Part shown: piece after piece, positions 1 through 64,000 of the stretch
How positions within the stretch are numbered: position 1 is the first letter of the stretch
Layout: each line of letters starts with the position of its first letter
DNA from: Nitrospirota bacterium
GTDB lineage: Bacteria > Nitrospirota > UBA9217
Direction of reading: 5' to 3'
Assembly: GCA_963741205.1 (NCBI GenBank)
Contig: CAVUHW010000026.1
Coordinates: 192,001-256,000 of the forward strand
DNA length: 64,000 nucleotides
The notes under the pieces: generated by a model
What the model was told of the DNA's origin: nothing
The model's database searches: none
Seen by the model: only the letters and a program-made list of their open reading frames with translations
Translations under genes and position numbers: made by a program

Positions 1-241
1 TTGACTCGTCACTCCCAAAGGCCCCCGTGAAGCGAGGAGGCGTTTAGACAATGTTCTCTCAACCTTCGAAGGCGGGAGGATCAAAGGCCCTGGATTCCGG
101 CCTGTGGCCAGCGCTTACGAGTGCGACACTGTTCGCTGATTCGTCGACAATTCGCAATCCGCAACTCAGTTTTCCCCACTTTTGCATTGCTTCTTTGCGG
201 GCCGTTATGCTATATTTCCCGGTGCATGGAGGTCTAAACCT

Positions 242-1589
<1,348 letters not shown>

Positions 1590-1602
1590 ATAGCTGATTC
1601 AC

Positions 1603-1686
1603 TCGCGAAGCCGCAAAGGACGCAAAGGCTTTAAGATTCTAAAATCAGGAATGTAAGCTTTCTTTGCGCTCTTCGCGCCTTCGCGG
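1603..1686. repeat. CGCAAAG/CTTTGCG intergenic inverted-repeat family
   Basis: Similar elements at about 3003..3080 and 13693..13824. Confidence 0.6.
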
Positions 1687-1761
1687 TAAACGCCTTTGAC
1701 TTTAAGAATGATCAGTTTTAAGATCAGGCTGAGATAACGGTTTACTAAAGGAGAACAACGA

Positions 1762-2961
1762 ATGGCTAAAAACCCGAAAAATTTTCATCCCGCCACCCTG
1801 GGCATCCACGGCCTGGAACGCACGCACCATGCCCACTACGCGGTCTCCACGCCCATCGTGCACACCTCGAACTACTACTTCAACAACACGCAGGAAGTCT
1901 ACGACTTCATGAAGGCCAAGAGCGAGGGACGGGTCATCCGCGAGCACGAATACGGCCGCTACGGCAACCCCACCCAGGCCGAGTGCGAACGGAAACTCGC
2001 CGCCATCGAGGGCGCGGAGCGGGCTGTCCTGTTCTCCTCCGGGATGAGCGCCGTGATCCTGACCTTGATGACCTTCATGCGCCGGGACGGCCACATCATC
2101 TTTACCTCCGACTGCTACCGCCAGACGCGCGATTTCGCCGCTAATTTGCTCGCGGAGTTCGGCATCCAGGTCTCCATGGTGGACCCCACGGCCGAGGCGA
2201 TCGAGAAGGCGATCCGGCCTAACACGAACATCATCTTCACCGAATCGCCCACGAACCCCTATCTGCGCTGCCTGGACCTGCCCGCGGTCGTGAAGGTCGC
2301 GAAAGCGCACAAGGTCCTGACCGTCATCGACGCCACACTGGCCACCCCGTACAATATCAAGCCCATCGAAATGGGGGTGGACGTCGTCGTCCACTCCGCC
2401 ACGAAATACTTGGGCGGCCACAACGACCTTCTGGCCGGCGTCGCCCTGGGCTCGAACAAGCTCATGAACGACGTCTACCGCATGCAGCGCATGATCGGCG
2501 CCACGCCCGGACCGGTAACCTGCTTCCTACTGGAGCGCGGCCTCAAGACCTTCGGCCTCCGGATGAAACACCACAACGAGGCGGGGCTCGCCGTTGCGCG
2601 CATGCTCGAGGCGCATCCCAAAATCGAGAAGGTCTGGTACCCCGGCCTGGATTCCCATCCCGACCGGGCGATAGCGAAGGCCCAGATGAAGGGGGGCGGC
2701 AGCGTGGTCTCCTTCCTCCTGCGGGGCGACGACGCGAAGACAAGGAAGTTCATCGACTCCCTCGAACTCTTCCTGATCACGCCCTCCCTGGGCGGAAGCG
2801 AGAGCCTCGTGACCCAGATGTGGATGATGTCGTTCTTCGACTATCCCGAGGACTACCGGAAGAAGATCGGCATGTCCGACAACCTCGTGCGTCTCGCCCT
2901 GGGCCTCGAGGACGTGGACGATCTGCTCGCGGACCTCACGCAGGCGCTGGAGAAGGTGTAA
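1762..2961 (+). CDS. metB: Cys/Met metabolism PLP enzyme, cystathionine gamma-synthase-like
   Basis: Motifs EYGRYGNPT, ESPTNP, HSATKYLGGHND and SLGGSES; AGGAG RBS upstream. Confidence 0.85.
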   Translation: MAKNPKNFHPATLGIHGLERTHHAHYAVSTPIVHTSNYYFNNTQEVYDFMKAKSEGRVIREHEYGRYGNPTQAECERKLAAIEGAERAVLFSSGMSAVILTLMTFMRRDGHIIFTSDCYRQTRDFAANLLAEFGIQVSMVDPTAEAIEKAIRPNTNIIFTESPTNPYLRCLDLPAVVKVAKAHKVLTVIDATLATPYNIKPIEMGVDVVVHSATKYLGGHNDLLAGVALGSNKLMNDVYRMQRMIGATPGPVTCFLLERGLKTFGLRMKHHNEAGLAVARMLEAHPKIEKVWYPGLDSHPDRAIAKAQMKGGGSVVSFLLRGDDAKTRKFIDSLELFLITPSLGGSESLVTQMWMMSFFDYPEDYRKKIGMSDNLVRLALGLEDVDDLLADLTQALEKV

Positions 2962-3115
2962 CAGAGCCAACGTACTCGAAGTCGGGAACTAGATTCTTCG
3001 AACCGTCGCAAGAATCGCAATTTGGTCTTGGTTTTAAACCCGAAGAATTTTAGCCGTCCTTCGCGACCTTGCGCATTCGCAGTACTATTTTCTTCTGCTT
3101 AATGGGTCAACAATT

Positions 3116-6100
3116 ATGGCGGCAAAAGATATCGGCGGAACAGAGTGCTTCCGAAGCAGGCCTTCCCCATCGTCGGCATCGGCGCATCGGCCGGCGGCCT
3201 TGACGCCCTCCAGCGGTTTCTCGCCGTCCTCCCGCAGGAATTCGGTTTCGCCCTGGTCTTCATCCAGCACCTTTCCTCGAAACACAAGAGCCTCCTTCCC
3301 GAGCTCCTGGCCGCCAGGCGTCCCTCTCTCGTGATCCAGGAGATATCCGACGGCCTCAAGGTCGCAGCCGGGCAGACTTTACCTCTCCCCTCCGGGCAGG
3401 GAGGTCCGCCTGCGAAACGGCCTCTTCCAGACAACCGTCCACCCCGAGGGGCTCATCCATCTTCCCATCGACGAATTTCTTGCCTCCCTCGCGGAGGACG
3501 CGGCTGAGCGGTCCATCGCCGTGATCTTCTCCGGCGCGGGGACCGACGGGGCCCGCGGCTGCCAGGCCGTCCGGTCCGCGGGCGGGACCGTGTTCGTTCA
3601 GGACCCCGAGACCGCGGAATTCGGCAGCATGCCGCTCGCGGCAATCGCAACCGGCCAGGCTGACGCGGTCCTTTCTCCCGGAGGACATTGCCGCGGAGCT
3701 CCTGAAGGTCCAGGGGATCGGAGCAGCCGCCGTCGAGCCGCGAGTACCCCATCACGCCCGAAGAGTTCGACGCGCTTTTTCCGGCTCCTCCAGGAGAAGA
3801 CCGGCTCGCGCTTCAACCATTACAAAAAAAGCGTGGTCAGCCGGAGGATCAGAAGGCGCATGTACCTCCACGGGCTCTCCGCGGTCAAGGACTACCTGGA
3901 CCTCATCTCGACCAGTGATGCCGAGGCCGCGCTTCTCGCCTCCGACCTCATGATCGGCGTCACCTCCTTCTTCCGCGACCGGGTGGCATGGAAGGCCCTG
4001 AACCTGGAGGCGGTCCGGAAGATCGTCGCCGAGAACACCGACCTTCCGGTCCGCGTCTGGACCCCCGCGAGCGCGACGGGCGAAGAGGCGTACTCCATCG
4101 CCATGATGCTTCTGCGTGAACTCGACGCTCGCCGGGAAAAAACGGGACGTCCAGGTCTTCGCCACGGACGTGAACGACCGGGCGCTGGAGCGGGCGCGCG
4201 AGGGCAAGTATCCCGCGAGCATCATCGGCGGACGTGCCGCAGGAGTACATCCAGAAATATTTCACGTCAGCCGAGGACGGCAACTGTCTCGTCATCAACA
4301 AGGACGTCCGGGAGAGCGTGGTCTTCGCCAGGCAGGACCTTTTGACCGACCCTCCCTTCTCCAAGCTCGACCTCATCATCTGCCGCAACTTCATGATCTA
4401 CCTGGAGCCCGAGGCCCAGGAAAAATGCATCACGCTCTTTCATTACGCGCTCAAAGAACGGCGGCTACCTCTTCCTCGGGAACGCGGAGACCGTGGGCAG
4501 GAACAGCAGGCTCTTTCAATCGATCGGCCGCAAGCAGTGCCGCGTCTACCGGAAGCTGGAGACAAAACCCGCTTCGAGACTGCCCATCTCGGTCCCCTAT
4601 GCAGCGGAACGTCAGGCGCCGCCGGCCAGACAAGCGCAAGTGACGGAGCAGGGCCGGTCTGTCATGGAAATCATCCAGGAAAAACTGCTTGAAGAATACG
4701 GGCCCGCTTCCGTGGCCATAGACCAGAATTACGAGATCGTCTACCACAACGGCCCCACGAACCGCTATCTCCGCCAGCCCCGGGGCGTGCCGACGCAGAA
4801 CCTCCTGGAGCTCTTGCCCGAAAGCCTCCGGAGCAGGATACGCGGGGCGCTCTACCGGTCCGGCCGCGAAGAAAGGCCGGTGGTCATCAGAACGAGCGTG
4901 GCCGGAGACGACAATCGGAAAAGACAGGTCTCGCTCCGGATCACGAAGGCCGCGGAAAACCTCTACATCGTCGTTTTTCAGGAAAAGGGCGCCCCCTCAA
5001 AGGAGGAGGCCGCCGAAGCGGTCGATGCAGCCGTCATCGAGGAGACCGCGATCCACCAGCTCGAAAGCGAGCTTTCAGCGACACGCGCCCACCTCCAGAG
5101 CTACATCGAACAGTTAAAGAGCCTGAACGAAGAGCTCCAGTCCTCGAACGAGGAATTGCAGGCCGCGAACGAGGAGCTCGAGACCTCCCGCGAAGAGCTC
5201 CAGTCGTTGAACGAAGAGCTGATCACCGTGAACTCGCAGCTCCAGGGCAAGATCGAGGAGCAGGACGCGACGAACAACGACCTGAACAACTTCCAGGCGA
5301 GCACGAACATCCCCACGATCTTCCTGGACACGCACTTCCGCGTGAAGCGCTTCACGCCCGCGATGCTCAGGCTCATCAAGCTCCTTCCCTCGGACGTGGG
5401 CCGGCCGATCATGGACATGTCGCAGGAGAACCTCGGCCCCGACCTCATCTCCGACGCCCAGGCGGTCCTGGAACAGCTCGTGCCCGCTGCGGCAGGAGCT
5501 CGAGCATCAACAGCGCCTGGTACGTCCGCACGACCTTCCCTACCGCACCGCGGACAACCGCATCGAGGGTGTCGTCATCACCTATAACGACGTCACGGAG
5601 CTGAAACGCGCGGAGGAGCGCACACGGCACCTCGCCTCGTTCCCGCAGCTCAATCCGAATCCGATCATCGAGGTGGATGTCTCCGGCGAGGTCATCTTCG
5701 CCAATCCGGGAACGGAAACGTATGCTGGAAAGCCTGGGCATGGACAAGGGAGAAGCGCAGGCCTTCCTCCCGCATGACCTGGATGTCATCTTAAAAAACC
5801 TGGATACGAGCAGTGATGCCTCCGTCTCCCGTGAGGTCACGATAAAGAACAGGGTTTTCAGCGAGACGGTGCAGCTTATTCCCCAATTCAAGGTCGCGCG
5901 CATATATGCCTATGAAATCACGGAGCGCAAGCGGGCGGAGGAGGCGCTGCGGGAGAGCGAGCGGAAATATTCTCTTCTCTTCAGCAAGGCCGCCATCGTC
6001 GCTTCGCTGACAAAACTGCCCGAGCAGGTCTTTGTCGATGTCAATGAGGCTTTTGAAAAACTGTTCGGCTACACCCGGGAAGAAGCGATCGGCAAGACCT

Positions 6101-9100
6101 CGCTGGAACTCGGCATCGCAAAACCTGAGGAGCGCACGGCCACCTACACCGAGCTCGAGCGTCGAGGTTCGCATCGCGATGCCGAAAAGCACGTGTTCAC
6201 CAAATCCGGCGAGGAGCGTATTCTCGTAATCAACGTCATCGCGCTGGAGCTGGGCGGACAGAGCTATGCGCTCACGACGATGCAGGACATCACCGAGCGC
6301 AAGCGGGCAGAGGAGGCGCTGCGACGGAGCGAGAAACAATATCGCGAATTATTCGAGAATATGATCGAAGGTTATGCTTACTGCAAGATGGTTTTCGAAA
6401 ATGGAAAGCCGCAGGACTTCATCTACCTCTCAGTCAATCACGCATTCGAGACGCTGACGGGATTGACAAATGTCGTTGGAAAGAGCGTCACAGAAGTCAT
6501 TCCGGGCATCCGTGAAGCCGATCGGGAACTTTTGGAGATTTATGGAAGAGTGGCCCTGACCGGCAAACCCGAGCGATTCGAGATGTTCGTCGAGGCGCTG
6601 AAGATGTGGTTCTCAATCTCCGTGTACAGTCCGGAGAAAGAATTCTTCGTGGCCGTTTTCGATGTCATCACCGAACGCAAGAAGGCGGAAGAGGCACAGG
6701 GACGTCTGGCGGCCATCGTGGAGAGCGCGGAAGATGCGATCATCGGCAAGGACCTGAACGGTATTATTCAGACGTGGAATGTAGGAGCGGAGAATATCTT
6801 CGGATATAAGGCAGAGGAAGTAATCGGCAAGACGATTTCACTCCTCGTGCCGCCAGGACATACTGACGAGGTCCCCGAAATTCTCGCACGGATCAAACAG
6901 GGAGAGCATATCGAGAATTTCGAGACCGTGCGCATGCGGAAAGACGGTACGGTCATTCCCGTGTCCCTGATGTTCTCAGCAATCAAAGACGCGAGCGGAA
7001 AGGTGATAGGCGCGTCCAAGATCGCGCACGACATCACCGAGCGCAAGCAGGCCGAGGAGGCGCTGCGGCTGTCCGAGGAAAAGTTCTCCCTGGCCTTTGC
7101 CAACAATCCGGCCGCCATTGCAATGACCCGTCTCGAAGACGGCCTGTTCCTGGACGTGAATGATACCTGGCTGGCGATGAACGGGTACAGCCGGGATGAG
7201 GTGATCGGCCTTTCCGCCAGACGACTGCCTATTTGGCCGACCGTCGAGGCCGGGGCTCGTTTTGTTCAGGCGTTGCGGGAAAAAGGCTCTTTGCGTGGGT
7301 GGGAGCAGGAATTCCGCCGGAAGTCAGGCGAGGTCTTCGTGGCGCAGCTGTCCGCGCAGGTTCTGACCGTTCGAGGCGACAAAGTGGTTCTTTCCACATT
7401 AGTGGACATCACCGAGCGCAAGCGGGCCGAGGAGGCGCTGCTCAGGTTGAACAAGGCGCTGAAGGCGCTGAGTGACAGCAGTCAGGCCATCATCAGGGCC
7501 ACAGACGAGCCGGAATACCTGAACGACGTTTGCAGGATTATCGTAGAAGACTGCGGCTACAGCATGGCCTGGATAGGCTTTGCGGAAAATGACGAGAAGA
7601 AATCGGTCCGGCCCGCAGCGTATGCGGGATTCGAGGATGGATATCTTGAAACGTTGAAACTTACCTGGGCCGACACGGAACGGGGCCGCGGTCCCACGGG
7701 CACCGCCATCCGCACCGGCGAAGTCGTCGTCTGCCGGAATATGCTGACGGATCCGGCCTTCGCGCCGTGGCGCGAGCAGGCCATAAAGCGCGGCTACGCA
7801 TCGTCCATTGTCTTCCCGATCATGACCGCGGGCAAGACGTTCGGAGCAATCACCATTTACTCCAGGGAAGCCGACCCCTTCTCCGAAGGCGAGATAAAAT
7901 TATTGACCGAACTGGCCGACAACCTGGCGCATGGGATCGAAGTCCTGCGGCTAAGAGCTGCGCAGAAAAAGGCCGAGGAGGCGCTCCGAGAGAGCGAGGA
8001 ACAATTTCGCACGTCTGGCCGATTCCATCCCCAACCTTGCGTGGTGGGCAAACGGCGACGGCTACATCACATGGTACAACCGGCGCTGGTACGAGTACAC
8101 CGGTACGACACCGAAGCATATGGAAGGCTGGGGCTGGCAGAGCGTACATGACCCGAAGGTGCTGCCAAAAGTTCTGGAACGGTGGAAGGCGTCGATCGCC
8201 ACTGGCGAGCCGTTTGACATGGAATTCCCGCTGCGCGGGGCCGACGGAGTATTTCGCTCCTTCCTGACGCGCGTTCTGCCGTTGAAGGATTCGGCCGGTT
8301 CGGTCATCCGGTGGTTCGGCACCAATACCGACATCTCTGCGCTGAAGCGGGTCGAGGAGGCGCTGCGGGAGAGCGAGGCGCGCTTCCGGTTGGCGCTCAA
8401 GAATTCCCCGGTATCGGTCGCAATACAGGACAACAACCTTGTCTATCAGTGGGCGTACAATCAGCGGACCCGGCGCCCGGATGAGGTTGTCGGAAAAACC
8501 GACGCTGACTTGTTCGCGCCGGAAGATCTACCGCCGATCCTCGAAGCCAAACGCCGTGTGCTTGAGTCCGGGATCGAAGAGCACACGGGTATGTGGCTGA
8601 CCCGCAACGGCAGGCGGCTGTTCTTTGACCTTTACTATGAACCAATGAGGGACGCTTCCGGAAATATCACAGGGGTCGGCATTGCCACCGTCAACCTGAC
8701 CGATCAGAAGCTTGCCGAAGGGGCGCTGACGGCAAGCGAGGCCAAGTACCGATCCCTCTTCGAGAACATGATCGACGGCCTTGCCTATCACAGGATCGTC
8801 ACCGATGAAAGCGGAAAGCCCGTGGATTACGTTTTTCTTGAGGTAAACGAGGCCTTCGAGAAACAGACGGGCTTGAAGAGGGCCGACGTCATCGGCAAGA
8901 GCGCCCGTGAGGCCCTTCCCGGCATCGAGAACGACCCCGCAGACTGGATCGGGATCTATGGGAAGGTGGCGCTCACGGGACAGGAGGCCAGGTTCCATCA
9001 TTATGCGGTGCCGCTCCGCAGATGGTATTCCGTATCGGCCTACAGCCCGCTGAAGGGATACTTTGTTACGATCTTTGAAGACGTAACCGAGAGCAAAAAT

Positions 9101-10210
9101 GCAGAAGAGGCGCTGCGCGAGAGCGAGGCGCGGTTCCGCAGCCTATTCGAGACGATGACCGAAGGCTTCTCGCTCGACGAGATCATCTTGGATGAGGCGG
9201 GGAAACCCGTTGATCTGCGCTATTTGTCGGTGAATCCCGCGTTCGAGCGTCACACGGGATTGAAGGCCCAAGACATTGTCGGCCATACGGTCCGCGAATT
9301 GTTCCCCGATGCCGAACCCATTTGGTTCGAACGGTACGGAAAGGTTGCCTTGACCGGCGAGCCGGTACATTTTGAGGAACGCTTCGGGCCCCTCGATAAG
9401 TGGTTCGAAATCAGCGCCTACCGGACCGAGCCCGGCCGCTTCGCCGTGGTGTTTTTCGACATCACCGACCGCAAGAAGGCGGATGCGGAGCTCCTGAAAC
9501 TGAGCGAGAACATGGCGGCAAGGAACGTGGAGCTGGAATCCGCGAACCAGGAGATGGAGTCCTTCGTCTACTCCATCTCGCACGACCTCAGGGCGCCGAT
9601 CCGTACCGTGTCTGGGTTCGCGAAGATCATCGTTGAAGATTATCTTGACAAGCTCGATGCACAGGGCCGGGACTATCTGAACCGCATCCTCAAGGGGTCG
9701 GAGAAATCGACCCAGCTTATCGACAACCTCCTGCACCTTTCAAAAATCGTCCGGCAGGACATGGACCGCATTGAGGTCGATCTGAGCGGCAAGGCGTCGA
9801 AGATCATGGAGGAACTGCGCGAGATGCATTCCGGCAGGAACGTCGAGGTTGTCGTGCAGGATGGCCTCACCGCGTCCGCGGACCCAAGGCTCATCGAGCT
9901 TGCCCTGTCGAACCTGCTCGGCAACGCATGGAAGTTCACCTCCAAGACCGAACAGGCAAGGATTGAATTCGGAAGCCTTGAAAAAGACGGGGACACCGTT
10001 TACTACGTCAAAGACAACGGCGCGGGGTTCGACCCCGGGTATGCGGACAAGATGTTCTGGCCTTTCCACCGGCTCCATTCGGAGAATGAGTTCGAGGGCA
10101 CCGGCATCGGACTCGCCATCGTCGAACGCGTCGTCCGCCGCCACGGCGGGAGGATATGGGCAGAGGGAGAAGTCGGCAAAGGGGCGACGATTTACTTCAC
10201 GCTGGGGTGA
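3116..10210 (+). CDS. giant CheB-CheR-PAS-GAF-HisKA-HATPase sensor kinase (several frameshifts, ~2350 aa when joined)
   Basis: In order: CheB (GASAGG, QHL, SGAGTDG), CheR (VTSFFRD, TGEEAYS, FATDV), an EELQS coiled coil, many PAS/PAC modules, a GAF, H-box SHDLRAP, and N/G boxes (NAWKF, DNGAGF, GTGIGL). ORF fragments overlap in domain order. Confidence 0.8.
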
Positions 10211-10227
10211 TTTGATTGCGGATTTCA

Positions 10228-10281
10228 CCCTGCACTCGCGCATAGCACTCGTAGGCGCTGGGCGCAGGCGGATTGCGGATT
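10228..10281. repeat. 54-bp dispersed hairpin element
   Basis: 50/54 identical to 38212..38265; partial inverted copies at about 108..124 and 40926..40940. Confidence 0.8.
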
Positions 10282-10329
10282 ACGAATTTTCCCCTTTATT
10301 GATAAGCTAAAGCTCGCGGCTACAAACCT

Positions 10330-12006
10330 ATGATAAAAAAATTGTCAAAAACACATAAAAAAACAGTAAAAGCGAAAAAGCCCACCTCTCTCGGAAAGCG
10401 GGCCGAGGAGGCGCTCCGGGAAAGCGAAAAGCGGTATCGCTCGTTATTCGAGAACATGCTCAACGGTTTTGCCTATTGCAAAATGCTTTTCGAGGACAAC
10501 GCGCCGCGGGACTTCATCTATCTTGAAGTGAACGCCGCATTCGAAAAATTGACGGGATTGAAAAACGTTGTCGGGAAAAAGGTGAGTGAGGTAATTCCCG
10601 GCATAGGAAAGTCTCATCCCGAGCTTTTCGAGATTTATGGCAGGGTTGCGGTTACCGGCAGACCGGAGAGCTTCGAGATCTATGTTGAGCCCCTGGTAGC
10701 ATGGCTGTTCGTATCCGTCTACAGTCCGGAAAAAGGATATTTTGTCGCCGTGTTCGAAAACATCACCGAACGCAAGCGGGCCGAGAGCATTGCTCAAGCA
10801 AGGCTCAGGCTGTTATCAATGGCCGCTTCCCCCTCCTCGTCCCGGGATGAAACGCTTCAGATGATGCTCGACGAGATCGAAACACAGACGGGCAGTACGA
10901 TCGGTTTCTATCATTTTCTGGGTGTTGACCAGGAAACGCTCTCTCTTCAAGCCTGGTCCACGAATACGCTGCGGAACATGTGCACCGCGGAGGGCAAAGG
11001 GAGCCATTACAATGTTTCCCGGGCGGGCGTCTGGGTGGATTGCGTGCGCGAGCGGCGTCCGGTCATCCACAACGACTATGGCGCGCTGGCCAACCGCAAG
11101 GGCTTGCCGCCGGGGCATGCTGCGGTCAAACGGGAAATGGTCGTGCCCATCCTGCGGAGCGGCCGGATTGTCGCGATCATCGGCGTCGGGAACAAGCCGA
11201 CCGACTATAATGCGATCGACCTAGAAATCACCCAGTCCCTGGGCCAACTTTCCTGGGAAATCTTCGAGCGCATAAGGGCAGTGGATGAGCTTCAAACGGC
11301 GCTTGCTGAGGTTGAGCGCCGGACCCAGGAGCTCGCTGCGACCAACAAGGAACTGGAAGCCTTCACCTACTCCGTGTCGCACGATTTGCGCGCCCCCCTG
11401 CGGGCCGTTTCGGGCTTTGCAAAGGCGGTCGTCGAGGATTACTCGGACAAGGTTGACGCGCAGTGCAGGGACTACCTCGTCCGCATCTACAACGGTTCGG
11501 AAAAGATGACCAGGCTCATCGATGACCTTCTGCGGCTTTCGAGGATTTCGCTCCAGGAGATAGCTCGCGGCCGGGTCGACCTTGACCTTGTCGTCTTGTC
11601 CATTCTCGCGGAACTGCGCAAGGCCGCTCCGGAAAGGGATGTCCAATTCGAGATCAGGGAAGGAGTCACCGCCCTCGCCGATCACGGCCTGATGAAAATC
11701 GCTCTTGATAATTTGATCGGGAACGCCTGGAAATTTACGTCTAAAACGGAGAAGGCCCGCATCGAATTCGGCAGCATGGAAGATGAGGGGAAAACCGTCT
11801 ACTATGTCAGGGACAACGGCGCGGGGTTCGACCCTACGTGTGCTGACAGGATGTTCCAGCCATTCCACCGGCTCCATTCAGAGAATGAGTTCGAGGGCAC
11901 GGGCATCGGCCTCGCCATTGTCGAGAGGGTCATCCGCAGGCACGGCGGAAGAATCTGGGCGGAGGGGGAAGTGGGAAAAGGCGCGACGTTTTACTTCACG
12001 GTGTAA
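10330..12006 (+). CDS. PAS-GAF sensor histidine kinase
   Basis: PAS, GAF (GVGNK..Y), SHDLRAPL, NAWKF, GTGIGL. Confidence 0.92.
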   Translation: MIKKLSKTHKKTVKAKKPTSLGKRAEEALRESEKRYRSLFENMLNGFAYCKMLFEDNAPRDFIYLEVNAAFEKLTGLKNVVGKKVSEVIPGIGKSHPELFEIYGRVAVTGRPESFEIYVEPLVAWLFVSVYSPEKGYFVAVFENITERKRAESIAQARLRLLSMAASPSSSRDETLQMMLDEIETQTGSTIGFYHFLGVDQETLSLQAWSTNTLRNMCTAEGKGSHYNVSRAGVWVDCVRERRPVIHNDYGALANRKGLPPGHAAVKREMVVPILRSGRIVAIIGVGNKPTDYNAIDLEITQSLGQLSWEIFERIRAVDELQTALAEVERRTQELAATNKELEAFTYSVSHDLRAPLRAVSGFAKAVVEDYSDKVDAQCRDYLVRIYNGSEKMTRLIDDLLRLSRISLQEIARGRVDLDLVVLSILAELRKAAPERDVQFEIREGVTALADHGLMKIALDNLIGNAWKFTSKTEKARIEFGSMEDEGKTVYYVRDNGAGFDPTCADRMFQPFHRLHSENEFEGTGIGLAIVERVIRRHGGRIWAEGEVGKGATFYFTV

Positions 12007-12079
12007 AAAACAGGATCAGATTCAGGGTTTATGGTTTTGTCGTTAATTACAAACTCGAAACCGTATTGAGAGGTTTACC

Positions 12080-12472
12080 ATGTCCTACACGGTTTTGGTC
12101 GTCGACGACGACCCGGATGATCTGGAAATCACGAGGAGGGCCCTCGCGAAGATCGGGTGCGGCGTAACGTGCATGTCGGCCTGTCGCGGAGAGGACGCCC
12201 TGGCGCTTCTCCGGGGCTGCGCGGAATTGCCGTCGCTGACACTCCTCGATCTCAAGATGCCCGGTATGAACGGCATCGATACGCTTCGCGAGATACGTTC
12301 CGACGACCGCTTGAAGCACATCCCCGTGATCATTGTTACGAATTCGACGCTCGAGTCAGACAGGAAGGCGGCCCTTGCCGCAGGCGCGAACGCCTTTCTT
12401 CACAAGGCCTTCAACCTGGACGAGTACGGGAGGGACATACAAGGACAACTGGAACGATGGGTGAAGGACTGA
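12080..12472 (+). CDS. single-domain response regulator (receiver)
   Basis: VVDDD, LLDLKMPGMNG, IVT and conserved Lys; GAGG RBS. Confidence 0.92.
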   Translation: MSYTVLVVDDDPDDLEITRRALAKIGCGVTCMSACRGEDALALLRGCAELPSLTLLDLKMPGMNGIDTLREIRSDDRLKHIPVIIVTNSTLESDRKAALAAGANAFLHKAFNLDEYGRDIQGQLERWVKD

Positions 12473-12552
12473 AGGATCAAGGTTCCACCTTCAGGAGTTG
12501 CTCATTCAGTCTTAAACCGTGAACCCTGAACCTCTACATCTCCCCTGCTTTT

Positions 12553-13095
12553 CTAGTTCTCCTTTTGTCCCTTCTTCAGCATCTTGCCGAGGTATTTATT
12601 GATCGGGTTTGCCCGGTCGAGAAAAGGCACCGCGGGCTTCTTTCTTTCTCCCAGTCCCCGCAGTTCCTTCCAGAGTTCCCTATTGCTGTTATCATACTTC
12701 AGCCCCTGGTGAAAAACATCGATGGCTTCCTTCTTCTTACCGCCCGCGACATAAGCCCGTCCGAGATTGAGATAGAATACCGGCAAGAGGAGTTCTTCGT
12801 CAACGTTCTTGCTCTTCTTGAGCAAAGTAATTGCCTTCTTGCAGGTTTCAACGCCGCTCCGGTATTTTTTGTCCACGATAGCCTGGACGCAGCCGAAATA
12901 GGAGAGGATGAAGGGATCGTCCGGAAAACAGATCGAGGCCTGCTGCAGCAAAACGAACGCATCCTTTTGTTTGCCGTTCCGGAGAGAGGCTTTAGCTGCC
13001 CGCAGATATTTTGCCGGTGTTATGGCCTCGTCGCCTTCCTGCGGCGCGGCACCTCCGGCGCTCCCCGTCTTCTTCACTTCGTCGTTTTTTTTCAT
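12553..13095 (-). CDS. tetratricopeptide-repeat protein
   Basis: TPR-like helices (YLNLGRAY..EAIDVFHQGLKYD). Start taken at MKKNDE. Confidence 0.7.
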   Translation of the reverse strand: MKKNDEVKKTGSAGGAAPQEGDEAITPAKYLRAAKASLRNGKQKDAFVLLQQASICFPDDPFILSYFGCVQAIVDKKYRSGVETCKKAITLLKKSKNVDEELLLPVFYLNLGRAYVAGGKKKEAIDVFHQGLKYDNSNRELWKELRGLGERKKPAVPFLDRANPINKYLGKMLKKGQKEN

Positions 13096-13183
13096 AGGAC
13101 TATTGTAACATAACATCGCGGCATGACAAGAAGATAATTGGGGAACCGGAGGAACAGACAAAATTTTTTTGACAAAGCAGATG

Positions 13184-13648
13184 TTATTTTGAATCAGACG
13201 CCACCTTGACCACGATCTTCATGACTCGCGACGGAGCGCGTGCGGCCAATTTGGGGGCATGGCCGTCATCCGGATAGAGCACCGCCATCTGCCCCGCCTG
13301 AAGGTGCACAGCAGTCCATTCCCCTGAAGAGGCGCCGAAACAGATGTCCCTGTCAGCGTCATAGGCCTCCGTGATCGTCATGCGTTCCGTCGGCGTCCAG
13401 CCGATGACTTCTTCGCCGGAAACGATGTACTGGACATCGATGTACTTTCGATGGCATTCGAACTTCGGGGCGCCTGCGTTCAAGGTTTCATACCGCTGCA
13501 CGAGGGCAAACACCCGGTCCCCGTCGATCTCCACCTTTCCGTCCGGGAGTTCGTGAATGCCGCGCAGACGCAAAAAATCAACGGCCTTCATCATGCCGTT
13601 CGTCATGGGGCATTGCGCGTTGATGTGCTTGAGGTCCGTAACGATCAT
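13184..13648 (-). CDS. YhcH/YjgK/YiaL family protein
   Basis: Motifs FECHRKYIDVQY, YDADRD, PDDGHAP and KIVVKV. Confidence 0.9.
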   Translation of the reverse strand: MIVTDLKHINAQCPMTNGMMKAVDFLRLRGIHELPDGKVEIDGDRVFALVQRYETLNAGAPKFECHRKYIDVQYIVSGEEVIGWTPTERMTITEAYDADRDICFGASSGEWTAVHLQAGQMAVLYPDDGHAPKLAARAPSRVMKIVVKVASDSK

Positions 13649-13844
13649 GAATATAGACTCCTAACCCCGGATCAACCGGAAACAAAAGCGTCTCGCGCAA
13701 AGCCCGCAATGGTCCATAAAAAATGAATCGGCCACTTAGGGAATCACGCACAGGGAACCTTTAAGTCTAGGTTTAAAACCGAAATGTCCGGCCTTATCTT
13801 CTGCGAACTTTGCGTCTTTGCGAGAAAATTTCTTTTAACTCATG

Positions 13845-14540
13845 CTATTGTATCCTCGGCGGCCCGCACCGGACTTCGGGCCCTTGTCCGGCAGGGCCTT
13901 CTTCGCCGCGCACCTTCCGCGCGGCAAGGACCTCCTCGCTGTTCAGCCTCCAGCCGAACGTCTTCGAACGCATGAGGTTGTCGTCCGAGTCCTGGCGATG
14001 GAGCAGACCCAGGCCGTGGCCTAGTTCATGGGCCGCCGTGCGCGCCGCGGGATGCCGCGCGGGATGTTCGGCAGGACCGAGGACGGGCGTGTCCCGCACC
14101 TGAATCTCATGATCGTTCCGGTAGAATCCGTTCGTTGCCGGAGAGATGGAAAGAACGGGAAGGAACCAGAGATCCATGCCGTTCTCATTGGGTTGATCAT
14201 CGCTCGTCGTATCGATCTCGAAGCAGATGCCGGCCTGCGTAAGCCATATCTCGTTGATCTCCTCGAATATTTCCCTGAAGTCGGAAGGTTTCCGTCCGCT
14301 CTTTCCCAGGTGAACCCGAAGAGGGATCCTGTATACCGGGGTGAGAGAGGGCATACGCCCGGTCTCACGCGCGGCCTTGGGGGGCCGCGTCCGGCGGACG
14401 GGTTCTTCGGACATCGCCGCAACAGGGAGGCTGAAAATAAACAGGAGGAGCACAGGAAAGAAACAATCTGCCTGAACATAGTACAAAATCACTCTCGAGC
14501 CTGCGATAAAAGCACTCGGGGTTATTTGCACACCGGGCAC
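13845..14540 (-). CDS. metzincin (matrixin-like) zinc metalloprotease, probably secreted; start uncertain
   Basis: HELGHGLGLLH zinc motif, DNLM Met-turn, hydrophobic N-terminal segment. Confidence 0.75.
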   Translation of the reverse strand: MPGVQITPSAFIAGSRVILYYVQADCFFPVLLLFIFSLPVAAMSEEPVRRTRPPKAARETGRMPSLTPVYRIPLRVHLGKSGRKPSDFREIFEEINEIWLTQAGICFEIDTTSDDQPNENGMDLWFLPVLSISPATNGFYRNDHEIQVRDTPVLGPAEHPARHPAARTAAHELGHGLGLLHRQDSDDNLMRSKTFGWRLNSEEVLAARKVRGEEGPAGQGPEVRCGPPRIQ

Positions 14541-15275
14541 GGTCCGACGTTGTCCCTGTCCAAGACATCCAGGACGGCCCGGAGGAGCGAAGCGCTGTGT
14601 CCCAATTGGGTATAGGCCTCTTCTTTCGTCATCACCTGGTCTTTTCTCTGCCTGACTTTAAAGGCCAGGGTCCTGCTTATATTGGCGATCCTGGCTATCT
14701 CACCGGCGAGACTGTTTTCGAAATTCTGCCGACGGCAACTTGATTTCATACATGTGGTCCTTGATCTTCCGGATATTGCCGAGGACCTCGGCCTCGACTA
14801 CCCCGTCATTCGCGAGGTGCACCGGCTTGTCCGAGACCGTGTTGTGGAACGGCTGCGATAAATCGCCGATATAGTGCACGGCGAAGGCCATGAACTCCTC
14901 TTTATAGCCTTCTGCCTTTTGATACTCTTCGAGCGATGCGATGATGGCCCCGTATAAGTGGCCTTCTCCGTCGCCCGGCGTATTGTATTTCCCGGCCTGC
15001 TCCAGGACCATGGCCGCGGTCACTTCCCTGTTGTCGAGGTTGTCGAAGAAATGATTATTTTTCTCGATGTCTTTCACTGCCGCGTCTTTCATGGCCGCGC
15101 TTCGCAGCTTGGCCTTCGCTATGTCCGGCGCGGCCGCGTCGTAGCATTTTTTATATCCCGCAGCCTGGGCCACCGCAATATGGGTTTCATCGAACCAGGC
15201 CCAGGAAGTATTGCCGGAGGCTAAGAATGCCGCGAGACAGAGCAGCATCGGGAAAACGCGCCTTTTCATCTTCAT
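14522..15275 (-). CDS. S1/P1 nuclease or Zn-dependent phospholipase C-like secreted protein (frameshift near 14730)
   Basis: Signal peptide followed by mature W..H (WFDETH), HFFD and HYIGDLSQPFH metal ligands. C-terminus lies in ORF 14522..14749. Confidence 0.75.
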
Positions 15276-15413
15276 CCGCCCCTTTGTCGCATTGAAGGAT
15301 TATAGCAATTTTTTTCTTTACCGTCGAATGGTTTCACTATATCATCAGTGGCATGCCGTTCTCAAGGGGAAAGGCAATATTTCCGGACGTGGATTAACCA
15401 AGGAGAGATTTTA

Positions 15414-16159
15414 ATGAGAGGGAAACCTGCTTATGCGCTTTTTCTTCTGCCTGTCTTCTTTATACTGTTCTTCTCCTGCCTTTCCTCGTTCTCTTTTCTC
15501 GGCCGAGAATGTAAATTGTCTCAAGTGTCACCGGAAGCTGACAAAGGGAAAGTTTGTGCATCAAGCCCTTGTCCATGGGGTGTCCTGCCTGTCACTCGGG
15601 GATCAATGGCAGGACCGTGCCGCACAAGAAAACGAATGCCCTGGCAAAAGGGCTCTCTTCGGAGCAGCCTGATTTATGCTACGGCTGCCACGATCAGGGG
15701 ATGTTTACCAGGAGCAATGTCCATCCGGCAGTCGGCATGGGCTGCACCGGTTGCCATTTCCCGCATTCGTCGAAAAACGCGAAATTGCTGACATCAAAGC
15801 CCCCTGCTTTGTGCTTTACCTGCCACGACAAGGCAGGCTTTACAAAAAAGGACGTTCATGCGCCCGTTGCTTCCGGCGACTGCACGACCTGCCACGACCC
15901 CCACTCAGCGAAGGAGATGGCGCTGCTCGTGAACAAACCCGTCGAGGTCTGCCTTATGTGCCATGGCAACATCACGCACTGGCCGCACTTCTCCACGGGG
16001 AATGCCCCGCCGCCGGAGCGGCAAGACCCCCTGCGACCGGGCAAACCTTTTTACTGCGGAAGCTGCCACAACCCCCATAGCAGCGACAGTCCCCTGCTGT
16101 TTAATTTTAACGCCCGGACTACGAAGGAACTCTGCCTTAACTGCCACATGCGGAATTAG
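15414..16159 (+). CDS. periplasmic multiheme cytochrome c, 9 CxxCH motifs (frameshifted near the N-terminus)
   Basis: CLKCH, CPACH, CYGCH, CTGCH, CFTCH, CTTCH, CLMCH, CGSCH, CLNCH; signal peptide; AGGAG RBS. Confidence 0.88.
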
Positions 16160-16401
16160 CAGCAACCCGCTTGCCGATAGGTTCAAGGATGCGAGTCAAT
16201 CCCGGCAAAACCGCGGAGTGCAGCTTCCGCCGTCAAGCTCCTGGCTGTCCCGGCGCCCTAATCATGCGGTAAATGATGGTTATTCCAACATTAAATGCCC
16301 CCCTTGACAAAATACAGGATTAGTTCTATCCTTTTTTTAGAGGGTAAGTAATGCTTTTTACCCATGCAAGTTAAGAAGCAACCGGAAAGGAAGTGGCGAC
16401 A

Positions 16402-16753
16402 ATGAAACGATATAAGAAACTTCTCATGATCTGGACCATGGTGCTGCTCGGCGCGGCTGTGTTCATGAGCAGTGATGCAAGTGCGGTTATCATTGGAACG
16501 GCGCCCGCGGCCGTAGTCGGCAACCCATTCATCGGTCCTGTGCTGCCGAGCGGCATAGTGCGACCGCCAATTGGACTGACCTGCCGGGTTGGTGAGACCA
16601 CCCATCGGATTCCCTCCGGGGTTAGTGAGACCACCTTTCTTCAACCCCTTCCTGATTCGCCCGTTTTTTAACCCCTTCTTCAACCCCTTCATCGACATAG
16701 ATGCCGTGGGCCTTCCGCTGGGGTTGGGTGTGAATCCGGGCTTAGCTGATTAG
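16402..16753 (+). CDS. small secreted Pro/Phe/Gly-rich repeat protein (one frameshift near 16579)
   Basis: Signal peptide ending ASA; repeats PxG[IL]VRPP x3 and NPF x4; RBS-like GGAAAGGA; TAG at 16751-16753 in the shifted frame. Confidence 0.65.
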
Positions 16754-16922
16754 AATGCGGAAAATACACATGATCAAGATCGAGGCCACGAGAAGACAGG
16801 CGCGGCCATGATAAAGATAGCAAGAGTCAGGGCGAAATGCCCTGACTCTTTTTTTAGTTCATTCGGTGTTTGCTCCCTTGAGTGGATAAATAATCGGGTA
16901 TTCAGACAACAAAGGAGGTTGT

Positions 16923-17375
16923 ATGAAATTATCGCCAATCCTGCTCTTAATTTATGCAATCACGGCGCTCGTGGTGCACGGCGCGGTCCAGGCAGGGACA
17001 CGGCAGGAAGAAAACAAGAAGACCGTGGCCGAATTCTACGAAAAGGCCATCAACCAGAAGGACTTTGAGGCCGCCTCGAAGTACCTCGGTCCGCGCTACG
17101 TTCAGCACAACCAGCGTGCAGCCGACGGGGCGCAGGGATTGAAGGACTTCCTCCGGATCCTGCGCGAGAAGCACCCGAAAGCCCACAGCGAAATCAAACG
17201 GGTATTCGCGGACGGGGACTTCGTGGTCCTGCACGTGCACGCGGTCCGGGAACCCGGTACGCGGGGCATGGCAATCGTCGATATCTTCCGCTTGGAGAAT
17301 GGCAGGATCGCGGAGCACTGGGACGTGCACGAGGACATCATCGAGAACCCGGCGAATGCGAACGGGATGTTTTAG
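16923..17375 (+). CDS. SnoaL-like / NTF2-fold protein with signal peptide
   Basis: YVQHN, ADGDFVVLH and VDIFRLENGRIAEHWDV; AGGAGG RBS. Confidence 0.9.
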   Translation: MKLSPILLLIYAITALVVHGAVQAGTRQEENKKTVAEFYEKAINQKDFEAASKYLGPRYVQHNQRAADGAQGLKDFLRILREKHPKAHSEIKRVFADGDFVVLHVHAVREPGTRGMAIVDIFRLENGRIAEHWDVHEDIIENPANANGMF

Positions 17376-17462
17376 GTAGGAGACGTTTCCGGGAACAAGT
17401 TTTAGAAATGAACCTTTCGGGGATGCGACGACGGATTCAGAGGAAATGAATCCTGAGTGGTT

Positions 17463-17753
17463 CTAAAGATTCGTCCTGTTCGTTTTCCTGCATTCACCGG
17501 AGAAGGTAAGATTCAGGCAACGGCCAAGCTTCTGTACGTCATCGAAGATACATTGGTCCGCCGATTCGAGCAGCTCCAGATGTTCAAGTTCTACTCCTGC
17601 TCTTCGCGCCACGTCCTCATTCGTAAGACCCCGCTCCCTTATCGTACTGATGATCATCACCGTCTTCGGGCATATGGTGCACTGTTCGCGATACTGATCA
17701 AGGAACCCCGGATCAGAGCATTTTTCCTTCAGGTAAGCTCTAAAACTCCACAT
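17463..17753 (-). CDS. XRE-type HTH antitoxin (HigA-like), Cys-rich
   Basis: HTH segment GLTNEDVARRAGV..LE; overlaps the toxin stop codon. Confidence 0.7.
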   Translation of the reverse strand: MWSFRAYLKEKCSDPGFLDQYREQCTICPKTVMIISTIRERGLTNEDVARRAGVELEHLELLESADQCIFDDVQKLGRCLNLTFSGECRKTNRTNL

Positions 17754-18129
17754 CAGCGAGCCTCCTGAGAGCGTTGTGGTCCATGCGGCTCAGGAACATT
17801 TCCCGATAGCGCCTCGTCTCGCTGATGTATTCATCGGGAACTTTACTGGTGTTCTTTCGCAGCGCCCGGTAAACAATGATGTAGGTCTCGAAACAAAAGA
17901 AATAAAGCAGCCGCATGTGGTCCCCGGACAGCCTGACGCGCAGCTCGTGTATGCCGTCCTCCAGCAGGTCGGCATAGGGACGCGGCAGCGTCGGGCCCAT
18001 TTCCTCGAGCAGTTCGAGGAAGTGCAGTACCTTCACCTGGTGCTCGGGTCTGCAGGCGTCGAGGAACTCGGAAACCGGACAAGGTTTCATAAAGGGATCG
18101 CAAAAAAGGATGTTCCACTTCTTGTTCAT
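17740..18129 (-). CDS. RelE/ParE-family (Gp49-like) toxin
   Basis: Motifs PVSEFL, LPRPYADLLEDGIHELRV, RLLYFF and KNTSKVP; toxin-first gene order. Confidence 0.85.
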   Translation of the reverse strand: MNKKWNILFCDPFMKPCPVSEFLDACRPEHQVKVLHFLELLEEMGPTLPRPYADLLEDGIHELRVRLSGDHMRLLYFFCFETYIIVYRALRKNTSKVPDEYISETRRYREMFLSRMDHNALRRLADVEF

Positions 18130-18374
18130 AGGGCTATTCTCACCCTGTTGCGGGCGGCAATGCAGGATTGAACTGGATAATGCTGAAATGTGTTGTGCGT
18201 GACATGAGTAGGTGCGTTATCATTCGAAAAAATAGCTGTCAATGAAATGAGTGCCCTCTGATCTTCCCTCATAATTGACGGCACGCAGCGCCGGCCAGAA
18301 TCGAGAGCAGCACATCTTTTTGCGGAACATCGATAATTTTGTAATCTGACTTGCATTCCCTTCAATGTATTCCC

Positions 18375-18714
18375 TCACGGTGGCGCTCCCTTTTTTATTT
18401 CTTCACGGGTTATAAAATCAACGGGTACCCGTGTCTCTACCCACTTGGTGCACTCTACCTCCCAAAGTTGCGTGCATCTGCGAAAACAATCATTTTCCCA
18501 GCCGGCTTCACACCTTTATCAAACGGCCGTCATTTCGGCAACCACACTTGGAACCGCATAGTTCCGTCGTTGTTTCGATAAGGTACTTATTATCAGGGCT
18601 TTCGTCGCCTGATCCCTGGTGCGTCCAGCTTTCACATTGCGACATAAGAACGGTCGTAGCGCATCCGGAAACAGTCGCTAATAGCAAGGCGATTATCATT
18701 ATCACTCTTCCCAC
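18375..18714 (-). CDS. Cys-rich lipoprotein of unknown function (one frameshift near 18510)
   Basis: Lipobox VSGC. After the shift the frame reads CEAGWENDCFRRCTQLWEVECTKWVETRVPVDFITREEIKKGAPP*. Confidence 0.55.
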
Positions 18715-18777
18715 TTCACATTTTCCGCCGGGCGATTTGTCTATTTCACCCTTTTCACTTCGAGTTTTTAACTTGCA

Positions 18778-19443
18778 CTAAATCCCCATGAATGTGATCG
18801 CTTCCTTAACACTCCGCCGCGTGGTTCGATACTGGTTCTGCGGATGTTGGGCATCCGCGTACCCGAGCGCTATCCCGATGATGATCGAAAGGTCATCCGG
18901 TATCTTCAGTTCCTTCCGAATGAGGTCGGGATGAGCGGCAAGGGTCACTGCCACGGCCGAATCGAGGCCGAAGTTACGCGCTGCCAGCATGAGGCTCTGG
19001 GAAAAAAGGCCGAGGTCGTAGATCGACCAGGGGGTAAGCGTCTTGTCCATGCAGATATACGCGACCACCGGCGCGTGAAAGAAATGATAATTCATTTCCG
19101 CAAGGTCCTTGAGCTCGGATTTGTCCAGGCAGACCCGCTCGAGGGTCGCCGTTCGTTCGGACCGCAGACACTCCATCCGTTTCCGGCACTCGGGCGGCCA
19201 ATCCTTCGGCACGGCAAGGTCGGGGTTTCGCGCCACGCAGTTTTTCAGGTTCGTAACATAGGCCTCGCGCAGCCTGTTCAGGACCTCGCCTCCGGCCACA
19301 TAGATCTCCCACGGCTGGGTATTGGCCCACGAAGGCGCCCTGAGCGCCGCCTCCATGATCTTTTCGATTGTGCTGCGGTCGACGGGATCAGACTTAAAAG
19401 CGCGGACCGTAAACCGTGTGTTCAACGCATCAATGACATCCAT
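18778..19443 (-). CDS. nitroreductase family protein
   Basis: RFTVRAF, RAPSWANTQPW, DLGLFSQSLMLAA and IALGY; GGAGG RBS. Confidence 0.92.
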   Translation of the reverse strand: MDVIDALNTRFTVRAFKSDPVDRSTIEKIMEAALRAPSWANTQPWEIYVAGGEVLNRLREAYVTNLKNCVARNPDLAVPKDWPPECRKRMECLRSERTATLERVCLDKSELKDLAEMNYHFFHAPVVAYICMDKTLTPWSIYDLGLFSQSLMLAARNFGLDSAVAVTLAAHPDLIRKELKIPDDLSIIIGIALGYADAQHPQNQYRTTRRSVKEAITFMGI

Positions 19444-19679
19444 GAAGTCCTCCGGTATTGAAGTTTGAAGAGGGAAGTTAGAAAACCTCATATCCATTGT
19501 AAGAGACTTCCAGAAAAAAGTCCATCATGTTTCGCCACGAAAATCGCCGTCTTCGCCGTATTGCCAGGGCGGACTATTGTCTCGTTCATCTGATCAGTCG
19601 TGGTTCCATGACCTGTCGGCGCATAAGAGTATGCGTTTCGCGGCATACGCTCAACAACTCTGAGTTTATCCTTCCTTAT

Positions 19680-20477
19680 CGAATACATTTCCCAATTCGA
19701 TTTCACTTGCCAGTTCCGCAGCCAGTAGCCGGATATCGGAAGCGGTGCGATATCTTCGTTGAGCAGGTCCTTCCATTGGCCGTCGGCGGGAAAAGGCACA
19801 TCGACCATCTGATCTTCCTGAGAAAAGTTAATAACGCAGATCGAAACGCTGGAGAATGCCGTGGTCATCCCCCCACCGATGGAAAATGACGACCTGCCTC
19901 CGGAGATCGACGCCGTAGCCCTGGGGGTAGAACTGCGTTTGCCACTGTTCTCAGTTGCCTGGATAGAAATTGTCGCTTCGCAGGCCTGCATAGAGTTCCG
20001 AAGCGCGATCAGTTTGCTGTAGACCGCGAAGAGCGCAGAGCCAATGCTGTCTTCAAGAAAACCCCAGCGAAGGGGTCGGGATTTGACGCGCCGCCCCGTT
20101 CCCTTGTCGTCCTGGGGCAGCCAATGGTCTTCGGCGAATTCCTGCCCGTTTTGTATCATGGGCGTCCCGGGAGTTGTAAGCAGCGCTATTGCATCGGGCT
20201 GTGTCCGATACCACTTCATGGAACCCTGATTGTCGTTTGCACCGACTTGCCAGGTCACGTGAGAATGGTCGTGGTTGCTGAGATACGTGGTCGCCACCTT
20301 GTCCGGATTCAGCCATGCATGGGCGTTCAAATCCGGCACAATCGTCGAATAAAGGCATTCCTTCCAGAGGCAGTCGAAACATCGCTGGTACAGGGAATCT
20401 CGCCAGTAACTCGTGGCGCAGATATCATTTACAACCCTCGCGGCGTTCAGGTCGATATGTTCTATGGTGACCGGCAC
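19680..20477 (-). pseudogene. C-terminal fragment of a GH13 alpha-amylase-family gene
   Basis: YLSNHDH, PGTPMIQNGQEF, YSKLIALR and a beta-sandwich (VINFS..W.D.LN). The N-terminal catalytic part is missing and the frame is disrupted. Confidence 0.6.
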
Positions 20478-20760
20478 GCTGGAAAGAGTCGGTATCCTCC
20501 CCGTGTGATGGTGGTCATGGACAATTCATTTCATGAATATGAACCGCATAACCTTATAGAGGATAATTGAAAAAAACCAAAGTTCAATAGGGAATTCCCT
20601 GAATTTAGCTTCGATTTTCCTGATAACATAAAGTTGCAATATAATCTGCACGAGTTTTTGAACGTATAAGTCAAAATAGCCGGTCTATAATGAACTTTTA
20701 TTATCCAATTATCCATACTATGTCAGACTTAAGTCCTTTATTTTCATTACTCTATAATTG

Positions 20761-20776
20761 TGGCAATACCTTTGCA
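20761..20776 (+). promoter_or_regulatory. candidate sigma54 -24/-12 promoter
   Basis: TGGCAA-N5-TTGCA in AT-rich DNA about 115 bp upstream of the 20890 gene. Confidence 0.55.
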
Positions 20777-20889
20777 TTATAAATAGTGGCATAGATGTTA
20801 TAGCCTTTATGTACGATACTTTAATACTTTAGGCATAGCTAATGTCGAAGAAAAGAGGTACTAAAAAAGAAGAAAAGAGGGCCTAAAAA

Positions 20890-21217
20890 ATGAAGATCAT
20901 AATTCAAACAATTATGGGGCTTGCCTTGCTGGCCTTGGGTTTCGCAATCGGTTCCCATCGGGAAAAGCGTGGGCTTCAATACTGGCAGCGAGTGGGCAAT
21001 AATACAGGCGGAAATCGTGGCGAGAGAAGCGGGACAGTTCATGCCCGTTCATTTGGAAGACGGAGCGTTTCGCGTGAAATTAAAACAGCCGGGAGACCTG
21101 CACCAACGGGCATGGAAAATCGCGGACAAACATTTCGAAGAGCTGGCAATCGGGGCAAACTGCGACAGGAGATCTGATCGAAGGCGCAAGTGGCGCGAAA
21201 CACATTTTACCCAGTAG
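20890..21217 (+). CDS. hypothetical membrane-anchored protein (frameshift near 20950)
   Basis: Hydrophobic N-terminus joined to ORF 20921..21217; GAGG RBS. Confidence 0.55.
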
Positions 21218-21326
21218 GGGAACCAAACTTAGCCTTCTGGGTGAAGTTTTAAACAAACATAGTACTTGATTTAATCTGCGAAAGTCGGAGTCCATCCGCT
21301 TCCAACTGATTTTTTGGTAATTCGGG

Positions 21327-23859
21327 TCATTTTCCGCGCGGCTTCGCGCGTCGCGTGGGTACGGCGTTCCAGGGATCGTCGGGCCAGGGATGTTTCGGGT
21401 AGCGGCCTTTCAGGTCTTTCTTCACCTGCTGATAGGCGCCGTTCCAGAACCCCTTCAGGTCCTGCGTGATCTGGACCGGCCTGCGGGCGGGCGAGAGCAG
21501 GTGGAGCAGGACCTTGACCCTTCCGGCGGCTATCTCCGGCGTATCGGCAAGCCCGAACATCTCCTGGAGCTTCACGGCAAGCACGGGCTGGCCGCCGGAA
21601 CCATAATCAAGCGTCACGCGGCTTCCGCTCGGAACGGGAATGGACACGGGGGCCCGCTCATCCAGCATCCGCGCCTGTTCCCAGGTAAGCTTCGCCTTGA
21701 GCGCAGGCAGAACATTCAATCCGCTCAAGGCCTGAGCGCTTCGAATCCCGCCGAGCCACGGCAGCAGCCACTCCTCCGGTCTTGCAAAAAGCCGTTCATC
21801 GGAAAGGTCGGGCCACGATTCTTCAGGGAAAACCCTGCGCATGAGCTCTACCCGCGCCTGGAACTGCCGGGCTTCCCTGCTGAAGGTGAGGATCGAGGGG
21901 GTCGACCGGATCACGTCCACCAGAATGGGCGCGGCCTCCTCGTCAGTGGGAATGAAACGGCCTTTTCGAGAGCAGCAGGGCCCCAAGCCTCTCTTCAACG
22001 GCGGAAGCTGATCCTGTTTTCCTTCCGGTCCCATTCCACCCTCCGCACCGTCTCGATGCGCTGCCCGCATTCGTCGCGTACAAGTTCCTCCGTCACCGGC
22101 GCCGCGATATGGACAAAACCTTCCGACTTCTCGCCTGCGTCGACGGTAACGGCGATGATATACGGGCTGTTGCCCAGGTGGCTGTCCGGGGAAAGACGGA
22201 CACCCCTTCCCTGCATATGGACAAAACGTCCGCCGCCTTCTTCACGCCGCTTGCAAATTCTGTCCGGAAAAGCTGAGAGCAGGAGCCGCGGAGACGCATC
22301 GTGGTCTACGGCTTCGTCCTCGCCTCCGCGCAGCCCTTCGGGCATCAGGCGCAGAAGCTGCCTTGCAGTCCGTTCCACTGCCCGGAGCGCCGACGGATCC
22401 GTCGCCCTGCCCCATTCTTTTCCCTCGCGCTTTCTGCGGAGCGCTTCAACCCGTTCCGTAACATCGGGTTCTTCAATCATACGCTCGGCAGTGCCGCGCC
22501 GGAAGATGTCCCGCTCCGTCAAGAGCGCGGCAAGGTCCGCGCCGAGTCGCACACAGCCCAGTTCCTGCGCTCGTATCATGAGGCGGCCGAGACGGGGATG
22601 GACCGGAAGACGGGCCATCGCCCTGCCGACAGGGGTGATGGAACCCGTCCGATCGACGGCGCCAAGATCGGCGAGGAGCCGCAGGCCGGCGTCCCATGCC
22701 GCCTGCGGCGGCTCGTCAAGCCACGAAAGGGTTCGCGGGTCCTTCACCCCCCAGAGGGCGAGTTCGAGCGCGAGTTGGGAAAGATCGGAAACCAGGATCT
22801 CAGGCTGGGTGAAGGGCGGCATACCGGAAAGCTCATGGCTGCTGTAGAGACGATAGCAGACGCCGGGTCCGAGCCTTCCCGCCCTGCCTTTGCGCTGCTC
22901 CGCCGATGCCCGGGAAACGGGGACGGTCACCAGCCGGTTCATGCCCGTTGCGGGATCGTAGCGGAGCATGCGCGTGAGACCGCTGTCGATGACGACCTGC
23001 ACGCCTTCGATGGTCAGGCTCGTCTCGGCGATGTTCGTGGCGAGCACGATCTTACGCCTGTCCCGCGACGGGAGGATGGCGCGCTCCTGCTCCTCGAACG
23101 GCAGGTCGCCGTAAAGCGCGTGAAGGGAGAGGCGTTCATCGGCAAGGTCCAGCGTCTCGTTCAGTTCCTTCACGCAGGCCCGGATCTCCCCGGACCCCGG
23201 AAGGAACACGAGGAGGTCACCCGAAGTCTCCCTGAGCGCCGTTCTGACAGCGCGCGCGATTCGCGCGGGCAGAGGGCCCGGCGAGTCCGGGAGGTAGCGT
23301 TCTTCCACGGGAAAGGCCTTTCCCGCGGAGGCGATAATCGGCGCGCCGCCCAGGAGCGCCTGGATCGGGCCGGCAGTCCAGCGTGGCGGACATGACGAGG
23401 ATCTTCAGGTCAGGCCGGAGTCCCTTGCGGACATCGAGGCAGAGCGCCAGCGCCAGGTCCGCATGGATGCTCCGCTCATGGAATTCGTCGAAGATGACCA
23501 TGGCCGTGTCCTCGAGGGCGGGGTCGGCCTGGAGCCTGCGGGTGAGGATGCCCTCGGTGACGACCTCGATGCGCGTCCTTTGCGGATTTCTTCGTGTCAA
23601 AGCGAATGGCGTAGCCCACGGTTTCACCCGCCTCTTCGCCGAGCGATTTTGCCATCCAGCGCGCGGCGGAAACCGCGGCGATCCTTCTCGGCTCGAGCAT
23701 GACGATGCGGCCTTGTTCAGGCGGAATGATATCGAGCAGGGCGACGGGACACGGGTCGTCTTCCCCGCCCCGGGCGGGGCGCTTAAAATGACGGAAGGGT
23801 TCTGCTCGTATCGCTGTTATGAGTTTCGGAAGAACGTTGTCGATGGGATAGGAGGTCAC
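21327..23859 (-). CDS. hrpB: ATP-dependent helicase HrpB (several frameshifts)
   Basis: LEPRRIAA, DEFHERS, MSAT, LATNIAETSLTI, QRKGRAGR, and C-terminal LLSPARRP..GRYPKHPWP. Confidence 0.92.
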
Positions 23860-24113
23860 GGGAATTTACAATTGAGAGAAACTGTACACACAACATCGGC
23901 AAGGGCAGCGATGCTTATGTCGAATAAGAACCCGGCAGCGGCAACGGAGATGAAGCCCGTATCGTTCAGGCGTCAAGCGGTTACGTTCTATTACGAACGA
24001 CATAACCTTCACGTACGAAACGGGATCGTTACCGTAACCGCCTGCCGAAATTATAAAGAACGGCTCCGTACTTCTCGCCTAGTCTTCAGCTACGCCCCCA
24101 TGCCCGGAGCTTC

Positions 24114-25601
24114 TCATGGCGCTTGAAAACCTTGCGGAAATGGAACCCGTAGATCGAGAAGCGTGATGGCCATCGGCAGGAGACGCGGCCTGAACAGGAG
24201 CGACCAGAAGAAGAGCTTCCAGTACTGGTACCGCTCCCTGCCGATGATGCCGAGGCGCACCACGGATTTGACCGCGGCCTTCGTATGAGACTCCAACTGC
24301 AGGCGGGCTTTTCTCGCCTTCAGCGGGCCGGTACTCCCTGCAGGAACTCCCGCACCCGCGCGTAATAGTGTTTCGGGGAATAGATGGTGTTGAGGATCTT
24401 GCGGTAGCCGTTCATCAGCGTCTCGGGGTTCATCTTCGGTACGAAGTTGATCGAGAAGTCGGTGTTGTCGCCGGTGACGGACTTCACGAGCCTGCCTTCG
24501 CTCTTCAGCCGGTGATACAGCTTCGTACCCTGCGGCGCGTTCAGGAGCCCTACCATGGCGGTCGCGATCCCGCTCTCCTGGATGAAAGCGATGAGCCGTT
24601 CGAAGATCGATGCCGGGTCCTTGTCGAAGCCCACGATGAAGCCCGCCTGGACCTCGAGGCCGGCGCGCTGGATCTTCTTCACGCTCGCGATCAGGTCCCG
24701 GTTCCTGTTCTGGACCTTGCTGCACTCGGCGAGGCTCTCCTCGTTCGGCGTTTCGATGCCCACAAAGACCGTGTCGAACCCGGCGCGCGCCATGAGCCGC
24801 ATCAATTCCTCGTCGTCCGCCAGGTTGATGGACACCTCGGTCGAGAGGGTGAAGGGATGGTTCCGCTCTTCCATCCAGGCGATGATGGCCGGAAGCACGT
24901 CGTTCTTGAGCTTTCCCTTGTTCCCGATGAAGTTGTCATCGACGATGAACACGCCGCTCCTCCACCCCCGGCGGTAGAGGCTGTCGAATTCGGCAAGGAG
25001 CTGTTCGCGCGCTTTTCGTCCGGGGGACCCTGCCGAACAGCACGGTGATGTTGCAGAACTCGCAGTCAAAGGGGCAGCCCCGTGAATACTGGATGTTCAT
25101 GGAGGCGTACTTCTTCATGTTCAGCAGATCGAACCGCGGGACCGGGGTGGCGGAGAGGTCCGCCCAGTCGGGGAGAGGTGTAGACCCGCTGCGGCGCTGC
25201 CCTTTTTCAGGTCTTCGAGAAAGAGCGGCAGCGTGACCTCCGCTTCGTTCAGAATGAGATGGTCCACGTCGTCGAACTCCTCCGGCGTCGCCGTGAACAG
25301 GGGGCCGCCGGCGATCACTTTTACGCCGAGCGCCTTGCACCGGGAGATCACGGCCTGTGCCGACTCCTTCTGGATGGACATGGCGCTCAGAGAAAACGTA
25401 ATCGGCCCACCGGAGATCGGCGTCCGTCAGCTTCTTCACGCTCATGTCCGTGAGACGCAGTTCCCATTCCGGGGGAAGCATGGCCGCGACTGTCAGAAGC
25501 CCGAGCGGCGGAAGGCTTGATTTCTTCGAGATGAACTTCAGCGCGTACTTGAAGCTCCAAAAGGTATCGGGGTACTTGGGATAAACGAGCAGGATTTTCA
25601 T
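24114..25601 (-). CDS. B12-binding radical SAM protein with DUF4070-like C-terminus (frameshifted; end approximate)
   Basis: PPLGLLTVAAML, SRGCPFDCEFC, VDDNFIGN, GIETP and FIVGFD. Confidence 0.88.
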
Positions 25602-25760
25602 AAAGGCTCCTCGGAAGAAAAAAGCGGGTTGTCCGGAATGCGCGATGAGAAATCACCTCTAGTATAGCAAAAAAGGTCCGGCCTTTTCCCGCACCATACG
25701 GGCACAGCCCGGGATGACGTCGCAGATCCGAAACGACGAACACCCTGCCGCGTTACTACG

Positions 25761-27198
25761 CTATTCCAGGTACAGCTTTACGTTGATACCTACAGCATGC
25801 GGATTGATGGTGCCGGCGACCGTGCGCTTATAGTTTCCGCCGACGGTCTCGAGCAGGCTGATCTCCTCTCCGGATTCTTTTTCCGAGCCGTCGAATTTGT
25901 CGAGCAGCAGGACCCGGGGACGCATCAGGTCGCGCGTCTGATGCATGACCAGCCCGACCTCGCCCGTGTCGAATTTAAGGAGGGTGCCGATGGGGAAGAT
26001 GCCGATCATGTTGACGAAGGCCTTGACAAGCACGGGGTTGAAGGTCGCGCCGCGCTTCGCGAGGAGGATGCGGACGGCGTTGTCCGGCGGCATCTGCACG
26101 CTGTAATACACGCGGGCGGCCGTGAGCGCTTCATAGGCGTCCGCGAGGGCCACGATCTGCGAAAAGGGGTGCTGCCGGAGCTCGCCGTCGACCTTGCGGA
26201 TAACCGCGGACGTCTCCGTGCTGATGGTGTTCGAAGGCCGCCACCATGGCCAGCTTGGAAACGCCCGGGATGTCGGAGAGCAGCAGCGCCCCCTCGATGG
26301 GATGCCGCTTGACCAGTTCCCACTCCTCGTCTGTGAGCTTGCCCGGCTTATTGATGACCTCATGGGGGACGCTCACCTTGCCGATGTCATGCATGAGCCC
26401 GGCGACGCCGAGCGCTGCGATCTGGCGCTTCTCGAAGGACAGGTAAGTGCCGAGGGAAACGGCCAGGATCGCCGTGTTCACCGAGTGGGCAAAGGTGTAT
26501 TCGTCATACATCTTGATGCTGGTCAACCCCATGAGGGCGTCGCGGTTGTCCAGAATGTTGTCGACCATGGTCTGAACGATCGTGTTCATTTTGCGCATGC
26601 TGGCTGTCTTGTCGAGATGCACGGCCTCGACCATCTCCTTCACCGCCTCGATGGCGTCCTGGAAAACCTCGGAGGCCTTTTTCTTCCCCTCCTTGATGGC
26701 GCCCCCGACCTTTTTGTCGACGAGAAGCACCCGGTGAAGTTCGATATGCGAGATGCCCTCATGGGCGATCGCATCGATGAAGCCTCCTTGTCCGGCAGAA
26801 GAACGACGGGTCGTTGTTCATCAGGCGGGCAAAGCTGGATGAGTTCCGGCGACGTCAGGCCGGGCTTGAAGACGATCCCGCCGACGCCCTTGTCCGTAAA
26901 CTGCTCCATGAGCAGCGCAAGGCTCTGGTCGATCGGCACGGACAGGGTCTCGAAAAACAGCTCGCCGCGCACCAGATAGAAAGCCACTTCTTTCCGGTCC
27001 AGCAGCAACTCTTCGATATTGTTCCGGAGCTTGTCCGCGGACGTCAGGAGGAAGGGGTGGGCTTCGGGATAGAGGGTCGCGTTCTTCATGATGGCCGACA
27101 GCTGCTGGAAGGCCGTCCTGGCCGAGTTGATCAGCTGCTGTTTCGCGAAAAAGGACTGTCTCGCCTCTCCCCGGCTATCGCTTTGCTTCGTCCGCCAT
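25761..27198 (-). CDS. HD-GYP domain cyclic-dinucleotide phosphodiesterase (frameshifted)
   Basis: YTFAHSVN, HDIGK, EHH..GYP and ADAYEALT; N-terminal LYP.HP segment. Confidence 0.8.
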
Positions 27199-29272
27199 CG
27201 CCCGTTCTCCTCTTGATTTCTTCCCGCGCCCGCTCCGCGGCGTCGTTGAGTTCAACTGAAGCTTCCGCGGCTTCCACCACCGGATGCGGGCATATCGTTT
27301 CAGAAATTCCGCCGCGTCCCGGCCGCCGATCTTCCCCAGCACCCTGATCGCCTCGAGCGTGAGGTCCTGTTCCTTCTTTTTGAGCGGCCGGCCTTCGAGG
27401 AACGCGAGCAGGGGCGTGGACTCCTCCGCGCCGATGCCGGGGAGTTCGGCAAAAGCGCGAATGGCCGTCGCCAGGATATCGGCGTCCTTGTCCCGCAGGA
27501 ACTTCGCCAGGACCCCGGCGGCCTTTTTCCCGCCGATGGAGAGCAGCCCCTTGATGACTTCCTGGCGGATGCGGACATTCTCGTGGTCCGCCGCCTTTCG
27601 GAGAAACGCAATGGCCTGGTCCGTCTTGCTCTCGCCGAGGATGTTGACGATATTGCGCACGAAATACCAGCGTTCGTCCGAAAGATGCTCGCCGAGCAGG
27701 GCGATCTGGTTCTTGCCGAGGTCCTTCACGAGATCGAGGTAAGAACAACCGCGCCGCCCGGTCCTGTTCCTCGGCCAGGAGCTCCAGCAGGACTTCCGTC
27801 GCCTCCCGCTCGACAGCGGACACGATAGGCATAGCCGCTCGGTATTCGGGAGAGTCCTTGGCGGTACTTCCGCAGGTCGGCGATCGCGGAGACGATGCTG
27901 GCCCGGGAAGCCGTCTTTTTCAGGGCTTCCCTCATCCTCGGTTTGAATGTCGGGTCCACGGGCAGATGAAACGCCTTGATGATCTCCGTGGCGAGGTCAT
28001 AATCTTTTTTCTGCAGGAGATAGCTCAGGATGTCTTCCAGCTGGCGAACGACGCCGGAAAAGAGGGCTATCTCCTTCTCCGCCTGCCCGGGACGGTGCGG
28101 ATTCTTTACCCGGGGCAGGAGGTAGATGAGGGTGCGCACGGACGCCTCGATGATGTCCGACTCCATTCCCGCCTCGCCCAGGGCCTTGAGCTCCGCCATT
28201 TCTTCCGGCGTGTATTCCGCCAGCTCGTTTGCCATCGCGGTCAGGTCCGGCGGGACCGGCATCGCTTCGCAGCTCGGCGGCGGACGAGGGCGGGGCCGGC
28301 GGCGCGCTTTTCTTCGCTGACGATTTTTTCAGGAGCGTCGCCACCTGCTGCACGGTCCAGGTCTCGGAAAAACGCCCGGTCTGGATTTCATGGATCGCCG
28401 AGGGCAGGTGCTGATCGAACTCCGTTTCCTGCCCTTCCGCGATTTCCGCATCCAGGTCCCCGTACAGCTTGCCGCCGATGAGCCCTTCGCGATAGGGCGG
28501 TGAAAGGGACAGGACCGACTTGGCCAGCCCATCGAACAGCTCATCGCTCTGCTCCGGCTGCTCATTCTGGATCTTGTTCCCCGCCTCCCGATACAGGGTA
28601 AAGAGGCGGTCTTCCACGCTTTCGTGGGCCGCCTTCGTCTGTTTCGCAAGCTCGACCATGCTGGCGCCGAACCGGGCCGGATCGGTCATGATGTCGCCCA
28701 GGACGAGCGTGCGGCCTGGAAAACCCAGCGGTTCCCTGACTGTCGTCTGGTCCAGGTCTCCGGAAGGGCTGCCGGCCGGCGTCTTGTCCTCCCATCCCCC
28801 CTCTGTCTTGGTCGTTATGACCTCGTCGAGCCCCGATTCGGTCACTTTGATGTGGGACGCGCCTTTTTCCCAGAGGATCGACGCGATGCCGTTTTTCATC
28901 GCCATTTCTTCCGCAGACAGGGCGAGGGCGTGATAAAGCTCCAGCAGTTCCGCCTCGGTCACCCCGGCGCTGAATACGATCTCCCGTACCCCCTTCGCGA
29001 ACAGGTCCTGGGCTATGGTCTTGTTCAATTGCCCGTCTTTTCCGACAGGGGTCCGCCGGTAGGTGAAATAGGTCTTCTGGACGCCAACGGCGTATTCCGG
29101 AGACTCCGTCAGAAAGTGGTCGAGCGACTTGATGGGATTTTTTTACCGACTGGGAGTAGACAGGGTTGTTGGGCGGATAGAGCTTCACGGCCCTGATCGC
29201 CGAGACCAGGGTCCGCATGATGTCCTGAATTTCAACGGAAAGTGATTCAGATTGTTTGTTTTCTTCCGGCAT
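27175..29272 (-). CDS. HEAT-repeat protein (frameshifted)
   Basis: N-terminal KLYPPNNP; C-terminal HEAT repeats (LSDERWYFVRNIV, RIRQEVIKGL). Confidence 0.75.
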
Positions 29273-29274
29273 AG

Positions 29275-30504
29275 TCAGAAGGTATCATAAGCTTGCGGCC
29301 GGCTGTCAAAAGCTCCGGCCTTTTCCACTCTCGACAGGACCTCGCCCTCATGCAGCCTGGTGCTGATCAGATCGCCGGGCCGGACATCGGCCGCATCCTT
29401 CAGGATCGCGCCGGCGGGAAGCTTTCTCGTAATGCTGTATCCTCGCGACAGGATGCCCAGCGGATTCAAATGGTCCAGTCCCGCGGTCAAAGCGGTGAGG
29501 CTCGCCCGGTCCCTCCGCAGGCGGTGCCGGAGTTCAAGCGCCATGCGATGGAGCAGTTCATCCACGCGCTGGCTGTACTGCTCCAGCCTTCTGCGCGGAT
29601 CGCCGAGGAGACGCACGCTTTCCCGGACCCTGGCGCGCACGAGTTCGAGCGTTTGCTTCATGCTCCTGACCAGGCGGGCCTCAAGGGACCTGATGCCCTC
29701 CCGGATACGTGTCCTCGCTTTCCACCACCATCTCGGCCGCCGCGGACGGCGTCGGCGCGCGCAGATCGGCGGCGAAATCGGCGATGGTATAGTCCGTCTC
29801 GTGCCCGACGGCGGAGATGACCGGTATCGCGGACGCATGAATCGCCCGCGCAACCGCCTCCTCATTAAAGGCCCAGAGGTCTTCGAGGGAGCCGCCGCCG
29901 CGGCCCGCGATCACGACATCGACGCTGCGCTCGCGGTTGAAATACCGGAGCGCCTCAACGATCGCCGGCGCCGCTTCGGCGCCCTGCACCGGGACGGGAT
30001 AGATGAGAATATGCATCTTCGGATGGCGCCGCTTGATCACGCGCAGCATATCGCGGATGGCGGCGCCGGTCGGCGAGGTGATGATGCCGATGCGCCTGGG
30101 GAGGACCGGCAGCGGCTTCTTGTGCTCGAGAGTCGAACAGGCCTTCTTTCTCGAGCCGCGCCTTGAGCTGTTCGAACGCGAGTTGGAGCGCGCCGACCCC
30201 TTTGGGTTCGACATAATCGACGACGAGCTGGTATTCGCCGCGCGGTTCGTAAACGCCCACCCTGCCCGCGGCAGATGACCTGGATGCCGTGCTGGAGCGT
30301 GAATTTGAGGAACCGCTGGGATGAGCGGAACAGGACGGCCCGGACCTGGCTTTGCTCGTCCTTCAAGGTGAAATACGCGTGACCGGACTGCGGAATGCTG
30401 AGGTTCGAGATCTCGCCCTCCACCCAGACGTCGGGGAAGGTCCCTTCGAGGAGGTTCTTGATCTGGCTGGTAAGCTGCGTGACGGTCAGGATGTGAGATT
30501 TCAT
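29275..30504 (-). CDS. xseA: exodeoxyribonuclease VII large subunit (frameshifted)
   Basis: [39 protein letters not shown] and TPSAAAE. Confidence 0.95.
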
Positions 30505-30511
30505 AATTGCC

Positions 30512-30625
30512 AAGCACGAAATCCGGAATTGCGAAATTCCTAAACAAGCATCGAAATTCAAGTTAGCGAACGCTGAAATGGCGATTCGATATGCTCGCAA
30601 TTCTGAGCTTCGAATTTAGGATTTA
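30512..30625. repeat. AT-rich heptamer-based intergenic inverted repeat (AAGCAC.AAAT..TAAACAA..TTCGAATTT)
   Basis: Related element at about 36617..36737. Confidence 0.55.
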
Positions 30626-31393
30626 CATGAATTCTCTCGATCTTGTTCGCCTTTCCCGTCGATGCGTCGATATCAATGACCACGGCGCAGAGGTGCACCG
30701 GGCCCTTGGGTATCTCGAACCGGTGCGGCGTCTGGTAGAGGAACCGCCCGATTGCCTGCTCCTTCTTGACGCCGATGACCGAGTCCGTCGGCCCCGTCAT
30801 GCCCACGTCCGTAATGAACGCGGTGCCTGCCGTGAGGATGCGCTCGTCGGCGGTCTGGACATGGGTATGGGTCCCGATCACGGCGCTCGCCTTGCCGTCC
30901 ACGTGCCAGGCGAGGGCGATCTTCTCCGACGTGGCTTCCGCGTGGAAATCGATGATCACGACGCGCGTTTCCTTCTTCAGCTTTTCAATCTCGCGTATCG
31001 GCGACGCGGAAGGGGTCTTCCAGGTTCGACATGAAGACCCGGCCTTCGAGGTTCAGCACCGCGGCCTTGCCGCTCCCCGGTGGAGATGACCACGCTCCCG
31101 TACCCGGGATTGCCGTCAGGATAATTTGCCGGCCTGATGAGCCTGTCCTGCTTGGTGAGGTAGGGCTCTATCTCCTTCTTGTCCCAGACATGGTTTCCCG
31201 ACGTCAGGACGTGGATGCCCAGTGACAAGAGTTCCTCGGCGATCTCGGAGGTGATGCCGAACCCCCCGGCGGCGTTCTCTCCGTTGGCGATCACGAGATC
31301 GGGACGGTGCGTCTCCATGAGGCCGCGCATGTTCGCCCGGACCATCTTCCGGCCCGGCTCGCCGATGATGTCGCCGATGAAGAGAACCTTCAA
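30558..31393 (-). CDS. ymdB: YmdB/TIGR00282 metallophosphoesterase (frameshifted; end approximate)
   Basis: [29 protein letters not shown] and [10 protein letters not shown]. Confidence 0.92.
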
Positions 31394-31512
31394 GACAACT
31401 CCTCCAACATCGCATGAGCTCATAGATGCAGATGCCGTGATTGCGGAAGCAAATCGGCTCGATATCGACTGCACTGTCATGCACGGCATCATGCATGCCT
31501 GCATCGCTATCA

Positions 31513-33070
31513 TTACTTCGCGTACTCCACGTACCTGCTCTCGCGGACCACCGTCACCTTGATCTGGCCGGGATAGGACAGCTCCGCCTCGATCTTCTTG
31601 GCGATATCGCGTGAAAGCTGGGCCGAGTGGGCGTCCGACAGGTCCTCGGGCTTCACGATGATCCTGATCTCGCGGCCGGCCTGGATGGCGTAGGACTTCT
31701 CAACGCCCTTGAAGGAATTGGCGGCGCTCTCGAGCTGCTCAAGCCGCTTGAGGTAGCTCTCGAGCGTTTCGCGCCTCACGCCCGGCCTTCCGGCCGAAAG
31801 CGCGTCCGCGGCCGCGACGAGCACGGACTCGACGCAGTTCGGTTCGCCGTCGCCGTGGTGGGTCATGATGGCGTTGATCACCTTGGCCGACTCGCCGTAC
31901 TTCTTGGCCAGGTCGCCGCCGATCTGGGGATGGGTCCCTTCCACCTCGTGGTCGATGGACTTGCCCAGGTCATGGAGCAGGCCCGCGCGCCGCGCGAGCT
32001 TCTGGTCCACGCCGCATTCGGCCGCCATGATCCCCGCGAAGTAGGCCACCTCGCGCGCATGCATGAGCACGTTCTGTCCGTAGCTCGTCCGGTACTTGAG
32101 CCTGCCGATGAGCTTGATGATCTCGGGATGCAGATTGTGGATGCCGAGGTCGAAGGCCGCCTTCTCGCCCTCTTCCTTCATGGAGACATCGAGGTCTTTC
32201 TTCACCTTTTCGGCGATCTCCTCGATCCGGGCGGGATGGATGCGTCCGTCGTGCATCAGCCGTTCGATCGTGAGCCTCGCGATCTCCCGCCGGAGCGGGT
32301 CATAGCACGACAGGATGACCGCCTCGGGCGTATCGTCGATGATCAGGTCGATGCCCGTGGCCGCTTCGATGGCCCGGATGTTCCTGCCCTCGCGCCCGAT
32401 GATCCTGCCCTTCATCTCATCGTTGGGGAGATTGACGACCGATACCGTGGCCTCGGCCACATAGTCGCTCGCGTAACGCTGGATGGCCAGGCTGATGATG
32501 TTCTTGGACTTCTTGTCGGCCTCGTCCTTCGCCTCGTCCTCGATCCGCTTGATGGTCTTGGCCGCCTCGAACTTCGCCTCGTCCTCCATGGCGACCATGA
32601 GCTGGCGCTTGGCCTCTTCCGCCGTCATGTTCGCGATCTTCTCGAGCAGTCTCGCGCTGCTCGCGCAGGCCCCTGTCAAAGCGTTCTTCCTTTTCGACCG
32701 CGACCTTTTCGCGCGCGGAGAGCTCGCGTTCGCGGCGGATCGCATCGGACTCCCGCTTTTCAACCAGGTCGATCTTCTTTTCGAGGTTTTCTTCTTTCTG
32801 GGTGAGCCGCCGTTCCTGGTTCTGGATCTCCTGCCGTTTCTCGCGGTTTTCCTTCTCGAACTCCGCGCGGGCCTGGTAGAGCTTGTCCTTGGCCTCGAGG
32901 ACGGCCTCTTTGCGTTTGGTCTCGGCCTCGCGCTCGGCGTTCGCAATGATCCTCGCCGCCTCGCCTTCGGCGTCCCGGATCTTGCCCGCTGCGGCCTTTC
33001 CTTTGACCAGCAGGCCCAGGCCGAATCCTCCGGCCAGTCCCGCCACCACTAGTACAATATACTCGATCAT
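31513..33070 (-). CDS. rny: ribonuclease Y (frameshift near 32650)
   Basis: N-terminal TM, coiled coil, KH domain ([13 protein letters not shown]) and HD domain (LLHDLGK). Confidence 0.96.
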
Positions 33071-34382
33071 TTTTGTTCCTCCTGATGTCTCTTCTTGAGC
33101 CCGGCAAGACGCTCCTTGATTCTCTTTTCTTCGCCCTGCTCCGTGGGCCGGTAATAATCCCGCTGCTGCGGGAGGTAATCCTGGGCCGCATAATGGCCCG
33201 GATAATCGTGCGGATACTTGTAGCCTTTTCCCCTGCCGAGCCTCGCGGCCCCCTGGTAATGGGAGTCCTTGAGATGGTCCGGTACGGGAAGCAGCGTCCC
33301 TTCCTCGATGTCCTTCATCGCCGCCTTGATGCCGAGGTAGGATGCGTTGCTCTTGGGGGCCGCGGCGACATACACGGCGGCCTGCGCCAGGGGGATCGCC
33401 CCTTCGGGCATGCCGATGCGCTCCAAGGCCTGATAGGCCGCGGTCGCGACGAGGAGCGCCCGGGGGTCGGCGTTCCCCACGTCCTCGCTCGCGGCGATCA
33501 CGATCCTGCGCGCGATGAACAGCGGGTCTTCCCCGGCAGTGATCATCTTCGCCATCCAGTAGAGCGCGGCATCGGGATCGCTCCCGCGCATGCTCTTGAT
33601 GAAAGCCGATATGGTATCGTAGTGTTCGTCCTCATCGTAGACCAGGGCCTTTTTCTGGATGGATTCCTCCGCCGTGCGGAGGTCGTAGAGGATCGACGCC
33701 GTCTGCGCCGGGCGGCGTTGAAAGCACGCCGATCTCGAGCGCGTTCAGCGCCCGCCTCGCGTCTCCGTCGGACTTCGCGATGATGAAATCGAGCGCCTCC
33801 GGCGTCAGGTTCACGGCCAGGTTCCCCAGCCCCCGTTCCTTGTCCGCAAGCGCGCGGAGAACCAGGCTTCTCATATGTTCGGCCTCCGAGCGGTTTGAAT
33901 TCAAAAATCTGCGAGCGGGACGACAGCGCGGGAATGATCGAGAAGAAGGGATTTGACGTCGAGGCGCCGATGAGGATGATGTTCCCCCGCTCCACGTCGG
34001 GCAGGAGCGCGTCCTGCTGCACCCGGGTAAAGCGGTGGATCTCGTCGATGAAGAGGATGGTCTTCTTCCCGCCCTCGTTGCGCTCCGCGGCCGCCTCCTG
34101 CGTCACCCGCCGGATGTCGGCGACGCCTGCGGTCACGGCATTGAGCGACACGAAATGGGCGCGGCTTTTCTCCGCGATAAGGTGAGCAAGCGCGGTCTTC
34201 CCCACCCCCGGCGGTCCGTAGAGGATGAGCGACATGAGGCGGTCGGTCTCAATGGCCCTGCGCAGGAGTTTTCCCGGCCCAAGGATATGCTCCTGGCCGA
34301 CGAACTCGGAAAGGTCGCGGGGCCGCATGCGCCACGCAAGAGGCGGGTTTGCAGGCTCTGCAGGCAGGGACTCCGTCTGCAT
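33067..34382 (-). CDS. rarA: replication-associated recombination protein A (frameshifted)
   Basis: PLAWRMRP, GPPGVGKT, DEIHRF, RGSDPDAA, SEDVGNAD and YKYPHD. Confidence 0.95.
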
Positions 34383-34926
34383 GTTTCTTTTAAGGTTTTT
34401 TAGACCCAACGTAATTACTTCAGGAGGGAGGGCACGGCAGTGTGATAGCGGGCGAAAAAAAGTTCTGAATTCAACCAGCTCAGGAGAGAACAGTACCCGG
34501 GGAAGCGACTGGCGTCGGGGAACCTGCTGATTTTCCAGGAAATTGAGTAGTACGGGTGGATAATCTGCTGCCTCTGCCCGTTGTCTGCAAAATGCCACAT
34601 CCTGGTTGTTCCCCTTCGGTGCTTATATGTTGTATTCGTAAGTTTCCCCATGGTCTTATTATGTTGCCAAGCTGGTAAAACAATTTTCGCGCGGTCCGAA
34701 GGAGCGAAGCTTCGTGAGAAGCTCGGTTGTTTTAACTTCCCCTCGGTACCGCTGTTTCTTGAGACTATCACAAGCGCCGGAGCCTTCCCTACTTCCCGCT
34801 CCTTATGGACTTGCTAGCGCTGATTACTCATTTAAGGAGATATATCTGTCATCATGGATAACGAGGATACTTGAAGGATGATACTATGTATCGTACAGAT
34901 GACCCTCTCTGTCTATTATATAAAAA

Positions 34927-35103
34927 TCCCCCGCTTTTGCCGTGTAGATAGACTTGATTCCTGGACTTTGCCAGGTGGGCGCCATGATGGAAAGTTCAGG
35001 CTTCCCAGTCCTGTCTGGGCATGCACACCCTTTCCAGAAGATAGCTCCCTTTAATTTTTTTTCACGAGGAACAAGTTATATCCATCACGCGCAAAGCAGG
35101 GGA
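34927..35103 (-). ncRNA. ssrS: 6S RNA
   Basis: About 177-nt rod with complementary ends (UCCCCUGCUUUGC / GCAAAAGCGGGGGA), an A-rich central bubble followed by GGGAGC, and a GGCGCCCACC motif; canonical position downstream of zapA. Confidence 0.85.
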
Positions 35104-35263
35104 CGATTATTTTTTTCTGTATGTATATATACCAGAATCAGGGAAAAATGGCAAGGATAAAAAAATGTGGACAGGAGAGCAGGTAAAACACATGACTTTC
35201 AGCAAGTTACAAGTGCGATATGCCTCGAACATACCCCGGTGATTTCCTGGAGTAGAACATCGT

Positions 35264-35548
35264 TCATTCCGTTCCCGCACTTTTTCCGTCATGTCGAGCA
35301 TGCGTTTTACGGCATTTCTCAGCGGTCGTTTCCAGCTCGCCGTATCGCTCCCGCAGGCCATAGAGTTCATCGGCTATCGTAAGCGCCGTCAGGATGGCGA
35401 CGCGATGGGGATCGACCGTGCCCGTCCCCTTCTCTACTTCCTTCATTTTTTTATCAACATAGGAGGCAAGTTCGCGTATATGGGCGGGATCGTCCGCTCC
35501 CTTGAGGCTGTAGACCTGACCGTATATTTCGACCTGGACGGGTTCCAT
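35264..35548 (-). CDS. zapA: cell division protein ZapA (3' end approximate)
   Basis: VEIYGQVYSLK, LASYVDKKM and AILTALTIADE. Confidence 0.9.
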   Translation of the reverse strand: MEPVQVEIYGQVYSLKGADDPAHIRELASYVDKKMKEVEKGTGTVDPHRVAILTALTIADELYGLRERYGELETTAEKCRKTHARHDGKSAGTE

Positions 35549-35691
35549 AGCTATAACTACCAGAATACTGCAAATATCATTCGCGCAAGATCCTGAACGG
35601 GAATGCCATTATTATAAACGTCACAATGGATCTCCGCTAGCTCTCATTCGCGATGACTAAGCTATTTGGATCATGACGAATTTATGCCTTT

Positions 35692-36599
35692 CTACAACAG
35701 CGCATCGACGAATTCCTTCGGATCGAAACTCCGCAGGTCTTCGACCGCTTCTCCGATGCCGACAAACTTCACCGGGATGTCGAGCTCCTTGGTGATGGCG
35801 AACACGATTCCGCCCTTGGACGTCCCGTCGAGCTTCGTGAGCACGATGCCGGTGACGCCGACCGCCTCATTAAACATTTTCGCCTGGACGAGCGCGTTCT
35901 GGCCGGTGTTCCCGTCGAGGACCAGCAGCGTCTCGTGCGGCGCGCCCGGCAGTTCGCGCGCGATGAGTGCGCTTCACTTTCTTGAGCTCCTCCATGAGGT
36001 TCGACTTGGTATGCAGCCTGCCGGCCGTATCCACGATGAGCACGTCATAGGACCTTGCTTTTACGGCGCTTACGGCATCGAACACCACCGCGCCCGGGTC
36101 GGCCCCTTCCCGGTGTTTTATCACGGGAATCCCGACGCGTTCACCCCAGATGGAGAGCTGTTCGGCAGCTGCCGCGCGGAAGGTGTCTCCCGCGGCGAGC
36201 ATGACCTTTTTCCCTTCGGCCTGCAGCCGGTGCGCCAGCTTGCCGATCGTCGTGGTTTTGCCCGTGCCGTTCACGCCGACGACGAGCACGACGGCGGGGG
36301 CGGCGCTGAGCGAGAACGCCGAGGAACGCGCGGACAGGATCTCGACGAGGAGCTGCCTTCAGCCGCTCCTTTACCTGCGCGGGCGTTCCCAGCTCGTTAC
36401 GTTTGTACCGTTCTTTAAGGTCTTTGAGCACGAACGTCGCCGTGTCGACGCCCACGTCGGACGCTATGAGCGCCTCTTCAAGCTCATCGAGAAACATCTC
36501 GTCGATCTTCTCGCCGAGGACCAGGTTCCCGATCTTGTCCGCCAGGTTCTTTCTGGTCTTTGCAAGCCCGTCGCTGAGACTCTTGAGTACGCCGAACAT
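35692..36599 (-). CDS. ftsY: signal recognition particle receptor FtsY (frameshifted)
   Basis: [27 protein letters not shown] and GIGE. Confidence 0.96.
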
Positions 36600-36740
36600 A
36601 CGATACCTCGCAACATCAAAATCCTAATTAAGCACAAAATTCTAAACAAATCATAATTTCAAATTGGCCAAACCAACCCCGCGCAGCCTTGGGAATTTGA
36701 AAGTCTTGAAAGTTTAGAAATTCGTACTTTGTACTTGCCG

Positions 36741-37799
36741 TTAAATATCCAGCGGCAGCTTGCCCGTCGAACCCGCGCTGTGATTGCCTTTCCCGGCCTT
36801 GACGCCCGGGGCCCGTATTTCTTCGGTCTCTTCCGTTTCCCCGGCCGTCCCTTCATAGGACATCTGACGGTACAGATAGCGGTCGTGCATCTTGCTGAAC
36901 CCCGTCCACTCGCCCGCGGCCACGTTCTCCTTCTTCAGGGTCGCCTGGAAGTTGTTGATCTTTGCCGAGAGGTCATCGAGATAGTTGATGATGATGGCTT
37001 CTTGGATCTTGGGTCGCTTGGGCGAACCGAACTCGTACTCGCCGTGATGCGAAAGCATGATGTGCTTGAGCAGCATGGCGAGCTCCGCGGGGAACCGCGG
37101 AATGGCATTGACCTTCTCCGTGACCATTTCATATCCCAGCGAGATGTGCCCCAGCAAACGCCCCTCGGTCGTGTACCCGATGGACTTCTTGACCGTCAGC
37201 TCCCTGACCTTGCCGATATCATGGAGAAAGGCGCCGACCGTCAGCAGGTCGATGTCGGCCGAGGGAAAATGTTTTGCCAGATCCCGGGCGATGTTCATCA
37301 GTTCCAGCACGTGCTCAAGTAGGCCGCCGATATAATTGTGGTGGAGAGTCTTGGCGGCCGGCGCCTGCCTGAACGCGGCCATGAACGCCGTGTCGTTCAG
37401 GAAGCCGTTCATCAGCTGACGGAGATGCGCGTTTTGCACCGAGCCGGCAACGGCCCTGAGTTCCTTTACCATCTCGTCGATGTTCCGGGGGGACGATTCG
37501 AGGAAGTTGACCATGTCAACCCGTGAGTCGTCGACCTTTTCGAGTGTCTTCATCTTGATTTGCATCGAGCCCTGGTAGTTCGAAGCCATGCCCTTGATGC
37601 GCACGAAATCCTCTCGCTCGAACTTCCCGGCCACTTCATCGGCGTTGTCCCATAGCCTGCCGTCGATCTCGCCGGTCCTGTCCGCGAGCTTCAGCGACAG
37701 GTACGTCACGCCGTTCTTGGCCGTCGACACCTGCTTGGACGTGACGAGGTATATCTCCTCGACCCAGTCGCCTTCCTTCAGGGACGATATGGTCTGCAT
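36741..37799 (-). CDS. OB-fold plus HD-domain 3'-5' exoribonuclease (YhaM/Cbf1 family)
   Basis: L.LADRTG, PAAKTLHH..GGLLEH, LHDIGK, GHI and SHHG.EFGSP. Confidence 0.88.
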   Translation of the reverse strand: MQTISSLKEGDWVEEIYLVTSKQVSTAKNGVTYLSLKLADRTGEIDGRLWDNADEVAGKFEREDFVRIKGMASNYQGSMQIKMKTLEKVDDSRVDMVNFLESSPRNIDEMVKELRAVAGSVQNAHLRQLMNGFLNDTAFMAAFRQAPAAKTLHHNYIGGLLEHVLELMNIARDLAKHFPSADIDLLTVGAFLHDIGKVRELTVKKSIGYTTEGRLLGHISLGYEMVTEKVNAIPRFPAELAMLLKHIMLSHHGEYEFGSPKRPKIQEAIIINYLDDLSAKINNFQATLKKENVAAGEWTGFSKMHDRYLYRQMSYEGTAGETEETEEIRAPGVKAGKGNHSAGSTGKLPLDI

Positions 37800-37945
37800 C
37801 GTGCGCCTCCCTTTTTTGGTGCTGTGATAATAAACTATCGACCCTGCCTTGTCAAACGGAAAGCGGGCGGAGCGCCTGCGGTTTGACGGGAGACTCAAAC
37901 TATCAATGAAGGGAATTTCCAGCTGGGACAAGGGAAGGAGAGGGA

Positions 37946-38188
37946 TTACTTTTTTCGTACGTAGACGTGGTACTCGCCGTTTTCCCGGGTGAGGCCCAGA
38001 AATTCATTACCTGTCAGCTTGCACCATGCCGGCATGTCCTTTTCAATTCCGTCGTCATCAGACTGCACTTCAAGCACCTCGCCCGTCTTCATTTCCTTGA
38101 TCCTGTTCGAGGCCTTGAAGATCGGCAAGGGACATGCCATACCTACCGTGTCCAATACAGCGTCGGGTTTGATGTCTTTGATATCCAT
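37946..38188 (-). CDS. TusA-family sulfur carrier protein
   Basis: LDTVGMACPLP, DD and D.PAWC motifs. Confidence 0.9.
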   Translation of the reverse strand: MDIKDIKPDAVLDTVGMACPLPIFKASNRIKEMKTGEVLEVQSDDDGIEKDMPAWCKLTGNEFLGLTRENGEYHVYVRKK

Positions 38189-38296
38189 CGTGAAATCAAT
38201 TTCGGATTGCGCCCTGCACTCGCGCAAAGCACTCGTAAGCGCTGGGTGCAGGCGGAATGCGGATTGCGGAGTTTTAATCCGAAATCCGCAATCGAA

Positions 38297-38725
38297 TTAG
38301 CCCATCTCGTGCTCATGCCCCGATTCCGCGGGCATCTTCACGGGGGACGCAATCCCCTTCTTCTTGTAATAATCGTCGAGCGCGGACTTGAGCGCCTCTT
38401 CGGCCAGCACGGAACAGTGCATCTTAACTTTCGGCAGCCCGCCGAGCGCCTCCGCCACCGCCGCGTTCGATATGGAGAGCGCCTCATCGATGGTCTTGCC
38501 TTTTACCAGGTCGGTCACCATGCTGCTCGTGGCGATGGCTGCGCCGCACCCGAAGGTCTTGAACTTGGCATCGGTAATGACGTTGCCCTCGACTTTGATA
38601 TAGAGCCGCATGACATCTCCACAGACAGGATTTCCCACGGTGCCCACCCCGTCGGCGTTCTCGATTTCTCCCACGTTGTGCGGATGGGCGAAATGATCCA
38701 TCACCTTTGAACTGTACTGTTCCAT
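38297..38725 (-). CDS. nifU: Fe-S cluster scaffold (NifU N-terminal / IscU type)
   Basis: GNPVCGD, FGCGAAIA and KMHCS; AGGAGGAG RBS. Confidence 0.93.
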   Translation of the reverse strand: MEQYSSKVMDHFAHPHNVGEIENADGVGTVGNPVCGDVMRLYIKVEGNVITDAKFKTFGCGAAIATSSMVTDLVKGKTIDEALSISNAAVAEALGGLPKVKMHCSVLAEEALKSALDDYYKKKGIASPVKMPAESGHEHEMG

Positions 38726-38735
38726 AATCTCCTCC

Positions 38736-39920
38736 TCACCGGACTTTTTCCTTTTTGATCATATCCTCATAGAGAGGCGACATCTCCCTCAGCCGTTGAA
38801 CGATAGGGGGCAGCTTCTCTATCACGTAATCTATGTCTTCCGCCGTATTGCCCATGCCGAGCGACATGAGCAGCGTTCCATTCGCGACCGCGGCATCGGT
38901 CCCGATGCACGTGAGAACGTGAGACGATTTGAGCGAGCGCGACGTGCACGCCGAACCGCTTGATACCGAGACCCCCTCCATGTTCAGGAACAGCAGCATC
39001 GATTCCCCTTCAACGTACCACAGGGAGACGTTCAAGTTGTGCGGCAACCGCCTGGTCGGGTGGCCGTTGATGACCAGATGGTCGATCTTGTCCATGAGCC
39101 CCTTCTGCAGCCGGTCCCGCAGCGGAGCAACGTAGCTCATCCTCTGCAGGACGTCCGCCGCGGCAAGCTCCGCGGCCTTGCCCAGTCCCACGAGGGCCGG
39201 CACGTCCTCGGTGCCCGCCCGCCTGCCGTCCTCCTGGATGCCGCCTTCGATTTGCGGCTTGATCCGGACGCCTTTCCGCACGTAGAGCGCCGCGGCCCCC
39301 TTCGGGCCGTAGAACTGGTGGCCCGAAAGCGAGAGCGCGTCCACGCCGAGGGTCTGGACATTCACCGGGATCCAGCCGGTGGTCGCCACCGCATCGGTAT
39401 GAAAGAGCACGCCCCGCTCCTTCGCGATCTTCGAAATCTCTTCGATCGGTTCGATCGTGCCGATTTCGTTGTTCGCATGCATGATCGAGATGAGGACCGT
39501 CTCCTTGGTGATGGCCCGAGCGACATCCTCCGGGTTCACGAGCCCCTCTTTGTCCGTCGGGAGGTACGTGACCGAGAAACCCGCCTTCTCAAGCGTCTTT
39601 GCGGGATGGAGGATCGAGAAATGCTCGATCTGCGATACGATGATATGCCTGCCCTTCTGGCTGTTCGCCTGGACTAATCCCTTCAAGGCGAAGTTGTTGG
39701 ACTCGGCGCCGCTCGCGGTAAAATAGATTTCCTCGGGCTTTGCCCCGATGAGCGCGGCGGTCTTCGCCCTCGCCTCCTCAACAGCGTTCTTGGCCTCCCT
39801 GCCGATGTCGTGCAGGTTCGACGGATTGCCGAACTTGCTCGAAAAGTAGGGAAGCATCGCCTCCAGAACCTTTGGATGGACCGGCGTCGTCGCCGCATGA
39901 TCAAGATAGACTTTTCTCAC
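38736..39920 (-). CDS. nifS: cysteine desulfurase (NifS/IscS type)
   Basis: DHAATTP, ANNEIGT, HTDA and SSGSACT. The PLP-Lys position reads SGHQFYGPKG. Confidence 0.9.
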   Translation of the reverse strand: MRKVYLDHAATTPVHPKVLEAMLPYFSSKFGNPSNLHDIGREAKNAVEEARAKTAALIGAKPEEIYFTASGAESNNFALKGLVQANSQKGRHIIVSQIEHFSILHPAKTLEKAGFSVTYLPTDKEGLVNPEDVARAITKETVLISIMHANNEIGTIEPIEEISKIAKERGVLFHTDAVATTGWIPVNVQTLGVDALSLSGHQFYGPKGAAALYVRKGVRIKPQIEGGIQEDGRRAGTEDVPALVGLGKAAELAAADVLQRMSYVAPLRDRLQKGLMDKIDHLVINGHPTRRLPHNLNVSLWYVEGESMLLFLNMEGVSVSSGSACTSRSLKSSHVLTCIGTDAAVANGTLLMSLGMGNTAEDIDYVIEKLPPIVQRLREMSPLYEDMIKKEKVR

Positions 39921-39921
39921 G

Positions 39922-40401
39922 CTAACATACCCCCTTCCCTGTCATGGCGGCCTTCTTTCCGGGTTTCAGAAGGACGGGCGCCTTGTGTTCCATTTGCTGA
40001 CGCAAGAGATCGTCGAAGCTGATGCTGTCGAGGGCCTCTTCTATCTTCGCTCCCACCTGGGCCCACACCATCCGGGCAACGCAGGCATCCGTCTGTGAGC
40101 ACTCTTCGGACTCGCCTGGTTCGAGACAGTGCGACAGGGCGATAGGCCCCTCCAGGGTCCGAACGATGTCTCCGATGGTAAGTTCCGCCGGCTTGCGAGC
40201 GAGCAGGTATCCGCCCGCCGGCCCCCGCACGCTCTCGATCACGCCCGATTTACCCAGCTTGTGCAGGATCTGTTCGAGATACGAGAAAGAAATCCCCTGG
40301 CGGTCGGCGATCTCCTTGATGGTGATCGGCCCCTTGCCGTAATGCCGCGCGATCTCGAAGACCGCCCGGACGCCGTATTTTCCTTTCGTAGAAAGTTTCA
40401 T
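39922..40401 (-). CDS. Rrf2-family transcriptional regulator (IscR-like, three Cys)
   Basis: SYLEQI, SVRGPAGGYLL and C-x8-C-x5-C. Confidence 0.92.
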   Translation of the reverse strand: MKLSTKGKYGVRAVFEIARHYGKGPITIKEIADRQGISFSYLEQILHKLGKSGVIESVRGPAGGYLLARKPAELTIGDIVRTLEGPIALSHCLEPGESEECSQTDACVARMVWAQVGAKIEEALDSISFDDLLRQQMEHKAPVLLKPGKKAAMTGKGVC

Positions 40402-40483
40402 GTATGTTCCGCCCTCGCTCCGCTCAGGCGACAAAAACAAACAGGACCTTTTCCGTCCTGCAATTCGTTACCTTAACCATAAC

Positions 40484-40508
40484 AAACTTGACCAATTCTG
40501 TCAAGAAT
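40484..40508. promoter_or_regulatory. candidate Rrf2/IscR autoregulatory operator
   Basis: Palindrome CTTGAC-N7-GTCAAG in a 25-bp site resembling IscR type-1 sites, about 85 bp upstream of the Rrf2 gene. Confidence 0.7.
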
Positions 40509-40573
40509 AAATTTCCGGCTTGTCTTTGTCGTAACATTATACTAAGGTATACTTGAAGCTAGGGAGAAACGGC

Positions 40574-40846
40574 ATGCATACCGATGAATTCGAGATATCA
40601 CTCCACCGGGAATTGAAAGTCTGCGAGAGTGCGATCCAGCGGATTAAAAAAACCCTCAGTTTGATGGAGCAGAAACATCACAAGACCACGGAAGCCTTCA
40701 TCGAGGAGTACCGAAGCGGGAAGCCGGATGCCGACAAGGAACATGAAGACGATTACCGGGTATGGGAAAGCAGCTTTGAATCTCTCAGGAAATGGCAGGA
40801 CCTCGAACAGCAGTACCGGGAGCAGTTCCGGAAGATGAAGATCTGA
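40574..40846 (+). CDS. small helical hypothetical protein
   Basis: Intact 90-aa ORF with GGGAGA RBS. Confidence 0.65.
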   Translation: MHTDEFEISLHRELKVCESAIQRIKKTLSLMEQKHHKTTEAFIEEYRSGKPDADKEHEDDYRVWESSFESLRKWQDLEQQYREQFRKMKI

Positions 40847-41051
40847 CGCATTATTAACCACAGGCGGCTTCGCCGCACACGGTCAACCCAAATTCAATAT
40901 TTGGTTTTTATCCAACCTGCGTATATCCGCCTGCACCCAGAGGTTATAAGTGCTACGTCGCGAATGCAGTGTGTGTGTTCTGCGAAGCAGAACCCGTGGT
41001 TTCAATATCAGTCATTGCGGCCGAAGGCCGCGCTATGATATACTCTCCCGC

Positions 41052-41870
41052 ATGCAGCGAACGACCCCGCATACCCCCGTCTCCAGCAAAGACAACAGCA
41101 TCATAAAATATCTTCGTTCCCTCGCCGACCCGAAACACCGGAAAAAAGAGCAGGCCTTCCTGATCGAAGGCATCAAGATGGTGGAAGAGGCGCTCCGGGA
41201 GGATGCCGGGGTAACGATGGTCGTTGCATCGCCTGCCCTCGTCCAGCACCACGGCAAAGGCGTGCTCAAACTCGCGGAGAGCAGGGGTGTGGACATCCTT
41301 TGGATATCCGAACGCCTCATGGACGCGGTATCGGAAAGCAAAACACCGCAGCCCGTGATGGCTGTTGTCCGGATGAAACGGCATAGCGAAGAAGAGCTCC
41401 TGGGTCACAGCGCGAAGCTCATTATCGTTGCCCACCGGCTCCAGGACCCCGGCAATCTCGGCACGATCATCCGCACCGCGGAGGCGGTCGGCGCGTCAGG
41501 CGTCGCGCTCACGGAGAACACGGTCGACCCGTATAATGCCAAGGCCGTTCGCGCCTCCATGGGCAGCATCCTGCGCCTTCCCGTTACACCGGTCGGTGAC
41601 TTGACGTTGTTCCTGAAAACATGCAAAGCGAAAGGCTTTCAGACAGCGGCAACGGTGTTGACCGGGGAAAAGACGCACTTTGACGTTGACCTGACAAAAC
41701 CGACTGTCGTGATTTTAGGACAGGAGGGGGCAGGGCTTTCCGAGGACATCATGGCCGGCATTGATCTGCGCGTTCGCATCCCGATGGCGGAAACGATCGA
41801 TTCCCTGAATGTGGCGACGGCCGCGGCAGTGATCCTCTACGAGGCCTTGCGGCAGAGGCTCAAGAGGTGA
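41052..41870 (+). CDS. TrmH/SpoU family RNA methyltransferase
   Basis: QDPGNLGTIIRTA, RASMG, LGQEGAG and SLNVA. Confidence 0.93.
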   Translation: MQRTTPHTPVSSKDNSIIKYLRSLADPKHRKKEQAFLIEGIKMVEEALREDAGVTMVVASPALVQHHGKGVLKLAESRGVDILWISERLMDAVSESKTPQPVMAVVRMKRHSEEELLGHSAKLIIVAHRLQDPGNLGTIIRTAEAVGASGVALTENTVDPYNAKAVRASMGSILRLPVTPVGDLTLFLKTCKAKGFQTAATVLTGEKTHFDVDLTKPTVVILGQEGAGLSEDIMAGIDLRVRIPMAETIDSLNVATAAAVILYEALRQRLKR

Positions 41871-42170
41871 ACCATGCAGTCTTCTCACGTGACGATGTGC
41901 ATTGATTTCCATATTATACACATTAAGGTGATCTCATGAGCACAATCGTAATAAAGAGAAGGTCGTCAGGGCGGCAAAAAAAGGAGTCAGGCATATGAAG
42001 CCTGCTGCAGCTGAGATTCCGAAACTTGTTATCGTAAAACGATTTTTAACCCACCACATCTGGAAGAATAGAAATTCCTGAGAACCACATCCCGAAGTTT
42101 CGTGCCCAATAATGACGATTCCGGATAATTTTGAAAAAACACCATATTTCGGTGAAAAGATACGAGGCGG

Positions 42171-42200
42171 AAAAAAAGGAGCAGGCTGAAGCCTGCTCCC
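42171..42200 (-). terminator. rho-independent terminator of the RCC1-repeat gene
   Basis: GGAGCAGGC-TTCA-GCCTGCTCC followed by a T run on the minus strand. Confidence 0.8.
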
Positions 42201-42264
42201 GGTCAAACTTATCGGTAAAACGAATTTCAACATCTGAAGAATAGAAGTTCATTACCTTCCGGTT

Positions 42265-43940
42265 TCACGTCATATCATGCGGTACGAGCACTTTTGTCGT
42301 TCCCGTTGACTGGTTTCCCGCTTCATCAGTTGTGACGGCAGTAATGGTGTACAATCTGCCGTCCATATCCGTGCTTTCACGCCAGGCCTCGAGCGGAACC
42401 ACGCTTCCGAAACCACCCGTAACAGTCTTATTGTATTTTCCGTATTCGTCGGTTACCGTAATTATTGTTGAAGCGATTCCCGATCCGCCATCGGCAACCG
42501 AGCCTCCAATCAAAACGTTCACAATTTTATGATTAGGCGGCCAGAGGATCGCCGAGCTAACGGAAGAGAAGGGTTCGACGGAGATGTTTTATCGATATTG
42601 ACGATCATCTCATGAGTCGGCGTCTCCACGTTCCCTGCATTGTCGATTGCATAAAAGGTCACTGTATGGGTCCCATCGCTCACGATTGAAAGCGAGGCCC
42701 CACTTCCCTGCACGACGGTCTCTGTGCCGTCAACGGAGTAATGTATCTCCTTCACGCCCGCGCCGCCGTCATTGTCTGTTGCGGTCAATGTCATCTGCAC
42801 ATCAGACACATACCACCCGTTATTGCCCTGTGTCCCGGTCATCATGGATGTTGTAATTGGCGGAGTGACATCCAGAGTTGCCGCGCCTGCAGGATCGCAT
42901 ATAGGCATAATGTTCGTCCAGTCGGGTGGGAAGACAGCCGGCGACTGGCCATCGCCATTATTTCCGTCAGCCACGACGGTCCCATCGTCTTTAAGCCCAA
43001 CCGTATGATTCCAGCCTGCTGCAATGGCCTTTATATTCGTCCAGGCGGGTGGGAAGACAGTCGGCGGCGACTGGCCATTGTAATAAGACCCGACAGCCAC
43101 GACGGTCCCGTCCTCTTTAAGCCCGACCGTATGATACGGCCTGCAGCAATGGCCTTTATATTCGTCCATGAGGGAGACATCCGGCGACTGGCCTAGCCAT
43201 TATCTCCGACAGCCACGACGGTCCCGTCCTCTTTAAGCCCGACCGTATGATACGCGCCTGCAGCAATAGCCTTTATATTCGTCCATGTGGGAAGACATCC
43301 AGCTGGCCATAGCCATTATCTCCGACAGCCACGACGGTCCCATCCTCTTTAAGCCCGACCGTATGATACGCGCCTGCTGCAATGGCCTTTATATTCGTCC
43401 ATGAGGAGGAAGACATCCGGCGCTGGCCATGCGATTATCTCCGACAGCCACGACGGTCCCATCCTCTTTAAGCCCGACCGTATGATACGTGCCTGCTGCA
43501 ATGGCCTTTATATTCGTCCATGGGGGGAAGACATCCGGCTGGCCATAGCTATTATATCCGACAGCCACGACGGTCCCGTCCTCTTTAAGCCCGACCGTAT
43601 GATACGTGCCTGCTGCAATGGCCTTTATATTCGTCCATGTGGAGACATTCAGCTGGCCATAGCTATTATACCCGACAGCCACGACGGTCCCATCCTCTTT
43701 AAGCCCGACCGTATGATAGCGGCCTGCTGCAATGGTAGCTACATCAGAGCATTGAACGGCCTGGGACAGGGACAGGGAAAGGGAAACGGACTTAGAGAAC
43801 GTTGCTTGGGCAGCTGGCTGGAGTACAGGCGTCTCCCCAACACCACAAGCAAAAAGCAGGGATGCCACCGACATAACCAGAACTAACCGCATAGCATGCT
43901 TGATCATATGAAGCTTCCTCCTTGCCAACGAGAGTTTCAT
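42265..43940 (-). CDS. RCC1-repeat lipoprotein with Ig-like and LWPPNHK..VPHD C-terminal domains (frameshifted)
   Basis: Lipobox LFAC; seven repeats of IAAG.YHTVGLKEDGTVVAVG.N..GQ; Ig-like segment (GNNGWY..DG.HTV.FYAIDNAGNVE); AAGGAGG RBS. Confidence 0.8.
42912..43735. repeat. seven near-identical 114-126-bp coding tandem repeats
   Basis: Anchor ACGACGGTCCC at about 42973, 43099, 43215, 43331, 43450, 43567 and 43681. Confidence 0.92.
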
Positions 43941-44098
43941 GGCTTACCTCCTTTTACGGAAACAACAGGCAAAACCAGTAATGCAACAAACAGCTATTTT
44001 ATGGCCTCCTTTTAAAACGTAAATGGCTGCTTTCGTTTTTGCGACTTATTGTATAGAATATTGTAAGCATAAAGTATTAGTTAACTTGATGTATTGCA

Positions 44099-44114
44099 AG
44101 CAATACTAGTACCA
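44099..44114 (-). promoter_or_regulatory. candidate sigma54 promoter of the RCC1-repeat gene
   Basis: TGGTAC-N5-TTGCT on the minus strand; a TGTGTA-N6-TACACA palindrome about 70 bp further upstream could be the activator site. Confidence 0.55.
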
Positions 44115-44545
44115 TAGTACTTCTATTAATTTTTAGACAGTTATAAGTGCGATTCGGACATATATTAGGGAAGGAGATGCCTAACTGTGTAACGAACTAC
44201 ACAGAGTAAATTCTTGCCCCGAAACAAATTTTTTATGTTTTTAACATTTAAAATAGCCAATTTTTCAGGATTTTCCTGGGAAAGAGTACCGAGTTGGAGC
44301 GTTCCCTGAGGCGAAAGACCATGAACCATCTCCGTCTATTACCTTCCTTCTTAATGACTACGGGTTGTAAATTGCCGCCCTGAACCCCGTGGCGAACCAC
44401 TTCACCGGCCTTCTCTGCTGAAACCTTAGTATCCAAAGACACAATACTGAACGCCATTCCTGGTCCGATGGTTGACGCCTGCACTACCCGGTGCTATCGT
44501 TCAAATAGAAAAGCAGGGAATTGCATGTGCAGGAGGTAATAAGTC

Positions 44546-44944
44546 ATGAAAATGAATCCAGTAGTCCATTTTGAAATGCCGGCTGAAGACAGGAAGCGCA
44601 TGGCAGGTTTTTACTCGGGTGTGTTTGGGTGGAAAACCGAGCTGTTGGGTGAAGAAATGGGAAACTACGTCCTTGCCACCACGACCGAGACTGACGAAGA
44701 AGGCCGCCCTAAAACACCGGGGGCCATCAACGGCGGATTCTATCCGAAATCGGATGACATGCCGGCGCAATATCCTTCAGTGGTTATTGCTGTAGAAAAC
44801 ATTAAGGAGTATATGAAGAAGGTAGAAAAGGCGGGAGGCAAAGTGCTCGGCGAGCCTATGGATATCCCCGGAGTCGGATTGTACGTGTCGTTCATAGATA
44901 CGGAAGGCAACAGAGTAAGCATGCTGCAGCCGAAGCGGCCGTGA
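44546..44944 (+). CDS. VOC/glyoxalase family protein
   Basis: VVHFE, FYSGVFGW, GAINGG and FIDTEGNRV; AGGAGG RBS. Confidence 0.92.
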   Translation: MKMNPVVHFEMPAEDRKRMAGFYSGVFGWKTELLGEEMGNYVLATTTETDEEGRPKTPGAINGGFYPKSDDMPAQYPSVVIAVENIKEYMKKVEKAGGKVLGEPMDIPGVGLYVSFIDTEGNRVSMLQPKRP

Positions 44945-45020
44945 GAAGCAAACCGGGTGTATGTATAGCCAGGTCGGGCCAAGCGAAGCTGTGGAAAAAA
45001 GGAATATTCCCGATACGAGA

Positions 45021-45338
45021 CTACCGCATACGAACTTTTTTCTTGAAACCACGCATCATGGAGATGATCCGTTCCGTATCCGGGAGGTCGGAAGCGGAGC
45101 TAACGGGAGCGTTTATGCCCTCAAAAAACGTAGCGCTAACCAAATTGTAGTAATCGAGAATGTCCAGGCAGTCCTTGCCCACTGCGGAGCCGTAACGGAC
45201 GTGGCAGATGTTCCCGTTCTTGAAAAACATTCGGTAGAGGTCCTCGCTTGTTTCAAGGATCCGGACATAGAGGGCACCGGTCTTTTTTTCATCATAAAGC
45301 TCCTGCAGAATGTCCGCGAAATAAAGCTCCTTTTGCAT
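45021..45338 (-). CDS. hypothetical protein (DUF4388/PatA-N-like)
   Basis: KKTGAL..MFFKNGNI pattern; AGGAGG RBS. Confidence 0.55.
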   Translation of the reverse strand: MQKELYFADILQELYDEKKTGALYVRILETSEDLYRMFFKNGNICHVRYGSAVGKDCLDILDYYNLVSATFFEGINAPVSSASDLPDTERIISMMRGFKKKVRMR

Positions 45339-45442
45339 GTGTTCCTCCTGTAACGAGTTAGTGAGCATGCGGTACTTAAAGATTGAGTTGTTAACCTAAT
45401 TGCGCAGGGAAATAGCTGAGAGTTATTAAAATCGGTGTTCCT

Positions 45443-45925
45443 CTACCTCCCGAACTTCCTCCTTAATTTTTCGACGACCACCCTCGGGACAAGACTCGAT
45501 ACATCGCCGCCGTAGCTCGCGGCCTCCTTCACGATCGTCGAGGTGATGAACGAATACTCCTCATTCGGCATCAGGAACACTGTCTCAATCCTGCTGTCGA
45601 GCCTCCGGTTCATGAGGGCCATCTGCATCTCGTACTCGAAGTCGGATACCGCCCGGAGGCCGCGGATGATGCCCGACGCCTTTTTCTGCCGGACATAATC
45701 GACCAGGAGCCCGTCGAACCCTTCGATCCGCACCCGCCGGTAGCGGGCTATGACTTTCCTGAACATATCGATCCGCTCTTCCAGGGAAAAGAGCGGCTCC
45801 TTCTTCGGGTTCGCCGCAACAGCGACGATCAATTCATCGAAGATCCTGAGGCTCCGCTCGACGAGGTCTATATGACCTTTCGTGACGGGATCGAAGGTGC
45901 CGGGATAGACGCCGATGTGTTTCAT
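45443..45925 (-). CDS. coaD: phosphopantetheine adenylyltransferase
   Basis: YPGTFDPVT.GH and RGLRAVSDFEYE. Confidence 0.96.
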   Translation of the reverse strand: MKHIGVYPGTFDPVTKGHIDLVERSLRIFDELIVAVAANPKKEPLFSLEERIDMFRKVIARYRRVRIEGFDGLLVDYVRQKKASGIIRGLRAVSDFEYEMQMALMNRRLDSRIETVFLMPNEEYSFITSTIVKEAASYGGDVSSLVPRVVVEKLRRKFGR

Positions 45926-46106
45926 GATGTATACGCTCCTCTACGGTGAACTGCTCTGGGATCAAGCGATCCAAGTCTATCACAAGATACGCCTGCACTC
46001 AAGACTGTTTGCGAAGACGGAGTTCTTTACCGCTGCGGGCTCCTCATTCTCCTTGCTATGCACTCGTCTCATTCCGCGTTCCGCATTCGTCATTCCGCAA
46101 TTATTC

Positions 46107-48114
46107 CTACTCCACCTTCACCCCCACAGCCATCTCCTGCTGCCGGAGCGACCGGATCTTGTCGCGGAGTTCCGCCGCTGTCTCGAAATCCAGTTCCTTC
46201 GCCGCGGCGCGCATCTGTCTTTCGAGCGACGCGATGAGCTGCGGGAATATTCACGGTCGATACGTACTCGCCGGCGTCTTCTGCGGCGATCGGCACGGTA
46301 AAGTAATCCTGCTCGTACACGGTGCGGAGCGTTGCCTGGATGTTTCTCTTGATGGACTACCGGCGTGATGTTATGCTTCTCGTTGTACTCTTCCTGCACG
46401 GTGCGCCGCCTGTTCGTCTCGGCGATGGCGTTTCGCATGGAGTCGGTGATGTTCTCGGCGTAGAGGATGACCTCGCCGTTCACGTTCCGCGCCGCGCGGC
46501 CCATGGTCTGGATGAGCGACCGCGTGGAGCGGAGGAACCCTTCCTTGTCGGCGTCCAGAATCGCGACGAGCGAGACCTCGGGGATGTCGAGCCCCTCGCG
46601 CAGGAGGTTGATGCCGATCAGGACGTCGTACTTTCCCAGGCGCAGATCGCGGATGATATCCACCCGCTCGAGGGTCTCGACATCGGAGTGGAGATACGCC
46701 ACTTTAACGTTCAGTTCTTTGTAATGCTCGGTCAGGTCTTCCGCCATGCGCTTCGTGAGCGTGGTCACGAGCACGCGCTCTTTGGCTTCGGCGTGTCTCC
46801 TGATTTCGTTCAACAGGTCATCCACCTGCCCCTTGACCGGCCTGATGGCGATCTTCGGGTCGGTAAGGCCGGTGGGCCTGATGACCTGTTCGATGATCCT
46901 GTTCCCGGATTTCCCGATCTCAAAATCGGCCGGCGTTGCCGAAACATACACGGTCTGGTTCACCCGCTCTTCGAACTCCTGAAAATTGAGCGGACGGTTG
47001 TCCAGCGCCGACGGCAGCCGGAAGCCGTACTCCACGAGCGTCGTCTTTCTCGCGCGGTCGCCGTTGTACATGCCGCCGATCTGCGGGATCGTGGCGTGGG
47101 ACTCGTCGACGACGAGGAGAAAATCCTTGGGGAAATAGTCGAGCAGCGTCGGCGGGGGTTCTCCGGGAGCCCTGCCCGGAGAGGTGGCGCGAGTAGTTCT
47201 CGATGCCGTGGCAGTAGCCCATCTCCTGGATCATCTCGAGGTCGAACATGGTCCGCTGCTCGATGCGCTGCGCCTCGATGAGCTTGTTCATCCTGCGGAA
47301 GTCCTGGATCCGTTCCCTGAGCTCATCGTGAATGCCGTCGATGGCCGTCTTCATGCGCGTTTCCGGGATCACGTAATGGCTGTTCGGGTAGACGGCGATC
47401 TTTTCGAGCTTCGGAGCGGCGTTCCCAGGAGCGGGTCGAACTCGGAGATCGTATCGATCTCGTCGCCGAACAGCTCGACGCGGAGGGCCGTGCTCTCGTG
47501 GGAGGCGGGAAAGATCTCGACCACGTCGCCGCGCACCCGGAACGTCCCGCGCTGGAAATCGAAATCGTTCCGCGCATACTGGATGTCCACGAGCTTGCGG
47601 AGGATGTCGTTGCGCTCGATATGCTGCCCCTTTTCCAGGAACAGCAGCATGCCGTGATAGGCCTCGGGCGAACCCAGGCCGTAGATGCACGAGACCGACG
47701 AGACGACGATCACGTCGTTCCGCTCTAAGAGCGCGTTCGTCGCCGAGTGGCGCATGCGGTCGATCTGTTCGTTGATGGAGGAGTCCTTCTCGATATAGGT
47801 GTCCGTCGTCGGGAGATACGCCTCGGGCTGGTAGTAGTCATAGTAGGAGACGAAGTATTCGACGGCATTCTCGGGGAAAAGCTCCTTGAACTCGTTGTAG
47901 AGCTGGGCCGCCAGCGTCTTGTTGTGCGCGATGACGAGCGTGGGTTTCTGGACCTTCTCACGACGTTCGCCATGGTGAAGGTCTTGCCCGAGCCGGTCAC
48001 GCCGAGCAGGACCTGGTGGCGAAGACCCTTGAGGATGCCTTCGGAGAGCTTGTCGATGGCCTGGGGCTGGTCGCCGGTGGGCTTGAAATCAGAGGCGATC
48101 TTGAATTTCAGCAT
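46107..48114 (-). CDS. uvrB: excinuclease ABC subunit B (several frameshifts)
   Basis: [47 protein letters not shown] and a C-terminal UVR domain. Confidence 0.96.
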
Positions 48115-48175
48115 AGAAACATACTACTCTACTCGTTGCCGGCGTGTCAATGCGGGCAATCCACAGCTCTACGCT

Positions 48176-48278
48176 GTCATTCCCGTCGCCGCTTCCGCGG
48201 GGATAAACTTGCCCCCGTGAAAACGGGGGGCGGGAATCCATTTGAGAAAATTGGATTCCGGTTCAAGCCCGGAATGAC
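48176..48278. repeat. GTCATTCCC..GGGAATCC..GGATTCC..GGAATGAC palindromic REP-like element
   Basis: Related copies at 48983..49083 and 56704..56793, and a degenerate copy at 8..100; all intergenic. Confidence 0.75.
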
Positions 48279-48304
48279 ACCAAAAGAACAGGGACGTATG
48301 ATCG

Positions 48305-48934
48305 CTACGACTCCCACTTCGTCGGCATGATCCTGTTTCTGATCCTGAGCCACGTCCGCTCGCGCGGAGTCATCAGCCCGGGTCCGTAGAGGGTCTTCAT
48401 TTTGATGAGCGATAGCAGATCGGCGACCCCCACGAGGGAGGTCAGGCACTTGCCGATGAGAGGCGCGGACCCCGTATGAAGGGCGGACGCAAGGTCCACC
48501 ACGAAGACCTTGCCGTCGATGAGGAGGATGTTCGAGCGCCGGTGAAGGTCGAGATGGACCCAGCCGCGCGCATGCAGGTCGCGCACGATCCGCTCGAACT
48601 GATGTATGATGTCGGGTCCTATCTCTCCGCGTTCAACGGCGCCGAAGTCCTTTCCCTGCAGATACTCGACGGCAAACGAAAAGGGCGACAACCGCTTGAA
48701 CCTCGCCGGCAGGCCATCTATTCCTTCGAGCGCGGCATACGCCCGGGCCTCGCGACCGATGACGATGCGTCCGACAAGGTTCCGCTCCCAGAACCCTTTC
48801 CGGGCATAGTCCTTTACCACGAAGCGACGTCCCTCGGACCGGGTAATGAACACGTCGGCCTTGGTGAACCGTCCCTTGATCAGGACCTTTTCCGTATTCG
48901 CTAGTGCTTCAACGTACGTCAACTCAATGGGCAT
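48305..48934 (-). CDS. RIO/Kdo-WaaP-like kinase-fold protein
   Basis: VVKDY, HLDL...NIL and VDLA. Confidence 0.75.
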   Translation of the reverse strand: MPIELTYVEALANTEKVLIKGRFTKADVFITRSEGRRFVVKDYARKGFWERNLVGRIVIGREARAYAALEGIDGLPARFKRLSPFSFAVEYLQGKDFGAVERGEIGPDIIHQFERIVRDLHARGWVHLDLHRRSNILLIDGKVFVVDLASALHTGSAPLIGKCLTSLVGVADLLSLIKMKTLYGPGLMTPRERTWLRIRNRIMPTKWES

Positions 48935-49114
48935 AATCGGGATGAAACAGCCGGCAAACTTTCAGCATACCTTATTATTGACGTCATTCCCGAATGTTTA
49001 AATCGGGAATCCAGTAGCTTTTTGCATGAAGAAGATAAAACGAAGGCACTGGATTCCCGATAGGACCGTTCGTCGCGAATGACGACCCAGAGATCTTTAA
49101 GGAAGGTGGAAAAA

Positions 49115-50611
49115 CTATCGCTTTTTCTCGTAGTCCCTCAAAAACTGCGTCAGGAGCCTTACCCCGATGCCGGTCGCGCCCTTCGGGGTGTAGGGCCGGT
49201 CCTTGTCGCTCCAGGCCGTCGCGGCGATGTCGAGGTGCACCCAGGGATATTTCTGCACGAACTTGGACAGAAGCGCCGCGGCCGTAATCACGCCTCCCTG
49301 CCTGCCGCCGGTGTTCTTCATGTCCGCGATGTCGCTCTTGATCTGGTCGTAGTACTCCTCCCAGAGCGGAAGCTCCCACACGCGCTCTCCGGTCTTTTCG
49401 CCGGCCTCGCGTATCTTCCGTTTGAACGCATCATGGGTGCCGACCATGCCGGTCGCTTCCTGACCGAGCGCGATGCCGCATGCGCCGGTCAAGGTCGCGA
49501 TGTCCACGATCACCGCCGGCTTGTATCGGCAGGCATAGGCGAGCCCGTCGGAGAGGATGAGCCGCCCCTCCGCGTCGGTGTTGAGGATCTCGATGGTCTG
49601 TCCGGACATCGTGCGCAGGACGTCGCCGGGCTTGTACGCGCTGCCGCCCGGCATGTTCTCCGTGGCGGGAAGCAGCCCTACAATGTTGAGCGGGAGCCCC
49701 AGCGCGGCGGCCGCACGGATTGCGCCCAGGACCGCGGCCCCGCCGGACATGTCGTCCTTCATCCTGTCCATGTTCTCCGCGGGTTTGATCGAGATGCCGC
49801 CGGAATCGAAGGTAATGGTCTTGCCCACAAGGGCGATGAAGGGCTTCTTGCCGCCCTTCCGGTATTCGACGATGATGAACTTCGGCGGCTGCATGCTGCC
49901 CGACGCAACGCCCAGGAGCCCGCCCATGCCGAGCCTTTCCATCTGTGCCCGCTCGAGGACCCGGACTTTGAGGCCGGACAGCCGGGAGAGTTCCCTCGCC
50001 TTCGCGGCAATGACCGCCGGCGTCATGTCAACGGGCGGAGAGCTTACCATGTCGCGGGCCATCATGACGGACTCGGCGATCACTGCGCCCGCCTTCGCGC
50101 CCTTCTCCAGGGCCTTGACCGCGGCCGCCGTTTCGCTCACCAGGGTCATCGTCCGGATGTCCTGCCTGCGTTCGTTCTCCTCGTCGGTCTTATACTTGAG
50201 AAAACGGTACAGGCCGAGCTTGGCCCCCTCGGCAACCGCCTGGCCGGTTTCCTCCGCATCCAGACTGAAGCCGTCGATGAGGAGCGTGATGTTCGCTGCT
50301 CCGGCGGCCCTGAGAGCAGGCGCCGCCTTGCCCACGGCGTGTCGCAGCCTGTTGAGCGTAAATTCACCGCGCTTGCCCAGCCCGGCAAGGAGCAGCCGCT
50401 CCGGGGCGATTGTTCCCCCCGGATGCACCGGGTAAACCGCCCCGGGCTTGGCCTTAAAATCGCCGCGCTTCATAATTCGCCCGATCATACCGCCGAGCGC
50501 CTTGTCCACCCGGGCCGCGGCCCCCCCCGGTTTTTCTCCGTCAAAGAGAAACAGCACCGCGCCGTCGGTCTTCAGCTTTTCTATCCAGCCCGTCGCAACG
50601 TTGATTTTCAT
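49115..50611 (-). CDS. pepA: leucyl aminopeptidase (M17)
   Basis: GKTITFDSGG, NTDAEGRL, ATLTGA and HLDIA. Confidence 0.95.
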   Translation of the reverse strand: MKINVATGWIEKLKTDGAVLFLFDGEKPGGAAARVDKALGGMIGRIMKRGDFKAKPGAVYPVHPGGTIAPERLLLAGLGKRGEFTLNRLRHAVGKAAPALRAAGAANITLLIDGFSLDAEETGQAVAEGAKLGLYRFLKYKTDEENERRQDIRTMTLVSETAAAVKALEKGAKAGAVIAESVMMARDMVSSPPVDMTPAVIAAKARELSRLSGLKVRVLERAQMERLGMGGLLGVASGSMQPPKFIIVEYRKGGKKPFIALVGKTITFDSGGISIKPAENMDRMKDDMSGGAAVLGAIRAAAALGLPLNIVGLLPATENMPGGSAYKPGDVLRTMSGQTIEILNTDAEGRLILSDGLAYACRYKPAVIVDIATLTGACGIALGQEATGMVGTHDAFKRKIREAGEKTGERVWELPLWEEYYDQIKSDIADMKNTGGRQGGVITAAALLSKFVQKYPWVHLDIAATAWSDKDRPYTPKGATGIGVRLLTQFLRDYEKKR

Positions 50612-50663
50612 GGTTCCTCACCCGGATGACCGGATTTCCGATCCGTATTTTTCCCTGAACCGG

Positions 50664-51416
50664 TCAATCTTTCCGTATGACAACCGGTTCCAGGCCTTCG
50701 AGCGTCAGCTTGGCAGCGACCTGCTCCGCCCGTTCCGCCGATGCGTAGGAGCCGATGCGCACATGGTATAAACGCGCGCGCGAGGTTTCTGTCTCAACAA
50801 TAAAGACCAGTTCGAATTTCTTCGAGAGCCGGTCCTTGAGCATGCGCGCGTTCTCCTCTTCCGTATAGGTCGCGGCCTGGACCGTGTAGCGTGCAGCGCC
50901 GCGCACCGCTGCCAGGGTTTCCAGCTTGACCCGGGCCGTACCGCTTGAAAGGAACCCCAGCTCCCTCGCTGCTTCGTACGACACGTCGAGGATCCTGTTT
51001 TTGACGAAGGGGCCCCGGTCGGTGATTGTTACGTCGATGCTCTTGGAATTGCGGAGGTTCGTGACGCGAATGACCGTGCCGAACGGCAGCGTCCGGTGGG
51101 CAGCCGAGAGGCCCTCCCTATGGAAGACGCCGCCGGACGCCGTCTTTTTGCCGTGAAGCTCCTTCCCGTACCAGCTGGCGACACCCGTTTCCTTGTAGAC
51201 CGGGCCCCGAACAGGGGCTGCCTTAGGAACGGCGGCCGCCGGTTGCGGTGGAGTGACCGCGGGCGCAGGTTCCTCCACCGTGCCTGAGGGAATACTGTGG
51301 AGAGACTGTTGCGGTAAGTCAGGCGCCAATACGGGCGCAGGTTCCTTCACTCTGCCCGCGCATGCCGACAGCGCCGCCAGCGCAAGAAATGCGCCGATTC
51401 TGAACAGCACCTTCAT
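50664..51416 (-). CDS. rlpA: RlpA septal lytic transglycosylase lipoprotein with SPOR domain
   Basis: Lipobox LSAC, GVASWYG, AAHRTLP, DRGPF and a C-terminal SPOR domain. Confidence 0.92.
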   Translation of the reverse strand: MKVLFRIGAFLALAALSACAGRVKEPAPVLAPDLPQQSLHSIPSGTVEEPAPAVTPPQPAAAVPKAAPVRGPVYKETGVASWYGKELHGKKTASGGVFHREGLSAAHRTLPFGTVIRVTNLRNSKSIDVTITDRGPFVKNRILDVSYEAARELGFLSSGTARVKLETLAAVRGAARYTVQAATYTEEENARMLKDRLSKKFELVFIVETETSRARLYHVRIGSYASAERAEQVAAKLTLEGLEPVVIRKD

Positions 51417-51455
51417 CCTATAGGAATAACAGCGTGACACCGCATTGCCTTCCGG

Positions 51456-51683
51456 TTATGCCGGCGCCTTTTCCCCGCCGGCTTTGGCCTCGGCCGCTTT
51501 CTTTGCAGCCAGTTTGTAATTCTTGACTGCGCGCAGTTTCCGCTGTGCGCGCTTCACCTGCTTGAGGGCCTTGCGGGCCTCGGGTTCGGACTTCTTGCCG
51601 CCGGCCTTCGATGCCTTCTCCGTCGCGGTCTTTTTCAGCTTTTCAATCTTTTGCTTGAGCTCTTCCTGGTTTATCTTGACCAC
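51456..51683 (-). CDS. small Lys/Ala-rich basic protein (75 aa)
   Basis: GTG start after an AAGGAGG RBS; MVKINQEELKQKIEKLKK..KRAQRKLR. Confidence 0.7.
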   Translation of the reverse strand: MVKINQEELKQKIEKLKKTATEKASKAGGKKSEPEARKALKQVKRAQRKLRAVKNYKLAAKKAAEAKAGGEKAPA

Positions 51684-51861
51684 TGTAACAATCCTCCTTG
51701 AACGTAAATGACGCGTGTATTTGAACGAGAAACAATAATAGACAAAACCACCTTCGAAATCAAGAAATTTCGTGTTTTCCTGTGAAGGAACCGCGAAGGC
51801 GCCGCCCTTTGGAGGCAATGAACCGCAGTGTGTACCGGGATCGGGGTGTCGTCGAGAGGAC

Positions 51862-51894
51862 AAAAAAAGGGAGTCTCCTTTCGGGGACTCCCTT
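51862..51894 (-). terminator. rho-independent terminator
   Basis: GGGAGTCCCC-GAAA-GGAGACTCCC followed by T7, just after the 51911 stop. Confidence 0.85.
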
Positions 51895-51910
51895 GAGAGC
51901 GTTCCTGAGA

Positions 51911-52201
51911 TTAGCAACCCACGGATGCCTTGGGCTTTGCCTTCATCTCTTTGATCTCTTTCACGGTGTCTTTATCCACCATGATCTCCGCCTTCGTATC
52001 GGCCTTGACCTTGCTGAGATCTACGCCTTTGTCGGCCTTGAGCGTCATGTCGGTGGTGGTGCCTTCCGCACAAAAGGAAATCGTGCCTGCCTTGACGTCT
52101 ACAGCCTTGATGGTGCCCTTCTTTGCTTCAGCGGCAAAAACCATGGAAACGAGAGAAACAACCATAATTACGACTGCGAGAACTGCTGCGACCTTCTTCA
52201 T
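51911..52201 (-). CDS. small secreted OB-fold-like protein ending in KASVGC
   Basis: AAGGAGGAG RBS, signal peptide (VFA|A), G.IKAVD...GTI beta pattern, terminal Cys and its own terminator. Confidence 0.8.
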   Translation of the reverse strand: MKKVAAVLAVVIMVVSLVSMVFAAEAKKGTIKAVDVKAGTISFCAEGTTTDMTLKADKGVDLSKVKADTKAEIMVDKDTVKEIKEMKAKPKASVGC

Positions 52202-52425
52202 TTTTTGCTCCTCCTTGCTTGGATTTGGACTGATAATGACTGTGGGGACATACAATACCACAAGTTTAAGAAATACTCAATTAAAATTTTAAATGATGCG
52301 ATTTGAAAATTTTACGGCTTGGAGGGCCAAGAATAACGTGGGTCTGCTTGCACTTATCGAGAGTAAGGGGAATCACGAATCACGCCTGTACTTCGCAGTA
52401 GTTTTCTATGTAGGAAATTGCGAGA

Positions 52426-52496
52426 TTCACCTACTAGTGTGTAATGGCGTTGACTAAATATCAATGCAGTATACGGCTTGTAAAGTGTACATGAAC
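52426..52496 (-). repeat. 71-bp conserved non-coding element, copy A (begins at the attC R' core)
   Basis: 53/71 ungapped identity to 53683..53753 by manual alignment. Confidence 0.8.
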
Positions 52497-52554
52497 GCCT
52501 GAGCTCAGGGGCGCCGCGATAGCGGCGTCCCTTGGGCGGAGCGCGTAGTTAGCG
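52490..52554 (-). mobile_element. attC-like recombination site (#3)
   Basis: Minus strand: CGCTAAC..GCTC..AAGGGACGCCGC-TATC-GCGGCGCCCCTGAGC..GTTCATG, an imperfect palindrome with AAC/GTT cores. Confidence 0.65.
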
Positions 52555-52723
52555 CGCACAGTTTGTAGACAGCATATTCACGTCGCATCCGTAGCCATCT
52601 TGGCGCGCCGGTTTTAACCGGTTAAATATCTTCCGGGTGTGACTGCCAAACCCGTATACGGTAGTACGATTATTCGCTCTTGTCAACCGATATTTCGACC
52701 AGTTCGTGCAGTGACGGCTGGCA

Positions 52724-53500
52724 TCAAACCGCGGGTGAAGAAGGCGTGGTCCCGTTTCCGGACGGGCGTTTCGACCGGAGATACCGCACGCCGGTCCAAA
52801 GCAGCATCAAGGCAAATGCGACACGCAACGCGGCATCGGAGAGCGTGTGGGCGAGCGATCCGCCCAGGAAGGTTCCGAGGAGGATGCCGGGGACGAGTCC
52901 CTTCAGAAGATCCGTCCGCATATTTCCAAGCTTCCAGTGAGTATAGGCGCCGGCGCTGGCCGGGGGAACCATGGCCAGCATGGAAGTGCCCTGTGCCACG
53001 TGTTGATCGAAACCGGCAATGAGCACCATGGCGGGGATCATGATCGCGCCGCCGCCGACACCCATCATTCCCGCAAGAAATCCCATAAACGCCCCGGTGA
53101 ACAGAAGTACGATGCCCTGCATCATGCCCGAGGCCAGCGCATGCAGGATGGTGAGGTAGGGTTTGAACAGCAGGAGGCCTGATACGACCAGCAGGTAGCC
53201 GCCGAAGGAGCGCTTCAGCTTCCACTCCGGAAGGGAATGTGCAAAGCGCGCACCTGCGCGCGCGGTCATGACACCCGGCGTTGCCATGAGGAGTGCCGCG
53301 GTTACATCCACGGTCCCCTTCATGGCATAGGTAATGGCGCCGGCAATCCCGGTGAAGACGAGGGCGAGCAGACTGATGCCGTGTGCCTTATGCTGGTCAA
53401 CCCTGAGGACGCTGACCAGGAGGGGGATCATAACGACCCCGCCGCCACCGCCAATGAGGCCGCCGAAGACGCCGGCAAGAAAACCGATAAAAAAGCTCAT
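52724..53500 (-). CDS. sulfite exporter TauE/SafE family membrane protein
   Basis: Internal duplication of GL.G.GGG..MIP and AHGISL/AQGTSM motifs; multiple TM helices. Confidence 0.9.
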   Translation of the reverse strand: MSFFIGFLAGVFGGLIGGGGGVVMIPLLVSVLRVDQHKAHGISLLALVFTGIAGAITYAMKGTVDVTAALLMATPGVMTARAGARFAHSLPEWKLKRSFGGYLLVVSGLLLFKPYLTILHALASGMMQGIVLLFTGAFMGFLAGMMGVGGGAIMIPAMVLIAGFDQHVAQGTSMLAMVPPASAGAYTHWKLGNMRTDLLKGLVPGILLGTFLGGSLAHTLSDAALRVAFALMLLWTGVRYLRSKRPSGNGTTPSSPAV

Positions 53501-53682
53501 AGAGGATTTTTCGTCAGCCTTTCGTCTTCGAGATGATCTCGCCGAACCGTTTTGCCGAGCTTACGCTGCCTGAATCATCGGCGGGTGAGTGCCCATCGCG
53601 AGGTCTAAGAACACGGAACAACCTCGTGGCAAATATTACAATCAATCCTCAGTATTGTATCGACTGCCCGGATTCCGTCACC

Positions 53683-53753
53683 TTCACCTACGAGCTTGCA
53701 CGCGTGTTGACTAAAATTCAATGCGACATGCTACTTGAAAAGTGTATATGAAC
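53683..53753 (-). repeat. 71-bp conserved non-coding element, copy B (begins at the attC R' core)
   Basis: 53/71 ungapped identity to 52426..52496. Confidence 0.8.
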
Positions 53754-53804
53754 GCTGCGCTCAGCCGCGCGTTCCGGCGCGTCGGTTGCAGTGCATTGTT
53801 GGGC
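53747..53804 (-). mobile_element. integron attC site (#2), 58 bp
   Basis: Minus strand: GCCCAAC-aatgc-aCT[G]CAACCG[A]CGCG-loop-CGCGCGGCTGAG-cgcagc-GTTCATA, with R''/R' cores, unpaired central spacer and two extrahelical bases; 12 bp after a stop codon. Confidence 0.82.
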
Positions 53805-53816
53805 GGCCAGCTCGCA

Positions 53817-54615
53817 TCAGTCCGGAAGGCGTTTCGCGAGCGGCTCCATCCCGCTGCTCCTGATCACGTCGGATGCGCGCTCGGAGGCGAAGAACGCGAT
53901 CAGTCGCTTCGCCGCTTCAATCTCATTCGATCTCGCCACGACCGCCGCTGAGAACACCTGGTTCAGCTGGATCTCCTCCGCGATCACACCTGCAAAGTCG
54001 ACGCCTGGTGCGTGCACGATTTCGCTGACTGGCATGATCGCAACGTCCGCTTGTCCCGCGGCGACCATGGCCGCCGCGCCTGTGCCGCGCGGCGCGGCCT
54101 TGACGTTTACCCGGTCCGCGATGCCAAGCCGCGGAAAAACGTCCTTCGTAAGGAAGATGCCGCTCGTGCTGCTCGGGACGGCGACAGCCTTGGAGTTCAA
54201 TACGACGCTGTTTGAAGGCTTCGACGGTGCTGACGTCAGGTTTTGCAGCCCCAGCGGACACCGCCACGCCGAGGGGTGTTCGCGCCAGATCTACATCCGT
54301 TCCGGCGGCGATCCGTTGCGCGGCGATCAACTCAGTGAGACCTTCCCTGGAGAGGATCACCACGTCAACAGGAATGCCGCTGGCGAGTTGCGCCCCGATG
54401 GTCTGCGGCCCCGTTCCCTGCGACGAACCTGAGCCGGTGGTGACCTTGATGCCCGTCGTGCGCTCGAACTCCGGCAACAGCTTCTCGTACGGTCCGGAGA
54501 AGCCGCCCGATATCAGCACCTTCAACTGCGCCGATGCGGCGAGCGGCCACATCAACAGTGTCGTGACGACGATCGCATTAACCGCGCTCCACCTGCGTGA
54601 TGATAAAGCATTCAT
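53817..54615 (-). CDS. ModA-like periplasmic substrate-binding-domain protein carried on a gene cassette (frameshift near 54205)
   Basis: Signal peptide (ASA|Q), SGGF, FER.TG, DVVILS, STSG and P.SEI; GAGGAG RBS directly after the GTTGGGC core. Confidence 0.8.
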
Positions 54616-54626
54616 GGCTCCTCGCC

Positions 54627-54682
54627 GCCCAACGCGCGCGTGTACCGCCTCGTAGCGCTCGGACACGACGCGCTCGTTGGAA
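54627..54682 (-). mobile_element. attC-like site (#1), 56 bp, degenerate
   Basis: Minus strand: TTCCAAC-GAGCGCGTCGTGTCCG..CGGTACACGCGCGC-GTTGGGC. Confidence 0.6.
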
Positions 54683-54752
54683 CTCTTATCGTGATATGAG
54701 GATTATTTGCACAATATCGACTCGATCTATAATAATAACGCGGTTTGTGAGC

Positions 54753-55331
54753 TCACCTAAGCGACAAGCATGTATGCTCCGCTAAGTCATTCATTGTTCT
54801 CTCCTGTGGTATGCCATTCTTGCCCATGGAGATTTTTGTTCCTACTGAATTAATCACGCAGTCAACTTTCCAGAATCCGTCTTCGAGGCGAACAACAAAA
54901 CCAAGGAATTCTGTCATTTCGCGCAGATCCTTATCTATCCAGTCTCTTCTGTAGAAAAGCCTTCCAGCAGTACCACGACCCTCAGCCCGGACAAACGTGA
55001 AATTCTGAATACCAACATGATATTTAGAAACGCTTTTCAAGGCGGCCGATATTATTAGGGTAAGCGATACAAACATTGTGGTTGTGCTTTCAATTTCAAG
55101 AATATGTAACCGTTTGAGCTACAGGAAAGAACCTCTTACCAAAACATTCGAGATCAATATGCATATTTCATGTCGTAATGTTGACTTCTTCATCGAATCA
55201 TCGGCAACACCTACAGGATGTAGTCGATGATTGTTCACGCTTTTTGAAATTGCAGAATTGCGAGTGAAGGTTGGCATTTCCAAGATCAGTTTGACATGGG
55301 GAATGAAGGAGGACCGTTGGATGTCCCCCAA
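54753..55331 (-). pseudogene. low-GC ORF remnants, possibly a decayed cassette gene
   Basis: ORFs 54753..55076 and 55119..55331 in AT-rich DNA upstream of attC #1; no recognisable domain. Confidence 0.3.
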
Positions 55332-55345
55332 AGACGCGTGAAAAT

Positions 55346-56677
55346 CTATTCTTCCTTCAGGATGCGCCAGAGGCTCGTCCGCGAGATGCCGAGCACCTCC
55401 GCGGCCTTTGATTTATTGCCGCCGAGCATGTCGATCACCTTCTCGGCGTAATCCTTGTTCAGCTCCTCGATGGTCTTGACCTTGTCCGGCTCGATGGTCT
55501 CGATCTGAAACATCTTGATGGTCTGCGGAAGGCTTTCGGGAGTTATGACGCCGGTCTTTTCCAGGATGATCGCCCGTTCGACGATATTTTCAAGCTCCCG
55601 CACGTTGCCCGGATAGCTGTAGTTCGTCAGCACGTCCAGCGACTCCTTCGTGAAGCCGGTGATCTTCTTGCGGGAGCTCGGGAGGTGCTTTTCCAGGAAA
55701 TAAGCGCAGAGCGGCGGGATGTCGTCCCGGCGGTCGCGGAGCGGCGGGATGACGATCTCCATGATGTTCAGGCGGTAGTACAGGTCCTCCCGGAACCTGC
55801 CCTCGGCGATGATCGTCCGCACGTTCTGGTTCGTCGCGGCGATGAACCGCACGTCCACCTTGATCGGCTTGGTCCCGCCCACCCGGTAGAATTCGCCCTC
55901 CTCGATGACTTTCAGGAGCTTGGCCTGGAGGTTCGGCGCCATCTCCGCGATCTCGTCCAGAAACAGCGTGCCCGTGTCCGCGATCTCCACGAGGCCCTGC
56001 TTGGTTTTGACCGCGCCGGTGAACGCGCCCTTTTCGTGCCCGAAAAGCTCGGAGGCCAGGAGTTCCTCGGTGAGCGTGGCGCAGTTGATCGAAAGAAAGG
56101 GCATGCTCTGGCGCCGGCTCGTGAAGTGGATGATCTTGGCGAGCAGGCTCTTGCCCACGCCGGTCTCCCCGGTCAGGAGCACGTTGCAGTCCGAGTCCTT
56201 CATCCCGTCGATGGTGTCGAGTATCCGGCTCATGCTCACGCTCTTGGCGATGATCGAGACCTTGCGGTCCATGCCCATGAAGGCCTTGAGCGCGATGTTC
56301 TCCTTTTTCAGCGTCCGCTGTTCCCGGATCTTCGCGACCTTGAGCAGGAGTTCGTCGAGGTTGAAGGGTTTGGTGACGTAATCGTACGCCCCCTTCTTCA
56401 TCGCCTCCACCACGGAGCCGATGCTGCCGAAACCGGTGATGATGATCACCTCGGTCTCGATCTGCTTCTCCTTGATCTTGTCGAGAAGCTCGATGCCGGT
56501 CATGCCCGGCATCTTGATATCGGCGATCAAAAGGTCGAAGTGGTCGCTCTCGATCTTCCGGAGCGCGTCCTGTCCGTTTTGCGTCCCGACTGCCGCGTAG
56601 CCGGCCTTCTGCAGGGTATTGACCAGGTGCTTCAGGGTGATCTCTTCGTCTTCGGCTATGAGGATTTTGAAGGCCAT
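55346..56677 (-). CDS. sigma54-dependent response regulator (NtrC family)
   Basis: Receiver, GETGVGKS, GAFTGA, FLDEI, GNVREL and Fis-type HTH. Confidence 0.95.
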   Translation of the reverse strand: MAFKILIAEDEEITLKHLVNTLQKAGYAAVGTQNGQDALRKIESDHFDLLIADIKMPGMTGIELLDKIKEKQIETEVIIITGFGSIGSVVEAMKKGAYDYVTKPFNLDELLLKVAKIREQRTLKKENIALKAFMGMDRKVSIIAKSVSMSRILDTIDGMKDSDCNVLLTGETGVGKSLLAKIIHFTSRRQSMPFLSINCATLTEELLASELFGHEKGAFTGAVKTKQGLVEIADTGTLFLDEIAEMAPNLQAKLLKVIEEGEFYRVGGTKPIKVDVRFIAATNQNVRTIIAEGRFREDLYYRLNIMEIVIPPLRDRRDDIPPLCAYFLEKHLPSSRKKITGFTKESLDVLTNYSYPGNVRELENIVERAIILEKTGVITPESLPQTIKMFQIETIEPDKVKTIEELNKDYAEKVIDMLGGNKSKAAEVLGISRTSLWRILKEE

Positions 56678-56833
56678 GGCTTATCTTCTTTAATTCTGAA
56701 CAAGTCGATTCCCGAATGCATTTCTCAATCGGGAATGCCATTTTGCAATCAAGACTTTAAAAGCCAATGGATTCCTGCTTTCGCGGGAATGACGACCTTA
56801 GCGGCCTTGCTCACTTGGTAATCCTTTCTTCCT

Positions 56834-58413
56834 TTACGGCTTACCGACCGGCAGCGTGATCGTGAACGTCGTTCCCTTGCCCTCGTCGCTCTCGACCGCG
56901 ATGTCGCCGCCGTGCTTTTTGATGATATTATAGACGATCGCGAGCCCGAGCCCCGTCCCCTTGTCCTTCGTCGTAAAAAAAGGCTCGAAGATCTTGTCCT
57001 GAGATTCCCGGGGAATCCCTCTTCCGCTGTCGGAGACCCTGATGACCACGCTTGCGGCGTCCTGTTTCGCCATCACGGTAATCTGCCCCTCCGCCTGCAT
57101 TGCGTCCGCGGCGTTCAGGAACAGGTTGGTGAACACCTGCTCCATCTGTCCCTGATCGACGGAGAGGGTGATCCGGAGAGGGTCTGACGAGCAGATATAC
57201 CGGATTCCGCCCAGGTTCCTCGAACTGGCGGCGTGTCGGTACGCATCCGTAATGAGCCCGCACAGGTCCGTTTCCTGGTACTGCAGCTCCCTCCCGCGGG
57301 CGAACTCCAGGAGATCGCTGACGATGCGCTTCACGCGCTCGGTCTGGCCCACGATGTCGCCGACCGCCTCTTGCACATCCGGGGAACAGCTCTCACCAGC
57401 CTCCCGCATAAGCACCTGCGCGGAAAGGTAAATATTGTTGAGCGGATTGTTCAACTCATGGGCCACGCCGGACGCGAGCGTTCCGATAGCCGCCAGTTTC
57501 TTGGCCTGCATCAGCTCCCGGTTTTTTTGCTCCAGTTCCTGCTCGTGCAGGGCAAGCTGGTCCTCCATGTCATTGAACTTGTCGATCAGCACCCCCACCT
57601 CGTCGCGGGCATTTCCGTCCGACGGGGCGACGGCAAGGTGCGGATAGGAGCCCTTTCCCGTTTTTTCCACCATGGTGATGAGGAGCATGAGCCTCCTCAC
57701 CACGTTCGCCGTGATGAAAAACAGCATGCCGATGCCCACGACGAAAAACAGCGGGAAGAAGATGAGGATCGCGAGCTGCGAAACGCGGATCACCGTCTCC
57801 ACTTTTTCCCGGGCGACCTTGTCGAGGTCCTTGGAAATGACCAGGATGTCCTCACCCGTTTTCCTGAGCGCCATGATGTCCGCATCAAGCCTGCGAAGGC
57901 CCGTCACCAGATCGTGGTGCAGGGGACAGCCGGAACACCGTGGTCAGAAATTCCGCCGACTGCGCCGGGCCGCTCAAGAAAGGTCGCTTCCACGAGGGCG
58001 AGGTACACGCTGTTTCTCGGGTCCGCCGCCTTGACCTTTTCGAAGGCCGCGGTGAGGGACGTTGCCGCCGCATCGATTTTGTCGAAACGCTCTTCATAGT
58101 CCTGGATGCCGGCCCGAAGCGACAGCTGGTCCGCCTTGTCGATATGCGGGTTCTGCGCGAGACCTTCCTTGATCTGGCCGATGTAGTCGCGGACTGCGGC
58201 GGCCTCCTCGCCTGCCTTGCCGGGTCCGAAGAGAAAAAAGTTCTTTTCATGCCGCCTGAGCTGGAGCGATTTGCGGCCCAGCGTATCCGTGATTTCGAGA
58301 TACCGGATCTCCTTCCTGATCTCGAGGAAGCTCGCATACTCAAACGCCGCGAGGATCGCGATAATGAAGGCACTGATGAAGAAGCTGAGCGCTATTTTTT
58401 TCTTTAATGACAT
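56834..58413 (-). CDS. membrane HAMP sensor histidine kinase (frameshift near 57905)
   Basis: Two TMs, RRHEKNFF periplasmic motif, DEVG HAMP, AHELNNPL and GTGLGL. Confidence 0.88.
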
Positions 58414-58494
58414 AGTGTCTAATCAAGGTTCAGGCTCTCAGACAATGTTCCAAGTTCCAACTTTTCAATTTCCAGTGTTGCAATCCGCAATGCG

Positions 58495-59844
58495 CTACCG
58501 TTCCTTCGGGATTCCCCACTTCTTCCTTTTTTCCCAGAGCGATTTACGCGTGATCCCGAGCCTGTCCGCGAGATGCTGTTCATTGCATTCGGTCTGATAC
58601 CGGACGATGAAGGCCTTCGTGTAGTCTTCGATGGAGAGCTTCTGGCCGAAGGACTCAAGCAGGAACGGCGCGGCGGTTTTCATGCCGCCGGGCAGGTGCT
58701 CTGGCCTGATGAGGTCCCCGTCGGAGATCAGGATGGCGCGCTCGATCACGTTCTGGAGTTCGCGGACGTTGCCGGCCCAGTCGTAGTTCAGCAGGATCTC
58801 CATGGCATCTGGAGCGATCTCCTTGACCTGCTTGCCCATCTCATGGCAGTACCATTCGAGGTAATACTGCAAGAGCGCCCCGATGTCCTCTTTCCGCTCT
58901 CTGAGCGGCGGTATCTGGAGGGTGATCACGTTGATGCGGTAGTACAGGTCCTCCCGGAAAGCTCCCGTCTTGACCGCGGCCTTCAGGTCCTTGTTCGTGG
59001 CGGTGATGAAGCGGATGTCGACCTTGGTCCCCTTGGTGCTGCCCACGGGACGGATTATCTGGTCTTCGATGACGCGCAGCAACTTCGCCTGGAGCGACAT
59101 ACTCATGTCGCCGATCTCGTCCAAAAACACGGTGCCGCCCTCGGCCTCTTCGAGGATGCCCTTTTTCGTCGCGACCGCGCCGGTGAAGGCCCCGCGCATG
59201 TGGCCGAACAGCTCGGTCTCGAGCAGGTTCTCGGGGATGGCGGAGCAGTTGATCGGCACGAACGGCATGTCCCGGCGGGGGCTGTTGTGGTGGATGACCC
59301 GCGCGAAGAGCTCCTTCCCCGTGCCGGTCTCGCCGAGAAGCAGGACGTTGCTCCGGGCGTTGGTGATCTTCTTCACCTCGCTGAGAATGGCCTTGATCGC
59401 CGGGCTCGCCCCGATGATGCTGCTGAAATCGTAGTCCTTGCCGATCTCGCGCTTGAGCAGCGCGTTCTCGGCCTGGAGGCTCTTCTGCCGCAGCGCGTTC
59501 CGCACGATCAGCTTGATCTCCTCGTGGATGATCGGCTTCATGATATAATCGTAGGCCCCGGCCCGCAGCGCCTTCACCGACGTGTCGAGCGACGCGTAGG
59601 CCGTGACGATGATGACGATCTGGTCCGGGTTCTGCTCCCGCACCTTGGACAGCATCTCGATGCCGTCCATGCCGGGCAGGATGATGTCCGATATGATCGC
59701 GTCATAGTGGTTCGCTTCAAACAGCGCGAGCCCCTTCTCCGCAGATTCCGCGCCCTCGACGGCATACCCCTCTTTGCTGAAGATCCGCTTGAGGGACTCC
59801 CGCAGCGTGTCTTCGTCTTCTACGATGAGAATGCTTTTTGGCAT
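58495..59844 (-). CDS. sigma54-dependent response regulator (CbrB-like)
   Basis: Receiver, GETGTGKE, GAFTGA and LGITRKSLWEKR HTH. Confidence 0.95.
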   Translation of the reverse strand: MPKSILIVEDEDTLRESLKRIFSKEGYAVEGAESAEKGLALFEANHYDAIISDIILPGMDGIEMLSKVREQNPDQIVIIVTAYASLDTSVKALRAGAYDYIMKPIIHEEIKLIVRNALRQKSLQAENALLKREIGKDYDFSSIIGASPAIKAILSEVKKITNARSNVLLLGETGTGKELFARVIHHNSPRRDMPFVPINCSAIPENLLETELFGHMRGAFTGAVATKKGILEEAEGGTVFLDEIGDMSMSLQAKLLRVIEDQIIRPVGSTKGTKVDIRFITATNKDLKAAVKTGAFREDLYYRINVITLQIPPLRERKEDIGALLQYYLEWYCHEMGKQVKEIAPDAMEILLNYDWAGNVRELQNVIERAILISDGDLIRPEHLPGGMKTAAPFLLESFGQKLSIEDYTKAFIVRYQTECNEQHLADRLGITRKSLWEKRKKWGIPKER

Positions 59845-59861
59845 TGAAACCTCTCTCCTCT

Positions 59862-62807
59862 TTACCCTTCCGCCGGAATCCGGATTGTGAACCGCGTGCC
59901 CTTGTCCTTCTCCGAGTCGATCTCAATCGTGCCGCCGTGGTCTTTGATGATGCTGTAGCAGATGGAAAGACCGAGTCCCGTCCCCTTGGTCGGTCCCTTG
60001 GTGCTGAAGAAAGGGTCGAAAACCTTGTCCCTCACGTCGGGATCGATCCCGTGTCCCGTGTCCGAAAACTGCATCTCGACCTGGCCGTCATGCCGGTGTA
60101 TCGCTATGTCGAGGCTCCCGCCGTCCGGCATGGCGTCACGCGCGTTCAGGATGAGGTTCAGAAAGACCTGCTGCATCTGGTCCGGGTCTATCTTGAGCGC
60201 GGGCGTTTCCTGGACGTCGGCGTGGATCTCGATCTTCCGGAAATTTTTGTCGTACCGCACCAGGTTCAGCGTGTTCTCCAGGATGTCCTTGAGGCTGGTC
60301 GGGACTTTCTGGCGGGGATAGAGCCGGGCGAAATCGCCGAGGTTCCGGACGATCCGCGCGATGCGGTGCACATGCTGGATGATCGTGGTGAGTGATTCCT
60401 TGGTAAAGGCCGTCAGGTCCTCGGTCTGCAGTTCCTGAACGAGCGAGGAGATGGAAGCCAGCGGGTTCCCGATCTCGTGGGCAACGCCCGCTGCAAGCCT
60501 CCCGACGCTCGCGTGCTTGGTGGCCCGGAAGAGCTCCTCCTCGATCTTTTTCTTTTCCGTGATGTCCTCCAGGACGAGCACGTATCCCTTTTGCGCGCCC
60601 GTGAGCCGGCTCACGTACCCCTTCAGGATGATCTGGGGGTCGAAGTTTCTCCTGCAGGTTATTTCTCCCTCGTGGATCTGCGGGGTGAAGAGCCGGGGCT
60701 CAAGGCAGGTGAGCAGGTCCGAGGCGTCGGTGTCGAGAGCGTCGGACTTCTCGACGCCCGTGATCATTTCCATGCCGCTGTTCCAGTATTTGACGGAGAG
60801 CGCCTCGTCCAGCGTTGCCACGCCGAGCGGAAGACTTTCAATGATGTTCTCGCTGAATTCCTTGAGCATCGCCAGTTGCCGGTTCGCCTCGGCGAGTTCC
60901 TGACGCGAGAGCCTGAGGCTCCGCGAGATCTGCTGGATCGAATTCGAAACGCGCAGGGCCTCGTCGTGGGTCAGGACCGTCCGGTCCTGGAACACCAGCG
61001 TACTGATGGAGGTGCCGAGGGCGCCCGAGAGGACCCGTTCGGCCTCCTGCCTCAGTTTCAGGAGCAAATCGCCGGTTATAGTTTCCCGGTCCGCGCCGTT
61101 CCTCTTCAGGAACCCGTCGACTGCCTCCCGGGCCTCTGCGGGTCCGATATACTGGTCGAGGATGCCCTCGATCTCGGCGACACTGGCGGGCCGCTGCGCA
61201 GGGGTCAGGGGAAGCGGAGAAAAGGAATCCACGAAGACGATGGCCTGATGCGTTTCAGCGTCGGACTGGCGCGTAAAGATCGAGACCCCCACGTAGAAAC
61301 CGACATTCAGGAACATGCCCCAGAACAGGGAATGGCTCCACCGGTCCAATCCTTCCAGGCCGAAGAGCGCCGTGGGGTTTAGGAGCGTGGAATTGAAGAC
61401 CGCGGCCATGAACCCGCCCGCCTCGATGATGCCGGCGCGCATGAGCGCGGGGATCAGGAGCGTATAGATCCAGACGCTGAAGCCGGCGATGATTCCGGCA
61501 ATGGCGCCCTTTTTGTTTCCTCCCTTCCAGTAGAGGCCTATCAGGATGGAGGGCGCGAAAATGGTGACGGCCTCGAACGATTTGAGGCCGATGTCCACGA
61601 GACTGTAGAACTCCCCGACATACACGGCAAAGGCATAGCCCAGAAACACGCAGCCCAGGATCACCAGCCGCTTGATGTTCAGGACCACGGCGTGGAAGTT
61701 CCTGATGGCGGAGAGGTCCCAGAGCGTGGGCATGACGAAACTATTCATGACCATGGTTGAGAGGGCTACGGACTCGACGATGATCATGGCCGTGGCCGCC
61801 GAGAAGCCGCCTATGAACACGATGAGCGCGAGGACGGACTGCTCATAGTGCATCGGAATGCTGAGCACGAAATAGTCGGCGCTCGACTGGATCTCTCCCA
61901 GAAGCAGTCCGCCGTATGCAATGGGCAGCACGAAGATATTGATGAGGAACAGATAGAGCGGAAAGAGCCACATGGCTTTCTTGATATGGTCCACCGAAAA
62001 ATTTTCGACCACGGCCACGTGGAACTGCCGCGGCAGGAACAGGATGGCCATCATGGACAGGAACGTGAGCGACGTCCACTCAAGAAAACTCACCGGCGAC
62101 TCTCTGCCGACGGTCATGAGGGACGCATAGGGCCCCGACTTGATCTTCTCGAAGATCTCGCCGAAACCATTAAAGAGACCGTAGGTAACGAACAATCCGA
62201 CGAGGAGGAAGGCGATGAGCTTAAAGGCGGACTCAAAAGCGATGGCGAAGACCAGGCCCCCGTGCCGTTCCGAGGCATCGAGCCTCCGGGCGCCGAAGAT
62301 CACGGCGAAGATGCCGAGCAGGAGCGAGATGAACCAGCCTGCGAAGTGGCTCCCCTCGGGCCTGCCCGAGAGCAGGGAAAACGACGTCATGACGGCCTTG
62401 AGCTGGAGGCCGAGGTAAGGGGTGATGCCGACGACCGCCACGAGCGTGACGAGGACCGACAGGCCCAGGGACTTTCCGTAGCGCGATGATATGAAGTCCG
62501 CGATCGTGGTGATCCTGTTTTCCTTCGAGAGATAGACGATCTTGCGGAGGACGACCCACCAAAGGGCCGCCATAAGCGTGGGGCCGATGTAGGTCGTCAG
62601 AAAGCTGAGGCCCGAATTCGCCGCCCTGCCGACGCTGCCGTAGAAAGTCCAGGACGTACAGTACACGGCCAGGGAAAGCGAATAGATGTAAGGGTTGGAA
62701 ACAAGGCTCCTGCCCGCAAGCTCCTTGCGTTCCGCGTAATAGGCTACGGAAAAAAGCAGGAGTAAATAGGAAAGAATGATAGTGAGTAAGAGCCAGGGAG
62801 AAAACAA
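59862..62807 (-). CDS. SLC5 (Na+/solute symporter)-PAS-histidine kinase, CbrA/CrbS-like
   Basis: SLAVYCTSWTFYGSVG, ADFISSRYGKS, LPRQFHV, GGFSAAT, a STAC-like region, PAS and AHEIGNPL. Confidence 0.93.
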   Translation of the reverse strand: MFSPWLLLTIILSYLLLLFSVAYYAERKELAGRSLVSNPYIYSLSLAVYCTSWTFYGSVGRAANSGLSFLTTYIGPTLMAALWWVVLRKIVYLSKENRITTIADFISSRYGKSLGLSVLVTLVAVVGITPYLGLQLKAVMTSFSLLSGRPEGSHFAGWFISLLLGIFAVIFGARRLDASERHGGLVFAIAFESAFKLIAFLLVGLFVTYGLFNGFGEIFEKIKSGPYASLMTVGRESPVSFLEWTSLTFLSMMAILFLPRQFHVAVVENFSVDHIKKAMWLFPLYLFLINIFVLPIAYGGLLLGEIQSSADYFVLSIPMHYEQSVLALIVFIGGFSAATAMIIVESVALSTMVMNSFVMPTLWDLSAIRNFHAVVLNIKRLVILGCVFLGYAFAVYVGEFYSLVDIGLKSFEAVTIFAPSILIGLYWKGGNKKGAIAGIIAGFSVWIYTLLIPALMRAGIIEAGGFMAAVFNSTLLNPTALFGLEGLDRWSHSLFWGMFLNVGFYVGVSIFTRQSDAETHQAIVFVDSFSPLPLTPAQRPASVAEIEGILDQYIGPAEAREAVDGFLKRNGADRETITGDLLLKLRQEAERVLSGALGTSISTLVFQDRTVLTHDEALRVSNSIQQISRSLRLSRQELAEANRQLAMLKEFSENIIESLPLGVATLDEALSVKYWNSGMEMITGVEKSDALDTDASDLLTCLEPRLFTPQIHEGEITCRRNFDPQIILKGYVSRLTGAQKGYVLVLEDITEKKKIEEELFRATKHASVGRLAAGVAHEIGNPLASISSLVQELQTEDLTAFTKESLTTIIQHVHRIARIVRNLGDFARLYPRQKVPTSLKDILENTLNLVRYDKNFRKIEIHADVQETPALKIDPDQMQQVFLNLILNARDAMPDGGSLDIAIHRHDGQVEMQFSDTGHGIDPDVRDKVFDPFFSTKGPTKGTGLGLSICYSIIKDHGGTIEIDSEKDKGTRFTIRIPAEG

Positions 62808-62984
62808 TTATCCGCTCCCATCCTCCCGGTCCGGGAATTTCGTGGAGACAAAAATGACGGCGATGAAAATCAGCCACATGACGAACAGGTAAATAGCCAG
62901 GCCGTGTTCAAAAATGCTGATGAGCGGCCAGCTGAAAAGAACCATGCCGATGAAAAACAGGAATATCCCGATGTCCTTTCTCAT
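62808..62984 (-). CDS. 58-aa two-TM small protein (CbrX-like), not in the ORF track
   Basis: MRKDIGIFLFFIGMVLFSWPLISIFEHGLAIYLFVMWLIFIAVIFVSTKFPDREDGSG*; GGGGAG RBS; its TAA abuts the kinase TTG start. Confidence 0.8.
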   Translation of the reverse strand: MRKDIGIFLFFIGMVLFSWPLISIFEHGLAIYLFVMWLIFIAVIFVSTKFPDREDGSG

Positions 62985-63195
62985 TGTTTATCTCCCCGCG
63001 CCCGCCCGTGTAACCTTTTTGCACATTGCCTCGTAACAGTGTTCAAAATAACACAATAATCCTGATAAATCAAGCTAATAGATGTAACTGTAGACGGGCC
63101 GCGCCGGTAGAGATTATTTTTCATGTTTCGGATGGGCATCGGGGAGAGGTACCGTTACAGTTTTACTCAAAGTGAAACCCACTGTGCGGCATACC

Positions 63196-63229
63196 AAAAA
63201 AAGGGAGGGCAGTGCGCTGCCCTCCCTTT
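63196..63229 (-). terminator. rho-independent terminator
   Basis: GGGAGGGCAG-CGCA-CTGCCCTCCC followed by T7. Confidence 0.85.
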
Positions 63230-63245
63230 CATCGTTTCGGCTCTT

Positions 63246-64000
63246 TTAGCGGGAATCATAAACTCCCGCCAAAAAGTCCCTTGCATAGCGGTCAACGGCG
63301 TTGTCATCATGAAGCGCAGCGTCGAGCTGCCGGGCATAGGCGATCAGCCTTCCCGTCTGGTCGAGGACCTGCTCCATGTCCTCTTGACGAAGTCCGGCAA
63401 GACGCGCGATGAGGAGGTCGCCTTTTATCTTGATGTTGAACCCGTACTCCTTCAAAATTTTCGCGATGAGTTCCAGCCGCCTCGAACGCTTCAGCAGGTC
63501 GGTCGCCCCGCCCGCGAAGCGGAAATAGATGTGGTTGTTTCTTGCGTTTTCGCTCATGAAGCAGTCGATCATGTTGAAATGATATCCGAACCTGATGCTC
63601 ATGTTCACATACTCGCGGGAGATGACGGCAACGTTGTATCCCGCCGTGCTGCCCGTAGCGGACGCTATGTCCGGCATCCTCATCATGCTCGACAGAAAAT
63701 CCTGCGCGGTGAGCGCCACGGCTTCCGAATGCCACGCCCCGGGATGGATCATGCCCTTGACGATCGCCCTGAACGGCAGGGAGTCAATCTGTTCGAAAGT
63801 CGCCTTCCCCTCCTGATCCCCTTCCCGCAGGCCTCCGCCCAGGTCCATGACCACGATGCCGGTGGGGATCGTGAGGTCCAGTTGAACGACCGCGCTCTGC
63901 CTCTTCATCCTGACGCTTCCCTCGCGGGCGCTGTCCACCAGCTCGGCAACGGCCTTCTCATGGATGAACCGCAGGATGTCGTGCAGGGTCCTGCACCGCT
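63246..64000 (-). CDS. C-terminus of a PEP synthase / pyruvate,water dikinase-like protein (partial at window edge)
   Basis: TLHDILRFIHEKAV, DLGGG, RFGYHF..ID, NHIYFRFAGGA and RQLD. Confidence 0.75.
   Translation of the reverse strand, partial: RCRTLHDILRFIHEKAVAELVDSAREGSVRMKRQSAVVQLDLTIPTGIVVMDLGGGLREGDQEGKATFEQIDSLPFRAIVKGMIHPGAWHSEAVALTAQDFLSSMMRMPDIASATGSTAGYNVAVISREYVNMSIRFGYHFNMIDCFMSENARNNHIYFRFAGGATDLLKRSRRLELIAKILKEYGFNIKIKGDLLIARLAGLRQEDMEQVLDQTGRLIAYARQLDAALHDDNAVDRYARDFLAGVYDSR

Follow-up and report, generated by a model that had tools for sequence, protein, structure and literature searches.

The attC sites of integrons are imperfect palindromes of about 55–140 nt, bounded by an inverse core that ends in AAC and a core that starts with GTT, and integron integrases require this GTT/AAC triplet. 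A cluster of attC sites without an integrase is called a CALIN, and to our knowledge that concept includes no conserved module behind attC. How cassettes are expressed and reshuffled when they are remote from the Pc promoter or belong to integrase-less arrays, and where new cassettes come from, are open questions. Promoter-carrying cassettes that are gene-less or ORF-less are reported from the superintegrons of Vibrionaceae, where they are proposed or shown to drive neighbors far from Pc (PMC11014356); ORF-less or promoter-carrying cassettes are also reported from an oral metagenome (PMC6557892). Mobile elements are likewise reported to occupy attC sites, among them the IS1111-attC insertion sequences, with a fixed place and orientation (PMC11187229), and the group IIC-attC introns with outward promoters (PMC3001079). 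Here we describe E, a dispersed, dedicated family of non-coding elements of ~70 bases tied to attC sites. Its members adjoin, on the crossover side, over 40 attC sites confirmed by a covariance model; their layout resembles that of a promoter, their second exchange border is sharp, and the family provides a way to test the questions above.

The window analyzed, a 64,000-nucleotide stretch of a Nitrospirota genome, holds a 3.03-kb attC array at 52313–55345, between the stop codon of a sigma-54 activator gene and the promoter of a small secreted-protein gene; its three attC sites, 52–61 nt long, all fall within 2.2 kb of the minus strand. The first gene of the array is a 107-aa ORF (54753–55076, minus strand) from the ORF list that belongs to no Pfam family. 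The attC that follows (54631–54682, minus strand; 31.7 bits with R1, an attC covariance model built from E-adjacent sites) has a canonical GTTGGGC core, no element behind it, and the ATG of the next gene 15 nt later. That gene (53817–54666, minus strand) encodes a solute-binding protein (SBP_bac_11 by Pfam on both pieces) and is in two frames in this assembly; one base at 54207 is missing from the contigs of all four runs examined, and the frameshift may thus reflect an assembly error or be strain-specific. The 3′ end of its cassette is attC#3 (R″ GCCCAAC through GTT, 53751–53804, minus strand; R1 39 bits, E = 2e-10), and directly behind it lies copy B of E (minus strand, 53752→53683, GTT at 53753–53751; nhmmer E = 4e-20), whose borders are also the start and end points of BLAST matches from other genomes. 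A non-coding leader (53501–53682, minus strand) separates copy B from a TauE/SafE-family gene (52724–53500, minus strand; PF01925, E = 2.3e-47); the leader holds a promoter-like GTGACG-16-TACAAT at 53681→53654 and has no similarity beyond E to the leaders of other copies. The TauE cassette ends in attC#2 (R″ CGCTAAC through GTT, 52494–52554, minus strand; R1 34.2 bits, E = 1.1e-8), and directly behind this comes the last unit of the array, copy A (minus strand, 52495→52426, GTT at 52496–52494; alignment and nhmmer), with a non-coding tail (52313–52425) that stops where sister-genome homology starts in a 14-genome upstream alignment.

The whole array is an insertion/deletion polymorphism. Two contigs of DNA run X2 join 52312 or 52315 to 55346 with 35–37 other letters between (the shorter side of each joint being only 26 nt), and all 13 sister-genome loci examined are without both the array and E. 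A contig of run X3 spans copy A (52363–52531) and differs only in a 3-base deletion at 52435, no base being substituted, and the contigs of RNA run X20 cover, besides conserved stretches of the flanking genes, only 53751–54519 of the array. One X20 match ends at 53751, the G|TT behind attC#3; a diverged E would give the same stop. The original prediction pointed copy A at the small secreted-protein gene (51911–52261), and a role as its promoter is ruled out by the gene's own promoter, which in the 14-genome alignment is conserved in the 13 sister genomes without the element.

Copies A and B align without gaps from the GTT to GTAGGTGAA with 53 of 71 positions identical, our base-by-base count agreeing with the figure first given. 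The attC bodies ahead of the two copies cannot be aligned, and the element is, as had been argued, not a segmental duplication. A profile made from the two copies finds seven more in their own genome (nine in total) at E = 1.7e-11 to 2.6e-4, which places their likeness far above chance. Iterated searches raised the number of unique copies to 65 in related genomes, and to 128 with metagenome contigs included, the sources being Nitrospirota MAGs and soil metagenomes. E is present in 11 of 61 genomes and 3 of 19 genera of the bacterial family, and between 9 and 11 of the 15 genomes of the genus carry it. Scanning 185,579 species genomes for a 19-base pattern gave 25 matches, all within eight Nitrospirota MAGs. 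The elements are AT-rich, multi-copy and sharply bordered; forms with a 5′ end 6 nt shorter or 17 nt longer are combined with several types of leader. The TTGA-N7-TCAA dyad and the TTGAWW-N17-CAnnCT arrangement, first noticed in copies A and B, are kept family-wide in the column counts of 54 copies (T32 51/54, G34 50/54, A35 51/54, C55 52/54, A56 51/54 and T60 52/54). The best-conserved columns include the −35-like TTGA, the A and T of the −10-like box and the TG that precedes it; the spacer between the boxes is as strongly conserved as they are, and the most conserved block of all is GTAGGTG near the 3′ end.

The original prediction knew of no named element with this layout. None emerged here: positions 50000–56000 of the window have no Rfam match at E ≤ 1, and no description of a conserved module behind attC was found in literature listings and abstracts, beyond which papers or supplements may hold one. 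A structured RNA was rejected on the Rfam result together with the lack of a consensus fold in E or in the downstream leader families. The alifold consensus of 65 copies is empty on both strands, which speaks for neither a conserved RNA nor a single-stranded DNA fold, and only 6 of the 40 copies of leader I end in a good hairpin (mean z −0.58). Nor was an opposite-strand match to E found near the copies of the own genome, so that E as a frame that extends the attC hairpin by base-pairing to the opposite end of the cassette was also discarded.

The sites in front of E are integron attC sites by their cores, stem covariation, same-orientation arrays and a genomic intI. All 19 aligned sites have an AAC-ending inverse core and a GTT-starting core at the ends of an imperfect palindrome, and RNAalifold finds compensatory changes in six of the seven predicted pairs of their stem. 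R1 ends in a fixed register at the first base of E in 28 of the 65 genome copies (18 training sites and 10 new ones) and in 16 of 74 metagenome copies, E following half of the 32 R1 matches there. In the genome of the window, G000, R1 also finds one attC of the array adjacent to intI and nine non-training attCs, six of which have nothing E-like behind them. A second attC model from E-less sites was given up, its hand-drawn 18-pair structure being unsupported by the alignment: in 13 other sites aligned with MAFFT, 60.3% of positions were paired versus 59.3% in shuffles, probably because that alignment is not structure-aware. By eye, several attC sites have a longer 5′ arm. E always has the orientation of its attC, in exact register with G|TT; of 37 copies without a model-detected attC, 23 lack the first three or more bases of E, and copies without attC have no conserved left half in common. 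An integrase does exist elsewhere in the genome (intI on contig C18; TIGR02249, 367.5 bits against a cut-off of 265). The contigs with E differ from the intI contig, so that E does not lie where an attI would, between intI and the first cassette, and the three Pc-proximal cassettes next to intI have no E. Genomes G001 and G002 (99% and 100% complete) have no intI over the family cut-off, yet carry 13 and 11 copies of E. In G001, two tyrosine recombinase genes (291 and 366 aa) that form a multi-copy pair lie 7–14 kb from four E copies; no direct link was found.

The right border was located by comparing loci. In six locus groups the upstream cassette, its attC and E are 92–100% identical up to GTAG(G/A)TG and unrelated beyond, with four different downstream partners in one group and three in another; E thus moves together with the attC ahead of it, and it is the 3′ end of E, rather than G|TT, at which exchange occurs. 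E runs from the attC G|TT at the left to a few bases past the invariant GTAGGTG at the right, and in recent evolution it has stayed attached to the cassette and attC in front while the unit behind was exchanged at the 3′ border. This variable junction contains no GTT and is fuzzy by about 5 nt. In the four-allele group E is identical to position 65–68, rare variants near the 3′ end included, and in the group L061/L071/L157 differences start near position 50. Over 25 copies, correlating flank similarity with parts of E gave only weak signals (0.24 for E(1–50) with itself, 0.21 for E(52–75) with downstream DNA). IS110-family elements have inserted site-specifically at the same few bases in three separate E copies of genome G011, and in L163/L181, L183 and L227 other foreign DNA adjoins E behind GTAG or AGT. 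For some pairs, such as L200/L205 (74/74), E is identical and neither flank is related; where the similarity of such a pair starts at position −3 to +3, it shows that G|TT has been a junction as well. Behind E come more non-coding modules, followed by ordinary genes (TauE, DUF1801, RibD_C, PIN, MazE, ParA and others). Where leader I meets the DUF1801 unit (L061 versus L069), a TCCTG junction was considered as a new site and dropped, a deletion between 5-nt direct repeats being simplest.

Two readings had been offered for E at the outset. As a cassette landing pad it does behave like an acceptor, with a constant left and a changing right side in the six groups; the junction lies at the 3′ end of E and not at the predicted G|TT. 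The attI-like form of that reading was not borne out: there is no GTT at the junction, and a search of the intI-proximal regions of G000 and G031 at E ≤ 100 gave only one chance-level match (E = 0.83), and an attI origin was rejected. The other reading, a gene-less promoter cassette, is not supported in the form proposed, since no attC closes the element, R1 having no match between E and the next gene. With the 3′ half of E taken as the 5′ arm of a longer attC and its partner sought downstream, the best-partner score averaged 6.67 against 6.43 for shuffled arms, and this candidate too was rejected. Copy B and one other copy score high in the pairing test.

E may best be read as a promoter or acceptor pad for cassettes, and a promoter role is plausible. 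It is a discrete, unstructured, double-stranded DNA module of ~70–75 bp, lying immediately 3′ of the G|TT of many attC sites in one Nitrospirota family, and would act as an outward-facing expression pad. The putative sigma-70-type promoter would have its −35 (TTGAAT) at E positions 32–37, a 17-nt spacer whose TTGA-N7-TCAA dyad is a possible operator, its −10 (CAAGCT) at 55–60 and a predicted start near position 67, which is the exchange border. A promoter-less unit landing behind attC and E would then be transcribed, which should be useful in arrays far from Pc or in genomes without an integrase, and the 75 bp of conserved sequence probably also serve as a homology tract or target that aids the swap of downstream units. 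At attCs without E, a ribosome binding site and start codon follow within about 15–30 nt, whereas, where E is present, the nearest ORF of 60 or more codons in the same orientation usually begins ~100–500 nt beyond it (at the C8 copy a gene lies directly at the end of E). This spacing, the Pc-proximal cassettes without E, the abundance of E in the intI-less G001 and G002, the conserved boxes and the missing fold are all consistent with a promoter.

Other observations argue against one. The −10 matches the consensus at two of six positions and is not reported by a consensus scan, the spacer is conserved as well as the boxes, about 12 of 53 copies have an opposite-strand gene first behind them, and copy A faces a gene with its own promoter. 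Moreover, a promoter alone leaves unexplained both why GTAGGTG, at or after the predicted start, is the most conserved block and why exchange clusters within a few bases of the 3′ end. Read as sigma-54, ECF-type or reverse-strand sigma-70 promoters and compared by eye with the consensus sequences, the conserved blocks do not fit. As a whole explanation, a module with a putative promoter and exchange at its 3′ border is our preferred account, a tentative one that could well be wrong.

If E were itself a recombination site, either an attI-like acceptor behind attCs or a new cassette-exchange site, crossover would take place at GTAGGTG by the integron integrase or another recombinase, and the mobile circles would consist of leader, gene, attC and E. 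Such a site would account for the constant left and variable right sides of the six groups (up to four partners), for two sharp borders with pairs alike in E only, for the conservation of GTAGGTG, and for the IS110-family insertions at the same few bases and the foreign DNA that adjoins E; known attI sites are, moreover, about as large as E. It is an unlikely reading, though a serious one: the required triplet is absent from a junction that is itself fuzzy, E is unlike the attI regions beside intI in G000 and G031, the E-rich G001 and G002 lack an integrase above cut-off, no candidate recombinase was identified, and the differences from about position 50 in L061/L071/L157 are what homologous recombination inside E would give.

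More conventionally, E could be the conserved 5′ head of the following cassette, moved by the integrase at G|TT, its linkage to the upstream attC having arisen by homologous recombination or gene conversion among copies of E in arrays that have lost their integrase. The left border is exactly G|TT, complete attC | E-leader-gene-attC | E units exist (for example the RibD_C unit of L067, 2655–1499, and the TauE unit of the window), and the E-only pairs and the 5′ variants with their several leader types fit as well. We nevertheless find this rather unlikely, since no two of the 128 copies that follow different attCs have E together with a long piece of downstream DNA in common, the rare 3′-end variants of the four-allele group would have been lost had crossovers been spread along E, and the closing R″ boxes of E-headed units (such as CGCTAAC in the TauE unit) are not complementary to the TTCATA start of E beyond AAC/GTT. 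In a further possibility, which we hold to be fairly doubtful, two junctions would alternate in the cassette arrays of this lineage, the attC G|TT and an undescribed exchange site at GTAGGTG, and E would be a portable promoter and acceptor platform, carried along on attC sites and independent of the integrase. Least probable is a selfish or decaying repeat with no cassette function, MITE-like or the target or footprint of an IS110/IS1111 element: the family is dispersed, AT-rich, multi-copy and sharp-bordered, an IS110-family element sits within E, elements of this type are reported to choose repeats and attC sites as targets (PMC11187229), the ends have a weak inverted likeness in the consensus (TTCAnnTnCA, 7/10) and many attC-less copies lack their first bases, but there are no target-site duplications at the borders or convincing terminal repeats, intact copies have no associated transposase, orientation and G|TT register are those of the attC throughout, and conservation runs in blocks over three genera, as expected under selection.

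If E is a promoter pad, it would explain the usefulness of orphan arrays; if it is an exchange site, it would be a new type of recombination site for the integron system; and if it is a platform with two junctions, units could be captured and expressed anywhere in the genome, which could be a step in turning ordinary genes into cassettes. Among known systems, the three same-strand attCs around single genes in the window, far from intI on contig C18, fit the definition of a CALIN. Like REP/BIME elements, E is a short, multi-copy, lineage-restricted non-coding family and an IS110/IS1111-type target; REPs are palindromic, whereas E has no conserved fold on either strand and a fixed partner, attC. 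MITEs and IS ends have terminal inverted repeats and target-site duplications, neither of which is found in E, whose ends are alike at only 7 of 10 positions. With the attC-targeting elements E shares a constant position and orientation at or next to attC and, with some, an outward promoter-like layout; those elements are 1–2 kb long and encode a transposase or reverse transcriptase, whereas E is ~70 bp long and encodes nothing. Unlike group IIC-attC introns, E has no Rfam intron match and is itself the target of an IS110-family element. Gene-less promoter cassettes, as reported, are likewise non-coding DNA within cassette arrays; they are whole cassettes with their own attC and mutually different sequences, whereas E is one family without an attC of its own, fused to gene-bearing units. 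The attI/Pc platform shares with E a constant non-coding segment of ~70 bp, varied gene units behind it, a promoter-like layout and attC-type recombination, and E shows the behavior of an attI-type acceptor, a constant site with differing cassettes. Unlike attI/Pc, E does not lie beside an integrase gene, occurs in many copies per genome and is fused each time to the 3′ side of an attC, and its variable junction is without GTT, whereas attI crosses over at G|TT in a GTTRRRY core at its right end.

On its minus strand, the window carries a small cassette array of 3.03 kb (55345 to 52313), known in the literature as a CALIN (an attC cluster without an integrase). In order, it comprises a 107-aa ORF (55076–54753), an attC (54682–54631), an SBP_bac_11 solute-binding-protein gene (54666–53817), attC#3 (53804–53751), copy B of the ~70-base non-coding module E (53752–53683), a 182-nt leader, a TauE-family gene (53500–52724), attC#2 (52554–52494), copy A of E (52495–52426), and a 113-nt tail. 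As originally predicted, the two copies align without gaps; counted from GTT to GTAGGTGAA, 53 of 71 bases are identical. The attC bodies in front of them are unlike each other. The SBP_bac_11 gene lies in two frames in this assembly; one base is absent at 54207 in the contigs of all four sequencing runs compared (X1, X2, X3, and X20), and an assembly error or a peculiarity of this strain may thus explain the frameshift. The window also holds GC-rich repeats with a palindromic core, direct and inverted (10215–10290, 38199–38274, 40925–40955, and 100–124); the two long copies are 87% identical, and the family is REP-like in appearance and unrelated to E. At 42931–43780, a 114–126-nt unit in six to seven tandem copies (73–90% identity) is probably a repeated protein domain.

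The whole array is polymorphic, as either an insertion or a deletion. This follows from two observations taken together: array and E are absent at the corresponding locus in 13 of 13 sister genomes, and two contigs from DNA run X2 of a related population join 52312/52315 to 55346 with 35–37 other bases between, joints to be read with caution since the shorter side of each is only 26 nt. The small secreted-protein gene to which copy A points has its own canonical promoter (52262–52330, minus strand; TTGAGT, 17 nt, and the extended −10 TGgTATTGT), near base-for-base conserved in 14 genomes of the genus; its retention in the 13 sister genomes, none of which has E at this locus, rules out copy A as the promoter of that gene.

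The observation is real and far larger than is visible from the window. A two-copy profile found seven more copies in this genome. By BLAST against 60 relatives (E-value < ~1e-4), E occurs in nine of 14 congeneric genomes (10 of 15 with this one), the weakest match being 1.1e-4 in G013, and in two further genera; a wider draw found it in 11 of 61 genomes of the family and in three of 19 genera. A pattern of 19 specified bases hit 25 places among 185,579 species (one genome each), all in eight Nitrospirota-titled MAGs, and 72 metagenome stretches; in 61 of these a profile search detected E. After duplicate removal, 128 unique copies remained, 65 of them from genomes. The two most complete genomes, G001 and G002, have 13 and 11 matches, respectively. 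G001 also contains an adjacent gene pair (291 aa and 366 aa) in 11 near-identical copies (for example, L228:6198–8170, L229:4363–6335, and L230:1470–3442), four of which lie 7–14 kb from an E copy; the 291-aa gene encodes a tyrosine recombinase that, at ~109 bits, stays under the cut-off of the integron-integrase model.

The sites flanking E are integron-type attC sites. In each, an inverse core ending in AAC and a core starting with GTT surround an imperfect palindrome, and in an alignment of 19 sites six of the seven predicted stem pairs show compensatory changes. An integron integrase is encoded elsewhere in the genome, on contig C18, where it scores 367.5 bits to TIGR02249 (cut-off 265) and adjoins a short cassette array. 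A covariance model (R1), trained on the 19 sites after trimming each at its GTT, recovers one attC of this array and nine untrained sites in the genome; nothing E-like lies behind six of the nine, only the first bases of E are common at C5:23009, and a 5′ fragment and a diverged copy of E follow C41:13472 and C9:125, respectively. A lone weak R1 match (16.5 bits, E = 0.022) lies far from the array at 32483–32557 on the minus strand.

At the left border, the attC GTT overlaps the first bases of E in one fixed register in 28 of 65 genome copies (18 training sites and 10 new) and 16 of 74 metagenome copies, counts that are lower bounds, as several further upstream sites look attC-like by eye and are missed by R1. 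Conversely, 16 of 32 R1 matches in the metagenome set have E behind them. Among the 37 genome copies without an R1 match, 23 are missing at least the first three bases of E. This genome has 16 R1 sites, with a full E behind six, a 5′ fragment behind one, and a diverged copy behind another; the others have canonical GTTRRRY-like cores, then a ribosome-binding site and start codon within ~15–30 nt. Two attCs in different genomes are followed by another common head (GAGTCT.TAGG..., from C50:27704 in this genome and from L073:1703), which suggests that a second conserved family may exist behind attC sites. At several loci (L081:2554–2653, L083:2542–2641, L216, L166, and L226), a ~100-nt identical stretch ending in ...GCCCTTTAAATGG abuts a 5′-truncated E at position 28/29, and a related 17-nt insert (GCCCTTTATATGATTAT) follows position 8 in other copies; the stretch may represent the end, or a footprint, of some other mobile element.

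The right border was defined by comparing 128 copies with 400 nt of upstream and 500 nt of downstream sequence (at least 90% identity, alignments inspected). In six locus groups from different genomes or contigs, the upstream cassette, attC, and E are 92–100% identical as far as GTAG(G/A)TG, and the sequences are unrelated a few bases beyond it. One group has four continuations (L103/L198/L206/L190, E identical up to position 65–68) and another has three (L061/L071/L157). Among the 128 copies, no pair with different attCs has both E and a long downstream stretch in common, and some pairs are alike in E only, with both flanks unrelated (L200 and L205, 74/74 over positions 1 to 74). The linkage groups and E-only pairs mark E as a discrete, two-junction module whose recent exchange took place at its 3′ end: E is of fixed size, in register on the crossover side of attC, and linked to the unit in front of it, and the units behind it are swapped at the 3′ border. 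Behind many copies lie further repetitive non-coding modules, such as leader I (41 unique copies, ~190 nt, no consensus fold), and past the leaders is a varied set of ordinary accessory genes (TauE, DUF1801, RibD_C, PIN, MazE, ParA-like, cation efflux, DUF4337, and CAAX protease). These are mostly on the same strand as E; the first gene is on the opposite strand in ~12 of 53 copies. Complete units (attC/E-leader-gene-attC/E) are seen at L067 and in the TauE unit of the window.

Conserved blocks of E are TTTCA (13–17), GCATTGA (29–35), TTT-GTCAACA (38–48), and, after four variable bases (49–52), TGCA (53–56) and a near-invariant GTAGGTG (62–68); in the conservation profile, the initial TTCA is present only in copies that reach an attC. 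No consensus fold emerges for E on either strand, nor does it match Rfam; it therefore acts as double-stranded DNA or linear sequence. No inverted partner was found, and in a pairing test E did not pair with downstream DNA as a long attC.

Our tentative first choice is that E may be a promoter pad. TTGA (32–35), TG (53–54), and A56/T60 of CAAGCT, all conserved throughout the family, would make up a sigma-70-like layout whose spacer is 17 nt, and the predicted transcription start, ~7 nt past T60, would coincide with the exchange border. The genes behind E mostly begin 100–500 nt on, and in one non-cassette copy directly at its end. Promoter-less cassettes have translation signals right behind attC, and the E-less cassettes resemble them in this respect. 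The three integrase-proximal cassettes lack E, and the genomes richest in E copies are ones without an integrase over the cut-off. Against a promoter pad are the poor −10 and a best-conserved block that lies outside the promoter boxes.

The main rival, which we regard as doubtful, is that E itself is an exchange or acceptor site. This would account for the linkage pattern and for the insertion hotspot: in the related genome G011, an IS110-family element (PF01548 and PF02371; ~1.8 kb, 435-aa DEDD transposase, three copies 99% identical) is inserted just before AGGTG, at an identical point in three separate E copies (L079:12700–14545, L080:2530–4300, and L083:700–2505), and foreign sequences of other kinds adjoin E after GTAG or AGT at further loci. 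Repeats and attC sites are known targets of IS110/IS1111 elements (PMC11187229). However, E has no GTT at its 3′ border, no recombinase was found for it, and it is unlike attI. Promoter pad and exchange site are compatible, since an integron platform combines a promoter with an acceptor site. E is unlikely to be just the head of a cassette that homologous recombination has reshuffled; differences start near position 50 in the three-allele group, as expected of recombination within E, but the four-allele group shows no such differences. That E is a selfish repeat seems improbable.

No conserved module behind attC sites is described in the literature searched (mainly at abstract level), and the regions between intI and the first cassette show no likeness to E in this genome or in G031. 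The original prediction of an attI-like landing pad or the head of a gene-less promoter cassette holds in that the family is tied to attC and its linkage is acceptor-like, but E neither resembles attI nor has the defining features of gene-less cassettes. The nearest described systems are attI/Pc platforms, promoter-bearing gene-less cassettes (PMC11014356), and attC-targeting IS elements and introns, each with defining features that E lacks. Within the integron/CALIN world, E is a new variation on what is known, with a putative role.
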